DNA from: a bacterium
Lineage (GTDB): Bacteria > Zhuqueibacterota > Zhuqueibacteria > Zhuqueibacterales > Zhuqueibacteraceae
NCBI GenBank assembly: GCA_044869275.1
Contig: JBIOXB010000004.1
Coordinates: 1-53,727, forward strand
Direction of reading: 5' to 3'
Length of the DNA stretch: 53,727 nt
Part shown: piece by piece, positions 1 through 53,727 of the stretch
Position numbering within the stretch: position 1 is the stretch's first letter
Layout: the number at the start of each line of letters is the position of its first letter
Position numbers and translations under genes: made by a program
The notes under the pieces: generated by a model
Seen by the model: only the letters and a program-made list of their open reading frames with translations
What the model was told of the DNA's origin: nothing
Databases searched by the model: none

Positions 1-124
1 CGTCCGTTAAAGTCAATTTGGCTCTCTTGGTTTTTCGTGGCATAATTACCTCGCGAATAGGTTCGAGAGGTAATATACAAAATTAAAACTTATTTGTAAA
101 TGTTTTTATGAATCTATGTACTAG
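1..124 (-). mobile_element. Probable left end and 5' start of an IS630-like transposase (runs off the window)
   Basis: Minus-strand ATG at 43 reads MPRKTKRAKLTLTD, resembling IS630 transposase N-termini. The AT-rich upstream segment ends in ...TTTATGAATCTATGTACTAG (to 124), resembling an IS630 terminus at a CTAG/TA site. Only 14 codons are visible. Confidence 0.4.
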
Positions 125-201
125 TTACAGCTATCTGCACAAGCTAAGGGGGTGAGGGTGACACCAAAGACGACTTCTTTAAACCTAAATGGAGATTTAT
201 C

Positions 202-1266
202 ATGCCTATACCCACTGAGCCGATTGGCAGCATTCCAAGACCGCAAGCGCTGATCGAAGGCATGCAGGCCTTCCAAGCCGGTCGCCTCTTGCAGAAAGAA
301 CTGGACGCGCTGTACCATGCCGCCGTCGTCGACACCATAAAACTGTTCGAGGCAACCGGCTCGCCGGTCATCACCGATGGAGAACAAGGCAAGCCGAGCT
401 TCGCAACCTATCCCATTCATGGGCTCCAGAACCTAGCGCCTGACGGCGTAACAATTCCTTTCGCGGACGGCCACGCGCGACAGTTGCCGAGGCTGACTGC
501 CGGCCCCTTCTACTACAAAACCTACGCTGAGGCTTACTTAGTCGTGGCACAGAGGCATGCTCGTGTTCCCGTCAAGCAAGCCGTCATCTCGGCATCGGCA
601 TTGAGCCTGCTGTACCCGCAAAGCGGCCTCGCGGATTATTCTCAAGAAGCGTTTCTCGCAGACTTGCTCCGTGAGCATGAAGCCGATATTCGCCGCTGCT
701 TGCAGAAAGGCGCATACAATGTTCAAATCGATTTCACGGAAGGACGACTCGCGGTTAAGCTCGATCCGACCAAGCAACTGCTGCACAGCTTTATTGCCCT
801 CAACAATCGTGTGCTGGATCGTTTTTCGGCAGTGGAGAGAAAGAGAATCGGAGTTCACACCTGTCCAGGCGGCGATCAAGACTCGACCCATAGCGCGGAT
901 GTCGATTATGCCGAACTTTTGCCGAGCTTGTTCGAGCTCAAGGCCGGGAATTTTTATATTCAATTGGCCAGCGAGAGCGACCGCGCTCAGGTGCTCAAAA
1001 CCATCAAGCAACACCGCAAAGCCGATCAAAGAGTTTTCATCGGCGTCATTGATCCGATTAATCCCAGAGTGGAAACGCCGGAGGAAGTGCGAGACCGGGT
1101 TCTTGAAGCCGCCGATTACATTCCGCCTGGCCAACTGGGAACGACTGACGACTGCGGTTTCTCACCCTTCGGTGATGACACTTCAACGTCAAGAGAAATC
1201 GCTTTCGAAAAGATCCGCGCCCGTGTCGCTGGCACGGCACTGGCTGCGAAAGCGCTTCGGGTATGA
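202..1266 (+). CDS. Cobalamin-independent methionine synthase II family protein (single-barrel MetE-like)
   Basis: N-terminal EPIGSIPRP, ITDGEQ, Zn-ligand HTCPG and DDCGFSPF motifs; GGAG RBS. Confidence 0.85.
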   Translation: MPIPTEPIGSIPRPQALIEGMQAFQAGRLLQKELDALYHAAVVDTIKLFEATGSPVITDGEQGKPSFATYPIHGLQNLAPDGVTIPFADGHARQLPRLTAGPFYYKTYAEAYLVVAQRHARVPVKQAVISASALSLLYPQSGLADYSQEAFLADLLREHEADIRRCLQKGAYNVQIDFTEGRLAVKLDPTKQLLHSFIALNNRVLDRFSAVERKRIGVHTCPGGDQDSTHSADVDYAELLPSLFELKAGNFYIQLASESDRAQVLKTIKQHRKADQRVFIGVIDPINPRVETPEEVRDRVLEAADYIPPGQLGTTDDCGFSPFGDDTSTSREIAFEKIRARVAGTALAAKALRV

Positions 1267-1413
1267 AAGACAAATCACCCGAAGAACAACTCTCCGGTTT
1301 CATCGCCGAGAGCACGCTCGAAATCGGCAACTTGACTCAAGGGTATTCATCCGTAGTATAACGCTGATTTTTCATCAAACCCTTCGCATACCGGCTCATT
1401 CGCGAGCGGCAAC

Positions 1414-1896
1414 ATGCAGAAATTTCTTATTGCTCTCCGAGCTCTCATCTATGCAACCGGCTTCATATTCTTGTTTGGCTGGATTGCCCTCGGCGTGCGT
1501 GTCTATGATCAAAGCATTGGCATCGTTCTGCCCGCGTGGACAAAAGTTGTTGGCATCATCTTTATGATTGCCGGTAGTGTGCTCATACTCATCTGTATCG
1601 CGGTATTTGTCGCCCGTGGCCGGGGAACGCCGGCAATATTTGACCCACCCCCGGAATTTGTGGCGATTGGCCCTTATAGGTATGTTCGCAATCCCATGTA
1701 TGAGGGAGGATTCCTCTTGCTCATCGGTTTTGGTTTGTATCATCTCTCCGTATCCATTTTGGCCCTAACCTTGTTGCTTGCTTTTCTTTTTCACCTGTTT
1801 GTTCTCTGCGTGGAAGAACCCGGCCTGGAACAGCGGTTTGGTTCCAGCTACCGTGAATATAAGAATTCCGTGAACCGCTGGCTGCCAAAAATGTAA
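1414..1896 (+). CDS. Isoprenylcysteine carboxylmethyltransferase / PEMT family membrane protein
   Basis: GRGTPAIFDPP, GPYRYVRNPMY, EE..L..RFG.SY.EY...VNRWLP motifs; hydrophobic. Confidence 0.85.
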   Translation: MQKFLIALRALIYATGFIFLFGWIALGVRVYDQSIGIVLPAWTKVVGIIFMIAGSVLILICIAVFVARGRGTPAIFDPPPEFVAIGPYRYVRNPMYEGGFLLLIGFGLYHLSVSILALTLLLAFLFHLFVLCVEEPGLEQRFGSSYREYKNSVNRWLPKM

Positions 1897-1915
1897 CGTA
1901 ACATTCATGTTGCAC
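1894..1915. repeat. Dispersed REP copy
   Basis: TAACGTAACATTCATGTTGCAC overlapping the stop of 1414-1896. Confidence 0.7.
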
Positions 1916-1932
1916 AGAAAGAGCCGCTTGGG

Positions 1933-3232
1933 ATGGCCACAAAATCAAGAGAGACTCCCATCAGTGCTGAAGCCCGCTCCGGATTGGAGCCGTGGGTACG
2001 CGCGGAGATGCCAGCACCGCCGATACCAAAAGGGCTCGGTTGGATCGCGGTCGTTGGTCCGGGTGTCATCATGCTCGGCGCCTCCATCGGCAGCGGCGAG
2101 TTTCTCCTGGGCCCTGCCGTTTTTGTTCGCCATGGGTTATCGCTGCTGTGGGTCACGGCCGTTGCAGTCTTTCTTCAAACCATTTTCAACACGGAATTGA
2201 TGCGCTATACGATCGCAACCGGAGAGCCGGCGTTCACGGGCTTCATGCGCACGTGGCCATCTTCCACGGCATGGGCGTAGTTTTATTCGGCGCTTTACTT
2301 TCTGCAGGTCGGCTGGCCCGCCTGGGCAGGCAACGCCGCGGGCGCGATCTTTTTTCTGTTTGCGCGCCGCCTCGCCGGGCCCGCAGACGCAACCTCAGTT
2401 TATCTGATCGGAGTTGGGACTTTTCTTATTTGCGTCGCAATTCTATTGGTAGGCCGGCGCATCGAGCACACGCTGGAGTTGTTCAATTGGGTGCTCATCG
2501 TGTGCATTCTTGGCGGCTTCATCGTTCTCGCCGCCATGTTTGTGCCAGCTCCAACATGGCTCGCCGGCGCGTTGGGATACACCGGCTTCGATACGGCGAC
2601 ACGGACTTTCGTATTTCTTCCTGAGGGCGCGGATTTCTTCCTGCTCGCCGCACTGGTGGCGTATCGTGCGCGCCGACCAGTGGGGAGTGTTCTTCACCGG
2701 TGCGATTCTGGGCATGGTGCTGCCGGCATTGCTCTACGTGACGTTCATTCCGCATGGCAGCGATATCCGTGGCTTGAGCATTGCGGCCGCGCTCGCCGCC
2801 AGCGCCGGAGCGCAGGCCGGACCCATGATCGCAGGGTTCATCGCCTTTCTCGGCGCTTGGATTCTGTTCAAGACTCAGTTGGACAACATGGAAGGATTGG
2901 TGCGGGCCGTTGCGGACATGCTCTGGAGCGGCAGCCGGCGAGTGCGGAGTTGGCGCGGGGGCGACGTGCGCGCCGTGTACTATGCTGTGCTCGGCGCCGT
3001 GGTCATCTGGGGCATGATGGCGCTGCGCCTCGCCCAGCCCATTGTGCTCTTGCAGCTCGGCGCAAACGTCGCAGGAGTGGTCTTCATCGTCGCCTCGTTG
3101 CATCTGCTCTACCTCAACACGCGGCTGTTGCCTCGGGAACTGCGGCCACCCTGGTGGCGCCGGGCACTTTTGGTGGGGATGGCGGCGTTTTATGGATTCT
3201 TCTTTGTGATGTCGGTACGAGGGTTGGTTTAG
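1933..3232 (+). pseudogene. Disrupted paralog of the Nramp-like transporter at 5115-6605
   Basis: Aligns along its length to 5115-6605. TGG>TAG nonsense at 2278-2280, and a 188-bp frameshifting deletion at 2656-2663 relative to the intact copy. Confidence 0.9.
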
Positions 3233-3354
3233 CGTGGCATACTCCGCTGGCATGATACTCCAATGATACGGAGCACCAAGCGGTCAAAGCAGTTGAGCAC
3301 ACCGCGGATTTGGTCGCGATATTTTTCGGTTAAAAGAATGAGTGGAATAGTCAT
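3229..3354 (-). pseudogene. Truncated N-terminal fragment of a putative mobile-element protein
   Basis: GGGGGAGG RBS and ATG at 3354 give MTIPLILLTEKYRDQIRGVLNCFDRLVL, which resembles the 'I.GVL.CFDR' start of a putative transposase-like family (from memory). The frame degenerates after about 30 codons. Confidence 0.4.
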
Positions 3355-3545
3355 GAGCCTCCCCCTCTTTCGTGTATTTCGTGTCTTCCGTGGTGAAGGG
3401 AGAGAAAGATAATCAAATCTCATCCCGAGCACAAAGGTCACCGCGAAACATCTGCGTTCAGCTTTTCCTTTTGGTTGCGGCTCGTCAGCGTTGTGTACTT
3501 GATCATGGAAACTGAAAAAAACTCGTTTAACTTTGGTCAATCCCT

Positions 3546-5069
3546 ATGAAAACCCAAAACCTTAATTTTTGGAAAATTTTCTCAACTGTGCTTTTATTAT
3601 TGTCATCTCCGGTCGCTCCCGCTTTTTCTCAGCAAAAGACCATCGGCATTTTTGAAGGTCAAACCGATGTCGGCCAAGCCCTCAACCGCGGCTCGGCAAT
3701 CTACGATGATGACAGGCAGGAATACACCCTCACCGGCTCCGGCACAAATATGTGGTTCGATCGCGATGAATTCTATTTCGTGTGGAAACGCATGAAAGGA
3801 GATTTCATCCTGCGGACGAGAGCGGAGTTCCTCGGTCAAGGCGTAGACCCGCATCGCAAAATCGGCTGGATCGTGCGCGCCAGTCTTGATGCTGATTCGC
3901 CGCATGTCAATGCTGCCGTGCACGGTGACGGCTTGACCTCACTGCAATTCCGGCGCACGAAGGGAGACTCGACGAAGGAATTAAGATCCTCCGTCAACGG
4001 CGCGGAGGTCATTCAATTGGAGAGAAAAGGCAATGTCTACATCATGTCGGTCGCGCGCTTTGGTGACAGCTTTGCCAGCGAGCAGATCTCAGACTTAGCC
4101 CTGGGCGACGAGGTGTATGTCGGGCTCGTGGTTTGTTCGCATAATAAAGACGCGGTTGAAAAGGCGGTTTTTCGTGACGTCCGCATCGTCGTTCCCCCCA
4201 AGGACGGCTATGTCCCTTATCGCGATTACATTGGCAGCAATCTGGAAATTTTGGAGGTTGAGAGCGGCAAGCGCAAAATCATCCATCGCTCACCCGAGTC
4301 TTTGCAAGCGCCCAACTGGACACCGGATGGTAAAGCGCTGATCTACAACCACAATGGCCGGCTGTACCGTTTCGATCTCGCGCAAAAATCGCCCATGCTT
4401 CTGAATACTGACTTTGCCACGAGCAACAACAATGACCACGTCCTGACTTTCGATGGAAAGACGCTCGGCATCAGCCATCACAGCAAAGACGATAGCAATC
4501 AATCGATCATTTATACGCTGCCGGTGCAAGGCGGCAAACCCAAGAGAATTACTGCACATGGCCCCTCCTATCTGCATGGCTGGTCGCCCGATGGCAAGTT
4601 CTTGGTTTATGTTGGAGAAAGAAACGGTGAATACGACATTTTCAAAATATCCGCCAAGGGCGGTGAAGAAGTCCGACTTACCACGGCGCCGGGATTGGAT
4701 GACGGTCCGGAATATACTCCAGACGGTAAGTATATCTACTTCAACTCCGTACGCAGCGGCACGATGCAAATTTGGCGCATGCAACCAGATGGCAGCGCGC
4801 ATGAACAAATGACCAATGATGAATACAATAATTGGTTTCCCCATATTTCTCCAGATGGCAAATGGATTATCCTCTTATCTTTTTCCAAAGAAGTTGACCC
4901 AAGTGATCATCCCTTTTACAAACAGGTCTATCTCCGGCTTATGCCTTTCGCAGGAGGAAAGCCAAGGGTCATTGCGTATGTCTACGGCGGCCAAGGTACG
5001 ATCAACGTGCCTTCGTGGTCACCGGATAGCAAGAAAGTGGCGTTTGTCAGCAATACCGACCTGAAATGA
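3546..5069 (+). CDS. Secreted TolB-like beta-propeller (PD40 repeat) protein with N-terminal beta-sandwich domain
   Basis: Signal peptide ending PAFS-Q; repeated WTPDGK, WSPDGK, YTPDGK, ISPDGK, WSPDSK motifs. Confidence 0.85.
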   Translation: MKTQNLNFWKIFSTVLLLLSSPVAPAFSQQKTIGIFEGQTDVGQALNRGSAIYDDDRQEYTLTGSGTNMWFDRDEFYFVWKRMKGDFILRTRAEFLGQGVDPHRKIGWIVRASLDADSPHVNAAVHGDGLTSLQFRRTKGDSTKELRSSVNGAEVIQLERKGNVYIMSVARFGDSFASEQISDLALGDEVYVGLVVCSHNKDAVEKAVFRDVRIVVPPKDGYVPYRDYIGSNLEILEVESGKRKIIHRSPESLQAPNWTPDGKALIYNHNGRLYRFDLAQKSPMLLNTDFATSNNNDHVLTFDGKTLGISHHSKDDSNQSIIYTLPVQGGKPKRITAHGPSYLHGWSPDGKFLVYVGERNGEYDIFKISAKGGEEVRLTTAPGLDDGPEYTPDGKYIYFNSVRSGTMQIWRMQPDGSAHEQMTNDEYNNWFPHISPDGKWIILLSFSKEVDPSDHPFYKQVYLRLMPFAGGKPRVIAYVYGGQGTINVPSWSPDSKKVAFVSNTDLK

Positions 5070-5114
5070 CCATCGACGATGAACCTTCGCAACTCACCCT
5101 GCTGAAAGCATTTA

Positions 5115-6605
5115 ATGAACAGTACCTCACTGCGAGAGACTGCAGTCGCTCCTGAAGCGCGCTCCGGATTGGAGCCATGGGCGCGTGCGGAGCTGCCCGC
5201 TCCGCCGATGCCCAGAGGGTTGGGATGGTTAGGGGTTGTAGGCCCGGGCGTTATCGTGCTCGGCGCGGCCATCGGCAGCGGCGAGTTTCTGCTGGGCCCG
5301 GCCGTCTTCGTACGTTATGGGCTGTCGCTGCTTTGGATAACAACCGTGGCGGTGTTTCTACAAACCATCTTCAACACCGAATTGATGCGCTATACCGTCG
5401 CGACCGGAGAGCCGGTGTTTAGTGGCTTCATGCGCACACCGCCTTCCTCCACGGTCTGGGCTTGGTTCTACGCTGGCATCTACTTTTTGCAGGTGGGCTG
5501 GCCCGCCTGGGCCGGCAACGCTGCCGGAGCGATCTTTTTTCTGTTCCTGCGTCGCCTCGCTGGACCCGCGGATGCCAATGCGGTGTACTTCATCGGAGTG
5601 GGCACCTTCCTGGTCTGCGTTGCCGTGCTGCTGGTGGGGCGGCGCATCGAGCGCACCCTGGAGTTGTTCAATTGGGTGCTGATCGTGTGCATTTTCGGCA
5701 GCTTCATAATCCTGGGTGCGATGTTTGTGCCGGCCACAACCTGGCTCGCAGGTGCAGCAGGGTTTGCGGGCTTTGACGCGGCCAAGCAATCGTTCGAGTT
5801 TCTTCCTGAAGGAGTTGACTATTTCTTGCTTGCGGCGCTCGTGGCGTACTCCGGGCAGGGGGGCGCCGGCAATATTACTCTCAGCAACTGGGCGCGCGAC
5901 AAGGGCTACGGCATGTCGCAGCATGCGGGCTACATCCCGGCCGTGGTTGGCGGCCAAAAGGTGCACCTCGCCCATAGCGGCTTCACGTTCACTCCCGACG
6001 CCGGTGCGATGCAGCGCTGGCGCGGATGGTGGCGTATTGTCCGTGCAGATCAATGGGGCGTGTTCTTCACCGGCGCGTTGCTGGGCATGGTGTTGCCGGC
6101 ATTGCTATACGTAACGTTCATTCCGCAGGGCAATGATATCCGCGGCCTGGGAATCGCGGCAGCGCTTGCGTCCAGCGCCGGCGCGCAAGCCGGGCCCATG
6201 GTCGCGGGTCTCATCGCATTTCTCGGCGCGTGGATTTTGTTCAAGACCCAGTTGGATAACGTAGAAGGTTTGGTGCGGGCAGTTACGGACATTCTTTGGA
6301 CCGGCAGTCGTCGAGTGCGAGCCTGGCGCGGGGGTGACGTGCGCGCTGTGTATTACGGCGTACTCGGGGTCGTTGTTATCTGGGGCATCATCGCACTGCG
6401 CCTTGCCCAGCCCATTATGCTCTTGTTGATTGGAGCGAATATCGCGGCAGTGGTTTTCATCATTGCCTCACTACATCTGCTCTACCTCAACACTCGGCTG
6501 TTGCCTCAGGAGCTACGGCCACCGATGTGGCGCCGCGTGGTTTTGGTGCTGATGACCTTGTTTTACGGATTCTTTTTCGTGCAGTCAATGCGCGGGCTTA
6601 TTTAG
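5115..6605 (+). CDS. Nramp-like (APC superfamily) membrane transporter
   Basis: GPGVIVLGAAIGSGEFLLGP motif, RYTVATGE, many TM segments. Confidence 0.75.
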   Translation: MNSTSLRETAVAPEARSGLEPWARAELPAPPMPRGLGWLGVVGPGVIVLGAAIGSGEFLLGPAVFVRYGLSLLWITTVAVFLQTIFNTELMRYTVATGEPVFSGFMRTPPSSTVWAWFYAGIYFLQVGWPAWAGNAAGAIFFLFLRRLAGPADANAVYFIGVGTFLVCVAVLLVGRRIERTLELFNWVLIVCIFGSFIILGAMFVPATTWLAGAAGFAGFDAAKQSFEFLPEGVDYFLLAALVAYSGQGGAGNITLSNWARDKGYGMSQHAGYIPAVVGGQKVHLAHSGFTFTPDAGAMQRWRGWWRIVRADQWGVFFTGALLGMVLPALLYVTFIPQGNDIRGLGIAAALASSAGAQAGPMVAGLIAFLGAWILFKTQLDNVEGLVRAVTDILWTGSRRVRAWRGGDVRAVYYGVLGVVVIWGIIALRLAQPIMLLLIGANIAAVVFIIASLHLLYLNTRLLPQELRPPMWRRVVLVLMTLFYGFFFVQSMRGLI

Positions 6606-6712
6606 GATTGCGAATTAAATAACCTACCCATAATGATTCCTCAGTGTGCAAGAATCGCTTGATCTTTCGCGAGGGTATTTGATCAGCTCAATATGGAAGA
6701 TTGTGACAACTG

Positions 6713-8071
6713 ATGTCGATTTTGATGAACACTGGCAGATCCACCCCGGAAGCGCCGGCGCGGACGAGTCTTCGCCGCCAACTCGGGCTCGCTTCAACCA
6801 CGGCGCTGGTCGTTGGTGAAGTGATCGCGGTCGGGATCTTTCTCACCCCTGCCGAGATGGCGAAGTCCCTGGGTTCTCCTTTTTGGCTGCTGGTGATCTG
6901 GGTCGTCATGGGAATAATGGCGCTCAGCGGCGCGCTGTGTTATGGCGAGCTGGCCGCACGCTTTCCCGAAGCCGGGGGCGGATACGTTTATTTGCGCGAA
7001 GCGTACGGACCGGCGCCGGCGTTCTTATATGGCTGGAAATGTTTTTTTGTTATGGATCCGGGCCTTACCGCGGCCCTTGCAGTGGGACTCGCCAGTTATG
7101 CCGCTTACATCATCCCCCTGCCTCCGCTCGCGCAAAAGCTCGCCGCCATTGCCGCGATTTTTGTGCTGGCGGCCGCAAACATTTTGGGAGTGCAACTCGG
7201 CGCGCGACTCATGCGCTGGCTGACCGCGCTCAAGCTCGGCTTGTTAGCCTTCATGGTGGCATGGGGTTTCCTACTGCAACTCGGCGATTGGTCGAATTTC
7301 ACGCCCTTCATCGCCCAACGCGTAGGATCGGCTCCACTCATGAGCGCGCTCGCCGGCGGAATGGTCGCAGCGTTTTTTTCGTTCGGTGGATGGTGGGACG
7401 TCAGCAAACTTGCGGGTGAAGTGTGTGAGCCCGGCCGAATCTTGCCTCGTGCTCTCGCGGCGGGTGTGACGCTGGTGACTTTGGTCTATATCTTGACCAG
7501 CGCCGTCTTTTTCTACCTGGTGCCGCTCGCGCGGGTCACTTCAGGCGAGACTTTTGCGGCGCAGGCAGGTGAAGCTCTCTTTGGCCGCGCTGGCGGTGAG
7601 ATCTTCGCCGGCATCGTCGTGATTTCCGTGTTGGCTAGCCTCGCCGGATTTATCATGGCTGCTCCACGCGTATACTATGCGATGGCGCGCGATGGTTTGT
7701 TCCCCCGTGCGGCAGCAACACTTCACCCTCGCTTTGGCACCCCCAGCCGCGCCATCATGCTTCAGGCCGCGCTGGCGAGTTTGCTGGTCGCGCTCGGCAC
7801 CTTCAATCAAATTATTGCGTATTTTATCTTCGTGGCGGTATTATTTGTTGCGTTTACCGTGGCCGCGGTATTCGTGTTAAGAAGAAAGAGAGTGGATGAA
7901 ATCGCTTACCAAACGCCAGGCTACCCGGTGACGCCGCTGATATTTTTGACGCTGGTGGCGTTGTTGCTGTTTCTGCTGGCAGCACACCATCCCAAGCAAG
8001 CATTGCTCGGCGCCGGGGTGGTTGCGCTCGGTTGGCCGGCCTATTATTTTGCATTTCGTGAAAGGAGTTGA
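6713..8071 (+). CDS. APC family amino acid permease
   Basis: GIFLTP, ELAARFPEAGGGYVYLREAYG, PRVYYAMARDGLF, HPRFGTP, YQTPGYPVTP motifs. Confidence 0.9.
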   Translation: MSILMNTGRSTPEAPARTSLRRQLGLASTTALVVGEVIAVGIFLTPAEMAKSLGSPFWLLVIWVVMGIMALSGALCYGELAARFPEAGGGYVYLREAYGPAPAFLYGWKCFFVMDPGLTAALAVGLASYAAYIIPLPPLAQKLAAIAAIFVLAAANILGVQLGARLMRWLTALKLGLLAFMVAWGFLLQLGDWSNFTPFIAQRVGSAPLMSALAGGMVAAFFSFGGWWDVSKLAGEVCEPGRILPRALAAGVTLVTLVYILTSAVFFYLVPLARVTSGETFAAQAGEALFGRAGGEIFAGIVVISVLASLAGFIMAAPRVYYAMARDGLFPRAAATLHPRFGTPSRAIMLQAALASLLVALGTFNQIIAYFIFVAVLFVAFTVAAVFVLRRKRVDEIAYQTPGYPVTPLIFLTLVALLLFLLAAHHPKQALLGAGVVALGWPAYYFAFRERS

Positions 8072-8073
8072 CG

Positions 8074-8664
8074 ATGACCTGGATTCGAACCGTTCCGCTG
8101 TCCGAAGCAGATGAGAAATTGCGTCGTGCACTCGAAGCGCAACGCGCGTTGTATCCTATGGAGTATGCCCAGCCCGTGCATCCGACTGATGACGGGACCT
8201 CTGGCATCGTGGCCTCACACAGCCTGCTCCCCGACGCTTTGTACCACGCCTTTGCCACTTTCGGCGTGTTGATGTCGCCTGAGCTTCCGCTCACCCGGCG
8301 GCAGCACGAGATGATCACCACGGTGGTATCGGTCGCTAATCGCTGCCACTACTGAATAGAATCCCACGCAGAGTTTCTGCGTCGCGTCACTTTGGATGAG
8401 GATTTGGTGCGGACACTGCAAGAAGATTACAGATCCGCACCCATTAGCGCGCAAGAGCGCGTCATGCTGGATTACGTCGTGCAATTGACCAAAGCCGCGT
8501 ATAAAATCTCCAAACAGGATCACGAGAAATTGCGCGCTGCCGGTTTTGACGACAAAGCGATTCTGCAAATCACGCTGATCGCCTCCTGGTTTAATTACAT
8601 CAATCGGGTTGCAGATGCCCTGGGAGTCGGGCGCGAAACGGTGATCAATATGCCCGCAGACTAG
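8074..8664 (+). CDS. AhpD/carboxymuconolactone decarboxylase-like peroxidase-related enzyme, probable selenoprotein (U94)
   Basis: ORFs 8068-8355 and 8392-8664 are in one frame, separated only by TGA 8353-8355. Read-through gives NRCHY(U)IESH, the AhpD CxxCxxxH motif. C-terminus [24 protein letters not shown] before ATG 8074; 196 aa. Confidence 0.85.
8353..8382 (+). promoter_or_regulatory. Putative bacterial SECIS element
   Basis: Perfect 7-bp stem ACGCAGA (8366-8372) / TCTGCGT (8376-8382) with a G-initiated GTT loop, starting 10 nt after the in-frame UGA. Confidence 0.65.
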
Positions 8665-8816
8665 TACTCTGTCACCTTAATTGCTATACCCTCGGCAGTG
8701 TCATCCCGCCGTTGCGGGATCTTGGTTGAATCAAGCACCGTGCATATGCTGCACAAGATTCCTCCTGAATGACACATAATGAAGAAGTTATAAAAATCAA
8801 GGTAACAGTGCACTAG
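8661..8816. mobile_element. MITE-like element with 18-bp imperfect terminal inverted repeats bounded by CTAG
   Basis: Left CTAGTACTCTGTCACCTT, right AAGGTAACAGTGCACTAG (15/18 complementary); internal TGTCATCCCG...GAATGACA palindromic arms; no ORF. Confidence 0.6.
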
Positions 8817-8948
8817 CCGGCTGGAGAGATTTATGATACGTTCAGATAAACACGCTCTCGTTATTATGCAAATGCTCGAATAGGTCGTGCCGTTAGCCGG
8901 AAAAGCCACTAGGAATTCCAAACGAGGTCATGAGGAATTGCCCAACGC

Positions 8949-9395
8949 ATGAATGTACTGGAATTGCAACAATATCTACACGAGCATATTCCACTATCGC
9001 AGGCGATGAGCGTCGAAGTCCTGGAAGCGACAGCGGAAGGCGTGAAGCTGTTTGCTCCTCTCCTTCCGAATATCAACCATCGCGACACCGTTTTTGGTGG
9101 TAGTGCGTCGGCCCTCGCCATTCTGTCCTCGTGGGCGCTGCTCTATATTCGGCTGAAGCATGAAAGTCTCAACAGTCGCATCGTGATCCAGAGAAATACC
9201 ATGGATTACGATCAGCCCATCACCAAGGGATTCGTGGCCTCGTCGGCAATTCAAGATTCGACAGCGTGGCTGGAATTTGTCAACACCTTGAAGCGTAAGA
9301 GGCGCGCCAGGATCTCAGTTACCGCGGTTCTCCATTGCAATGGAGAGCAAGTCAGCCGGTTCGCGGGCGCTTTCGTGGCTATGTTGATGCAATGA
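8949..9395 (+). CDS. YiiD C-terminal-type thioesterase (hotdog fold)
   Basis: LHEHIPLSQAM, APLLPNINHRDTVFGGS motifs. Confidence 0.85.
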   Translation: MNVLELQQYLHEHIPLSQAMSVEVLEATAEGVKLFAPLLPNINHRDTVFGGSASALAILSSWALLYIRLKHESLNSRIVIQRNTMDYDQPITKGFVASSAIQDSTAWLEFVNTLKRKRRARISVTAVLHCNGEQVSRFAGAFVAMLMQ

Positions 9396-9456
9396 CCGCC
9401 GGAGTGTTCCAGCGCTCTGGCCGCTGCAGTTACTTCTCGTATGCAAAGCAAAGAAA

Positions 9457-10215
9457 ATGGACTTTGTCCTCGAAGTTTCCAATTTGAAAAAACGTTACGG
9501 TGACCTGGCGGCTGTCGACGGCGTGAGCTTTGGCGTCGCCCGCGGTGAAATCTTCGGTATTCTCGGGCCTAACGGCGCCGGCAAAACCACCACGCTCGAA
9601 ATGATTGAGACGCTGCGCCCGATTGATTCCGGCCAAGTTCTTCTGGACGGACTCGATGTGCAGAAGGCGCCGCAAAACGTGAAAAGGCTGATCGGCGTAC
9701 AACTGCAAGCGTCCGCGTTTTTCGACAAGCTTACGCTTAGGGAATTGTTACTCCTCTTCGGTGAAATGTACGGCCGTCAGGTTGAGGCACTGGCGCTGCT
9801 GGATGAAGTAGAGCTGCGGGATAAAGCCAAATCGTATGTGGCGCAGCTCTCGGGTGGACAGAAGCAGCGTTTCTCCATCGCCGCGGCGCTCGTCAACGAT
9901 CCGGTCATTCTCTTCCTAGACGAGCCCACAACTGGTTTGGACCCACAGGCACGCCGCCATCTCTGGGGCGTCATCCGGCGCATTCGCTCGGAGGGCAAGA
10001 CCATCGTCATCACGACGCATTACATGGAAGAAGCGGAAGAGCTGTGCGATCGCGTGGCGATTATGGATTCCGGCAAGATCATCGCTGACGCGCCGCCGCA
10101 AGAATTGATCCGGCAATTGCTCGCCAAAGGTTTCAAGAAAGAGCGCGTCGAACGCCTGGCCAATTTGGAAGATGTGTTTTTGGATTTGACAGGACACTCA
10201 TTGCGAGAAGAGTAA
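9457..10215 (+). CDS. ABC-2 type exporter ATP-binding protein
   Basis: Walker A GPNGAGKTT, LSGGQ signature, LFLDEPTTGLDP, TTHYMEEAE. Confidence 0.95.
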   Translation: MDFVLEVSNLKKRYGDLAAVDGVSFGVARGEIFGILGPNGAGKTTTLEMIETLRPIDSGQVLLDGLDVQKAPQNVKRLIGVQLQASAFFDKLTLRELLLLFGEMYGRQVEALALLDEVELRDKAKSYVAQLSGGQKQRFSIAAALVNDPVILFLDEPTTGLDPQARRHLWGVIRRIRSEGKTIVITTHYMEEAEELCDRVAIMDSGKIIADAPPQELIRQLLAKGFKKERVERLANLEDVFLDLTGHSLREE

Positions 10216-11274
10216 ATGCGACTCAAGCTAAAATTGATGGCGGCGGCATTCAAGATGTTCATGCGACAGCGCGAGGCCATCATCTGGACCATGATCCTGC
10301 CGCTGTTCATGATTTTCTTATTTAGCTTCGTCAAGTTCGATGGGCTGGGGCACGTTGCCATCGGAATCGTCAACCATTCGCAGGATACAACGCTAGTCAA
10401 TTTACTGCGCCCGATTCAAGCCTTGCGAATTTCGGAAGGAGGCGAAGACGACGAACTCGCGCTGCTGAAAAAGGGGGATCGCGCCATGGTACTCGTTATT
10501 CCGGCTTCGTTTCAACCGCTCGGGCATGATGCGCTGGCTCTCTATCTTAACGCCGAGCGACCACAGGAAACCCAAGCAGGAGAATTGATTTTGCAACGTG
10601 CGCTGGATGAGCTGGTCTTCCGTCAAAATCGCCTCCCGCGCCATACCCTCCACACCGAGCTGGTCAACAGCCGCGGCCTCACGTACATCGATTTCTTGCT
10701 CCCCGGCATTTTGGCCATGTCCATCATGCAAAGCGGCGTTTTTGGCGTGGCCTTCGGTTTTGTGATGCTGAAAAAACGCGGCATCCTCCGCCGGCTGCTC
10801 GCGACGCCGATGAATACCAGCGATTTCATTTTTGCGCAAGTGAGCACGCGCCTGCTCATTTTGATGACGCAGGTGCTGATCATGGTTGGCGCTGGCGTCT
10901 TGTTCTTCCATCTGCACTTTATCGGCAGCATCTTCAACATGATCATCGTGGGCCTGCTCGGCGGCACCGTCTTTCTTTCGATCGGATTCGCGCTTTCGGG
11001 GATCTCGAAATCGGAGGATCAAGTTGCGCCGCTCGCCAACATTATTACCTTGCCGATGCTGATGCTCTCCGGCGTATTCTTCAGCCGCTCAAATCTCCCC
11101 GGTTTTGCACACGTCATCACAGATTTCTTTCCGCTTACTTATCTTGCCGATGGCCTGCGCAACATTGCCATCGAAGGTGCGACCTTGACCGAAGTGTTCC
11201 CTCAACTTCTCGGCCTTGCTGCTTGGTCTATCATCACTTTGTTCATCGCGATCAAAGCGTTTCGGTGGGAGTGA
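10216..11274 (+). CDS. ABC-2 type exporter permease
   Basis: YIDFLLPGILAMSI, GILRRLLATP, LSGVFF, FPLTYL motifs; abuts the ATPase gene. Confidence 0.92.
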   Translation: MRLKLKLMAAAFKMFMRQREAIIWTMILPLFMIFLFSFVKFDGLGHVAIGIVNHSQDTTLVNLLRPIQALRISEGGEDDELALLKKGDRAMVLVIPASFQPLGHDALALYLNAERPQETQAGELILQRALDELVFRQNRLPRHTLHTELVNSRGLTYIDFLLPGILAMSIMQSGVFGVAFGFVMLKKRGILRRLLATPMNTSDFIFAQVSTRLLILMTQVLIMVGAGVLFFHLHFIGSIFNMIIVGLLGGTVFLSIGFALSGISKSEDQVAPLANIITLPMLMLSGVFFSRSNLPGFAHVITDFFPLTYLADGLRNIAIEGATLTEVFPQLLGLAAWSIITLFIAIKAFRWE

Positions 11275-11284
11275 TGAATTCGTG

Positions 11285-13069
11285 ATGAAAAAACTATTGA
11301 AAGTTTTGGGATATACCACGTTAACGTTGATCGCACTACTCCTCATCGGTATCGTCTGGTTCTATTTCGCCCGTACCGGCGCTGAAAAAAAAGCAATGGC
11401 CAAAGCAATACCGCCGCCGCCGGTTTTGAATGTGGGTGATCATGCTTTCCGCGATTTAAACCGAACCGGCGCTTTGGATATTTACGAGGATTCTCGCCAA
11501 CTGGTGCAGGCGCGCGTGGAAGATTTGCTGCGGCAAATTACCCTTCCGGAGAAAGCCGGGTTGATGATGCATACCTTTATTGCTTTCAATATCAATGAGC
11601 AAGGCGATTTGCCTGATCCGCTCAATCCCATGACTTCGCTTTCACCCGCCGCGGCTCTTTATGAGAAGCACATGAATTTCTTTAATCTCTTTATGGTGGC
11701 CAATCCCACCGCCAGCGCGCGTTTTACCAACAAAATGCAGCGCTTGGCGGAGCGCACGCGCTTGGGCATTCCGATCACGTTCAGCACCGATCCCCGGCAC
11801 GGCGCCATGCAACTAAATAGCGTCACCCTCACCTACATGCCGGGTGTGTCGCATTGGTGCGAGCCGGTCGGATTTTGGCGCGATGGGCGATTCGGCCTCG
11901 GTTGAGAATTTCGGGCGCATCGTTGCCAAAGAATATCGCGCCATGGGCATTCACACGGCTTTGCATCCCATGGCGGATTTGGCAAAGATCAGATTTATCC
12001 CGGCAACAACTTGAATTATCATCTCATTCCTTTCCGGGCCGCGCTGAAAGCCGGCACGGCGCAGATCATGCCTTATTATGGTGTGCCGATTGGCCTAAAA
12101 GGCGTAGAAGAAGTCGGCTTCGGATTCAACAAACACCTCATCGGAGATTTGCTGCAGGACCGCCTCGGCTATCAAGGCATTGTGTGCAGTGATTGGGGCT
12201 TGATTACCACGGTTAAAATGTTCGGGCAAACCATTATCGAAGCCAAAGACTACGGCGTGGAAAACCTTGCGCCGGCGCAAAAAATCAAAAAAGCTTTGGA
12301 GGCAGGCCTCGATCAGTTTGGCGGCGAAAGTGTGCCGGAGCTGGTCGTGCAATTGGTTGAAAGCGGTGAAATTCCGGAAGCGAGAATTGACCGATCGGTG
12401 CGCAAATTGCTGAAGCTGAAATTTCAACTCGGGCTTTTCGAAAATCCCTTCGTGGATGAACAAAAAGCAGCCGGGATTTGCGGCGATATTGCTCATGCGG
12501 ATTCAGGATATCAATCGCAATTGCGATCGCAGGTGTTATTGAAAAATGCGGCATTGCAGGGCAACCCTTTGTTGCCCCTGGTTCGCGGAACCAAAATTTT
12601 CGTCCACGGTTTTGACGCCAATGTCGCTGGGAAGTTCGGACAAATTGTCGATAGCCTGCATAAAGCCGAGGTTGCCGTCGTGCGCGTCCACGCGCCTTTC
12701 GAGCCGAAAGAAGGATTTCTTGAAAAATTTTTCCACCAAGGCCGGATCAATTTCACTGCGCAAGAATTGCAGCCCCTGCTCGCGATGATGCAGGCGAAAC
12801 CCACAGTCGTGAGCATTTTTCTCGAACGAGGTGTAGTGCTGACTGAAATCAATGAAGCAGCCGCCGCGATTGTGGCAAATTTCGGGGCAAGCGATCAAGC
12901 TATTTTCGATGTGATCTTCGGAGAATTCAATCCCGTTGGAAAATTGCCCATCGAGCTGCCGCACTCGCCGGACGCCGTGGAACGCCAGCTCGAAGACGTG
13001 CCGCACGATTCGGAGAAGCCGTTGTTTCCGTATGGATTCGGGCTGAGTTACACGCGCCAGTCAAGATGA
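11285..13069 (+). pseudogene. Glycoside hydrolase family 3 beta-glucosidase, frameshifted and internally deleted
   Basis: GH3 motifs lie in three frames: RTRLGIPITFSTDPRH, AKEYRAMGIHTALHPMADLA, IMPYYG...VCSDW...PLFPYGFGLSY. Extra T in the run at 11873-11876; deletion junction at 11980-11984 removes the expected EPRW..R/KHFPG segment. Confidence 0.85.
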
Positions 13070-13139
13070 AAATAAGAACAGGCTAGGATTTCGGGCTATC
13101 TGAAATTTAAAGCAATTTGATGCTTGCGGAGATGCGCGT

Positions 13140-15902
13140 ATGAAAAACCAGCTTCCGATCATTCATGGCGTCATGCTCATTTCAATATTCTCATCACATG
13201 CTATGGCGCCCATGGCACAGAACGTTCCATCCCTCAAGCTCGAAAACCTCCGCGTCGAAAACCAAGCCAATCCTGTCGGTATCGATGAGCGGCAGCCGCG
13301 CTTGAGTTGGCAAATCGTTTCCTCCCAGCGTGGTGTGAGGCAAAAGGCCTATCAGATTCGTGCGGCCGAAACGAGCGCAGCTCTTGGACAAGATCGCCGT
13401 CTCATTTGGGATACGGGCAAGATCGCCTCGGAGCAGTCGGTTCATGTTGTCTATCATGGGCCAGCGCTGCAATCTCGACAACGCCTCTATTGGCAAGTGC
13501 GCGTGTGGGATCTCAATGATAACCCCTCGGCGTGGAGCGCAGCCGCTTATTGGGAAATGGGATTGCTGCAACCCTCGGATTGGCAGGCCGCGTGGATTCG
13601 AGCCGACATGACGGAAGACCTCACGAAATCACAACCCTGTCCGCTGCTCAGAAAGGAATTCACCATTCAAGGCGCAGTCAAATCCGCACGGGCCTATGTG
13701 ACGTGCCTGGGCTTGTACGAGATGGAATTGAATGGTCACCGTGTTGGCGATCAAGTTTTCACGCCAGGCTGGACCAGCTATGGCAAACGGCTGCAATATC
13801 AAACTTATGAGGTCACGCAGCAACTGCGGCCCGGAAGAAACGCCATTGGCGTGATTCTGGGAGACGGCTGGTATCGCGGCCACTTAACCTGGGACATGCG
13901 CAGAAATTTCTATGGCGACAAACTGGCATTGCTGCTTCAGCTTCACGTGGATTATGAAAATGGCAGCACACAAATCATCACCACCGACGAAACCTGGAAA
14001 GCGGCCACCGGCCCGATTCTGAGCTCGGATATCTACAATGGTGAAATTTATGATGCGCGCCTGGAAAAGCAAGGATGGAGCGCGCCGAATTTCAATGACA
14101 CCGAATGGTCGGGCGTGAAGGTCATCGAGCACAGCAAAACCATTCTCATTGCGCCTGCCGGTCCGCCAGTGAAAAAAATCCAGGAGATCAAGCCCGTCGC
14201 TATCATTAAAACGCCTGCAGGTGAAACCGTCTTTGACATGGGCCAGAATATGGTCGGCTGGGTGCGCCTCAAAGTTCAGGGCAAAGCCGGCGCGACAGCG
14301 ACCATGCGCCACACCGAAGTTTTAAACAAAGAGGGAAATTTCTACCGCGATAATCTCAGAAAGGCCGAACAAAAAATCCAATATACTTTGAAAGGAAACG
14401 GCCCCGAGGTCTATGAGCCGCACTTCACGTTTCAGGGCTTCCGTTACGTGAGCGTTGAGGGTTTTCCCGGGGAGCCGGCATTGGAAAATCTGACCGGCAT
14501 CGTGATTCACTCGGATATGACGCCGACCGGCAGCTTTGAGTGTTCACATCCGCTGATCAATCAATTGCAACACAACATTCAATGGGGGCAAAAGGGCAAC
14601 TTTCTCGACGTGCCCACCGACTGCCCGCAACGCGATGAACGCATGGGCTGGACTGGCGATGCGCAAGTATTTTCACGCACGGCTGCTTTCAACATGAATG
14701 TCAATAACTTCTTTGCCAAATGGTTGCGGGATGTGGCAGCGGATCAACAACCCGATGGCAGTGTGCCATTTGTTGTTCCTAATGTCCTGGCACCGACGGC
14801 AGGAGGAGCAACCGGCTGGGCAGATGTGGCCACCATTATTCCCTGGAACCTGTATTTGGCTTATGGCGACAAACGAATTTTAGAGCACCAATATGCCAGC
14901 ATGAAAGCTTGGGTCGGTTACATGCAGCAAAACAGCACGGATTATCTATGGAACAAAGGGTTTCATTTCGGTGACTGGCTTTTTTATCGCCCGGATGACG
15001 ACAACGACGGCAGAGGCGCAGTTACCAACAAGTATTTAATTGCCCAATGCTTTTTTGCTCATTCTACGCAATTGGTCATGGATGCCGCGAAGGTATTGGG
15101 TAAAGAAGATGATACTGCCAAATACGCCGCGCTTTTGCAAAATATCAAAGAGGCCTTTTTAAAAGAATATGTCACGCCCAATGGACAGCTTGTTTCAGGC
15201 ACCCAAACGGCTTATGTGTTGGCTTTGAATTTTGACATGCTTCCGGATGCGCTCCGGCAACAAGCGGCGGAGCGGTTAGTGCAAAACATCAAAGGCTACA
15301 ACAATCATCTCACGACCGGCTTTCTCGGCACGCCGTATTTATGCCACGTGCTGATGCGTTTCGGTTATGCCGACGTAGCTTATGCTTTACTCCTGCAGGA
15401 AACTTATCCCTCCTGGCTCTATCCGGTAAAGATGGGCGCGACGACGATTTGGGAACGTTGGGATGGCATCAAACCGGACAGCACTTTTCAAACGCCCGGG
15501 ATGAATTCTTTCAACCACTATGCTTATGGCGCTATCGGCGATTGGATGTACCGCGCCATCGCCGGCATCGACACCGATGAATCCGGCCCGGGATACAAGC
15601 AGATCAAGATCAAACCACATATTGGCGGGAATCTGACCTTTGCCCGCGCCGATTTGCAGACGTATTATGGCAAAGTTAGCTCGCATTGGAAATCACAGAA
15701 TGGCAAGCTGCAGTTAGCTATTGAAATACCGCCCAACACGAGCGCCACTGTTTACCTTCCTGCTCCTGATGTTGCATCAGTCCAAGAAAGCGGCCGGGCT
15801 CTTTCCTCGGCAAACGATCTTGAAGCAAAAGGCAAAGAAGGCGACTACGTGGTCGTGGAGGTGGGTTCCGGAAGCTATCATTTCACTTGGGAAAAACCGT
15901 GA
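13140..15902 (+). CDS. Alpha-L-rhamnosidase, glycoside hydrolase family 78
   Basis: PTDCPQRDERMGWTGDAQ, GATTIWERW, MNSFNHYAYGA motifs; signal peptide. Confidence 0.93.
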   Translation: MKNQLPIIHGVMLISIFSSHAMAPMAQNVPSLKLENLRVENQANPVGIDERQPRLSWQIVSSQRGVRQKAYQIRAAETSAALGQDRRLIWDTGKIASEQSVHVVYHGPALQSRQRLYWQVRVWDLNDNPSAWSAAAYWEMGLLQPSDWQAAWIRADMTEDLTKSQPCPLLRKEFTIQGAVKSARAYVTCLGLYEMELNGHRVGDQVFTPGWTSYGKRLQYQTYEVTQQLRPGRNAIGVILGDGWYRGHLTWDMRRNFYGDKLALLLQLHVDYENGSTQIITTDETWKAATGPILSSDIYNGEIYDARLEKQGWSAPNFNDTEWSGVKVIEHSKTILIAPAGPPVKKIQEIKPVAIIKTPAGETVFDMGQNMVGWVRLKVQGKAGATATMRHTEVLNKEGNFYRDNLRKAEQKIQYTLKGNGPEVYEPHFTFQGFRYVSVEGFPGEPALENLTGIVIHSDMTPTGSFECSHPLINQLQHNIQWGQKGNFLDVPTDCPQRDERMGWTGDAQVFSRTAAFNMNVNNFFAKWLRDVAADQQPDGSVPFVVPNVLAPTAGGATGWADVATIIPWNLYLAYGDKRILEHQYASMKAWVGYMQQNSTDYLWNKGFHFGDWLFYRPDDDNDGRGAVTNKYLIAQCFFAHSTQLVMDAAKVLGKEDDTAKYAALLQNIKEAFLKEYVTPNGQLVSGTQTAYVLALNFDMLPDALRQQAAERLVQNIKGYNNHLTTGFLGTPYLCHVLMRFGYADVAYALLLQETYPSWLYPVKMGATTIWERWDGIKPDSTFQTPGMNSFNHYAYGAIGDWMYRAIAGIDTDESGPGYKQIKIKPHIGGNLTFARADLQTYYGKVSSHWKSQNGKLQLAIEIPPNTSATVYLPAPDVASVQESGRALSSANDLEAKGKEGDYVVVEVGSGSYHFTWEKP

Positions 15903-15920
15903 CGCAACATTCATGTTGCG
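15899..15920. repeat. Dispersed REP copy
   Basis: GTGACGCAACATTCATGTTGCG overlapping the GH78 stop codon. Confidence 0.8.
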
Positions 15921-16095
15921 CTGTAGCCAATAAAGGCAAAACGATTATGGGCAAAACTATTAGAAAAGCCTTTCATGGCAAGATAATCGTTTTAAAAATA
16001 TTGAATTATTTTGTCTCTAAATTGTTTTGCCTGATGCTTTTGCTTCTCATCCGTTGCGTTGTTTCTATCTGTTGGGCTTAATGCTTAAATCTTAT

Positions 16096-17508
16096 ATGGC
16101 AGCTATCCCAAAATCAGCATTAACGAAAAAACTCGATACAGTCAACGAATTCGAGCGAACGCCGATTCCCGAGAATAAGTTGAAAGGCGCGGCCAGCTTT
16201 TGGGGCATGTACGCCGGAGAGCATATTGCCGGAACCGAGTTTGTTATCGGGCCGTTATTCGTTGCTCATGGTGTCAGTGCCGGAGATCTGGTTTCCGGTC
16301 TGTTGGTGGGGAATCTTTTGGCAGTGCTAAGCTGGGCCTTCATCTGCGCGCCCATCGCGACCAAAAGTCGCATCACCCTCTATTACCAATTGGAAAAAAT
16401 TTGCGGCACGCGGCTGACTTTGATTTACAACCTGGTGAATGCCCTGATGTTCTGCTTCTTAGCGGGCTCGATGATCGCCGTTTCCGCCACGGCCGTAGGC
16501 ATCCCATTCAAAATGGCCATGCCGTCATTAAACGATTTTTATCCCAACAGCATCGGTTGGATTGTCGCCGTGCTGGGCATCGGCGCTGCGACCACGATCG
16601 TCGCCATGTTCGGCTACGCGCAAGTGGCGCGTTTTGCCAACTATGCGGTGCCCTGGATGATTCTCATGTTTATTGCGGCGCCAATTGCCGTGCTGCCGAG
16701 TTTGGGTATCCATTCTTTCTCGGAATTCTGGCCGGTAGCGAATCAGAAAATTTGGACCGGTATTCCGCTGGCAGGTCAGAGCAAATTCACCTTCTGGCAT
16801 GTGATGTTCTTTGCCTGGTTTTGCAATCTCGCCATGCACATCGGCATGTCGGATTTGTCCATCCTGCGCTATGCGCGAAAATGGCATTACGGTTTCTCAA
16901 CTGCAATTGGCATGTTTGTTGGGCATTACCTCGCTTGGCTTGCCTCTGGTATACTTTACGCGCTCTTCTTGATGGAATCCAATCAGAGCATGGAATTTGC
17001 GCCCGGGCCTGTGGCTTACCGTGCCGCCGGGTTTGCGGGAGTGGTCTGCGTGATCGCTGCCGGATGGACCACTGCCAACCCGACGATTTACCGCGCCGGT
17101 CTGGCGTTGCAAGCCTTCATGCCTCGTTCCAAAACCTGGAAAGCGACCATGATCATCGGCATGATGACCACGCTGGCGGCATGCTTCCCGGCGCTGGTGA
17201 TGAAGCTGTTGGATTTTGTAGCGCTGTATGGATTGCTTTTGATGCCCATGGGTGCAATCATATTTGCCGATTTCTGGCTCCTGCCAAAATTTGGCTTGAA
17301 ACAAAACTATGCAGAATGGCAACAAATCGTTTTCAGTTGGCCAGCGGCTTTCACCTGGGGAGTTACTTTATTGATTTGTTTTCTGCTGCCGGTAGAACTA
17401 TTCTTTAAGGCCCTTCCCGGTTGGTTTATTGCCATTGGTTTATATACTTCACTAAGCTATGCTCAGCAAAGAGTGCAATCCCAAGAATTAGCTGGAGCAA
17501 AAATATGA
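16096..17508 (+). CDS. Purine-cytosine permease (NCS1-like) family transporter
   Basis: NEFERTP, YAGEHIAGTEFVIGPLF, AGWTTANPTIYRAGLA; many TM segments. Start could also be 16081. Confidence 0.75.
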   Translation: MAAIPKSALTKKLDTVNEFERTPIPENKLKGAASFWGMYAGEHIAGTEFVIGPLFVAHGVSAGDLVSGLLVGNLLAVLSWAFICAPIATKSRITLYYQLEKICGTRLTLIYNLVNALMFCFLAGSMIAVSATAVGIPFKMAMPSLNDFYPNSIGWIVAVLGIGAATTIVAMFGYAQVARFANYAVPWMILMFIAAPIAVLPSLGIHSFSEFWPVANQKIWTGIPLAGQSKFTFWHVMFFAWFCNLAMHIGMSDLSILRYARKWHYGFSTAIGMFVGHYLAWLASGILYALFLMESNQSMEFAPGPVAYRAAGFAGVVCVIAAGWTTANPTIYRAGLALQAFMPRSKTWKATMIIGMMTTLAACFPALVMKLLDFVALYGLLLMPMGAIIFADFWLLPKFGLKQNYAEWQQIVFSWPAAFTWGVTLLICFLLPVELFFKALPGWFIAIGLYTSLSYAQQRVQSQELAGAKI

Positions 17509-17511
17509 CTC

Positions 17512-17574
17512 ATTGACCGGTCGCTGCGACGACACAGATTTATGGCGAACAAACGATCTAAGCGACCGGTCAAT
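17512..17574. repeat. 14-bp perfect inverted repeat insert flanked by 23-bp direct repeats
   Basis: ATTGACCGGTCGCT (17512-17525) / AGCGACCGGTCAAT (17561-17574); flanked by AATTAGCTGGAGCAAAAATATGA (17486-17508) and AATTAGCTGGAGCACAGATATGA (17582-17604). Confidence 0.8.
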
Positions 17575-17600
17575 TACAAAAAATTAGCTGGAGCACAGAT

Positions 17601-17771
17601 ATGAGTGCGTTATTAAAACTGCTTTCGCTTATCGCTCTGGGATTAACCGTTATTCCGGCGTTCCTAATTTTTGCCCAAAGCATAACCTGGAATACTTATC
17701 TGACGACGATGACAGTTGGAACACTGCTGTGGTTTGTAACTGCGCCGCTTTGGATGAAGAAGGATTCGTAA
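17601..17771 (+). CDS. Small two-TM membrane protein (56 aa), below the ORF-track cutoff
   Basis: GGAG RBS; MSALLKLLSLIALGLTVIPAFLIFAQSITWNTYLTTMTVGTLLWFVTAPLWMKKDS; directly follows the permease. Confidence 0.75.
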   Translation: MSALLKLLSLIALGLTVIPAFLIFAQSITWNTYLTTMTVGTLLWFVTAPLWMKKDS

Positions 17772-17876
17772 CACGATTTTCAAGTCGAAACCTAAGCGAG
17801 TTGATCGGCAAGCACAAGAACGGGAAGTCTTCTATATATCAAAACCTTATTCAAGATAAGAGCATGGAGTGCACTC

Positions 17877-19604
17877 ATGTTTAATAATCGTAAGGCATTT
17901 CAATTTGCGATCATCTTACTGTTGCTTGTGGCTGGCTCAGCCTCGTTTGGCCAAACCCTGCAGCCCGGCCCTCAGGTGCTGACCTTCTTCTCTGACGTCG
18001 ACGACACGGAGCAACCGTATGGGTTGTATTTGCCCCAGAACTTCAACCCGGCCAAAAAGTATCCGCTCGTCATCATGCTGCACGGCGCCGGATCGAACCA
18101 CCGTCTAGCTCTGCGGCGCGTCTTCGGCAAGAGCAATCTGCCCGGAGAAACGGACGTGGAAGCAACGAGGTATTTTCCCAAATGGCGCGAGGTGAATTTC
18201 ATCGTCGCTTCGCCATATGCGCGCGGCACCATGGGTTACCAGGGTATTGCTGAAAAAGACGTGTATGATGTGCTCGCCGACGTCAAACGGCGTTTCTTGA
18301 TTGATGAGGATCGCGTCTATCTCACCGGTTTGTCGATGGGCGGCGGCGGCACGTTGTGGCTCGGTCTGAGTAGGCCAGACGTTTGGGCTGCGCTGGCTCC
18401 GGTGTGCCCGGCCCCACCCGACGGCACCTCGGAATTGGCTCCGAATGCGCTTAACTGTCCGGTGCATTTCTTTCATGGCGATGCGGACCCGGTCGTTCCC
18501 CCCGCCGGTGTGCGTGAGTGGGTCAAGCGTTTTGAGGATTTGGGGACCAAAGTCGGCTACACCGAATATCCGGGAGTCGGGCATAACAGTTGGGAGAATG
18601 CGTACAAGGACGAAGCGATCTTTGACTGGTTCAGTCAGTTCCGGCGCAACCGCTATCCCGATCAGGTGCGTTTTTCGACCAGCTGGTACAAGTACAGCAC
18701 TGCCTACTGGGTTCGTATCGATGCGCTGACGCCCGGAACGCTGGTCAGCATCGAGGCAAAGTTCGCTGCGGCCAATCGCATCGAGATTACCACCTCCAGG
18801 CTCGGCGCATTCACGCTAAATCTGGCGGGACATCCTAAATTCGCCGCGAAGCGTCCGGTTGAACTTAGCATTGACGGCAAGACGATCACGGCGCAGACGA
18901 CAAATTCGCTCTCGCTTTCCAAGCGTGATGGTGTTTGGGTGGCGGCAAAATATGAGGCTGCTGCGCATGCGAAGCGGCTGGCGGCGGAAGGCCCCATCAG
19001 CGAAGTCATCGCCGGCCGGCACGTTTATGTTTACGGCACCGCCGACAATCCCTCCTTTGAAGAATTGCAGTCCCGGCGTGAACAAGCCGACCAAGCGGCA
19101 AACTGGTCCGTGGATCGTGGCCCTTTCCTCCGCCGCGTGATGGTGTTCCCGCGTGTGTTAGCCGACAAAGACATAAGGCCGAGCGATCTCGAAACTTCGA
19201 ACTTAATCCTGTTTGGCACGCAACAGACCAACAGCCTCATCGCAAAGTTCAGCGCACAGCTGCCCATGCACTTCAACGCCGCCGCTGCCGGTTACGGGTT
19301 GGTCTACGTATTCCCCGTGGGAGAGCATTATGTTCTAATCAGCTCGGGACTGCCCTGGTGGTCGGTTGGTGAGTCCGGGCGCAGTTCCAATGCTCCCACT
19401 CGTCGCGGTTTTCGTCCTGTGTACGGCCCGCCCGGCTTGCTCATGGATTTTCAAGATTATCATCTCTTCAAGGGATCGGCGGACAGTATGATCGTTGCAG
19501 GCCGCTTCGATGACAACTGGCGCGTGCCCGAATCCGACGCCGAAAAAATGCGCCCTACAGGCGCCGTAACCATTACACCTGTAGCAATGAAACCGGCAAA
19601 TTGA
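17877..19604 (+). CDS. Secreted alpha/beta-hydrolase (esterase/phospholipase-like)
   Basis: YPLVIMLHGAG, GLSMGG nucleophile elbow, FHGDAD, GHNSW triad motifs; signal peptide. Confidence 0.8.
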   Translation: MFNNRKAFQFAIILLLLVAGSASFGQTLQPGPQVLTFFSDVDDTEQPYGLYLPQNFNPAKKYPLVIMLHGAGSNHRLALRRVFGKSNLPGETDVEATRYFPKWREVNFIVASPYARGTMGYQGIAEKDVYDVLADVKRRFLIDEDRVYLTGLSMGGGGTLWLGLSRPDVWAALAPVCPAPPDGTSELAPNALNCPVHFFHGDADPVVPPAGVREWVKRFEDLGTKVGYTEYPGVGHNSWENAYKDEAIFDWFSQFRRNRYPDQVRFSTSWYKYSTAYWVRIDALTPGTLVSIEAKFAAANRIEITTSRLGAFTLNLAGHPKFAAKRPVELSIDGKTITAQTTNSLSLSKRDGVWVAAKYEAAAHAKRLAAEGPISEVIAGRHVYVYGTADNPSFEELQSRREQADQAANWSVDRGPFLRRVMVFPRVLADKDIRPSDLETSNLILFGTQQTNSLIAKFSAQLPMHFNAAAAGYGLVYVFPVGEHYVLISSGLPWWSVGESGRSSNAPTRRGFRPVYGPPGLLMDFQDYHLFKGSADSMIVAGRFDDNWRVPESDAEKMRPTGAVTITPVAMKPAN

Positions 19605-19612
19605 AGCACGAA

Positions 19613-19634
19613 GTAACGCATCATTCATGATGCG
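19613..19634. repeat. Dispersed REP copy with compensatory base pair change
   Basis: GTAACGCATCATTCATGATGCG, just after the esterase stop. Confidence 0.8.
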
Positions 19635-19719
19635 CACCTCATCCATGGTGCGAATGCGAATTGCCAGTTGACAAACCAGGAGAGCTAAAACAATAAGAAG
19701 CAACCAGGAGAATCACACT

Positions 19720-20670
19720 ATGAAGTATGCAAAGCTGATATGGCATGTGGCTCTGGCAATGGCGGTCATGTTGGCATGCGGAAAACGAGAAGACGCCGGC
19801 AAAATGCCCTCGGACAAGCCCGTGATCGGAGTTTCTTTATTGACGATGGCGAACCCCTTCTTTATAGAGATGGGCAATATGATCAGGGAGGAGGCCAATA
19901 AGCAGGGCTACGAGGTGATCATAACCGCGGGTGAGTTTGACCCCGCCCGGCAGCAAAATCAAATTTCCGATTTCATTGTCAAAAAGGTCGCCGCGATTTT
20001 GCTCTGTCCGGCGGATTCCAAAGCCATAGGCACTTCCATCGCCAAAGCGAATGAAGCTGGCATTCCGGTATTCACCGCTGATATTGCGTGCTTGGCGGAA
20101 GGCGCAAAAGTCGTGTCGCACATTGCCACGGATAATTATCAGGCCGGACGGCTGGCCGCGCAAGCCATGATCGAGGCCTTGCAACGAAACGGTAAAGTCG
20201 GTATTATCGGCCACCCTGAAGTCGAATCCGCCTTCATTCGTGTCAAGGGATTTGAAGAGGAAGTGAATGAGCAGAAAGAAAAAAGCGGCATTCACCTCGA
20301 GATCGTCGCCAAGCTGGCTGGAAGTGGCGTGAAGGACAAATCCTTTAAAGCGGCTGAGGACATGCTCCAGGCGCATCAGGATTTGGATGGTATCTTTGCC
20401 GTCAACGATCCCACCGCGTTGGGAGCCGTTGCGGCTATCGAGAAAGCCGGCAGGGCCGGCAAAATCAAAGTCGTCGGTATCGACGGCCAGCCGGAAGGTC
20501 TGCAAGCGATCAAAGAGGGCAAGATTTACGCCGATGTGATTCAACATCCAGATGAAATCGGCAGAAAGGCGGTTGAAACCATAGTGAAATACATGGCCGG
20601 CGAGCCGGTGGCGCCGGCGATTCTGATTGCGGCCAATATTTATCGCCTGCAAGATGCCATGACCCCGTAA
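19720..20670 (+). CDS. Sugar ABC transporter substrate-binding lipoprotein (RbsB-like)
   Basis: Lipobox LAC, NPFF, ANEAGIPVFTAD, IATDNYQAG, GIFAVNDPTALGA, VVGIDG. Confidence 0.92.
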   Translation: MKYAKLIWHVALAMAVMLACGKREDAGKMPSDKPVIGVSLLTMANPFFIEMGNMIREEANKQGYEVIITAGEFDPARQQNQISDFIVKKVAAILLCPADSKAIGTSIAKANEAGIPVFTADIACLAEGAKVVSHIATDNYQAGRLAAQAMIEALQRNGKVGIIGHPEVESAFIRVKGFEEEVNEQKEKSGIHLEIVAKLAGSGVKDKSFKAAEDMLQAHQDLDGIFAVNDPTALGAVAAIEKAGRAGKIKVVGIDGQPEGLQAIKEGKIYADVIQHPDEIGRKAVETIVKYMAGEPVAPAILIAANIYRLQDAMTP

Positions 20671-20778
20671 CGCAACATTCATGTTGCGCAAATGTTTCGA
20701 TCAACACAAGTGGCGCAATATTCATGTTGCGTGAGTATTTCGATCCACATAAGCGGCGCAACATTCATGTTGCGTCAC
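20667..20778. repeat. REP cluster upstream of RAYT (3 copies of CGCAACATTCATGTTGCG-type hairpin)
   Basis: Copies at 20671-20688, 20714-20731 and 20757-20774. Confidence 0.85.
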
Positions 20779-20797
20779 GCACTTTTTGGGGGAAAAA

Positions 20798-21472
20798 ATG
20801 TCTCAGAACGATCAAATCATTTACAAGCGCAATTTGCCTCATATCCACCCGAAGGACGCCATATTATTCATCACATTCCGGCTGGCAGAATCTCTGCCTG
20901 CCAACGTTTTGCGAAAACTGCAACAAGAAAGAGAAAATGAAATCGATCGACTCAGGAAGAGATATGGCGACAAGGAATTTGAAAGGGAAAAGTATAAGCT
21001 TGAAAAGCGTCACTTTGGCCGCCTCGATGAATGGCTTGACCGCGCTGCCACCGGGCCGCAATGGCTGAAAGAAGAACGCCTCGCTCGTATCGTCGCCGAC
21101 AAAATGCATGCACTCGATGGCAAGAACTACAAATTGATTGCCTACTGCATAATGTCGAATCACGTCCATTTATTGTTTGATACGAGCGGCTATGACCAAG
21201 TCTCCACGACGAACGTTGCCGGTAAGACTAAAAACTACCCTGTCGGTGATACCATGAGATTATTGAAAGGAAGCACATCGCGATTTTGCAGCCTGGAACT
21301 CAAACGCACCGGTGCATTCTGGCACAAGGAGAGCTATGATCATTTTGTGCGGGATGATGAAGAGTTGCATAGGATCATTGAGTATATCTTAAACAATCCC
21401 GTCAAAGCCGGGCTGGTAGAGAATTGCCAAGAATGGCAATTCAGTTATGTCAATGGAGACTTAGTCGGCTAA
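20798..21472 (+). mobile_element. REP-associated tyrosine transposase (RAYT, HUH/Y1 family)
   Basis: RNLPH, FITFRL, YCIMSNHVHLL (HUH), FWHKESYDHFVR, YILNNPVKAGL motifs; flanked on both sides by REP hairpins. Confidence 0.9.
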
Positions 21473-21477
21473 AAGCT

Positions 21478-21643
21478 GTGACATGACACATCATACTAAA
21501 TGATGTATTATGTCACAGCGCAAATCATCACTCAACATGAATGTTGAGTGACGTGCGTGGCGCATCATTTATGATGTGCGCTGCAGGCGGAGGCCCACCA
21601 TAAGGTTTGAACTTGGCCTTCACTCAACATAAATGTTGAGTGA
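21478..21643. repeat. REP-like palindrome cluster downstream of RAYT
   Basis: TCACTCAACATGAATGTTGAGTGA (21528-21551), GCGCATCATTTATGATGTGC (21560-21579), TCACTCAACATAAATGTTGAGTGA (21620-21643), plus a longer imperfect palindrome at 21478-21517. Confidence 0.8.
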
Positions 21644-21654
21644 CATTAAAAACC

Positions 21655-22983
21655 ATGATGAAGCCCTTGAGCGCTAGACTGCTACTCGCGCGGTTGTCTT
21701 CCGAATACAGCATGCTGGGCGCGCTGCTCTTGCTGTGCTCGTACTTTTCCTGGGCGACGCTGCAAGAACAACATCCCGAGGGTGAAGCTGCGGGCGAGAT
21801 CGTTGCACAAAATATTTCAAGCGCTTTGGCACAAAAATCCGGGGTCTTGGTGATTACCAAAACCACCGCAACAGATCTGGAATTTGTTACAAGCGTCCAA
21901 TCTCGACTGCGTGCAAAAGGCTTCAACATTATCGGCGTGGTGCAAGGCGATCCCGCGGCCGTACGCCAATCATTTCAAGCTCTTGCCATTTCCCATGTGC
22001 GAGTTGACGCGATTGCCACGACTAAGGATTACCGGCACACGATTAATCAGATCAAAGCGGATTTTGTGGAATTTTTCACTGCAAAAGTGATGATCGCCGA
22101 TGGTTACATGTGGCCGACTTTTTTGTTGCAGGAAAACTTGCTCAACGTTGTCAATCAAATCGCGGTGATTGCGATCGTTGCCATCGGGATGACGATGGTG
22201 ATTATCACGGGCGGGATTGACCTTTCCGTCGGCAGTGTGATCGCCCTGTCGGCGGTGGTGGCGACCAGCCTCATTGCGCAAATGGGCGGCGCGAATGCCG
22301 GGGCGGCGGTGCTGCTCGGGGCTTCGGCCATTGCCGTCATGGTCTGTGGTTTGATGGGTGTGATGTCCGGCTTCATGATCACAAGATTTAATATCCCGCC
22401 TTTTATTGCAACGCTTGGCTGGATGCTCGTCGCCAGCGGCCTGGCTTACTTCATTGCGGCCGGCGAATCGATTTACGATATTCCCAATTCCTTCGTCTGG
22501 CTGGGCCGAGGCGCGGACTTTTTTTCCATTCCGAACGCGGTGGTGTTGATGTTGCTTCTTTATCTGGCGGCCTCCTTCCTCATGTCACGAACCGTTTTAG
22601 GGCGATACATCTACGCCGTCGGTGGCAACGCGGAAGCCGCGCGTCTTTCAGGAATTCGCACCCAACGAATTGTGCTGTTGGTCTATACAGTTTCCGGCTT
22701 GATGGCGGGCTTGGGAGGAATCATCCTGGCCTCGCAGCTTAAAAGTGGCGCGCCGACCTATGGACTTCTCTATGAATTGTATGTCATCGCCGCGGTCGTG
22801 GTCGGCGGCGCCAGCCTCGCCGGCGGCGAAGGCAAGATGATGGGAACATTGCTTGGCGCTCTGATGATCGGCGTGATCCAAAACGGCATGAACCTGACCG
22901 GCGTGGAAAGTTACGCACAGAAAGTGATTTTGGGTTTGGTCATTCTCGGCGCGGTCTTGCTGGACAAGAGGCGAAGCAAATGA
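21655..22983 (+). CDS. Sugar ABC transporter permease (RbsC-like) with an extra N-terminal soluble domain
   Basis: GMTMVIITGGIDLSVGS, IPPFIATLG, YAVGGNAEAARLSGI, IAAVVVGGASLAGGEG motifs. Confidence 0.9.
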   Translation: MMKPLSARLLLARLSSEYSMLGALLLLCSYFSWATLQEQHPEGEAAGEIVAQNISSALAQKSGVLVITKTTATDLEFVTSVQSRLRAKGFNIIGVVQGDPAAVRQSFQALAISHVRVDAIATTKDYRHTINQIKADFVEFFTAKVMIADGYMWPTFLLQENLLNVVNQIAVIAIVAIGMTMVIITGGIDLSVGSVIALSAVVATSLIAQMGGANAGAAVLLGASAIAVMVCGLMGVMSGFMITRFNIPPFIATLGWMLVASGLAYFIAAGESIYDIPNSFVWLGRGADFFSIPNAVVLMLLLYLAASFLMSRTVLGRYIYAVGGNAEAARLSGIRTQRIVLLVYTVSGLMAGLGGIILASQLKSGAPTYGLLYELYVIAAVVVGGASLAGGEGKMMGTLLGALMIGVIQNGMNLTGVESYAQKVILGLVILGAVLLDKRRSK

Positions 22984-23038
22984 TCAAGCCGGCAGAGCAC
23001 AAAACCTCATGGCAAATTCAGCCAACAACTAACCGGAG

Positions 23039-24487
23039 ATGGTTATGATACATTCATGCAAACTGGCAATTCTCGGTATTACAGTCCTGCAACTGAATTG
23101 CACCTCGCACAACCGGATTTCCCTGTTTGACGGCAAGACCTTGAATGGTTGGGAGCCTTCGGAAAATAAGGGCTCATGGCAAGTCGAAGACGGCGCGCTG
23201 GTCAGCAGGGGGCCACGGTCGCATCTCTTTTATGTCGGCAGCGTCCGCGAGCATAACTTCAAAAACTTTGAGCTGAGCGCAGAGGTTAAAACCACGCCCG
23301 GCTCGAATTCCGGCATCTATTTTCACACCCAGTATCAGGAAAGCGGGTGGCCGGCGCAAGGTTACGAATGCCAGGTCATCAACTCTACTGCCGCTACCGC
23401 GCCTGGCGACTATATCGAGAAGAAGATGACCGGAAGTTTGTACGCCATTCGCAACGTGTGGAAGGCGCCAGTGCGGGATAACGAATGGTTCACTTATCGC
23501 ATCGTGGTGCAGGGGAAAACGATTCGAACGTACCTCAACGACGAGTTAATGATCGATTATACCGAGCCTGAGAACCCGTATCGACCGGAAGACAAGAAAG
23601 GCCGTCTGCTTGCTTCCGGCACTTTTGCGCTGCAATGCCATGATCCCAGTAGCATCGTGTATTACAAGAATATCAAGGTCAAACCTTTGCCAGACGACCT
23701 GCCCACACCCGGCGCGCCCATCGCTGACACGGATCTCGATCGCAAGCTGACGCAACTTGCCAATGACAATTTCCCGCTCATGGATTTACACGTGCATTTG
23801 AAGAACGGATTGACCATGGCGCCGGCTTTGGCCAATGCGCGGAAATACGGCTTTACCTACGGCCTCGCGGTTAATTGCGGCTTACAAATGGGATTTGAAA
23901 CGAATGCCGCGCTGGAGGAATATATCGCCAACTACAAAAAACCACCACAGACATTTTTCGCCATGCAGGCCGAAGGGCGCGAGTGGCTGGGCTTGTTTTC
24001 GAAGGAGAACATCGCGAAGTTTGATTACGTGTTCACGGATGCCATGACTTGGACCAACGATAACGGCAAACGCATGCGGCTGTGGATTAAGGAAGAAACT
24101 GAAATCGGTGACCCGCAGAATTTCATGGATCAGCTCGTTGACCGCACGGTAAGAATTATCAGCGACGAGCCGATCGATATCTATGTCAATGCAAGCTACA
24201 TTCCGGACGAGCTCAACGACAAGTACGATGAACTGTGGACGCCGGAGCGCATGGATCGCGTGATCAGAGCTTTGGTAGACCATAAGGTCGCGATGGAAAT
24301 TAACGACCGCCGCAAAATTCCCAGCGCGGCCTTCATCAAACGCGCCAAAGCCGGCGGCGTCAAATTCACCTTCGGCACCAACAACGCCGGCGCGGATGAT
24401 TTGGGCAATTTGTCCTATTGTATTGCGATGGCGGAGGAATGCGGCATGACGGACGCTGACATGTGGAGCCCGGAGGGGAAGAAATAG
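23039..24487 (+). CDS. DUF1080 (3-keto-glycoside hydrolase-like) domain fused to a PHP-like domain
   Basis: LFDGKTLNGW, NSGIYFH, GYECQV, FALQCHD in the N-half; DLHVHLK and FTFGTNN in the C-half. Confidence 0.8.
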   Translation: MVMIHSCKLAILGITVLQLNCTSHNRISLFDGKTLNGWEPSENKGSWQVEDGALVSRGPRSHLFYVGSVREHNFKNFELSAEVKTTPGSNSGIYFHTQYQESGWPAQGYECQVINSTAATAPGDYIEKKMTGSLYAIRNVWKAPVRDNEWFTYRIVVQGKTIRTYLNDELMIDYTEPENPYRPEDKKGRLLASGTFALQCHDPSSIVYYKNIKVKPLPDDLPTPGAPIADTDLDRKLTQLANDNFPLMDLHVHLKNGLTMAPALANARKYGFTYGLAVNCGLQMGFETNAALEEYIANYKKPPQTFFAMQAEGREWLGLFSKENIAKFDYVFTDAMTWTNDNGKRMRLWIKEETEIGDPQNFMDQLVDRTVRIISDEPIDIYVNASYIPDELNDKYDELWTPERMDRVIRALVDHKVAMEINDRRKIPSAAFIKRAKAGGVKFTFGTNNAGADDLGNLSYCIAMAEECGMTDADMWSPEGKK

Positions 24488-24550
24488 GATGCAATCGGAA
24501 TTCTCTCAGCTTCTGTGAACCAACCGCCTCAATGGCCCGGAGGAAGGAAG

Positions 24551-25258
24551 ATGACGCCTTTTATCGGCGAGTTGATTGGCACGGCCTTGCTCATTCTGCT
24601 GGGCAATGGCGTGGTTGCCAATGTGGTTTTGAAGGATACCAAAGGAAACAACAGCGGCTGGATCGTGATCACTTTAGGATGGGCGATGGCGGTTTTTGTC
24701 GGTGTCTTTGCCGTTGCCGGCGTGAGTGGCGCCCACCTCAACCCGGCTGTGACTTTGGCGCTGGCCATCACCGGAAAATTTGCCTGGGAGAACGTGTCTG
24801 ACTACGTCCTCGCACAAATGCTGGGCGGCGCGCTCGGGGCGTTTCTGGTGTGGCTGCAATACAAACCCCACTTTGACCTCAGCGACAATCGCGACTTAAA
24901 GCTCGCGGTGTTTTGCACCCGGCCGCAAATTCGCACGACCTTGTTCAATCTTGTTTCCGAAGTGATTGGCACGTTCGTGTTGGTATTCGGAGTTTTGCTG
25001 ATGGCTTCGCCTGATTCCGGTTTGGGCGCCATCAGCGCGCTGCCGGTCGCTCTGCTGGTCCTCGCCATCGGCTTGTCACTTGGCGGCACCACAGGTTATG
25101 CCATTAATCCGGCGCGCGACCTCGCCCCTCGCTTCATGCATTTTCTTCTACCCATCCCCAACAAACGTGACAGCGATTGGAGCTATGCCTGGATCGCGGT
25201 AGTTGGGCCGCTCATGGGTGGAGTCGTCGCTGCCCTGGTCTATATCATTCTAAAATAG
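24551..25258 (+). CDS. glpF: MIP family glycerol uptake facilitator
   Basis: SGAHLNPAVT and GYAINPARD motifs (the Asp after the second NPAR indicates an aquaglyceroporin). Confidence 0.88.
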   Translation: MTPFIGELIGTALLILLGNGVVANVVLKDTKGNNSGWIVITLGWAMAVFVGVFAVAGVSGAHLNPAVTLALAITGKFAWENVSDYVLAQMLGGALGAFLVWLQYKPHFDLSDNRDLKLAVFCTRPQIRTTLFNLVSEVIGTFVLVFGVLLMASPDSGLGAISALPVALLVLAIGLSLGGTTGYAINPARDLAPRFMHFLLPIPNKRDSDWSYAWIAVVGPLMGGVVAALVYIILK

Positions 25259-25277
25259 AAGCCCAGACATGATTACG

Positions 25278-26096
25278 TCATTGGTATCGTGTTTCTGCTT
25301 GCTGCGGCGCATATTTCCGCAGACTCTTGAGCACGGCGTTGAAATCTTTGGGAAGGGGCGCGTGAAGGGTCAATTGCTCCCGGCGCAGGGGATGGGTAAA
25401 GTGCAAAGAGCAGGCGTGCAAAGCCAAACGCCGCAGCAAAGGCTGCTCGCTAGCTTCCTGCCCAACGCGGTAGTTTGCTTTGATCGCCGAAAGAAAAAAC
25501 GCTTCCGTCCTCGCATATAACGGATCAACCACGAGCGGATGCCCGAGGGCTTGCAAATGCACGCGAATTTGATGTTGCCTGCCCGTGTGCGGGCGGGCTT
25601 CCAGCAGGGTGAAATGGTGAAAGCGTTCGACGACGCGTATCATCGTGGAAGCGGTCTTGCCACGTTCCTGCACAATCGTCATTCCCGGTTTTTTGGGATG
25701 TGGGGCCAGCGGAATTTGTATCATTTGCTCCTCCGCGGCAACCTCGCCCTGCACGATGGCCAGATAAATTTTTTCCACCCGGCGCTGCGTGAACTGCTCG
25801 CACAAGTCGCGATGTGCTTCCGCCGTTTTGGCGAACAACACCGCGCCGCTGGTGCCGGCATCCAGGCGGTGCACCACCCAAATTCTCGCGCCCTGCTGCT
25901 CCGCCGCAACGCTTTTCAGGCACGGCCAGTCCGCATGCCAGCGCTCGGGAATCACCGGCAAGCCCGCCGGCTTGTTCAGTCCGAGCAGGGCATCATCTTC
26001 GTACAAAATGGGAATGTGCCACTTTTTCTGGCGGCCGTGATCATACACCCGCCATTCCGGTGAAGGTTGCTTGTCGTCTGCTTGAGGCAAGGCCAT
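25278..26096 (-). CDS. RluA family pseudouridine synthase
   Basis: NKPAGL, VHRLDAGTSG, TGRQHQIRVH, DPLY, LALHA motifs. Confidence 0.92.
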   Translation of the reverse strand: MALPQADDKQPSPEWRVYDHGRQKKWHIPILYEDDALLGLNKPAGLPVIPERWHADWPCLKSVAAEQQGARIWVVHRLDAGTSGAVLFAKTAEAHRDLCEQFTQRRVEKIYLAIVQGEVAAEEQMIQIPLAPHPKKPGMTIVQERGKTASTMIRVVERFHHFTLLEARPHTGRQHQIRVHLQALGHPLVVDPLYARTEAFFLSAIKANYRVGQEASEQPLLRRLALHACSLHFTHPLRREQLTLHAPLPKDFNAVLKSLRKYAPQQAETRYQ

Positions 26097-26105
26097 GAAA
26101 GGGGA

Positions 26106-27248
26106 TTACAGCGGCCGGTCATACATACGGTAGCGCTTGTAAATTTTCGCGCCGAGCAAACTCATGCCGCGATTGATCAAGTTATTGTTTTCCAGGGTCC
26201 ACGAAAATTCGCCAGAGTCGAAGCCGGCGGCCACGGGGCGGCGGAAGGTCTCCATGTACAACGCTGCCCCAATGCCACTGATGGTTTGCAGTCGGCGCAC
26301 GACGCCAAGCGTGAGCACACGCACGCTATGAATTTTTCGCGCATGATACATGACTTTGAAAATACCGAAAGGCAGCAAGCGGCCATTGATCTTTTTGAGC
26401 GCGCGGTTCAAATCCGGCAAAGAGAGTGAAAATCCCACCGGCTCTCCCTCCTTTTCAACGATCATCACCAGGCGCGGATCGACCACCGGCTTCAAATCCT
26501 TCGCCAGAAAGTGGAATTCTTCATCGGTCATGGGCACAAACCCCCAATTGTTGCTCCAGGCATCGTTGTAAATGCGCTTCACCAGCTCGACTTCTCCCCA
26601 AAAGTTATTCAAATCAATATTGCGAAGCACGATGCCATGTTCTTGCAATACTCTTTCGCCCACGCGCTTGATCTTGGGGTTTATGCCCACGTCACTGTGC
26701 ATCCACCAGGCATACAGATCCATGGCCTTGGTGAAGCCTTCGCCTGCGATCAAATCCAGGTAATAGCGCGGGTTGTATGTCATCATGATCGCCGGGCTGG
26801 CGTCGAAGCCTTCCACCAGCATGCCGCAGGTATCATTGGTGGAATAATTCGCCGGGCCGCGCAGGAGGCTCATGCCCCGCGCGCGCGCCCAGTTTGCGGC
26901 GGTCTCAAATAATTCATGTGCCACCGCGGCATCATTCACACATTCAAAGAAACCGAAGAATGCGGTTTTTTCGCGGTGAAACTTATTGTGGTTGTTGTTG
27001 AGAATGGCGGCGATGCGTCCCACGTATTCCCCGTTGCGCCGGGCGAGAAAAAAATCAGCGGTGGAATGCAGAAAAAAGGGGTGTTTATTCTTGTCCAGCA
27101 GCTTTTTCTGATCCAGGATCAGAGGCGGAACCCAGTACGGGTCGCCGCGATAAATTTTCCATGGCAGCCGAATGAACTCGCGCAGTGTCTTGGCACCGTT
27201 GACCGGAATGATTTCCACGAGCGGCAAAGAACACTCCCTCACACTCAA
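26106..27248 (-). CDS. GNAT-fold acyltransferase, putative bacterial ceramide synthase (bCerS-like)
   Basis: FIRLPWKIY..DPYWVPPL, GRIAAI.N..HN, FFGFFEC, YN.RYY, NWGFVP, EFSWTLENN; immediately downstream of spt. Confidence 0.7.
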   Translation of the reverse strand: MSVRECSLPLVEIIPVNGAKTLREFIRLPWKIYRGDPYWVPPLILDQKKLLDKNKHPFFLHSTADFFLARRNGEYVGRIAAILNNNHNKFHREKTAFFGFFECVNDAAVAHELFETAANWARARGMSLLRGPANYSTNDTCGMLVEGFDASPAIMMTYNPRYYLDLIAGEGFTKAMDLYAWWMHSDVGINPKIKRVGERVLQEHGIVLRNIDLNNFWGEVELVKRIYNDAWSNNWGFVPMTDEEFHFLAKDLKPVVDPRLVMIVEKEGEPVGFSLSLPDLNRALKKINGRLLPFGIFKVMYHARKIHSVRVLTLGVVRRLQTISGIGAALYMETFRRPVAAGFDSGEFSWTLENNNLINRGMSLLGAKIYKRYRMYDRPL

Positions 27249-27307
27249 TCACAAATCAGATATTTTCGAACTAACCCGTAAAGCGCGTAATTTGCCAACT
27301 TCCCTTT

Positions 27308-28489
27308 TCAAATCAATCCCAATTGCCTGCCGATGCGCGCAAACGCGTCGACGACTTGATCCAGAATCTCATCGGTGTGCGTCGCCATGTAGCTGGTGCG
27401 GATCAAACCATGCCCGTGCGGCACCGCCGGAGAGATCACGGGATTGGTGAAAACGCCGTTCTCGAAGAGCATGCGCCAGAATTCGAAAGTTTGCATGTCT
27501 TCACCGATGTGGATCGGGATGATGGGCGATTGCGTGCCGCCGGTGTTGAAGCCGAGATCGTCGAACGCCTTTTTCATTTTGCGCACATTGCGCCAGAGCA
27601 TTTCGATGCGCTCCGGCTCCTTTTCGAGAATGTCAACCGCGGCAATCACGGCTGCCGTGGCGGCAGGCGGCATGCTGGCGGAGAAAATCAAGGAGCGCGC
27701 GTGGTGCTTGATGTAATCGATGACGTAGTGGTCTCCCACCACGAAGCCGCCGATGGAGGCAAAAGACTTGCTAAAAGTGCCGACCACCAAATCGACTTTG
27801 TCCTCCATGCCGAAATGCTCGCCCGTGCCGCGGCCGTGCCGGCCCAACACGCCGATGGAATGTGCGTCGTCGATGATGATGCGGGCGCCGTATTTCGCCG
27901 CCAGCTCGGCCATTTCCGGCAGTTTGGCAATGTCGCCTTCCATGCTGAACACGCCGTCCGCAATGATCACTTTTCCGGGGGCATCTTGATGCTTGGCCAG
28001 CAGGCGATCGAGATGTCTCATGTCATTGTGGCGATAACGCACGGTATCGCCGTAAGCGAGGCGGCAGCCATCCACAATGCTGGCGTGATTGGCGCGATCG
28101 GTGAAAATGATTTCGTCTTTGCCGACCAGTGTCGCGATCACCCCGAGATTGGTTTGAAAACCGGTGGAGAAAACCAGGGCGGCCTCGCGCTTCATGAAAC
28201 TCGCCAGGCGATGCTCCAGTTCTTCGTGCAATTCGAGTGTGCCGTTGAGAAAGCGCGAGCCCGTACAACCTGAGCCGAATTTTTCAATGGCTCGAATGGC
28301 CGCTTCTTTGACGCGCGCATCTTGTGTCAGGCCCAGATAATTGTTCGAGCCGGCCATGATCATCTTTTGGCCCTTGATCATGACCTCAATATCGGCTCCG
28401 GATTCTATGGCTTTGAAATAAGGATACCAGCCCTCTTCGATTGCTTGCTGTGCGCGGGTAAAACTACGGCACTTTTGGAAGAGATCCAA
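27308..28489 (-). CDS. spt: Serine palmitoyltransferase-like alpha-oxoamine synthase (PLP-dependent)
   Basis: GSNNYLGL, GSRFLNGT, NHASIVDG, DGVFSMEGD, DDAH, GTFSKS (PLP Lys). TTG start after GGAGG (GTG at 28504 is an alternative). BioF/Kbl is not excluded by motifs alone. Confidence 0.75.
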   Translation of the reverse strand: MDLFQKCRSFTRAQQAIEEGWYPYFKAIESGADIEVMIKGQKMIMAGSNNYLGLTQDARVKEAAIRAIEKFGSGCTGSRFLNGTLELHEELEHRLASFMKREAALVFSTGFQTNLGVIATLVGKDEIIFTDRANHASIVDGCRLAYGDTVRYRHNDMRHLDRLLAKHQDAPGKVIIADGVFSMEGDIAKLPEMAELAAKYGARIIIDDAHSIGVLGRHGRGTGEHFGMEDKVDLVVGTFSKSFASIGGFVVGDHYVIDYIKHHARSLIFSASMPPAATAAVIAAVDILEKEPERIEMLWRNVRKMKKAFDDLGFNTGGTQSPIIPIHIGEDMQTFEFWRMLFENGVFTNPVISPAVPHGHGLIRTSYMATHTDEILDQVVDAFARIGRQLGLI

Positions 28490-28743
28490 ATTGACCTCCC
28501 TCACGTGAGCATCTGTTCAACGCGTTGTTTTTGGCTCCTTGAAAATGTGCGTTCCTGGAATTAAAACTCAATATAATGTTCCACCATACGCAAATCAAGC
28601 TGAAAAATGGCACGGTTCGACGACCTGGACAAAGTGGTTGTTTTAAAAGGAATTCACATTATTTTTCAAAAAAACCTTTCAACCTTTTCACGCCAAGGCG
28701 GTATTCTAGAGTAGAAACCCATCAGCGATGAGGAAGGAAGTTC

Positions 28744-29301
28744 GTGCACGATCCTGCGGATAATGAGATCATGATGCGCGTGCGGGACGGTGAGGTGGCG
28801 CAGCTCGGCCTTTTGTTCGAGCGGCATCAAGTGATGCTGTATAATTATTTCCTGCGGCAATGCGGCAACCGCGAAGCCAGCCAGGATATGGTGCAGGAAG
28901 TGTTCTTACGCATCTTGCGCTACCGCCATACGTTCCGCGGTGAAAGTAAATTCACGGTGTGGATGTACAGCATCGCGCGCAACGCCTGCGCCGATCATTT
29001 TCGCAAATCGAAAAGAGAAATGCCGGTGGCGAGCGAGGCTTTCGATGCTTCCAGCGACGACCCGCTGCCGCAAGAGGTCATGGAACAGGACCAACAAGCC
29101 ATGCTGTTGCGGCGCGCGCTGGGCCAATTGTCGTCCGAAAAACGCGAAGTGTTGCTGTTGAGCCGCTTCCAAAATCTAAAGTATGAAGAAATCGCCGAAA
29201 TTCTGCATTGTCCCGTGGGCACGATTAAAGCCCGCGTGCATTGGGCGATCAAAGACTTGAGAAAGAACTTCGAGCAATTATCTGGTGACACGGAACCATG
29301 A
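28744..29301 (+). CDS. ECF RNA polymerase sigma factor
   Basis: DMVQEVFLRI, FTVWMYSIARN, YEEIAEILHCPVGTIKARVH. Confidence 0.93.
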   Translation: MHDPADNEIMMRVRDGEVAQLGLLFERHQVMLYNYFLRQCGNREASQDMVQEVFLRILRYRHTFRGESKFTVWMYSIARNACADHFRKSKREMPVASEAFDASSDDPLPQEVMEQDQQAMLLRRALGQLSSEKREVLLLSRFQNLKYEEIAEILHCPVGTIKARVHWAIKDLRKNFEQLSGDTEP

Positions 29302-30119
29302 CTTGCGAACAAACCAGCCAGTATTTTCCGGATTATCTCAGCGGTGATCTGGAAGAGAATGCCCAGCACGTTTTGCAGTCGCATCTCGGGCAATGTGCGT
29401 CTTGCCGCGCCGAGCTCGCCACTCTCGAAGCGATGTGGCTGCGCCTGGGCCGCCTTCCGGTGGCGCAGCCCCCCGCAGAATTGCGGGCGCGCTTTTACGC
29501 CATGTTGACGGCATATGAACATGGCCTGCAGCAGGCCCGGCCCCGCCTGGCCTTCGGTCAAATGATCAACAACTGGCTGGAGCGCTGGTGGCCAAAACAG
29601 CCGGCTTGGCAGTTCGCCGTTGCGGTGTTGTGTCTGGGGCTCGGCCTGCTCGCCGGCCAGCGCTGGCGGCCATCCGCCCCGCGCCCCGAGGACTTGCATA
29701 TGGCACAACTGCGCTCGGAAGTGCAGGCCATGCAGCATATGGTTGCGCTTTCCTTGCTGCAACAACCTTCGCCCAGCGAGCGTTTGCGCGGCGTGAGTTG
29801 GAGTTATCAAATGGAACAGCCGGATCGGCAGGTGCTTGACGCGCTGCTGCAAACGCTGAATTACGATGCCAACGTCAACGTGCGGTTGGCGGCCTTGGAG
29901 GCTTTGCGAACTTTTGCCGATCAAGACACGGTACGCCAAGCTTTAGTCACCTCATTGCCGCGCCAAACCTCGCCGCTGGTGCAAATTCGGTTGATCAATC
30001 TGCTGGTCGAATTGCGCAGCAAGCAAGCCAACGCCACTTTCCGGCAGATCTTGAAAGATGAAGAAATCAATCAAGAGGTGCGCCAGCGCGCGGCATGGGG
30101 ATTACAACAGTTGTTGTGA
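29298..30119 (+). CDS. Anti-sigma factor with zf-HC2 zinc finger, TM helix and HEAT-repeat domain
   Basis: MTC...HLGQCASC motif, TM segment, NVNVRLAALEAL and QTSPLVQI; ATGA overlap with the sigma gene. Confidence 0.88.
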   Translation: MTCEQTSQYFPDYLSGDLEENAQHVLQSHLGQCASCRAELATLEAMWLRLGRLPVAQPPAELRARFYAMLTAYEHGLQQARPRLAFGQMINNWLERWWPKQPAWQFAVAVLCLGLGLLAGQRWRPSAPRPEDLHMAQLRSEVQAMQHMVALSLLQQPSPSERLRGVSWSYQMEQPDRQVLDALLQTLNYDANVNVRLAALEALRTFADQDTVRQALVTSLPRQTSPLVQIRLINLLVELRSKQANATFRQILKDEEINQEVRQRAAWGLQQLL

Positions 30120-30237
30120 CAATTGCCACATGTACGGGCAAGTCGAAACGATGTGCTTTTTTGAGCACCCCCATATCTGTCATTCTTTCAGAATGACATG
30201 AGGAAGTTTTTGTTAAGAATTCCTACTCCAGAACTTA

Positions 30238-31104
30238 ATGAGCTTGATCATGATCGTCTCAATTCTCAACGTCGTCACAGCATTCTCCTTCTTGTTTGCC
30301 CCCTCCGATTGGCGCGTGCAGGAAAAGGAAGAGCTCCAACAAACCTTGCGATTTTCCGATCCGGCGAAAGCGCGGGAAGTGATCGTTGACAACATCAATG
30401 GCCCGATTACAGTTACAGGTTACAACGGCAGCGAGGTGCAACTCGTGGCGGTCAAGACCCTGCGGGCGCGTTCAGAGGCGAAATTGGCGGAGGCCAAGGA
30501 AAAAATTCGCCTGGAAATTTCCGAGCGTGACAATGTCATCGAGCTGTACGTTGACGGCCCGTTTCGCCGGCGCGACCGTGACACAGATTATGGCGGCTCG
30601 GATTACTACGGCTTCGAAGCGCATTTTGACTTCACGCTCAAAGTGCCGTGGCAAACCGAACTCAAGCTCAAGACGATCAATGACGGCGACATCGAGGTTG
30701 CCAATGTCACCGGAGCGTTCGATATTGACAACATCAACGGCTCCGTCGAAATGCTCGAGGTTGGAGGCGGGGGGCGGGCTTATGCCCTCAACGGCAATCT
30801 CACGGTACGTTTCAAACAAAATCCCGAACAGGATTCCTATTTCGGCTCGCTCAACGGCGAAGTCAAAGTCGAGTTTCCTGAGAATCTTTCGGCAAACGTC
30901 CGGATCAAAACTTTCAATGGCGAAGTCTATACCGACTTTCCTGTTGCTTCCTTGCCGGTGCGAGCGCCGGAGCAGGAGAAAAGCGGAGGCAGATTCGTCT
31001 ATCGCAGTGATCGCGCTTTGGGTGTGCGCATCGGCAACGGCGGTGCGGAATTGGAATTCGATGCTTTCAATGGCGATATTCATATCGTCAAACGGCAAAA
31101 CTAA
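30238..31104 (+). CDS. DUF4097-type beta-strand repeat protein
   Basis: Repeated NING.I, TINDGDI, ALNGNL, SLNGEV, TFNGEV, AFNGDI. Confidence 0.8.
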   Translation: MSLIMIVSILNVVTAFSFLFAPSDWRVQEKEELQQTLRFSDPAKAREVIVDNINGPITVTGYNGSEVQLVAVKTLRARSEAKLAEAKEKIRLEISERDNVIELYVDGPFRRRDRDTDYGGSDYYGFEAHFDFTLKVPWQTELKLKTINDGDIEVANVTGAFDIDNINGSVEMLEVGGGGRAYALNGNLTVRFKQNPEQDSYFGSLNGEVKVEFPENLSANVRIKTFNGEVYTDFPVASLPVRAPEQEKSGGRFVYRSDRALGVRIGNGGAELEFDAFNGDIHIVKRQN

Positions 31105-31133
31105 TGCAGAATGATTGAGAAAGTAATTTTGGA

Positions 31134-32021
31134 ATGAACCTCAAGTTACAAGCGACAAAGGTTGAAGCGATGATGAACAAATATGAAAAGCTGTCCTTCC
31201 TCTATGTGCTGGTTTTCAGCAGCCTGGTTTCTGCACAAACTGCCGGCATGGATCGGTTGACGATCCCGCTCAGCGATCCCGCCCGCCCGGTGACATTAAA
31301 AGCGGGTTTGATGAACGGCGGCATCACCGTCACAGGGTATGCCGGCAAAGAAGTGATCGTGGAAGCGCGGGCGCGCACGGAGGAAGAAGAGCGCGAAAAT
31401 CACAAAAACAAAGAGAACGAAAAAAACAAAGCCCAGGGCATGCGCCGTCTGGAAATCACGGCCACGGGCTTGACCGTGGAAGAGGAAAATAATGTGGTCG
31501 AGATCTCCACTTCCTCCATGAATCGCACCGTCGATTTGAACATTCAGGTGCCGCAGCGCGCTTCGCTGGAATTGAGTTGTTTGAACAATGGCGATATCAA
31601 GGTCGAAAACCTGACCGGCGAGTTTGAAATCAACAATACCAACGGTGGCGTCACCATGAACAACATCAGCGGAGCAGTGGTGGCGCACGCGCTCAATGAA
31701 AATGTCGTGGTAACGTTCGCGAAAGTTGAGGCGGACAAATCCATGTCCTTTAGCTCGCTCAATGGCGACATCGACGTGACCTTTCCACCCGACGTGCGCG
31801 CCAAGGTGAAAATGAAATCCGACAACGGCGAGATTTACAGCGACTTCGACATCCGGCTCGAGCCTTCCACGGTGAAAACCGAGGAAGACGCGCGCAAAAA
31901 AGGCGGGAAGTATCGCATTCAGTTGGAAAAAACCATGATGGGCATGATCAATGGCGGCGGGCCGGAGATGCAGTTTGCGACGTTCAACGGGGATATCTAT
32001 ATTCGGAAGAGGAAACCGTAG
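31134..32021 (+). CDS. DUF4097-type beta-strand repeat protein (paralog)
   Basis: Repeated NGGITV, LNNGDI, NTNGGV, SLNGDI, SDNGEI, TFNGDI; signal peptide. Confidence 0.8.
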   Translation: MNLKLQATKVEAMMNKYEKLSFLYVLVFSSLVSAQTAGMDRLTIPLSDPARPVTLKAGLMNGGITVTGYAGKEVIVEARARTEEEERENHKNKENEKNKAQGMRRLEITATGLTVEEENNVVEISTSSMNRTVDLNIQVPQRASLELSCLNNGDIKVENLTGEFEINNTNGGVTMNNISGAVVAHALNENVVVTFAKVEADKSMSFSSLNGDIDVTFPPDVRAKVKMKSDNGEIYSDFDIRLEPSTVKTEEDARKKGGKYRIQLEKTMMGMINGGGPEMQFATFNGDIYIRKRKP

Positions 32022-32023
32022 GT

Positions 32024-32161
32024 TGTGGGGAGTGGATTGTGGGTCGTGGATAGTAGATCGTGGATAGTAGATCGTGGATTGTGGATCGTAGCAAATTGTA
32101 AGGCGTAATTCGCAAAACGGGCGCCGGAAAACGACTCATGTTTCACGTTTCACGTCTCACT
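32024..32161. repeat. Heptamer tandem repeats (NGTRGAT about 9 units; TTTCACG-type 4 units)
   Basis: Direct reading of 32024-32086 and 32134-32161 between convergent genes. Confidence 0.8.
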
Positions 32162-32178
32162 TCTCCAAGAATATCTGT

Positions 32179-33096
32179 TTAGAACGTCATCGACAGGCTC
32201 AACCGGTTTAAGCTGCCGACTTCGCCAAAAGAGGAAATGCCATAATCGAATTTGTACTGGCGATACTCCAACCCCAAACCGAGAGACAAGCCCGCGAAGC
32301 GATCGCTTGAGGTGCCCACTTTTTGATCGCTGCCGATGGAATCGTAACCCAGACGCAAGAACAGGCCGGTGGATAAATTAAACTCACCGCCGGCGCGGAA
32401 GCGCAAATCTTCTTCAGAGTATCCGACCAGCGCCAGGCTGTAGCGCAACGGCAAATGCTCGAGGCGCTTGGCGACTCCGATTTGATAATTGAACGGCAGG
32501 CGTTCTTTGGTTTGATCGAAGGCGGAGATCACACCGCCGAGGTTAAACAACCCGCCGCCGAAATCCATATTGCCCAAAAACGTCGAGTGATAAATCACGC
32601 CGAGATCAAAGGCATAGGCATCCGAGGAAAAATTATCCAACTCGGAGCGGATATATTTCAGGTTCACGCCTAACTGCACGCGCTTGTTGGCGCGCATTTG
32701 CGCATAGCTCAAATAGATCACAGCGCTGCTCGAGCCAAAGGTGCCCAGTTCCTGCCCGAATTCATTCATGCGAGCGAATTCGCCGTAGCTCGTGTATTGC
32801 ACGCCCACGCCCACGGTCCCCGCGCGCAGCGGCATGACATAAACGCCGGCAAAATTCTGAATGTCGAGAATGTGATTCAAGTAGCCGAAGGAGGCCGTGC
32901 GTTTCGGTATGTCGCCAAGCCCCGCGGGATTATAGAAAATGCAATGCGGATCATTCGACATGGCGACGAAGCTCGAGGCCATGGCCGAAGGCCGCGCGCC
33001 GACAGAGGTGCGCAAAAAGGCGTAACCGATGGGGGCGGACTGGGCAAATAAGCTGGCAGGAAGGACAAAGGCAGCGAGCAGGAAAATTCTCTTCAT
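32179..33096 (-). CDS. PorV/PorQ family outer-membrane protein (type IX secretion-associated)
   Basis: FLRTSVGARPSAM, YNPAGL, beta-barrel alternation, terminal Phe. Confidence 0.8.
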   Translation of the reverse strand: MKRIFLLAAFVLPASLFAQSAPIGYAFLRTSVGARPSAMASSFVAMSNDPHCIFYNPAGLGDIPKRTASFGYLNHILDIQNFAGVYVMPLRAGTVGVGVQYTSYGEFARMNEFGQELGTFGSSSAVIYLSYAQMRANKRVQLGVNLKYIRSELDNFSSDAYAFDLGVIYHSTFLGNMDFGGGLFNLGGVISAFDQTKERLPFNYQIGVAKRLEHLPLRYSLALVGYSEEDLRFRAGGEFNLSTGLFLRLGYDSIGSDQKVGTSSDRFAGLSLGLGLEYRQYKFDYGISSFGEVGSLNRLSLSMTF

Positions 33097-33240
33097 GGAA
33101 TAACTGCAAAAGGAGTGAAATAACTTCGATCGGATTTGAAAAGTTGCCGTTCACGTCGGGCCCGCTTTCGTGGGCGCGACTTTTCCTTATCACTTTTCAG
33201 ATATGCTTTCAGATCAAACCCAATCATCCTGATCAAAATT

Positions 33241-33316
<76 letters not shown>

Positions 33317-33384
33317 TTGGGAAAAGCAAAAAGCAAAAGTCAAAAAAGAAAAAAGCAAAACCGAACGGCTTTGCTATGAGGTCG

Positions 33385-33457
<73 letters not shown>

Positions 33458-33524
33458 GCACTTAAAAAAAGCAAAGCAAAATAAATCTCTGGGCGCTAAA
33501 AGTCAAGTTCAAATTTGGCGAACT

Positions 33525-34031
33525 TCAGGGAAATTCCAGGGTTGCGGCGGTTTTATTCTTGTGCAGCAACAAACTTTTGCGCATGCCTCCGGTTTTGACA
33601 TGCACGATATTCGCCTGCTCGTCGTGGCGCTCGAGCAACAGCCGGTTGCTCACGGCGATTTTCTTGACCGCGGCAACGTTCCTGGCTTCCACATAACACC
33701 AGGTCACCTCCATTTCCACTTCCTTGCCGACATAATCAAAGGCAGCCGTATCGCCGTCGACGACGAAAGTCAATTTGTTCTTCAAATACTCAAAAATATA
33801 GCGGCCGGCCTGCTTGGACTCTTGCGGCGTGCCGAGATGCAGCTTTTCCACTCCCTGCGCTTCGAGGGCCTCTTCCAAATCGTCGGTGAAAATCTTGACT
33901 GCAATTTCCAGCGCTTTGGTATGAAGGTTATGATCGATTTCGCAAATGCTGAGGTAATAAGCGTGGCGCCAGGTCAGCGCAATGAGCCCCAAAGCGATCA
34001 CAGAACCAGAGGATACGAACCGGCGGCTCAT
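33525..34031 (-). CDS. DUF6702-like exported protein
   Basis: Signal peptide then HAYYLSICEI, KIFTDDLEEAL, N.LL.E...EQANIVH. Confidence 0.65.
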   Translation of the reverse strand: MSRRFVSSGSVIALGLIALTWRHAYYLSICEIDHNLHTKALEIAVKIFTDDLEEALEAQGVEKLHLGTPQESKQAGRYIFEYLKNKLTFVVDGDTAAFDYVGKEVEMEVTWCYVEARNVAAVKKIAVSNRLLLERHDEQANIVHVKTGGMRKSLLLHKNKTAATLEFP

Positions 34032-34032
34032 A

Positions 34033-34296
34033 TCAGGCGGCGAGCTTCTCATCTTTTGTTGCAGAGCTAATGATGATCATATAGCCGTAATCCATCAATA
34101 TTTCCGTTGAAATCTCACTGGCCATCTTCCGAGCTTCGATTTCTCGATCTTCATTTGCCGGCATGGCGATTCTTACCCAAACATGGTTGGGATTTTCCGG
34201 GCTCTCGACAATTTCAATCAAATCTATTTCCGGGAACCGTTGCTTGAGTTCATCAAAAAGCATATGGCTTAATTCGCTTTGTTTGAGATTAATCAT
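34033..34296 (-). CDS. Small acidic protein, partner of the HEPN gene (possible degenerate MNT fold)
   Basis: ATGA overlap with the HEPN gene; acidic 87 aa; no canonical GS...DxD nucleotidyltransferase motif. Confidence 0.65.
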   Translation of the reverse strand: MINLKQSELSHMLFDELKQRFPEIDLIEIVESPENPNHVWVRIAMPANEDREIEARKMASEISTEILMDYGYMIIISSATKDEKLAA

Positions 34297-34670
34297 TTTT
34301 GCATCTCCCGTTTTATGCTTTCGACAGATTCTCTGGCAGCTTTAATTTGTTCTGCTGCGACTCTTTTCGAGACGGATTTGGCTTCATAGTCAGCCATATT
34401 TCTCACCACAAGCAAGTCTAAAAGATGAGACTTGAAATGTCCAGAGTGGATTTTTCTCCTATGAATCAGCTCGCGGTTGAAAGTTGCCTGAGCGGCCTCA
34501 TGGCTCATCCGCTCCACCTGCATACCGATAGCCGACAACGCCGCCAAAGCTGCTTGAAAGGCGCCATAGTAAGCGCGGCTGGCGGATTCGTTATACCTCT
34601 GAAAGTCGAACAGCAATTGCGCCGATTCAATGTTGCTCTGGGCTTTGTCTAAAAATACGGAACTTATCAT
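34293..34670 (-). CDS. HEPN domain protein (UPF0332-like)
   Basis: LDKA..N...A, SRAYYGAFQAALAAL, SHEA, RNMADY motifs; GGGGGG RBS-like run upstream. Confidence 0.85.
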   Translation of the reverse strand: MISSVFLDKAQSNIESAQLLFDFQRYNESASRAYYGAFQAALAALSAIGMQVERMSHEAAQATFNRELIHRRKIHSGHFKSHLLDLLVVRNMADYEAKSVSKRVAAEQIKAARESVESIKREMQK

Positions 34671-34831
34671 CACACCCCCCGAAACCTTGAAAACTTGAAT
34701 CCCGTCAAATCCGGCTTGACTTCCATTTTTGACACCATTAATATACACCTGCGCCAAGCAATAGCACAATAGCAATTTTTCAAATACTGTCTGAGAAGGC
34801 GATAAAGCCAAAAACGAAAGGCCAGGGCAAA

Positions 34832-37180
34832 ATGAAACGAAGAGTTTATGCGATCATGGTCGTGACTGCTTCGTCGCTCATGAGCTTGTTCTGCTCGAAA
34901 ATCATCGCGCAGGAATATTCGGCCCATAACAAATTCGAACAGCTTTATCAGGAACTGCAAACACCGGGCGCGTATCGCACCGCTTCCGGCGCACCGGGAC
35001 ACCTATACTGGCAGCAGCGCGCCGATTACGACATGCAGATCGAGCTGGAGGACGACACGCAAAGGCTTTCCGGCGTGGAAACCATCACCTATCATAATCA
35101 TTCCCCGGATGCCCTCACTTATCTCTGGGTGCAGCTCGATCAAAATCTCTTTGCGAAGGACTCGGACTATTACACCACGCGCACCAACAGCATCTCCGAG
35201 CAAATGAGTTTTAGCGATTTCAAGAAATGGCACAACGACTTCGACGGCGGTTTCAAAATCGATTACGTCAAAGATCGCGCCGGCCGCGATTTGCCGCACA
35301 CCATCAACAAGACCATGATGCGCGTTGATCTGCCCCAACCGCTATTGCCCACAGGGTCATTCGTATTCAAAATCAAATGGTGGCACAACATCAACGACCG
35401 CATGAAGGTCGGCGGCCGGTCGGGCTACGAATACTTTCCCGAAGACGGCAATTATCTTTATGCGATCGCGCAGTTCTTTCCGTGCATGGCCGTCTATAGC
35501 GAAAATCAAGGCTGGCAAAACAAGCAGTTCCTGGGCAGCGGCGAATTCACCTTGCCTTTTGGCAACTATACCGTGAGCCTGACCGTGCCCGCCGACCATG
35601 TTTTGGGTGCCACCGGCGTTTTGCAAAACCCGAATCAAGTGTTGACGGCAAAGCAGCAGGCGCGTTTGCAGGAAGCGCGCACCGCGAGCGCGCCGGTGAT
35701 GATCGTCGCCGCAGCCGAGGCGCGCGAGGCGGAAAAACTCCGCAGCAAGAATAAAAAGACCTGGATTTTCAAAGCGGAAAACGTGCGCGATTTCGCGTTC
35801 GCTACTTCGCGCAAATTCATTTGGGATGCCATGGGCGTGAACTTCGGCGACCGCACGGTGATGGCGATGTCGTATTATCCCAAAGAAGGCAATCCGTTGT
35901 GGGAGCAATATTCCACCAAAGTGGTGGCGCATACCCTGAGATCTTATTCGAAATACACCTTTGACTACCCCTACCCCACTGCCATTTCGGTGCACACCGA
36001 TCGCATCGGCATGGAGTATCCCATGATCTGCTTCAACGGCGGGCGGCCGGAAAAAGACGGCACCTATTCCGAGCGCACCAAGCACGGCATGATCAGCGTC
36101 ATCATTCACGAAGTGGGTCACAATTATTTTCCAATGATCGTGAACTCCGACGAGCGCCAATGGACGTGGATGGACGAGGGCTTGAACTCCTTTCTGCAAT
36201 ATTTGGCTGAGCAGGAATGGGATCGCAACTATCCTTCGCGGCGCGGACCGGCCTACAAAATCGTCGATTACATGAAAGGTGACCCCAGCGCGCTCTCGCC
36301 GATCATGACCAATTCCGAATCCATCATTCAATTCGGCAACAATGCCTACGGCAAGCCCGCGACCGCGCTCAACGTTCTGCGCGAAACCGTCATGGGCCGC
36401 GAATTATTCGATTTTGCGTTCAAGCAATATGCGCAGCGCTGGAAGTTCAAGCATCCCACGCCGGAAGAGTTGTTCCGCACCATGGAAGATGCTTCCGCCG
36501 TGGATTTGGATTGGTTTTGGCGCGGCTGGTTTTACGGCGTCGAACACGTGGATGTCGCGCTCGACGAAGTAAAATGGTTCAAGGTCGACACCCGGGACCC
36601 CGAAGTGGAAAAGCCGCTGACGCGCGCCGCGGAAAAGGATGGGCCCCAGTTCATCGGTGAAATTCGCAACCGCACGGCCATTGCTCAGGCATTGATCGAA
36701 AAGGATCCCGCTCTGCAGGATTTTTACAACAAGTATGATTCTTTAAGCGTGTCCGCTCTCGACAAGCGGGATTTCGAATACTATTTCGCGGCGTTGGACG
36801 AAAGCGAAAAAGCATTGCTGCAGCAAGGCGCGCACTATTATGAAATCAAGTTCTCCAATCTCGGAGGCTTGGTGACGCCGCTGATTCTGGAATTCGAATT
36901 AGAAGACGGCGCCAAAGTCGAGAAACGCATACCGGCGGAAATTTGGCGCTACAATGACAAACGTGTCAGCAAAGTGTTCATCACGCCCAAGCCGGTCAAG
37001 AGCATCACGCTCGATCCCTACCTGGAGTTGGCGGACGTCGACATGAGCAACAATTACTGGCCGCCGCGCGCCGTGCCCACGCGCTTCCAGCTTTTCAAGC
37101 AGCGCGAGAGGGAGCGGGAAAATCCCATGCAACGCGAGCGCCGCGCGAAAGAGCTGGAAAAGCGAGAGAAAACGGAGTGA
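34832..37180 (+). CDS. M1 family zinc aminopeptidase
   Basis: GMEYPM, HEVGHNYF...WMDEG, NAYGKPA motifs; signal peptide. Confidence 0.93.
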   Translation: MKRRVYAIMVVTASSLMSLFCSKIIAQEYSAHNKFEQLYQELQTPGAYRTASGAPGHLYWQQRADYDMQIELEDDTQRLSGVETITYHNHSPDALTYLWVQLDQNLFAKDSDYYTTRTNSISEQMSFSDFKKWHNDFDGGFKIDYVKDRAGRDLPHTINKTMMRVDLPQPLLPTGSFVFKIKWWHNINDRMKVGGRSGYEYFPEDGNYLYAIAQFFPCMAVYSENQGWQNKQFLGSGEFTLPFGNYTVSLTVPADHVLGATGVLQNPNQVLTAKQQARLQEARTASAPVMIVAAAEAREAEKLRSKNKKTWIFKAENVRDFAFATSRKFIWDAMGVNFGDRTVMAMSYYPKEGNPLWEQYSTKVVAHTLRSYSKYTFDYPYPTAISVHTDRIGMEYPMICFNGGRPEKDGTYSERTKHGMISVIIHEVGHNYFPMIVNSDERQWTWMDEGLNSFLQYLAEQEWDRNYPSRRGPAYKIVDYMKGDPSALSPIMTNSESIIQFGNNAYGKPATALNVLRETVMGRELFDFAFKQYAQRWKFKHPTPEELFRTMEDASAVDLDWFWRGWFYGVEHVDVALDEVKWFKVDTRDPEVEKPLTRAAEKDGPQFIGEIRNRTAIAQALIEKDPALQDFYNKYDSLSVSALDKRDFEYYFAALDESEKALLQQGAHYYEIKFSNLGGLVTPLILEFELEDGAKVEKRIPAEIWRYNDKRVSKVFITPKPVKSITLDPYLELADVDMSNNYWPPRAVPTRFQLFKQRERERENPMQRERRAKELEKREKTE

Positions 37181-37193
37181 TCTCGGAGTTGAG

Positions 37194-37715
37194 ATGAACT
37201 CTGAAATCCGAATTCGTTCAGCAAAGGAGCAGGATCTCCCACTCATTCTGCAATTCATTCGTGATTTGGCGGAGTACGAGCGTCTGGCCCACGAAGTTGT
37301 CGCCACGGAAGATCGCTTGCGTGCCTCTCTCTTTGGACCGCGGCCCGGCGCGGAAGTCGTCTTTGCTGAAGTTGGCGATAAACCCGCCGGTTTCGCGTTA
37401 TTCTTTCACAACTATTCCACATTTCTCGCGCAGCGAGGGTTGTATCTCGAAGATCTTTTTGTGCGGCCGGAATTTCGGGGACTCGGCATCGGCCGCCGGC
37501 TGCTGCTTTACCTTGGCCATCTCGCCGTGGCGCGCGGCTGCGGCCGATTGGAATGGTGGGTGTTGGATTGGAACGAGCCGGCCATTCGCTTCTATAAAAA
37601 AATGGGCGCCGCGCCTATGTCCGACTTTACCGTGTTTCGGGTGACGGGAGAAGCTTTAACCCGGCTGGCAGCGGAATATGAAACTCCCAGCGCGGGCGGG
37701 CTGCAAACAAAATGA
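37194..37715 (+). CDS. GNAT N-acetyltransferase (diamine acetyltransferase-like)
   Basis: LAEYE, NYSTF, LYLEDLFVRPEFRGLGIG, VLDWNEPAIRFYKKMGA. Confidence 0.92.
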   Translation: MNSEIRIRSAKEQDLPLILQFIRDLAEYERLAHEVVATEDRLRASLFGPRPGAEVVFAEVGDKPAGFALFFHNYSTFLAQRGLYLEDLFVRPEFRGLGIGRRLLLYLGHLAVARGCGRLEWWVLDWNEPAIRFYKKMGAAPMSDFTVFRVTGEALTRLAAEYETPSAGGLQTK

Positions 37716-37866
37716 TCGTCTGCGCAATCCGCTTAATCCGTTTACGTTTCTTTTTTGTGCTGAAAACATTGAACACTTGAGAACCCTTACAAACAGAGCA
37801 GGTTTTTCGCCCACGAAAATGGAACTCCCACGGAAACGAACTCAAGAAATACTTCCAAGGAAATTC

Positions 37867-38046
37867 TAGCCTGGCTAATTCAAAAAATACGACCGCCGAG
37901 ACGCCGAGTTCACAGAGAACATCAAGTTGGCGCATAGCTTCGGTTAAAAGCAGCCGCTTCCACGCTCCTTAACAAGATTAGCGTAATCTAAGCATCTTCA
38001 ATCTCTGCGTGCTCGGCGACTCTGCGGTTATGAATTATTCAGGCTA
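37867..38046. mobile_element. MITE-like long inverted-repeat element with TA ends
   Basis: TAGCCTGGCTAATTCA / TGAATTATTCAGGCTA (14/16), plus inner arms ACCGCCGAGACGCCGAGTTCACAGAGA / TCTCTGCGTGCTCGGCGACTCTGCGGT. Confidence 0.6.
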
Positions 38047-38142
38047 ATTCCGTGCGCGATTTTTCTCGTCGGTTTGAGTCCAGACTCATTCGGGATGCGC
38101 TGGATAGTTACGCCAGAACTTGCCTTTCGCGAGAAATTAACC

Positions 38143-39621
38143 TCAGCTTCTCGGCATCGCTGCGAGCTTTTGCTCCGCCTTTTTCCTCATGAAAGCATAA
38201 TTTATATTGTTGAGCGCGTTGAATTGCGCGGCTTTCCGGTATGACTCCTTCGCGTTCTTCAGCTCGCCCTTGCCCTCGTAAGCCAGCGCCAGCCTGTAAA
38301 AAGTATAGGGATTTTGCTGGTTGCCCTGCTGGAAATGGGCGAGAGCCTGCTCGTAGTTCTTTTCCGCCAGCGCGATCGTTCCTGCCAATTCATGCGCCAG
38401 CCAGATTTGAAAGGTATTTCTCGCCGCTTCGGCTTGCGCGCGAAACGCTTCGGATTTGGCTTTGGCGCTCGCCAGATCTTTCTTCATCAACGCGACGCGG
38501 CCGGCATTGTAGAGCTGGCCCCGTTTGGCATTCTCCTTGATCCCGGGAGAAAGACTGGAAGCCTCGATCACCTGCAGCGATTTCTCAAACTTCATCAGCG
38601 CTTCGTCGTATTTGCCCGACTCATAAAGAATATTGCCCGCCACCCCCAGATCGCCGGCCATAGCCGCGGCATCGTTGATTTTTTCTGCCAAAGCATACTG
38701 CGTCTCCATCTCCGCCAATGCCTTGGGGACGTTGCCTTCGTCAACATATGCCACGGTCTTGGCGAAAAGAGCGGCGCGGCGCTCGCCATCGTCGCGGGCC
38801 TGGTCAAATGATTTCTGCAACTGCGCTCTGGCCTGCTCGTGTTTGCCTTCCAGGCACAGGCCGGTGGCGATGCCGAGATAGGAGGCGACGAAATGGGGAT
38901 TGTAGGTAAGCGCTTTTTGGTATTGCGCGATCGACTCCTCGAATCGCCCCATTTTCAGCAGCAATTCGGCATACGAATCGTAAGGGTTGGGATCATTCGG
39001 AATCAGCTCGATGTATTTGCGAAAAGCCTTCTCCGCTTCAGTGTAGTTTTCCAAGCTGCGGTAGGCGTAACCCAACTGATTGTAGGGCGGTGAAAAATTC
39101 GGGGCGAGGGAAGTGGTCTTTTTGTATTCCTCGATGGCGCGGGAAAATTCCTGCTGGCCGAAATAGTAATTGCCCAGGAGATTGTGGGCGCGCTCGTCTT
39201 CGGGATAGACGGTCACCAATTTTTGGTAACACTCCTTTTGTTTCGCGGGGTCGCCATTGGCGCCGGCTTGGACGCCCAATATCCACAACCGCTCTCCTTC
39301 TGAGGTTTTATCCGCTCTCGCCACGGCTTTGTTCAATTGCTCAAAGAATCCTTTGGCGGTGGGCTGGCTATTCGCAAAATTCAAATAGGCGATGGCGAAG
39401 CCGGGGTCTTTGGCGATAGCCTTTTCAAAGTATTGCAGCGACTCCTGGCCTTGCAGCCGCTCTTGCAGATCGCGGCCCTTCAGATAGGCTTCCTTTGCCT
39501 CCGGAGATTTGGTGGTGATGGGAATTTTTTTGCTGTCGGACGCTGAGAAACCCAACAGCGCAAATGGCAGCGTACCGATCGTTAGCAGCCGGGCAAGCAT
39601 GATGAAACAGCGTTTTTTCAT
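38143..39621 (-). CDS. Exported tetratricopeptide repeat protein
   Basis: Multiple TPRs (AHNLLGNYYF, YNQLGYAY, PYDSYAELL); signal peptide; GAGGAG RBS. Confidence 0.88.
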   Translation of the reverse strand: MKKRCFIMLARLLTIGTLPFALLGFSASDSKKIPITTKSPEAKEAYLKGRDLQERLQGQESLQYFEKAIAKDPGFAIAYLNFANSQPTAKGFFEQLNKAVARADKTSEGERLWILGVQAGANGDPAKQKECYQKLVTVYPEDERAHNLLGNYYFGQQEFSRAIEEYKKTTSLAPNFSPPYNQLGYAYRSLENYTEAEKAFRKYIELIPNDPNPYDSYAELLLKMGRFEESIAQYQKALTYNPHFVASYLGIATGLCLEGKHEQARAQLQKSFDQARDDGERRAALFAKTVAYVDEGNVPKALAEMETQYALAEKINDAAAMAGDLGVAGNILYESGKYDEALMKFEKSLQVIEASSLSPGIKENAKRGQLYNAGRVALMKKDLASAKAKSEAFRAQAEAARNTFQIWLAHELAGTIALAEKNYEQALAHFQQGNQQNPYTFYRLALAYEGKGELKNAKESYRKAAQFNALNNINYAFMRKKAEQKLAAMPRS

Positions 39622-40383
39622 GGCATTCTCCTCATTCAGGATGGACAATTACTTGAGTCGGTCACACTTAAAACCACTGCAGAGCTCGCTGAGCGTGTTT
39701 GTTTTTGAATTCTCGGCGATCTCCGCACACTTAGCAGTTCCTTTGACTTGGCCAAGCCCAAAAAATTCAGGCAACACCGCTACGATTGCCGAAGATGGGC
39801 AAGTTGATAACAGGCTCGGCAAATCGCGCCAGTGAGATATTTCCCATGGGATGAAATATCAAAAAAGGCTCTCCACCAAGCCCCACCCCAGTGCTCTCAC
39901 CGGCCGGCAAGAATCTAGATGACGCTTCTATGACTTGTGAATTTTCTCAAACGTTCAAGACTTTCGTCCGAATGGTTGCTACCCGCGACCTTCTTTCCCT
40001 CTGCATTCTCATTTCGCGGATACGTATTCCCGCCACTTTTTCGGGATCGCGCCATTTTCGATTGGGTCGGTCATTTGTTACAAGAATTTCACTTGCCTAT
40101 GATGAATACATTTGCTAAGCACTTCACGTTTATCAAACCCGACTCTTCGACGACATTAAGGTAAATCGTCTTGCCCGCACTGCATGCGCTGCTCGAATTC
40201 TATTCCATCTCTCATACCATGCACGCCCGAATCGAATCTTATCGTTTAGCAAAGCAGAGGGTTAAAGGAAGCGCGAAATGGCATCGCTTCCGCCCTCCAT
40301 AGTTCGATTGCTGCACATTTCCATGAAATGGTTGGCATCAGGATAATCATGCTTTTCACAATGGTCATAAGGAGAATCGATTT

Positions 40384-42681
40384 ATGAAAAAGATCATTGT
40401 TCTGCTCAGCGTCATGACGGTCCTCATACTGTCACCTGCCCATGCGAGCATCACCCAGGATGCCGCCCAAACCAAGTCGCTAAAAAAGCTGGAAGCGGCT
40501 TCTAAAGAAGTCGTTAAAATCGAGTTTGATCAGCGCGCCAACATTCCCCGGTTTGTGAATTTGCGCGTACCTATTTCCGGACCATTAACACCCGAAGCGT
40601 CGTCCTATCAATTTTTTGAAGAGTATAAGGCACTCTTCAAAATGTCCGATCCGGCTAAAGAGCTCGCGGTGAAAAACGTCCTGACGGATCATCTTGGCAT
40701 GACGCACGTCAGGATGCGCCAAATTGTTGACGGCATTCCCGTTTTCGGTCGCGAGGTGATTGTTCATATCAATAGAAATCACGAAATTCAGGCCATTAAC
40801 GGTGAATTTTTCCCAGGAGTAAAGGTTGAAAGCACTGCCCCATCCATTAGTTCAGGCATTGCCATCTCCGCAGCGCAATCGGATATCGGCCCCGCAGTTT
40901 ACCGCTGGGACACGGTGCTTGAGCAGATGTTGCCGGAAGGAAAAAGCTGGCGTCCGGCAGCTGAATTGCTGATCTATGAGCACGAAAAACAGTTTCGGCT
41001 GGTCTATGGGATCATGATCGCGATTGAGGAACCAGAACCGGCAAATTGGGTTTATTTCGTCGATGCAAAAACTGGTGAAGTCTTGCATCGCTATAATGAT
41101 TTGAAGACCGCAATTGGCAATAGCCTCTATCGGGGAGAAGTTTCGATCAACACCAACCCAGCCGGTTCGACTTTTGAGCTGAAAGACAATGCACGAAATC
41201 TCTGGACCTATGATGGCCAGAACAGGCCAACCCTTCCTGGAACTATTTTTACGGATGCGGATGACATTTGGGGAGATGGCACAAAATCCAACAGCCAGAG
41301 TGCTGCGGTGGATGCCCATTGGGGAGCAGCGGTGACTTATGATTATTATCTGAACACCCACGGTAGAAATAGTCTCGATGGCAATGGTCTGAGAATTACC
41401 TCGACGGTTCATCACAGAAGAGACTATGTCAATGCGTTTTGGAATGGCCAACAAGTGGTCTACGGCGATGGCGATGGCGTGGAAGCCGATCCTCTCGTTG
41501 ATTTGGACGTCGTCACTCACGAGCTCACCCATGGCGTGACTCAATATTCCGCGGATTTAATTTATCAAAACCAATCCGGCGCACTCAATGAATCGGTGTC
41601 TGACGTCTTCGCCATGATTGTTGATACCGATGATTACACGATTGGCGAAGATAGTTGGACGCCTGGAACAGCAGGCGATGCATTGCGTTTCATGTACGAT
41701 CCGAATCTTGGCGGCGATCCCAAGCACATGGATGAATATGTCAATACCACTGCTGACAATGGTGGTGTACACACCAATAGCGGTATTCCGAACTTTGCAG
41801 CCTACTTGGCCACGGCCGGTGGAACGGGAAAACACGGTGACGAGGTAGACGGTATTGGTCGTGCCAAGGTAGGAGATATTTGGTATCGCGCCTTAACTGT
41901 TTATATGACGCCTTCCACGGATTTCGCCGGGGCACGTACAGCGACGGTCAATGCGGCGAGGGATCTTTACCATCCACCTGAAGTTAGGACGATCGAAGAT
42001 GCTTGGACGGCCGTTGGTGTAGTCGAACCGGCGCCACCACCACCTGATTTTACCGGCACCTTCGTGGATTTCAGCTATTCAACACCTCATCCCTATATGA
42101 ATCGCAAGACCTACAGCACCACGATTACTCATCCAGGCGCAATAGGGATGAAGGTCAGTTTCCAAAATTTCGCGACGGAAGCTGACTTTGATTTCGTGTA
42201 CATCAAAGACGGTTCCGGCACAACCGTTTGGACGTACCACGGGAGTTTGGGCAATTTTGTCTCTGGTCCTGTGAATGGCGAGACGATTACTGTCGAACTG
42301 GTCACGGACCAATTCGTGACCGACTATGGGTTTGACATAGACGGATATTATTGGAATGATCCGGCGAATCCCGGCATCACAGGTCTGACAGGCGTAGTAC
42401 CTGAAAAGTATCTGTTGGAACAAAATTATCCGAATCCGTTCAATCCCTCGACGTCAATTTCCTACCAGCTTCCGGAGGCAGCAAAAGTTACCTTGAATAT
42501 CTATGATATTTCGGGCCAGCTTGTCAAGACGCTGGTGGATGAAGAACAGCCGGCGAATTCTTATACCATCGCCTGGGATGGAACCAATGCGGCAGGCGGA
42601 AAAATTGCCAGCGGCATATACATTTATGCGCTGCGCGCCGGCGACTTCGTGCAAAAGCGCCGCATGGTCTTATTGAAATAG
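40384..42681 (+). CDS. M4 (thermolysin-like) metallopeptidase with propeptide, CUB-like domain and C-terminal sorting/FlgD-like domain
   Basis: NAFWNG, HELTH, GALNESVSD, DNGGVHTNSGIPN; C-terminal LEQNYPNPFNP. Confidence 0.93.
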   Translation: MKKIIVLLSVMTVLILSPAHASITQDAAQTKSLKKLEAASKEVVKIEFDQRANIPRFVNLRVPISGPLTPEASSYQFFEEYKALFKMSDPAKELAVKNVLTDHLGMTHVRMRQIVDGIPVFGREVIVHINRNHEIQAINGEFFPGVKVESTAPSISSGIAISAAQSDIGPAVYRWDTVLEQMLPEGKSWRPAAELLIYEHEKQFRLVYGIMIAIEEPEPANWVYFVDAKTGEVLHRYNDLKTAIGNSLYRGEVSINTNPAGSTFELKDNARNLWTYDGQNRPTLPGTIFTDADDIWGDGTKSNSQSAAVDAHWGAAVTYDYYLNTHGRNSLDGNGLRITSTVHHRRDYVNAFWNGQQVVYGDGDGVEADPLVDLDVVTHELTHGVTQYSADLIYQNQSGALNESVSDVFAMIVDTDDYTIGEDSWTPGTAGDALRFMYDPNLGGDPKHMDEYVNTTADNGGVHTNSGIPNFAAYLATAGGTGKHGDEVDGIGRAKVGDIWYRALTVYMTPSTDFAGARTATVNAARDLYHPPEVRTIEDAWTAVGVVEPAPPPPDFTGTFVDFSYSTPHPYMNRKTYSTTITHPGAIGMKVSFQNFATEADFDFVYIKDGSGTTVWTYHGSLGNFVSGPVNGETITVELVTDQFVTDYGFDIDGYYWNDPANPGITGLTGVVPEKYLLEQNYPNPFNPSTSISYQLPEAAKVTLNIYDISGQLVKTLVDEEQPANSYTIAWDGTNAAGGKIASGIYIYALRAGDFVQKRRMVLLK

Positions 42682-42747
42682 CCCAGACGGCCCCCGGCTG
42701 GAGGGTTTGAAAACAAACGGCTTGATAACGTGTGACGCCAAGATGGC

Positions 42748-42779
42748 AAAAGCCGCCAGTGTAAAACTGGCGGCTTTTT
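42748..42779 (+). terminator. Intrinsic terminator
   Basis: AAAAGCCGCCAGT-GTAAA-ACTGGCGGCTTTTT. Confidence 0.85.
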
Positions 42780-43330
42780 ATTTCTTGTCTGATGGATATC
42801 TCCGCAAGCAGAAACGACGGTAGCTGGTGTAGTGTCTCAATCTGTTTTGATCTTATCGAGTACGGCCGATGTCCAAATCATATTGACCAACGCAGAGCCA
42901 GGCATGCCATGCGCGCTGAATTCAGCTGGATTATTTTGACAGAAATTTCACTTGCCTTTGATACAGGCATTTGTTAAAACACCCCCTACTTTACCAATTG
43001 CTAAACTTCGACCTCTTGATGACATCTCTGATCCTGCTTCAACTTTTCATATTGCTTCTGCATGGGTTGGCATAGCTTTCGCAAAGATATCGATGGCTTC
43101 TTTTTATGATGCTATTGCTTACCTGAACCGTTGGCGGTGCTGCTAATTCTTATTTTGTTTGGTATCATGCACAACCGCAGCAGACCCTGTTTTTCGCAAA
43201 AGCGCAAGGTAAGACGCCGCCAGGAATGGCGTCATCTCCACCCTTTGTAGCACTGCCGGCATGTGACCGCAATTTGCATTTGCTTTGACGCTCACAACAC
43301 TACTCACCCTGTTCACGAGAAGGACAGTTT

Positions 43331-45658
43331 ATGAAAAAACTTATTACTTTTCTGAGCGTTTTGACGGGTTTTACGTTGTCTTCCCTCTTTGCGAGCAACA
43401 CCCAGAATAGCGCCCAAAGCAAGGCGCTAAAGAAGTTAGAAGCAGTGTCCAAAGAAGCCGTCAAAATCGAACTTGATCAACGCACCAATATTCCTCGTTT
43501 CGTCAATTTGCGCGTTCCTGTTTCCGGGCCTTTGACCGCCGAAGCCGCGTCTTTCAGATTTTTTGAGGACTATAAAGAACTCTTCAAAATGTCTAACCCG
43601 GTTGAAGAACTCTCGGTGAGAAATGTCCAGACGGATAATCTTGGCATGACATTCGTGAAGATGCGTCAAAGTGTTAACGGTATTTCGGTTTTTGGTCGCG
43701 AAATGGTCGTCCACCTCAACAACAATCATGAAATTTACGCCGTGAACGGCGAATTTTTCCCTGAAGTAAAAGTTGAAAGTACGGTTCCCTCCGTTAGCCC
43801 AGATCTGGCCATCGCAGCAGCCAAATCGAATATAGGCTCCGCGGTTTACCGTTGGGATACCGTCTTTGAAAAAATGTTGCCAACAGGAAAAAGCTGGACA
43901 CCAACGGCTGAATTGACGATTTACGAACATGAAAAGCAGTTTCGACTGGTTTATCAGACCATGATCGCTATTGAAGAACCAGAACCAGCCAACTGGGTGT
44001 ATTTTGTCGATGCCAAGACTGGTACAGTACTGCACCGTTATAATGATCTGAAGTCCACAGATGCGCTTGGCACCGGCAATAGCCTGTATCGGGGATCGGT
44101 TTCAATCAACACCAACCAAACGAGTCCAACCAACTTCGAAATGAAGGATAATCCGCGGAATCTGTGGACCTATGATAACAACAATCGAGGGGACCAGTCG
44201 CTTCCCGGTACCCTTTTCATCGATTCTGACAACAACTGGGGAAATGGAACAAGTTCTAACCGCCAGAGCGCTGGCGTCGATGCCCATTGGGGTGCCGCGG
44301 TTACCTATGACTATTACTCAAGTAATCACAATAGGCAGAGCGTCGACGGTAACGATTTGAGAATTACCTCATCTGTCCATTATAAGAGAAACTTGGTCAA
44401 TGCTTATTGGAATGGTGCGCAAATGCTTTACGGCGATGGGGATGGTGTGACCGCCACTCCTCTCGTTGATTTGGATGTTGTCGCACACGAGCTGACCCAC
44501 GGCGTGACGCAGTATTCCGCCAATCTGATCTACCAAAACCAATCCGGCGCGCTCAACGAATCGGTTTCCGATATTTTTGCGATGTTGATTGATCAGAATG
44601 ATTATACCATTGGTGAGGATAGCTGGCTGGCGTCACCCGGCTATTTGAGGTCGATGTCTGACCCAACACTTGCAGGCCAACCGAAGCATATGGAAGATTA
44701 CGTCAATACCACCTCAGACAACGGTGGCGTGCACACCAACAGCGGCATCCCGAACTTTGCCGCTTATTTGATGACCGCAGGTGGATCAGGCAAATACCCA
44801 ACTCCGGTCGTAGTTAGCCTTGGCCGGACAAAGGTTGGAGATATTTGGTATCTTGCCTTGACCGGGGGATACATGACCGCTTCCACAAATTTTGCCGGGG
44901 CACGCACGGCCACAGTCACTGCCGCCACAGTTCTTTATGGCGCAAGTTCCACCGAAGTTCAAGCCGTGAAAAACGCCTGGACGGCAGTTGGTGTAAACGA
45001 ACCGCCACCGCCGCCGAGTGATTTTACGGGTATCTTTGTTTCCCACAGCTATTCAACGCCTCACAGTTACAGAAACAACCGCACCTATACCCACACCATC
45101 ACGCATACGGGGGCGTTCGGGATGAAAGTGCATTTCTCGGCCTTCGCAACTGAATCTGGCTATGATTTCGTTTATATCAAAGATGGCACCGGCGCCACTG
45201 TGTATACCTACAGCGGAAGTCTGGGCGCCTTTACCTCTGGACCGGTGAATGGTGCAACAATTACCGTCCAACTCGTGACTGACCAGCTCGTAACCGATTA
45301 CGGTTTTGACATTGATGGGTATTATTACAATCCTACGGCGCCGGGTTTTGGCGGCACAGGTCTGGCCGAGGCCGTACCCGTCGAGTATGCGTTGGAGCAG
45401 AACTATCCGAATCCATTCAATCCAACGACGTCGATCTCCTATCAACTTCCGGAAGCCGCGAAGGTGAGCCTGAAGATTTATGACATTACAGGTGGGCTAG
45501 TGAGAACGCTTGTCGATGAAGAACAGGCGGCGGATTCTTACACCATCTCCTGGAATGCCACGGATCAAGCAGGCGGAAAAGTCACCAGCGGCATCTATTT
45601 TTGCGAGCTTCGTGCCGGTGGTTTTACCCAAACCCGTCGCATGGTTTTGCTGAAATAG
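43331..45658 (+). CDS. M4 metallopeptidase, tandem paralog of 40384-42681
   Basis: Same architecture and motifs (NAYWNG, HELTH, GALNES, LEQNYPNPFNP). Confidence 0.93.
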   Translation: MKKLITFLSVLTGFTLSSLFASNTQNSAQSKALKKLEAVSKEAVKIELDQRTNIPRFVNLRVPVSGPLTAEAASFRFFEDYKELFKMSNPVEELSVRNVQTDNLGMTFVKMRQSVNGISVFGREMVVHLNNNHEIYAVNGEFFPEVKVESTVPSVSPDLAIAAAKSNIGSAVYRWDTVFEKMLPTGKSWTPTAELTIYEHEKQFRLVYQTMIAIEEPEPANWVYFVDAKTGTVLHRYNDLKSTDALGTGNSLYRGSVSINTNQTSPTNFEMKDNPRNLWTYDNNNRGDQSLPGTLFIDSDNNWGNGTSSNRQSAGVDAHWGAAVTYDYYSSNHNRQSVDGNDLRITSSVHYKRNLVNAYWNGAQMLYGDGDGVTATPLVDLDVVAHELTHGVTQYSANLIYQNQSGALNESVSDIFAMLIDQNDYTIGEDSWLASPGYLRSMSDPTLAGQPKHMEDYVNTTSDNGGVHTNSGIPNFAAYLMTAGGSGKYPTPVVVSLGRTKVGDIWYLALTGGYMTASTNFAGARTATVTAATVLYGASSTEVQAVKNAWTAVGVNEPPPPPSDFTGIFVSHSYSTPHSYRNNRTYTHTITHTGAFGMKVHFSAFATESGYDFVYIKDGTGATVYTYSGSLGAFTSGPVNGATITVQLVTDQLVTDYGFDIDGYYYNPTAPGFGGTGLAEAVPVEYALEQNYPNPFNPTTSISYQLPEAAKVSLKIYDITGGLVRTLVDEEQAADSYTISWNATDQAGGKVTSGIYFCELRAGGFTQTRRMVLLK

Positions 45659-45723
45659 GCCAGACGGGGCCTGTCTGGAGAGTTTGAAAACAAACGGCTT
45701 GATAACTTGTGGGGCCAAGATGG

Positions 45724-45758
45724 AAAAAGCCGCCAGTGTAAAAAACTGGCGGCTTTTT
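45724..45758 (+). terminator. Intrinsic terminator (copy of 42748-42779)
   Basis: AAAAAGCCGCCAGT-loop-ACTGGCGGCTTTTT. Confidence 0.85.
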
Positions 45759-45898
45759 ATTTCTTGTTTGATGAATGTTTCCGCAAGCAAAAGCAACGGT
45801 AGCAAGATCCGTGATATCGGCAACTACCAGGGTATCTTGTCTCGCCAACCTTGCATAAGGACGAAGGTTTGCGCGCTTCCGACAGGACGAATTTTCTC

Positions 45899-45927
45899 TT
45901 GACATTGTCCCGGCAATCACACATATT
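45899..45927 (+). promoter_or_regulatory. Putative sigma70 promoter for the serine protease gene
   Basis: TTGACA-17 nt-CATATT about 100 bp upstream of ATG 46029. Confidence 0.5.
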
Positions 45928-46028
45928 GCCGCGATTTTTCTTATCGAAGGTCATTTACGTAAGGATAGAGAGGCGAGTCGGCATAACCCACCCTTCATTC
46001 CCTTCCCTCTAACTCACGAGGAGGCTTT

Positions 46029-47108
46029 ATGCAACATTCTTTGCGTCGTACCGCTGGGTTGGTATTTTCAATGCTGGCAGTCACTGTTCTGCTGTTATGG
46101 AGCGGCTGCGGCAAAGAATACGACAGCCCGGTTCAGCCGGAGGCCAGCCAGCAGGAGGTTGTTCTCGGCAAGGACAACCCCCAAGTTCAAGCGGTCATGG
46201 CCGTGCAGGAACGCCATACCGCAAGCCTGATGGCGAATCCCAACGTTGTTGGTACGGCTACCAGCATGACTGAAGACGGTAAACCTGCTGTTTTGGTTAT
46301 GCTGAAGTCGGAAATCAAACCCGATGCACTGTCAAAGGGCTCGGCCATTCCCGCAGCGCTCGACGGTGTTCCAGTGGTCACGTTGGTGACGGGCGAGATC
46401 AAAGCTTTGAAAGGCGGCGGTGGTTTCGATCCTACGGCCAGGCACCGGCCCGCACCGAATGGCGTTTCTTTAGGACATCCTGCCATCACGGCCGGCACGC
46501 TCGGCTGTCTGGTTACCAAGGGCAACACCATTTACATTTTGAGCAACAACCACGTGATGGCTAATCAAAACCAGGCCAACATTGGCGACAACATATTGCA
46601 GCCAGGACCATATGATGGAGGGGTAAATCCTGATGATAGAATCGCCGATCTCTCTGAGTTTGAGTTCATCGACATTTCTCCTAGTGCCAGCAATGTCATT
46701 GATGCGGCGATCGCAGATGTCGTTAATGACGCTGAGGTGACGGGAGAGACTGACCCCAATGCCGGAAGTTATGGCAAACCGAGGTCGGCCACGGTCAGTG
46801 CTGCAGTCGGTATGAGGGTGCAGAAATACGGCCGCACAACACAGCATACCCAGGGCAGGGTGCAGGCCATCAATGCTACGGTCAACATCGGCTACAGCAG
46901 CGGCACGGCACGCTTTATCGGCCAGGTCATTATTAATCCCGGTGGTTTCAGTGCCGGCGGTGATTCCGGATCGCTGATTGTGGTACGAGGAGGCAGCGAT
47001 GATCGCAAACCCGTGGGATTGTTGTTTGCTGGCAGCAGTAGCATCACCATTGCCAACCCGATTGGTAACGTATTGAGCAATTTTGGTGTTACGGTTGTCG
47101 GCGATTAA
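46029..47108 (+). CDS. Lipoprotein trypsin-like (NAL1-like) serine protease with N-terminal prodomain-like module
   Basis: Lipobox WSGC; GTLGCLV, LSNNHV (His), IDAAI (Asp), GGDSGSL (Ser), VGLLFAGS. Confidence 0.82.
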   Translation: MQHSLRRTAGLVFSMLAVTVLLLWSGCGKEYDSPVQPEASQQEVVLGKDNPQVQAVMAVQERHTASLMANPNVVGTATSMTEDGKPAVLVMLKSEIKPDALSKGSAIPAALDGVPVVTLVTGEIKALKGGGGFDPTARHRPAPNGVSLGHPAITAGTLGCLVTKGNTIYILSNNHVMANQNQANIGDNILQPGPYDGGVNPDDRIADLSEFEFIDISPSASNVIDAAIADVVNDAEVTGETDPNAGSYGKPRSATVSAAVGMRVQKYGRTTQHTQGRVQAINATVNIGYSSGTARFIGQVIINPGGFSAGGDSGSLIVVRGGSDDRKPVGLLFAGSSSITIANPIGNVLSNFGVTVVGD

Positions 47109-47257
47109 GTTACGATCTTGCTGTCGGGCCAAACCAAGCATGGATTAATGGAAAGAGCGGCTTAATCGACCTCGCGATGAAGCTGCTCTTTCATTTTAGA
47201 TGCTTGGGTGCAAGATGGCGTTTCATTGTTGTTTCAAATTGCCTCGAGCAATTTCTT

Positions 47258-47596
47258 ATGTCTGCCTACCGCAAAACATTTTTTTGTTTCATCAGCGCAC
47301 TTTTGGTTGTGTTGTTTGGAATATATTGCTCAAGAAAGGCAGGTAATCATCATCAGGGAGAGGACGTCATGTCTGAAAGGTCGATCGAAATCGTCTTGCG
47401 AGAACATACTGACGAATTGATGGCTATGTCTGGTGTGGTGGGAACCGCTCAAAGCCTTTGTGATGACAAACCCTGCATCAAAGTCTATGTAATCGCTTTG
47501 ACGCCTGAGTTGGAGCAGAAGATTCCGAAAAACATCGAAGGCTATCCGGTGGATATTGAGGTCACTGGGGAGCTCCACGCGTTGCCTAAAAAATAA
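47258..47596 (+). CDS. Small protein homologous to the N-terminal domain of the upstream protease (possible lipoprotein)
   Basis: EHTDELMAMSGVVGTA...IPKNIEGYPVDIEVTGELHAL matches RHTASLMANPNVVGTA...IPAALDGVPVVTLVTGEIKAL. Start is 47258 (signal peptide ending GIYC) or 47369. Confidence 0.75.
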   Translation: MSAYRKTFFCFISALLVVLFGIYCSRKAGNHHQGEDVMSERSIEIVLREHTDELMAMSGVVGTAQSLCDDKPCIKVYVIALTPELEQKIPKNIEGYPVDIEVTGELHALPKK

Positions 47597-47657
47597 AGTG
47601 GGTGCAAGGAAAACAAGGAGACTTCCTCCTGCCTTCCATCGGTTCGGGCGGTTGAGT

Positions 47658-49196
47658 TTACCAGCTCTGGCCGCTCTCTTCAAAATACCAATGCAAATCC
47701 CGGCGGGCAACGAGATTGATGGCCTCGGCCCACAAATCAACGGGATTCAAATCGTCGGTTAAAACCGGCACCTCGCGAGTATCGGACACAAAGCGATTAT
47801 TCCAGGCATGGGTTTGATGGTAAACCGGGGTCAACTGCTGATTTGAATCTGTGAAATCGCCTGCGATGGGCCGGTTCAACTCGATCTCACGGTTCGAAGC
47901 CAGCATGACGAGGTTGCCGATTCTTTCAGGCGGCTCATAAGTCGGCAAAGTTAACACTTGCGAGAAACTCGTTTTGAGCGTGGCTGCCAGTGATCGCGTG
48001 AGAATATGATGCCAGCCCAGCGCTTCGACATTGATCGCGAGAACTCCCTCCCGTGTCAATCGCGATGCAATCAAAGCAAAAGTTTCTGCGGTCACCAAAT
48101 GAAAAGGAATCGCACTGCTGCCAAACGCATCCAGCGCAACAATATCATAAGCTCGCTCATGCGTCATCAGATACTGGCGGCCATCCATCTGAAAGATGTT
48201 GCCTTCGGAAGAGTCCAGTCCGAAATGCTGGTGCGCCGTTGCAATCACCACTGGATCAATTTCGACGGCATCCACCTCCCAGCCTTCTCGGGCAAAGTTT
48301 TTGACTACCGACCCGCCGCCCAATCCCACGAGCAGCATTTTGCCAGGCTTTTCAAAGAACGACTTGGCCAAATCCATCACAGCGACATAAGGGAAAAGAG
48401 ATTTCCAGGTTGCCGGATCGACGATGGTATGCGTACCGCCATCGATGAGTAGATGTCGCCGCTGGTTCGATTCGAGCACACGAATCTCAGCGTACGGACT
48501 TTGTGCGATTGCTAAAAGTCCGCCCCCGAGATGGGATTGATCGCGGGAAAACAACGCATCGATCAAGAGGCCAAGCGACGATAGCAGCACCGCTCCGATT
48601 ACCGCCTGCTTTGACTTTTTGTCGAGGACAAATCCCACAGCAGCCGTGATCAACAGCACCATGCCAATGGCGAGTATCAAGCGGTTGACGCCGATATTGG
48701 GAATGAGCAGAAAACCCGTGAGTAGTGCCGAGAGCACACTGCCAATCGTCGAGAAGGCGTAGAGATTGCCAGCGGTGCGGCCCACTTCGTCGAGACGCAG
48801 GGCACAGAGGCGAATCGCGTAGGGACTGACCATCCCCAGCAGAGTCAAGGGCGGGGCGAAGAGTATGAGAGCGGCGATCAAAACAGCCGGCCGCAATCCC
48901 AAGGGCTCGGTGAGCGTTAAAATCGGGTATTTCAGCCACGGCAAGAGCAGCAACCAGGCACCCGCGAGGCCGAGCAAGCCGCACAAGCGCGAGGGCGAAG
49001 CGCCTTTATCCGCCGCGCGGCCGCCGAGCCAGTAGCCGGCGCTCAAGGCGGCCAATGTCACGGTGATCAATGCCGACCAAAGGAACAAGCTCACGCCATA
49101 AAAAGGCCCGAGGAGGCGTGTGCCCAAAATCTCAATGGCGAGCACCGCCGCTCCGGAAATGAAAACAATTGCGTAAAGATAAAAACCTGCCATCAT
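47658..49196 (-). CDS. Fused membrane domain/spermidine synthase-like SAM-dependent transferase
   Basis: N-terminal TM bundle (EILGTRLLGPFYG, GNLYAFSTIGS); LVGLGGG, VEIDPVV, DIVALDAF, PFHLVT, LTDD motifs. Confidence 0.88.
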   Translation of the reverse strand: MMAGFYLYAIVFISGAAVLAIEILGTRLLGPFYGVSLFLWSALITVTLAALSAGYWLGGRAADKGASPSRLCGLLGLAGAWLLLLPWLKYPILTLTEPLGLRPAVLIAALILFAPPLTLLGMVSPYAIRLCALRLDEVGRTAGNLYAFSTIGSVLSALLTGFLLIPNIGVNRLILAIGMVLLITAAVGFVLDKKSKQAVIGAVLLSSLGLLIDALFSRDQSHLGGGLLAIAQSPYAEIRVLESNQRRHLLIDGGTHTIVDPATWKSLFPYVAVMDLAKSFFEKPGKMLLVGLGGGSVVKNFAREGWEVDAVEIDPVVIATAHQHFGLDSSEGNIFQMDGRQYLMTHERAYDIVALDAFGSSAIPFHLVTAETFALIASRLTREGVLAINVEALGWHHILTRSLAATLKTSFSQVLTLPTYEPPERIGNLVMLASNREIELNRPIAGDFTDSNQQLTPVYHQTHAWNNRFVSDTREVPVLTDDLNPVDLWAEAINLVARRDLHWYFEESGQSW

Positions 49197-49259
49197 CTTT
49201 CTCGCTTCCCTTGGAAGCACCGCTGCACTGTTACCTTAAAAACTATACCATCTGCCCTG

Positions 49260-49442
49260 TCATTCAGTTTTTTTCTTGAGGAAGTGCAGCGGCCCATGCT
49301 GGGCGGTTTTATCCGGGCCACAGTGGGCGCAATGTTCTTCCTTCGTCTTTTTGCCGGCGCCGAATTGTTGCAGAAAAACGCGGCCCGCATAAAAGGCCGC
49401 GGCCAACGCCAGCGCAAAAACGGCCAGCTCTTGCCAATCCAT
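49260..49442 (-). CDS. Small Cys-containing membrane protein (FeoB-associated-like)
   Basis: MDWQE + TM helix + CAHCG; alternative GTG start at 49454 overlapping the upstream stop. Confidence 0.6.
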   Translation of the reverse strand: MDWQELAVFALALAAAFYAGRVFLQQFGAGKKTKEEHCAHCGPDKTAQHGPLHFLKKKTE

Positions 49443-49450
49443 GATGTTAC

Positions 49451-51616
49451 TCACGATCCGTATGAACTCATCACTTCTGCAGCCTGCAAAGCCGCAGCGG
49501 TTTGCGGGCGTTCGACGCGTCGTTCCGTTTCCTGGCCCGCATTGACGCCGACCACCACCAGGGTAAGATCATCATGCGCGCGATTGGCTCCCACGTGCGC
49601 GTGCAGGCTTTTCAAAATCTCCTCTTTCACCATCTCGGCCTTGCACCCTCTTTGCCGCCGGACGACCTGCAACAGAGCTTTCTCTTCGAATTCGTGATTG
49701 CGGCTGTCGCGCGCTTCAATCACTCCGTCGGTATAAAACACAAAATTATCGCCAGGCGAGATGCCCAGGCTGATTTCTTCCAAGGTCAGATCGAAAAGCG
49801 GGCCCTGATCCATGCCGATGCCCATGCCGCGCGGCTGCAAAAATGTGGGCTCGCCGGCATGCGGATGCCAAAGCAAGGGCGTGTGCCCGGCGCGGCTGAG
49901 CGACATGGAGTGCATTTGCGGGTCGAAAACCGCGTAAATCAAACTGATGAAGGAATTCTTCTCCAAGCTGCGGCACAATATCTGATTGGCATGCACCAGC
50001 ACTTCGCGCGGCGATTCGTAAATTTTTCCCAACGCCTCGATCACGCCTTTGACTTCAGCCATGTAAAACGCCGCGGCTGTGCCCTTCCCGGAGACGTCGC
50101 CCACCACCACCGCCAGCTTGTCGCCACGCTTGAAAACGTCGAAATAGTCCCCACCCACTTCATAAGCCGCCACGCTGATGCCGGAAACTTCGATGCCAGG
50201 CACCACCGGCATGTTTTTCGGGATGAGCTTTTTCTGCGCTTCCTGCGCCACACGCAGCTCCTGCGCGAGCCGTTCTTTCTCCAGCGATTCATTCAACAAG
50301 CGCGCATTTTCAAACGCGATGGCCGCCTGATCGGCAAATGCCTGCAACATGTCTTGGTCGAATTGGTCATAGCTGAAATAATCGCGTTTGGCGGAATACA
50401 GCACGCCGAAAACGTGCTCGCGCGAAATCAGCGGCACGGCCAGCAGCGCCCCGATGTTCTTTTTCCACTCCGTCAAATGCTGCGCCCGGCCGTCGTCTTT
50501 GACATCATTGATCAACAGCCCCTTCTGGTGCTGCACCACCCAGCCGCTCAGCCCGCCGTGCAAGATCAGCGGAAGCTGCTCCCTCTCCTTTTCGCTCAAC
50601 TGCACCGCCGAGCCCAGGTGCAGCGCATTTTTCTGCTCGTTCAACAATTCCAGCCAGGCAAAATCGGACTTCGTGACTTGCACGGCGCGCTGCGTGATGG
50701 AATCCATGAGCCGGTCTTTTTCCATAAAATGGCTGATGGACTGCGTCACTTCCTGCAAAGATTTGATGGCGTGAATTTTCTCGTCGAACAAGCCGGCCGT
50801 GGGCAGGCTCAGCAGCAGTAAAAAAGCAGATATGCCGGCATACACCGCGACAAAAAGCGAGATGGCGCCCAGGATGGCGGCATACGCGATGCTATAATCC
50901 GCCACGAAGCTCCACCGCGCATTGGCGGTCATAAAAACTCCAAAGCCGCCAGCGATCATCGTGGCCAACAACACGATCCATTTTTGCGGCCGGTTCAGAA
51001 AAGTGATCCACGAGGCGCGGAAAGCATTCAATACGATGAGAATGACGACCAGCACAAAGGCCACCGCGCCCATGGGCCCGGTCTCGAAAGGGCTGGCCGC
51101 GCGAAACTTTTCCATGCCCAGGGCAGAAGACACGGCGGCAAAAATCAGGATGGCCAGAGCAAGCAAGCGAAAGTTGCGCAGGGTTGCCGCCCGGCTCTTG
51201 TACAGCACCAGCACGCGAAGCAGGGCGAAGAGGGCCAGGTGCAACAGCGTGGCCAGCCATGCGGCCAGCGTGCTCAATAAGAAAAAATCCGTGCCCGCGT
51301 AGAGCCGGGAATTCCTGGAGGCGGCCTGGGGAAACGAGGCAAAATACCTGTCGGCCAGTGCAAAGATTAAGAAGGCGCTGAAGAGTACGATAAAAATCTT
51401 GCGGAGAGCGGAAAAAATGCGGCGCTCATGCAGCCAGGTCGTTTTCGCGTAGAAGGGAACGAGCATCAACAGTACCGCGAGCAAGACGCCGTCACGCAGC
51501 AAGCGCACCATTTCCGGCACCCGCCCGAGCAAGAGCCATACCGTATCGAGCACGGTGAGGCCGAACAGTGTCAGGAAAGGCAAAGAGAGGAGAATTTTCT
51601 TGAGGAGATTTTTCAT
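49451..51616 (-). CDS. Membrane-anchored GAF + SpoIIE/PP2C (RsbU-like) protein phosphatase
   Basis: N-terminal TM bundle; GAF (AVPL...GVL, QAAIAFENARL); VGGDYFD, GDVSGKG, YTDGVIEA, DDLT. Confidence 0.9.
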   Translation of the reverse strand: MKNLLKKILLSLPFLTLFGLTVLDTVWLLLGRVPEMVRLLRDGVLLAVLLMLVPFYAKTTWLHERRIFSALRKIFIVLFSAFLIFALADRYFASFPQAASRNSRLYAGTDFFLLSTLAAWLATLLHLALFALLRVLVLYKSRAATLRNFRLLALAILIFAAVSSALGMEKFRAASPFETGPMGAVAFVLVVILIVLNAFRASWITFLNRPQKWIVLLATMIAGGFGVFMTANARWSFVADYSIAYAAILGAISLFVAVYAGISAFLLLLSLPTAGLFDEKIHAIKSLQEVTQSISHFMEKDRLMDSITQRAVQVTKSDFAWLELLNEQKNALHLGSAVQLSEKEREQLPLILHGGLSGWVVQHQKGLLINDVKDDGRAQHLTEWKKNIGALLAVPLISREHVFGVLYSAKRDYFSYDQFDQDMLQAFADQAAIAFENARLLNESLEKERLAQELRVAQEAQKKLIPKNMPVVPGIEVSGISVAAYEVGGDYFDVFKRGDKLAVVVGDVSGKGTAAAFYMAEVKGVIEALGKIYESPREVLVHANQILCRSLEKNSFISLIYAVFDPQMHSMSLSRAGHTPLLWHPHAGEPTFLQPRGMGIGMDQGPLFDLTLEEISLGISPGDNFVFYTDGVIEARDSRNHEFEEKALLQVVRRQRGCKAEMVKEEILKSLHAHVGANRAHDDLTLVVVGVNAGQETERRVERPQTAAALQAAEVMSSYGS

Positions 51617-51755
51617 GCCCTCGGGGCGCGAGCGCCATTCCGTCTTTTTCTGCAACTTAAATAACCTCGCCAGCAAAGTCAAGGCGCGATTTCCCGCCGC
51701 ACGCCGACCGCACTTACGTTAAATTGTGCTTGACTTTTTAATGAGGATCTTATAT

Positions 51756-51771
51756 TTAACCAAATGGTTAA
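51756..51771 (+). promoter_or_regulatory. Palindromic operator overlapping the ArsR start codon
   Basis: TTAACCA-AA-TGGTTAA; upstream TTGACT (51730-51735) and TATATT (51751-51756); no RBS before ATG 51764. Confidence 0.65.
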
Positions 51772-52495
51772 GCATTCCGATCTTGTCTTAAACCGGGTTT
51801 ACGGCGCGCTCGCAGATGCCACGCGCCGCCTGATCCTGGAACAGCTTGCCGCCCAGGAAATGTCGGTGTCGGAAGTGGCCGGGCCATTCCGGATTTCCTT
51901 GCCGGCTATTTCCCGGCATTTGCGCGTGCTCGAAAGCGCCAATCTGCTGGCGCGCGAAAAACAAGGCCGGAGCATTACCTGCCGTTTGGCGGCTCCCGCC
52001 TTGCTCTCTGCCGGGGAATGGCTTACCGGTTACCGCGGCTTCTGGGAGCAGCGTTTCGAGGCATTGGATAAATATCTTCGTGAAGAACGCGCAGGCGGCG
52101 AGCTGGCGGCGACAAGAACGCGACGGAACAAGAGCTCTTCACGGTTGCGCAGCGGCACGCCGGCACGAATGCGGACGCAAGCCCGCCACCCTTCGCTCGA
52201 CGCAACTTTCGCGGCATTGGCGGATGCGACCCGCCGAAGAATTCTGCACCGGCTGCGTTCCGGCGCGGTCACCGTGACGGAATTGGCCGAGCCGTTCGCC
52301 ATCTCGCTACCGGCGATTTCAAAACACCTGCGCGTACTGGAAAGCTCCGGTTTGCTGGGGCGCGAAAAATCGGGCAGAAAACACTCCTGTCATCTGCTGG
52401 CCAGCCCGCTGCAACTCGCTGCAGCTTGGATCGGACGTTATGCGCGGATGGACGGAGCCGAATGCCATGCAAAAATGGTTCGCACCCTCGGATGA
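51764..52495 (+). CDS. ArsR/SmtB family regulator with two tandem wHTH domains
   Basis: ALADATRR..IL..L...SLPAIS(R/K)HLRVLE occurs twice, joined by an Arg/Ser-rich linker. Confidence 0.85.
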   Translation: MVKHSDLVLNRVYGALADATRRLILEQLAAQEMSVSEVAGPFRISLPAISRHLRVLESANLLAREKQGRSITCRLAAPALLSAGEWLTGYRGFWEQRFEALDKYLREERAGGELAATRTRRNKSSSRLRSGTPARMRTQARHPSLDATFAALADATRRRILHRLRSGAVTVTELAEPFAISLPAISKHLRVLESSGLLGREKSGRKHSCHLLASPLQLAAAWIGRYARMDGAECHAKMVRTLG

Positions 52496-52662
52496 GTTTG
52501 TCATTCCCATGGTCGAAGTTGATTTGCGCGTTGGTGGCTTCTCATCCGTAATATAGCGAAGAAATTTTCTGAATTTTATTCTGTGTTTATTTCGCTAAGC
52601 GCATACATATGACTCGAAACGCGCAAGCATTACGAATCAAAAATTTCACACGGAGGCAGAGT

Positions 52663-53325
52663 ATGAACAACACCAACAAAGTCGTGGTCAAGAATTTGAT
52701 TCTCGTCCCGGCGTTGATCACCTTGGCGATCACGATGCTGCGTTTGACCGGCGAGCTGATGAATTGGTCGCCTCTGCTCTTCAACAAAAAAGCCGGCGGC
52801 GGAGGCGCCCTCATCGGAATTGCGTGGCTGGTTCCGGTCTTCGGTTTCTATTTCGCGCGCCAATTGATGAAATCGAACGATTATCCTGCCGGAGCGGGCC
52901 GCGTCTTTGCCTTTTCCTCGCTGGGGCTCGCCGTTTTCGCGGCCTTGTTCGCGCTCAGCTTTCGATTGCCGCGGGCAAGCATCTGGCAACTCCTGCTGAT
53001 TGTCGTCGCAACCGTCGCGGGCCTCTTCATCACTCGTAAAGGCTGGCCCTCGCTTTTTTCAACTCTGTTCGCCTATGGCTTGGCAGCACGCATTCCGGTC
53101 GCGCTTGTGATGTTGATTGCTATCATGAATAACTGGGGCACGCATTACGACGTTTCGCCGCCCAATTTTGCGGAGATGCCGCCTCTCGCCAAATGGGTGG
53201 CCATCGGCCTCATTCCTCAACTTACGTTCTGGATGGCCTTCACGGTGAATATCGGAGCGGTCTTCGGGGGGGTTGCGGTGGCCGTCGCCAAGCGCAGTCC
53301 CGCTTTGGCAAAGGCAATGTCCTGA
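52663..53325 (+). CDS. Hypothetical multi-pass membrane protein
   Basis: GGAGG RBS; about 6 hydrophobic segments; WGTHYD motif. Confidence 0.8.
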   Translation: MNNTNKVVVKNLILVPALITLAITMLRLTGELMNWSPLLFNKKAGGGGALIGIAWLVPVFGFYFARQLMKSNDYPAGAGRVFAFSSLGLAVFAALFALSFRLPRASIWQLLLIVVATVAGLFITRKGWPSLFSTLFAYGLAARIPVALVMLIAIMNNWGTHYDVSPPNFAEMPPLAKWVAIGLIPQLTFWMAFTVNIGAVFGGVAVAVAKRSPALAKAMS

Positions 53326-53727
53326 AAGCATCGCATGCCCGACGCGAGCCAGCCACGGCAAAACGAACTCTCTATTACGTTTTACGAATGACGCATTAGA
53401 TATCACGTGATCCGTAAAACGTAAGGCGTAAGAAAAAAGGTGGTATTGAATTTTGAGCATTGGATTTTGGATTTCTTTGCTCAAGCAGCTCAGATTTCAC
53501 TTGTAATGGACTACGCCAGTTGTCGGCTGCGCCGCCAACTGAAGCCGCTTCGCGGCGGCTTTGGTTTAAGCCAACGGATAGAAAAACCCAACGGATGCCA
53601 GGAGCATTTTCATGCGCCATGCTGAAACGAGCATGCTTAATACAAACACGATTGGCAAAATAATTGATGGCAAAATGATTCGTTGCGTTCATTTGCCAAT
53701 TGCTTGTTTGCATTTTTCTTGACATGC

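Follow-up and report, generated by a model that had tools for sequence, protein, structure and literature searches.

A probable AhpD-like CxxU selenoprotein gene with a near-invariant in-frame SECIS element, located directly downstream of a LAT-like permease gene

AhpD-like proteins carrying selenocysteine (Sec, U) in a CxxU motif have been catalogued since 2005. They form a row, assigned to TIGR01926, in a table of PMC13188914, 299 Sec forms are given for GOS in PMC2398784, and the family also appears in a SECIS figure legend of PMC1088965, in PMC1794560 and in BSepDB (PMC13326102). The statement of the initial annotation that Sec-containing AhpD-like proteins had already been described is borne out by these sources. 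Among the relatives with two Cys residues, the proton relay comprises E118-C130-H132-C133-H137 in AhpD of Mycobacterium tuberculosis and E36-C48-Y50-C51-H55 in PA0269 of Pseudomonas aeruginosa, a weak peroxidase (PMC3141380). The mycobacterial protein is re-reduced by a lipoylated protein fed by NADH, and the CxxC motif of Deinococcus DR1765 is needed for H2O2 resistance, both according to the review PMC8945050. The fold is also capable of thiol-dependent reductive dehalogenation, as in the tetrabromopyrrole debrominase Bmp8 (PMC7918430). An assigned function for the Sec forms of the AhpD-like family was not found in the literature examined.

The locus described here lies in a stretch of 53,727 nucleotides, referred to below as the window (Table 1). 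The initial annotation had described two ORFs as one frame interrupted by TGA alone, and the sequence is as described: a single frame of 196 codons runs from the ATG at 8074 to the TAG at 8662-8664, with codon 94 (TGA, 8353-8355) as its sole internal stop. As also claimed, this codon stands at the second Cys of the AhpD CxxCxxxH motif, which here reads N-R-C91-H92-Y93-U94-I-E-S-H98 with the histidine in place. The further claim that the downstream ORF could start only at a TTG lacking a ribosome-binding site was overstated, as GTG 8407, which is preceded by GAGGA 4 nt upstream, and ATG 8464 are also possible. Misassembly does not account for the TGA, nor is the codon particular to this assembly; contigs X2 (8292-8495) and X3 (8219-8477), which were obtained in the same study from two further runs and are not fully independent of the source, span it with zero differences. 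Matches in the RNA runs X5 and X14 comprise only short pieces of relatives, mostly less than 90% alike, and promoter and terminator scans gave counts at chance level.

Table 1. Features of the AhpD-like locus, with positions counted from the first letter of the window
Feature	Position	Strand	Basis
APC-family LAT/SLC7-like amino-acid permease; stops 2 nt before the selenoprotein ATG	6713..8071	+	Profile matches, co-conservation
Shine-Dalgarno-like AAGGAG, 6 nt 5' of ATG 8074	8062..8067	+	Sequence
Predicted AhpD-like (peroxidase-related, TIGR01926) selenoprotein gene, 196 aa with U94	8074..8664	+	Frame, profile scores, AF2 model
Glu79, position of the AhpD proton-relay glutamate (M. tuberculosis Glu118)	8308..8310	+	Kept in 120/120 (best 120 of 877 database homologs); spacing as in PMC3141380
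Cys91, first residue of CxxU (M. tuberculosis Cys130 position)	8344..8346	+	Kept in 120/120 (best 120 of 877 homologs)
TGA, predicted Sec94 (M. tuberculosis Cys133 position)	8353..8355	+	TGA in the best 80 GTDB loci and at least 120 metagenome loci; Cys in 42/120 database homologs
Predicted SECIS upper stem-loop, stem 8366-8372/8376-8382, loop GTT 17 nt after UGA	8365..8382	+	Conservation, bSECIS criteria

The product is predicted to be an all-helical CMD/AhpD-fold protein of 196 amino acids. The read-through protein, with U read as C, passes the TIGR01926 model with 119 bits (cut-off 81.8) and the Pfam CMD model with 39 bits (cut-off 23). It falls below the cut-off of TIGR00777, the model for the M. 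tuberculosis-type AhpD that acts as AhpC adaptor (20.5 bits against 191.95), and far below those of NF041238 (56 against 175) and NF053654 (39 against 310), the AhpD/YciW-related (seleno)proteins, which have a related CxxU AhpD fold and of which it is not a member. Of the best 120 of 877 database homologs, all have E79 and C91, and 119 have H98. An AF2 model built from a 53-row alignment reached a pLDDT of 92 and superposes on 6K40 (the first-ranked structural match), 2PRR and 2PFX with TM scores of about 0.80, while the top sequence matches in the PDB are peroxidase-related AhpD-like proteins with Cys at site 94. A profile score above the cut-off, a conserved UGA with Cys homologs, the relay residues and the fold together place the protein in the AhpD-like CxxU selenoprotein family. 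The gene is an ordinary member of this long-catalogued family, and the class of system is not new.

The locus shares with the described family (TIGR01926/COG2128, 'AhpD-like 1') the profile model, the CxxU motif and a SECIS immediately after the UGA. When set against the published descriptions of the family, it belongs to a tight subfamily with 61-90% identity among its members and about 40% to other TGA-bearing AhpD-like paralogs, which occurs mostly in Acidobacteriota and Gemmatimonadota and combines an 18-nt SECIS that hardly varies with linkage to a LAT-like permease. D. radiodurans DR1765 (6K40), 2PFX, 2PRR, 3C1L and 2OYO have the same fold (TM about 0.76-0.81, E 1e-24 to 1e-17) but carry Cys where Sec is predicted here, with 24-28% identity in structural alignments; CxxCxxxH is visible in the alignments of 2PFX, 3C1L and 2PRR. 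The relay spacing E79-C91-Y93-U94-H98 equals that of M. tuberculosis AhpD and PA0269, although both are distant overall (TM 0.54 and 0.65). No ahpC gene was found among the scanned neighbours in the window, and an AhpC-adaptor role is without support from context. Bmp8 (6OHI/6OHJ) is of the same fold class (TM 0.73-0.74, profile E 1.6e-6), but at only 14-15% identity it is a far weaker match than the peroxidase-related proteins, and the scanned window neighbours include no halogenase cluster.

TGA recurs at codon 94 in homologous loci. A search of relatives yielded 30 loci, the present one included, of which 25 have TGA at the motif, two have Cys and three weak ones gave no clear call, with close orthologues (78-90%) in four of 60 relatives. 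A scan of GTDB genomes confirmed at least 589 relatives, and in the best 80 of these, which were examined, TGA occupies the aligned codon in 80/80; they come from Acidobacteriota and Gemmatimonadota, with single Planctomycetota and KSB1 records and one unclassified. A metagenome pattern allowing any TGN at the codon returned at least 120 matches, with TGA in all 120 of those listed. The expectation of the initial annotation that an alignment would show Cys or Sec at position 94 held for the Cys forms and for the TGA in homolog DNA, but not for the protein database, where the best 120 of 877 homologs have W in 75, C in 42 and another letter or a gap in three.

The database W forms are the point in favour of a reading of UGA as Trp, under genetic code 4 or by plain read-through. 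Against it, a pattern with TGG at codon 94 gave no metagenome match, TGA is the commonest stop of the source genome (1182 of 2276 long ORFs), and the only tRNA with a TCA anticodon in that genome is tRNA-Sec. In the four W clusters that were looked up, the full-length W members lie on contigs of approximately 1-7.5 kb, while three of the four also hold 93-residue N-terminal halves ending at CHY or C-terminal halves of 78 or 84 residues, some on contigs of up to 1.3 Mb. Since the W forms stand on short contigs and the halves on contigs reaching 1.3 Mb, the W forms are probably produced by gene callers that switch genetic code on short contigs, and a Trp reading has a negligible chance of being correct. 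The separate halves in the databases, together with the GTG 8407 and its GAGGA, could also point to two genuinely separate genes or to a nonsense pseudogene, the C-terminal half starting at that GTG. However, in all 200 loci examined (the best 80 from GTDB and 120 among the metagenome matches listed) the internal break is TGA and never TAA or TAG, while the terminal stops of the same loci use all three stop codons. The break would fall inside the catalytic helix and part C91 from H98, the codons of the ten intervening residues are conserved, the hairpin is frozen, and unbroken Cys forms exist, which makes a split or pseudogene highly improbable. In the homolog DNA examined, neither a Trp codon (TGG) nor a genuine split, which had been named as findings that would count against Sec, was encountered at this position; the codon is TGA or a Cys codon.

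In a quick tree of 93 rows, made from alignment A2 and every second GTDB locus, the subfamily forms a clade on a long stem (SH-aLRT 99), and 29 of 32 Cys-form proteins fall within the subfamily clade (97). This nesting suggests reversion from Sec to Cys. The relatives also hold at least two further groups of TGA-bearing AhpD-like paralogs (approximately 33-45% identity), each with a conserved SECIS-like stretch of its own (L026-L040, L046-L050), and some of their genomes carry two TGA-bearing AhpD-like paralogs.

The perfect 7-bp hairpin with a G-first loop reported to start 10 nt after the TGA was found at 8366-8382, with the stem ACGCAGA (8366-8372), the loop GTT (8373-8375), the stem TCTGCGT (8376-8382) and a free energy of -8.2 kcal/mol. 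The bSECIS model, as given in PMC13188914, calls for a loop of 3-9 nt with G in one of its first two positions, a stem of 4-16 bp, a distance of 16-37 nt from the UGA and an MFE of at most -7.5, and the hairpin fits each of these by hand, with its GTT loop, 7 bp, 17 nt and -8.2 kcal/mol. Its stability is not significant against shuffled sequences (z -0.45 to -1.28; 21-62 of 200 shuffles fold equally well), and a loose filter for CxxU or UxxC followed by a hairpin passes 296 places in the source genome, mostly spurious among the matches listed, so that the local evidence of the initial annotation would not have sufficed alone. What raises the hairpin above chance is its conservation across homolog loci. 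The identical 18-mer CACGCAGAGTTTCTGCGT occurs in 76 of the best 80 GTDB loci, which are 68-78% identical to the window at the nucleotide level and have a GC content of 50-71%, and in 71 of 80 metagenome loci, where the stem is weakened in two of 80. The stem-loop overlaps the codons H98-A-E-F-L-R103, beginning with that of the relay histidine. At these six codons the share of the top codon is 0.97-1.00, whereas 81 further conserved degenerate columns average 0.60 and reach 0.89 at most; the codons employed are rare elsewhere in these genes (GCA 10%, CGT 9%, TTT 28%). Judged by this comparison of homologous loci, the hairpin is under selection at the RNA level, with its codons synonymously frozen. 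Distant TGA-bearing paralogs mostly carry another hairpin near the same place.

The proposed look-up of selA, selB, selC and selD in the source genome succeeded for the first three, with selA, selB and a tRNA-Sec (TCA) all above their cut-offs, while selD, which is present in 55 of 60 relatives including the same-genus genome G001, was not found by HMM or by tblastn with a same-genus SelD in this assembly, which is 94% complete in 255 contigs. The best selD-like match (C207) was rejected as a paralog of the AIR-synthase family, with 78 bits against a cut-off of 125 and a higher score for HypE. It could therefore be proposed that the gene descends from selenoprotein genes but sits in a strain that has truly lost selD, where UGA94 now terminates translation and the gene has fallen silent or is decaying; were the loss real, the strain would be unable to make Sec. 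In line with such a loss, selB lies mid-contig (C86:35256-37130) with no adjoining selD, unlike at four of seven selD loci of relatives, and selU, a second use of selenophosphate, was not found in the source genome. In the own copy two residues conserved in the subfamily are changed, and broken genes lie nearby in the window. Against a loss, there is no damage to selA, selB, selC, the SECIS or a second selenoprotein candidate, and dN/dS is low (0.05-0.06 before and 0.11-0.15 after the TGA, relative to G001 and G016), so that, as far as these ratios indicate, purifying selection acts on both halves of the gene. In addition, the neighbours of selD in G001 are likewise without an orthologue in the source genome; they are a gene of purC type and one for an RND adaptor, which G001 and G007 share at 62% identity. 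The joint absence of selD and its neighbours suits a segment that was left unassembled, although it is no proof; the argument from the missing purC is weakened because the source genome holds another match to PF01259 (SAICAR synthase), albeit none resembling purC of G001. A gene put out of use by a true loss of selD is considered very unlikely.

The changed residues in the own copy are D141 (A here) and T143 (Y here), at window positions 8494-8502, which are conserved in 80/80 and 79/80 of the best 80 GTDB loci, and the own copy also carries a C-terminal extension of eight residues (8638-8661). The second selenoprotein candidate, at C169:2879-3133 on the minus strand (locus L271), is SelL-related (NF040769, 154 bits against 120); it has a UxxC motif, and the hairpin after its TGA is less tidy. 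One of ten AhpC/TSA matches in the source genome is a selenoprotein candidate, as compared to none of five PF04879 molybdopterin matches and none of the four other CMD matches. Among 201 evenly sampled genomes of the Acidobacteriota (the phylum of G061; the background count for selA and the denominators include the unpublished G088), 19 contain the subfamily, with 21 genes, 20 of them with TGA and one with TGC. selA is present in 18/18 TGA-form genomes against a background of 160/201, a link that is supportive only and statistically weak, the kin not being independent. In the TGC-form genome (G092) neither selA nor selB was matched, and both the hairpin and the first Cys are lost.

In bacteria, SelB loaded with Sec-tRNA reads UGA as Sec when it is bound to a downstream hairpin. 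With UGA94 in the place of the second Cys of CxxC and a conserved SECIS following in frame, sequence comparison favours, with a probability of about 0.92, one intact gene recoded at UGA94 for an AhpD-like selenoprotein. The earlier proposal of a 196-residue redox selenoprotein is hence supported, to the extent that sequences can do so, by the TIGR01926 score, the TGA conservation and the frozen SECIS. SelB with Sec-tRNA(Sec) would bind the GUU-loop hairpin and insert Sec at UGA94, at the position of Cys133, the attacking thiol of M. tuberculosis AhpD. By analogy with AhpD chemistry, the U94 selenolate, together with the E79-H98 relay, may reduce a peroxide or a disulfide, after which U94 and C91 would form a selenenyl-sulfide with C91 as the resolving residue, and a cellular dithiol, for instance a lipoylated protein, could re-reduce it. 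The protein is thus likely to be a selenol/thiol peroxidase or disulfide reductase, and oxidative-stress defence or disulfide reduction appears its most likely role, somewhat more probable than the other functions combined. The main alternative is that it reduces a substrate imported by the adjoining permease.

The best solved relatives of this permease are of the LAT/SLC7 type (xCT, b0,+AT, LAT1 and one bacterial protein; E 1e-56 to 1e-46), and it is the probable operon partner of the selenoprotein gene. A close homolog lies at most 240 nt upstream in 25 of the best 80 of at least 589 GTDB relatives, and one occurs somewhere in 22 of the 66 loci for which 1.5 kb or more of upstream DNA is available, most loci being without it. 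When the best permease matches are taken at E <= 1e-98, a cut chosen after viewing the list, the subfamily is present in 14 of the 17 genomes concerned versus 19 of 201 overall, and 13/17 of these loci, versus 0/13 loci with weaker permease matches, have an AhpD-like gene no more than 1.5 kb away. The next gene upstream encodes a single TonB-receptor subfamily (62-82% identical) in 13 of 21 permease-adjacent loci, and of the 12 genomes in which this receptor is matched at 61% identity or more along the entire query, two weaker matches having been set aside, ten have the AhpD subfamily and 11 the permease. The receptor subfamily was not found in the source genome, and the window holds the permease and enzyme only. 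For much of it, the co-occurrence of receptor, permease and selenoenzyme could, judging from these sequences, derive from shared ancestry or joint transfer.

Individual occurrences of the order TonB receptor, LAT-like permease and AhpD-like Sec gene in Acidobacteriota include loci L072, L078, L093, L097, L100, L102, L105, L110, L117, L121, L131, L137 and L140 and genomes G070, G114, G138, G233 and G263, while in G092 and G225 the permease stands beside two or three AhpD-like genes. Elsewhere in the window, two copies of an Nramp-like transporter gene (NF037982; 68-83% identical) occur at 1933-3232 and 5115-6605 on the plus strand, the first of them disrupted by a TAG in frame near 2278 and by a change of frame near 2650-2800. 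In G010, too, this gene is found at most a few kb from the AhpD-like Sec gene. A GH3 beta-glucosidase-like gene (11216-13069, plus strand) is apparently divided among two or three ORFs. At 202-1266 lies a stand-alone MetE-like (Meth_synt_2) gene; in one locus from an acidobacterium, a homolog 70% identical to it (L118:5574-6629) comes directly after the AhpD-like Sec gene. Creatininase/MftE-like genes lie near the AhpD-like Sec gene in G001 (L058:3282-4088) and G010 (L060:12831-13607).

As a tentative and rather unlikely extension, the TonB receptor, the LAT/xCT-like permease and the selenoenzyme might constitute an import-and-reduce module of soil bacteria rather than include a general peroxidase. 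Equally doubtful, and to be taken jointly with the module, is a cargo in the form of an oxidised amino-acid-like compound, either a disulfide or diselenide of the cystine/selenocystine type or a halogenated or N-chlorinated amino acid. No paper on an AhpD selenoprotein with an amino-acid permease, or with a TonB receptor in Acidobacteriota, was found in the literature searched, and the module may already be in print. According to PMC13188914, no dedicated prokaryotic route of selenium uptake has been identified; if the module were real and its cargo held selenium, it would bear on such uptake.

Public annotation halves this widespread soil-bacterial gene or writes Trp at its catalytic site, so that surveys overlook it. 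The SECIS, in frame and almost without variation, shows cleanly in a natural gene how RNA constrains codon choice, and it makes a convenient reporter element. The one lead still to be followed is the gene's recurrent association with an amino-acid transporter, and the neighbourhood of receptor, permease and selenoenzyme provides a handle on the substrate of the AhpD-like Sec family.
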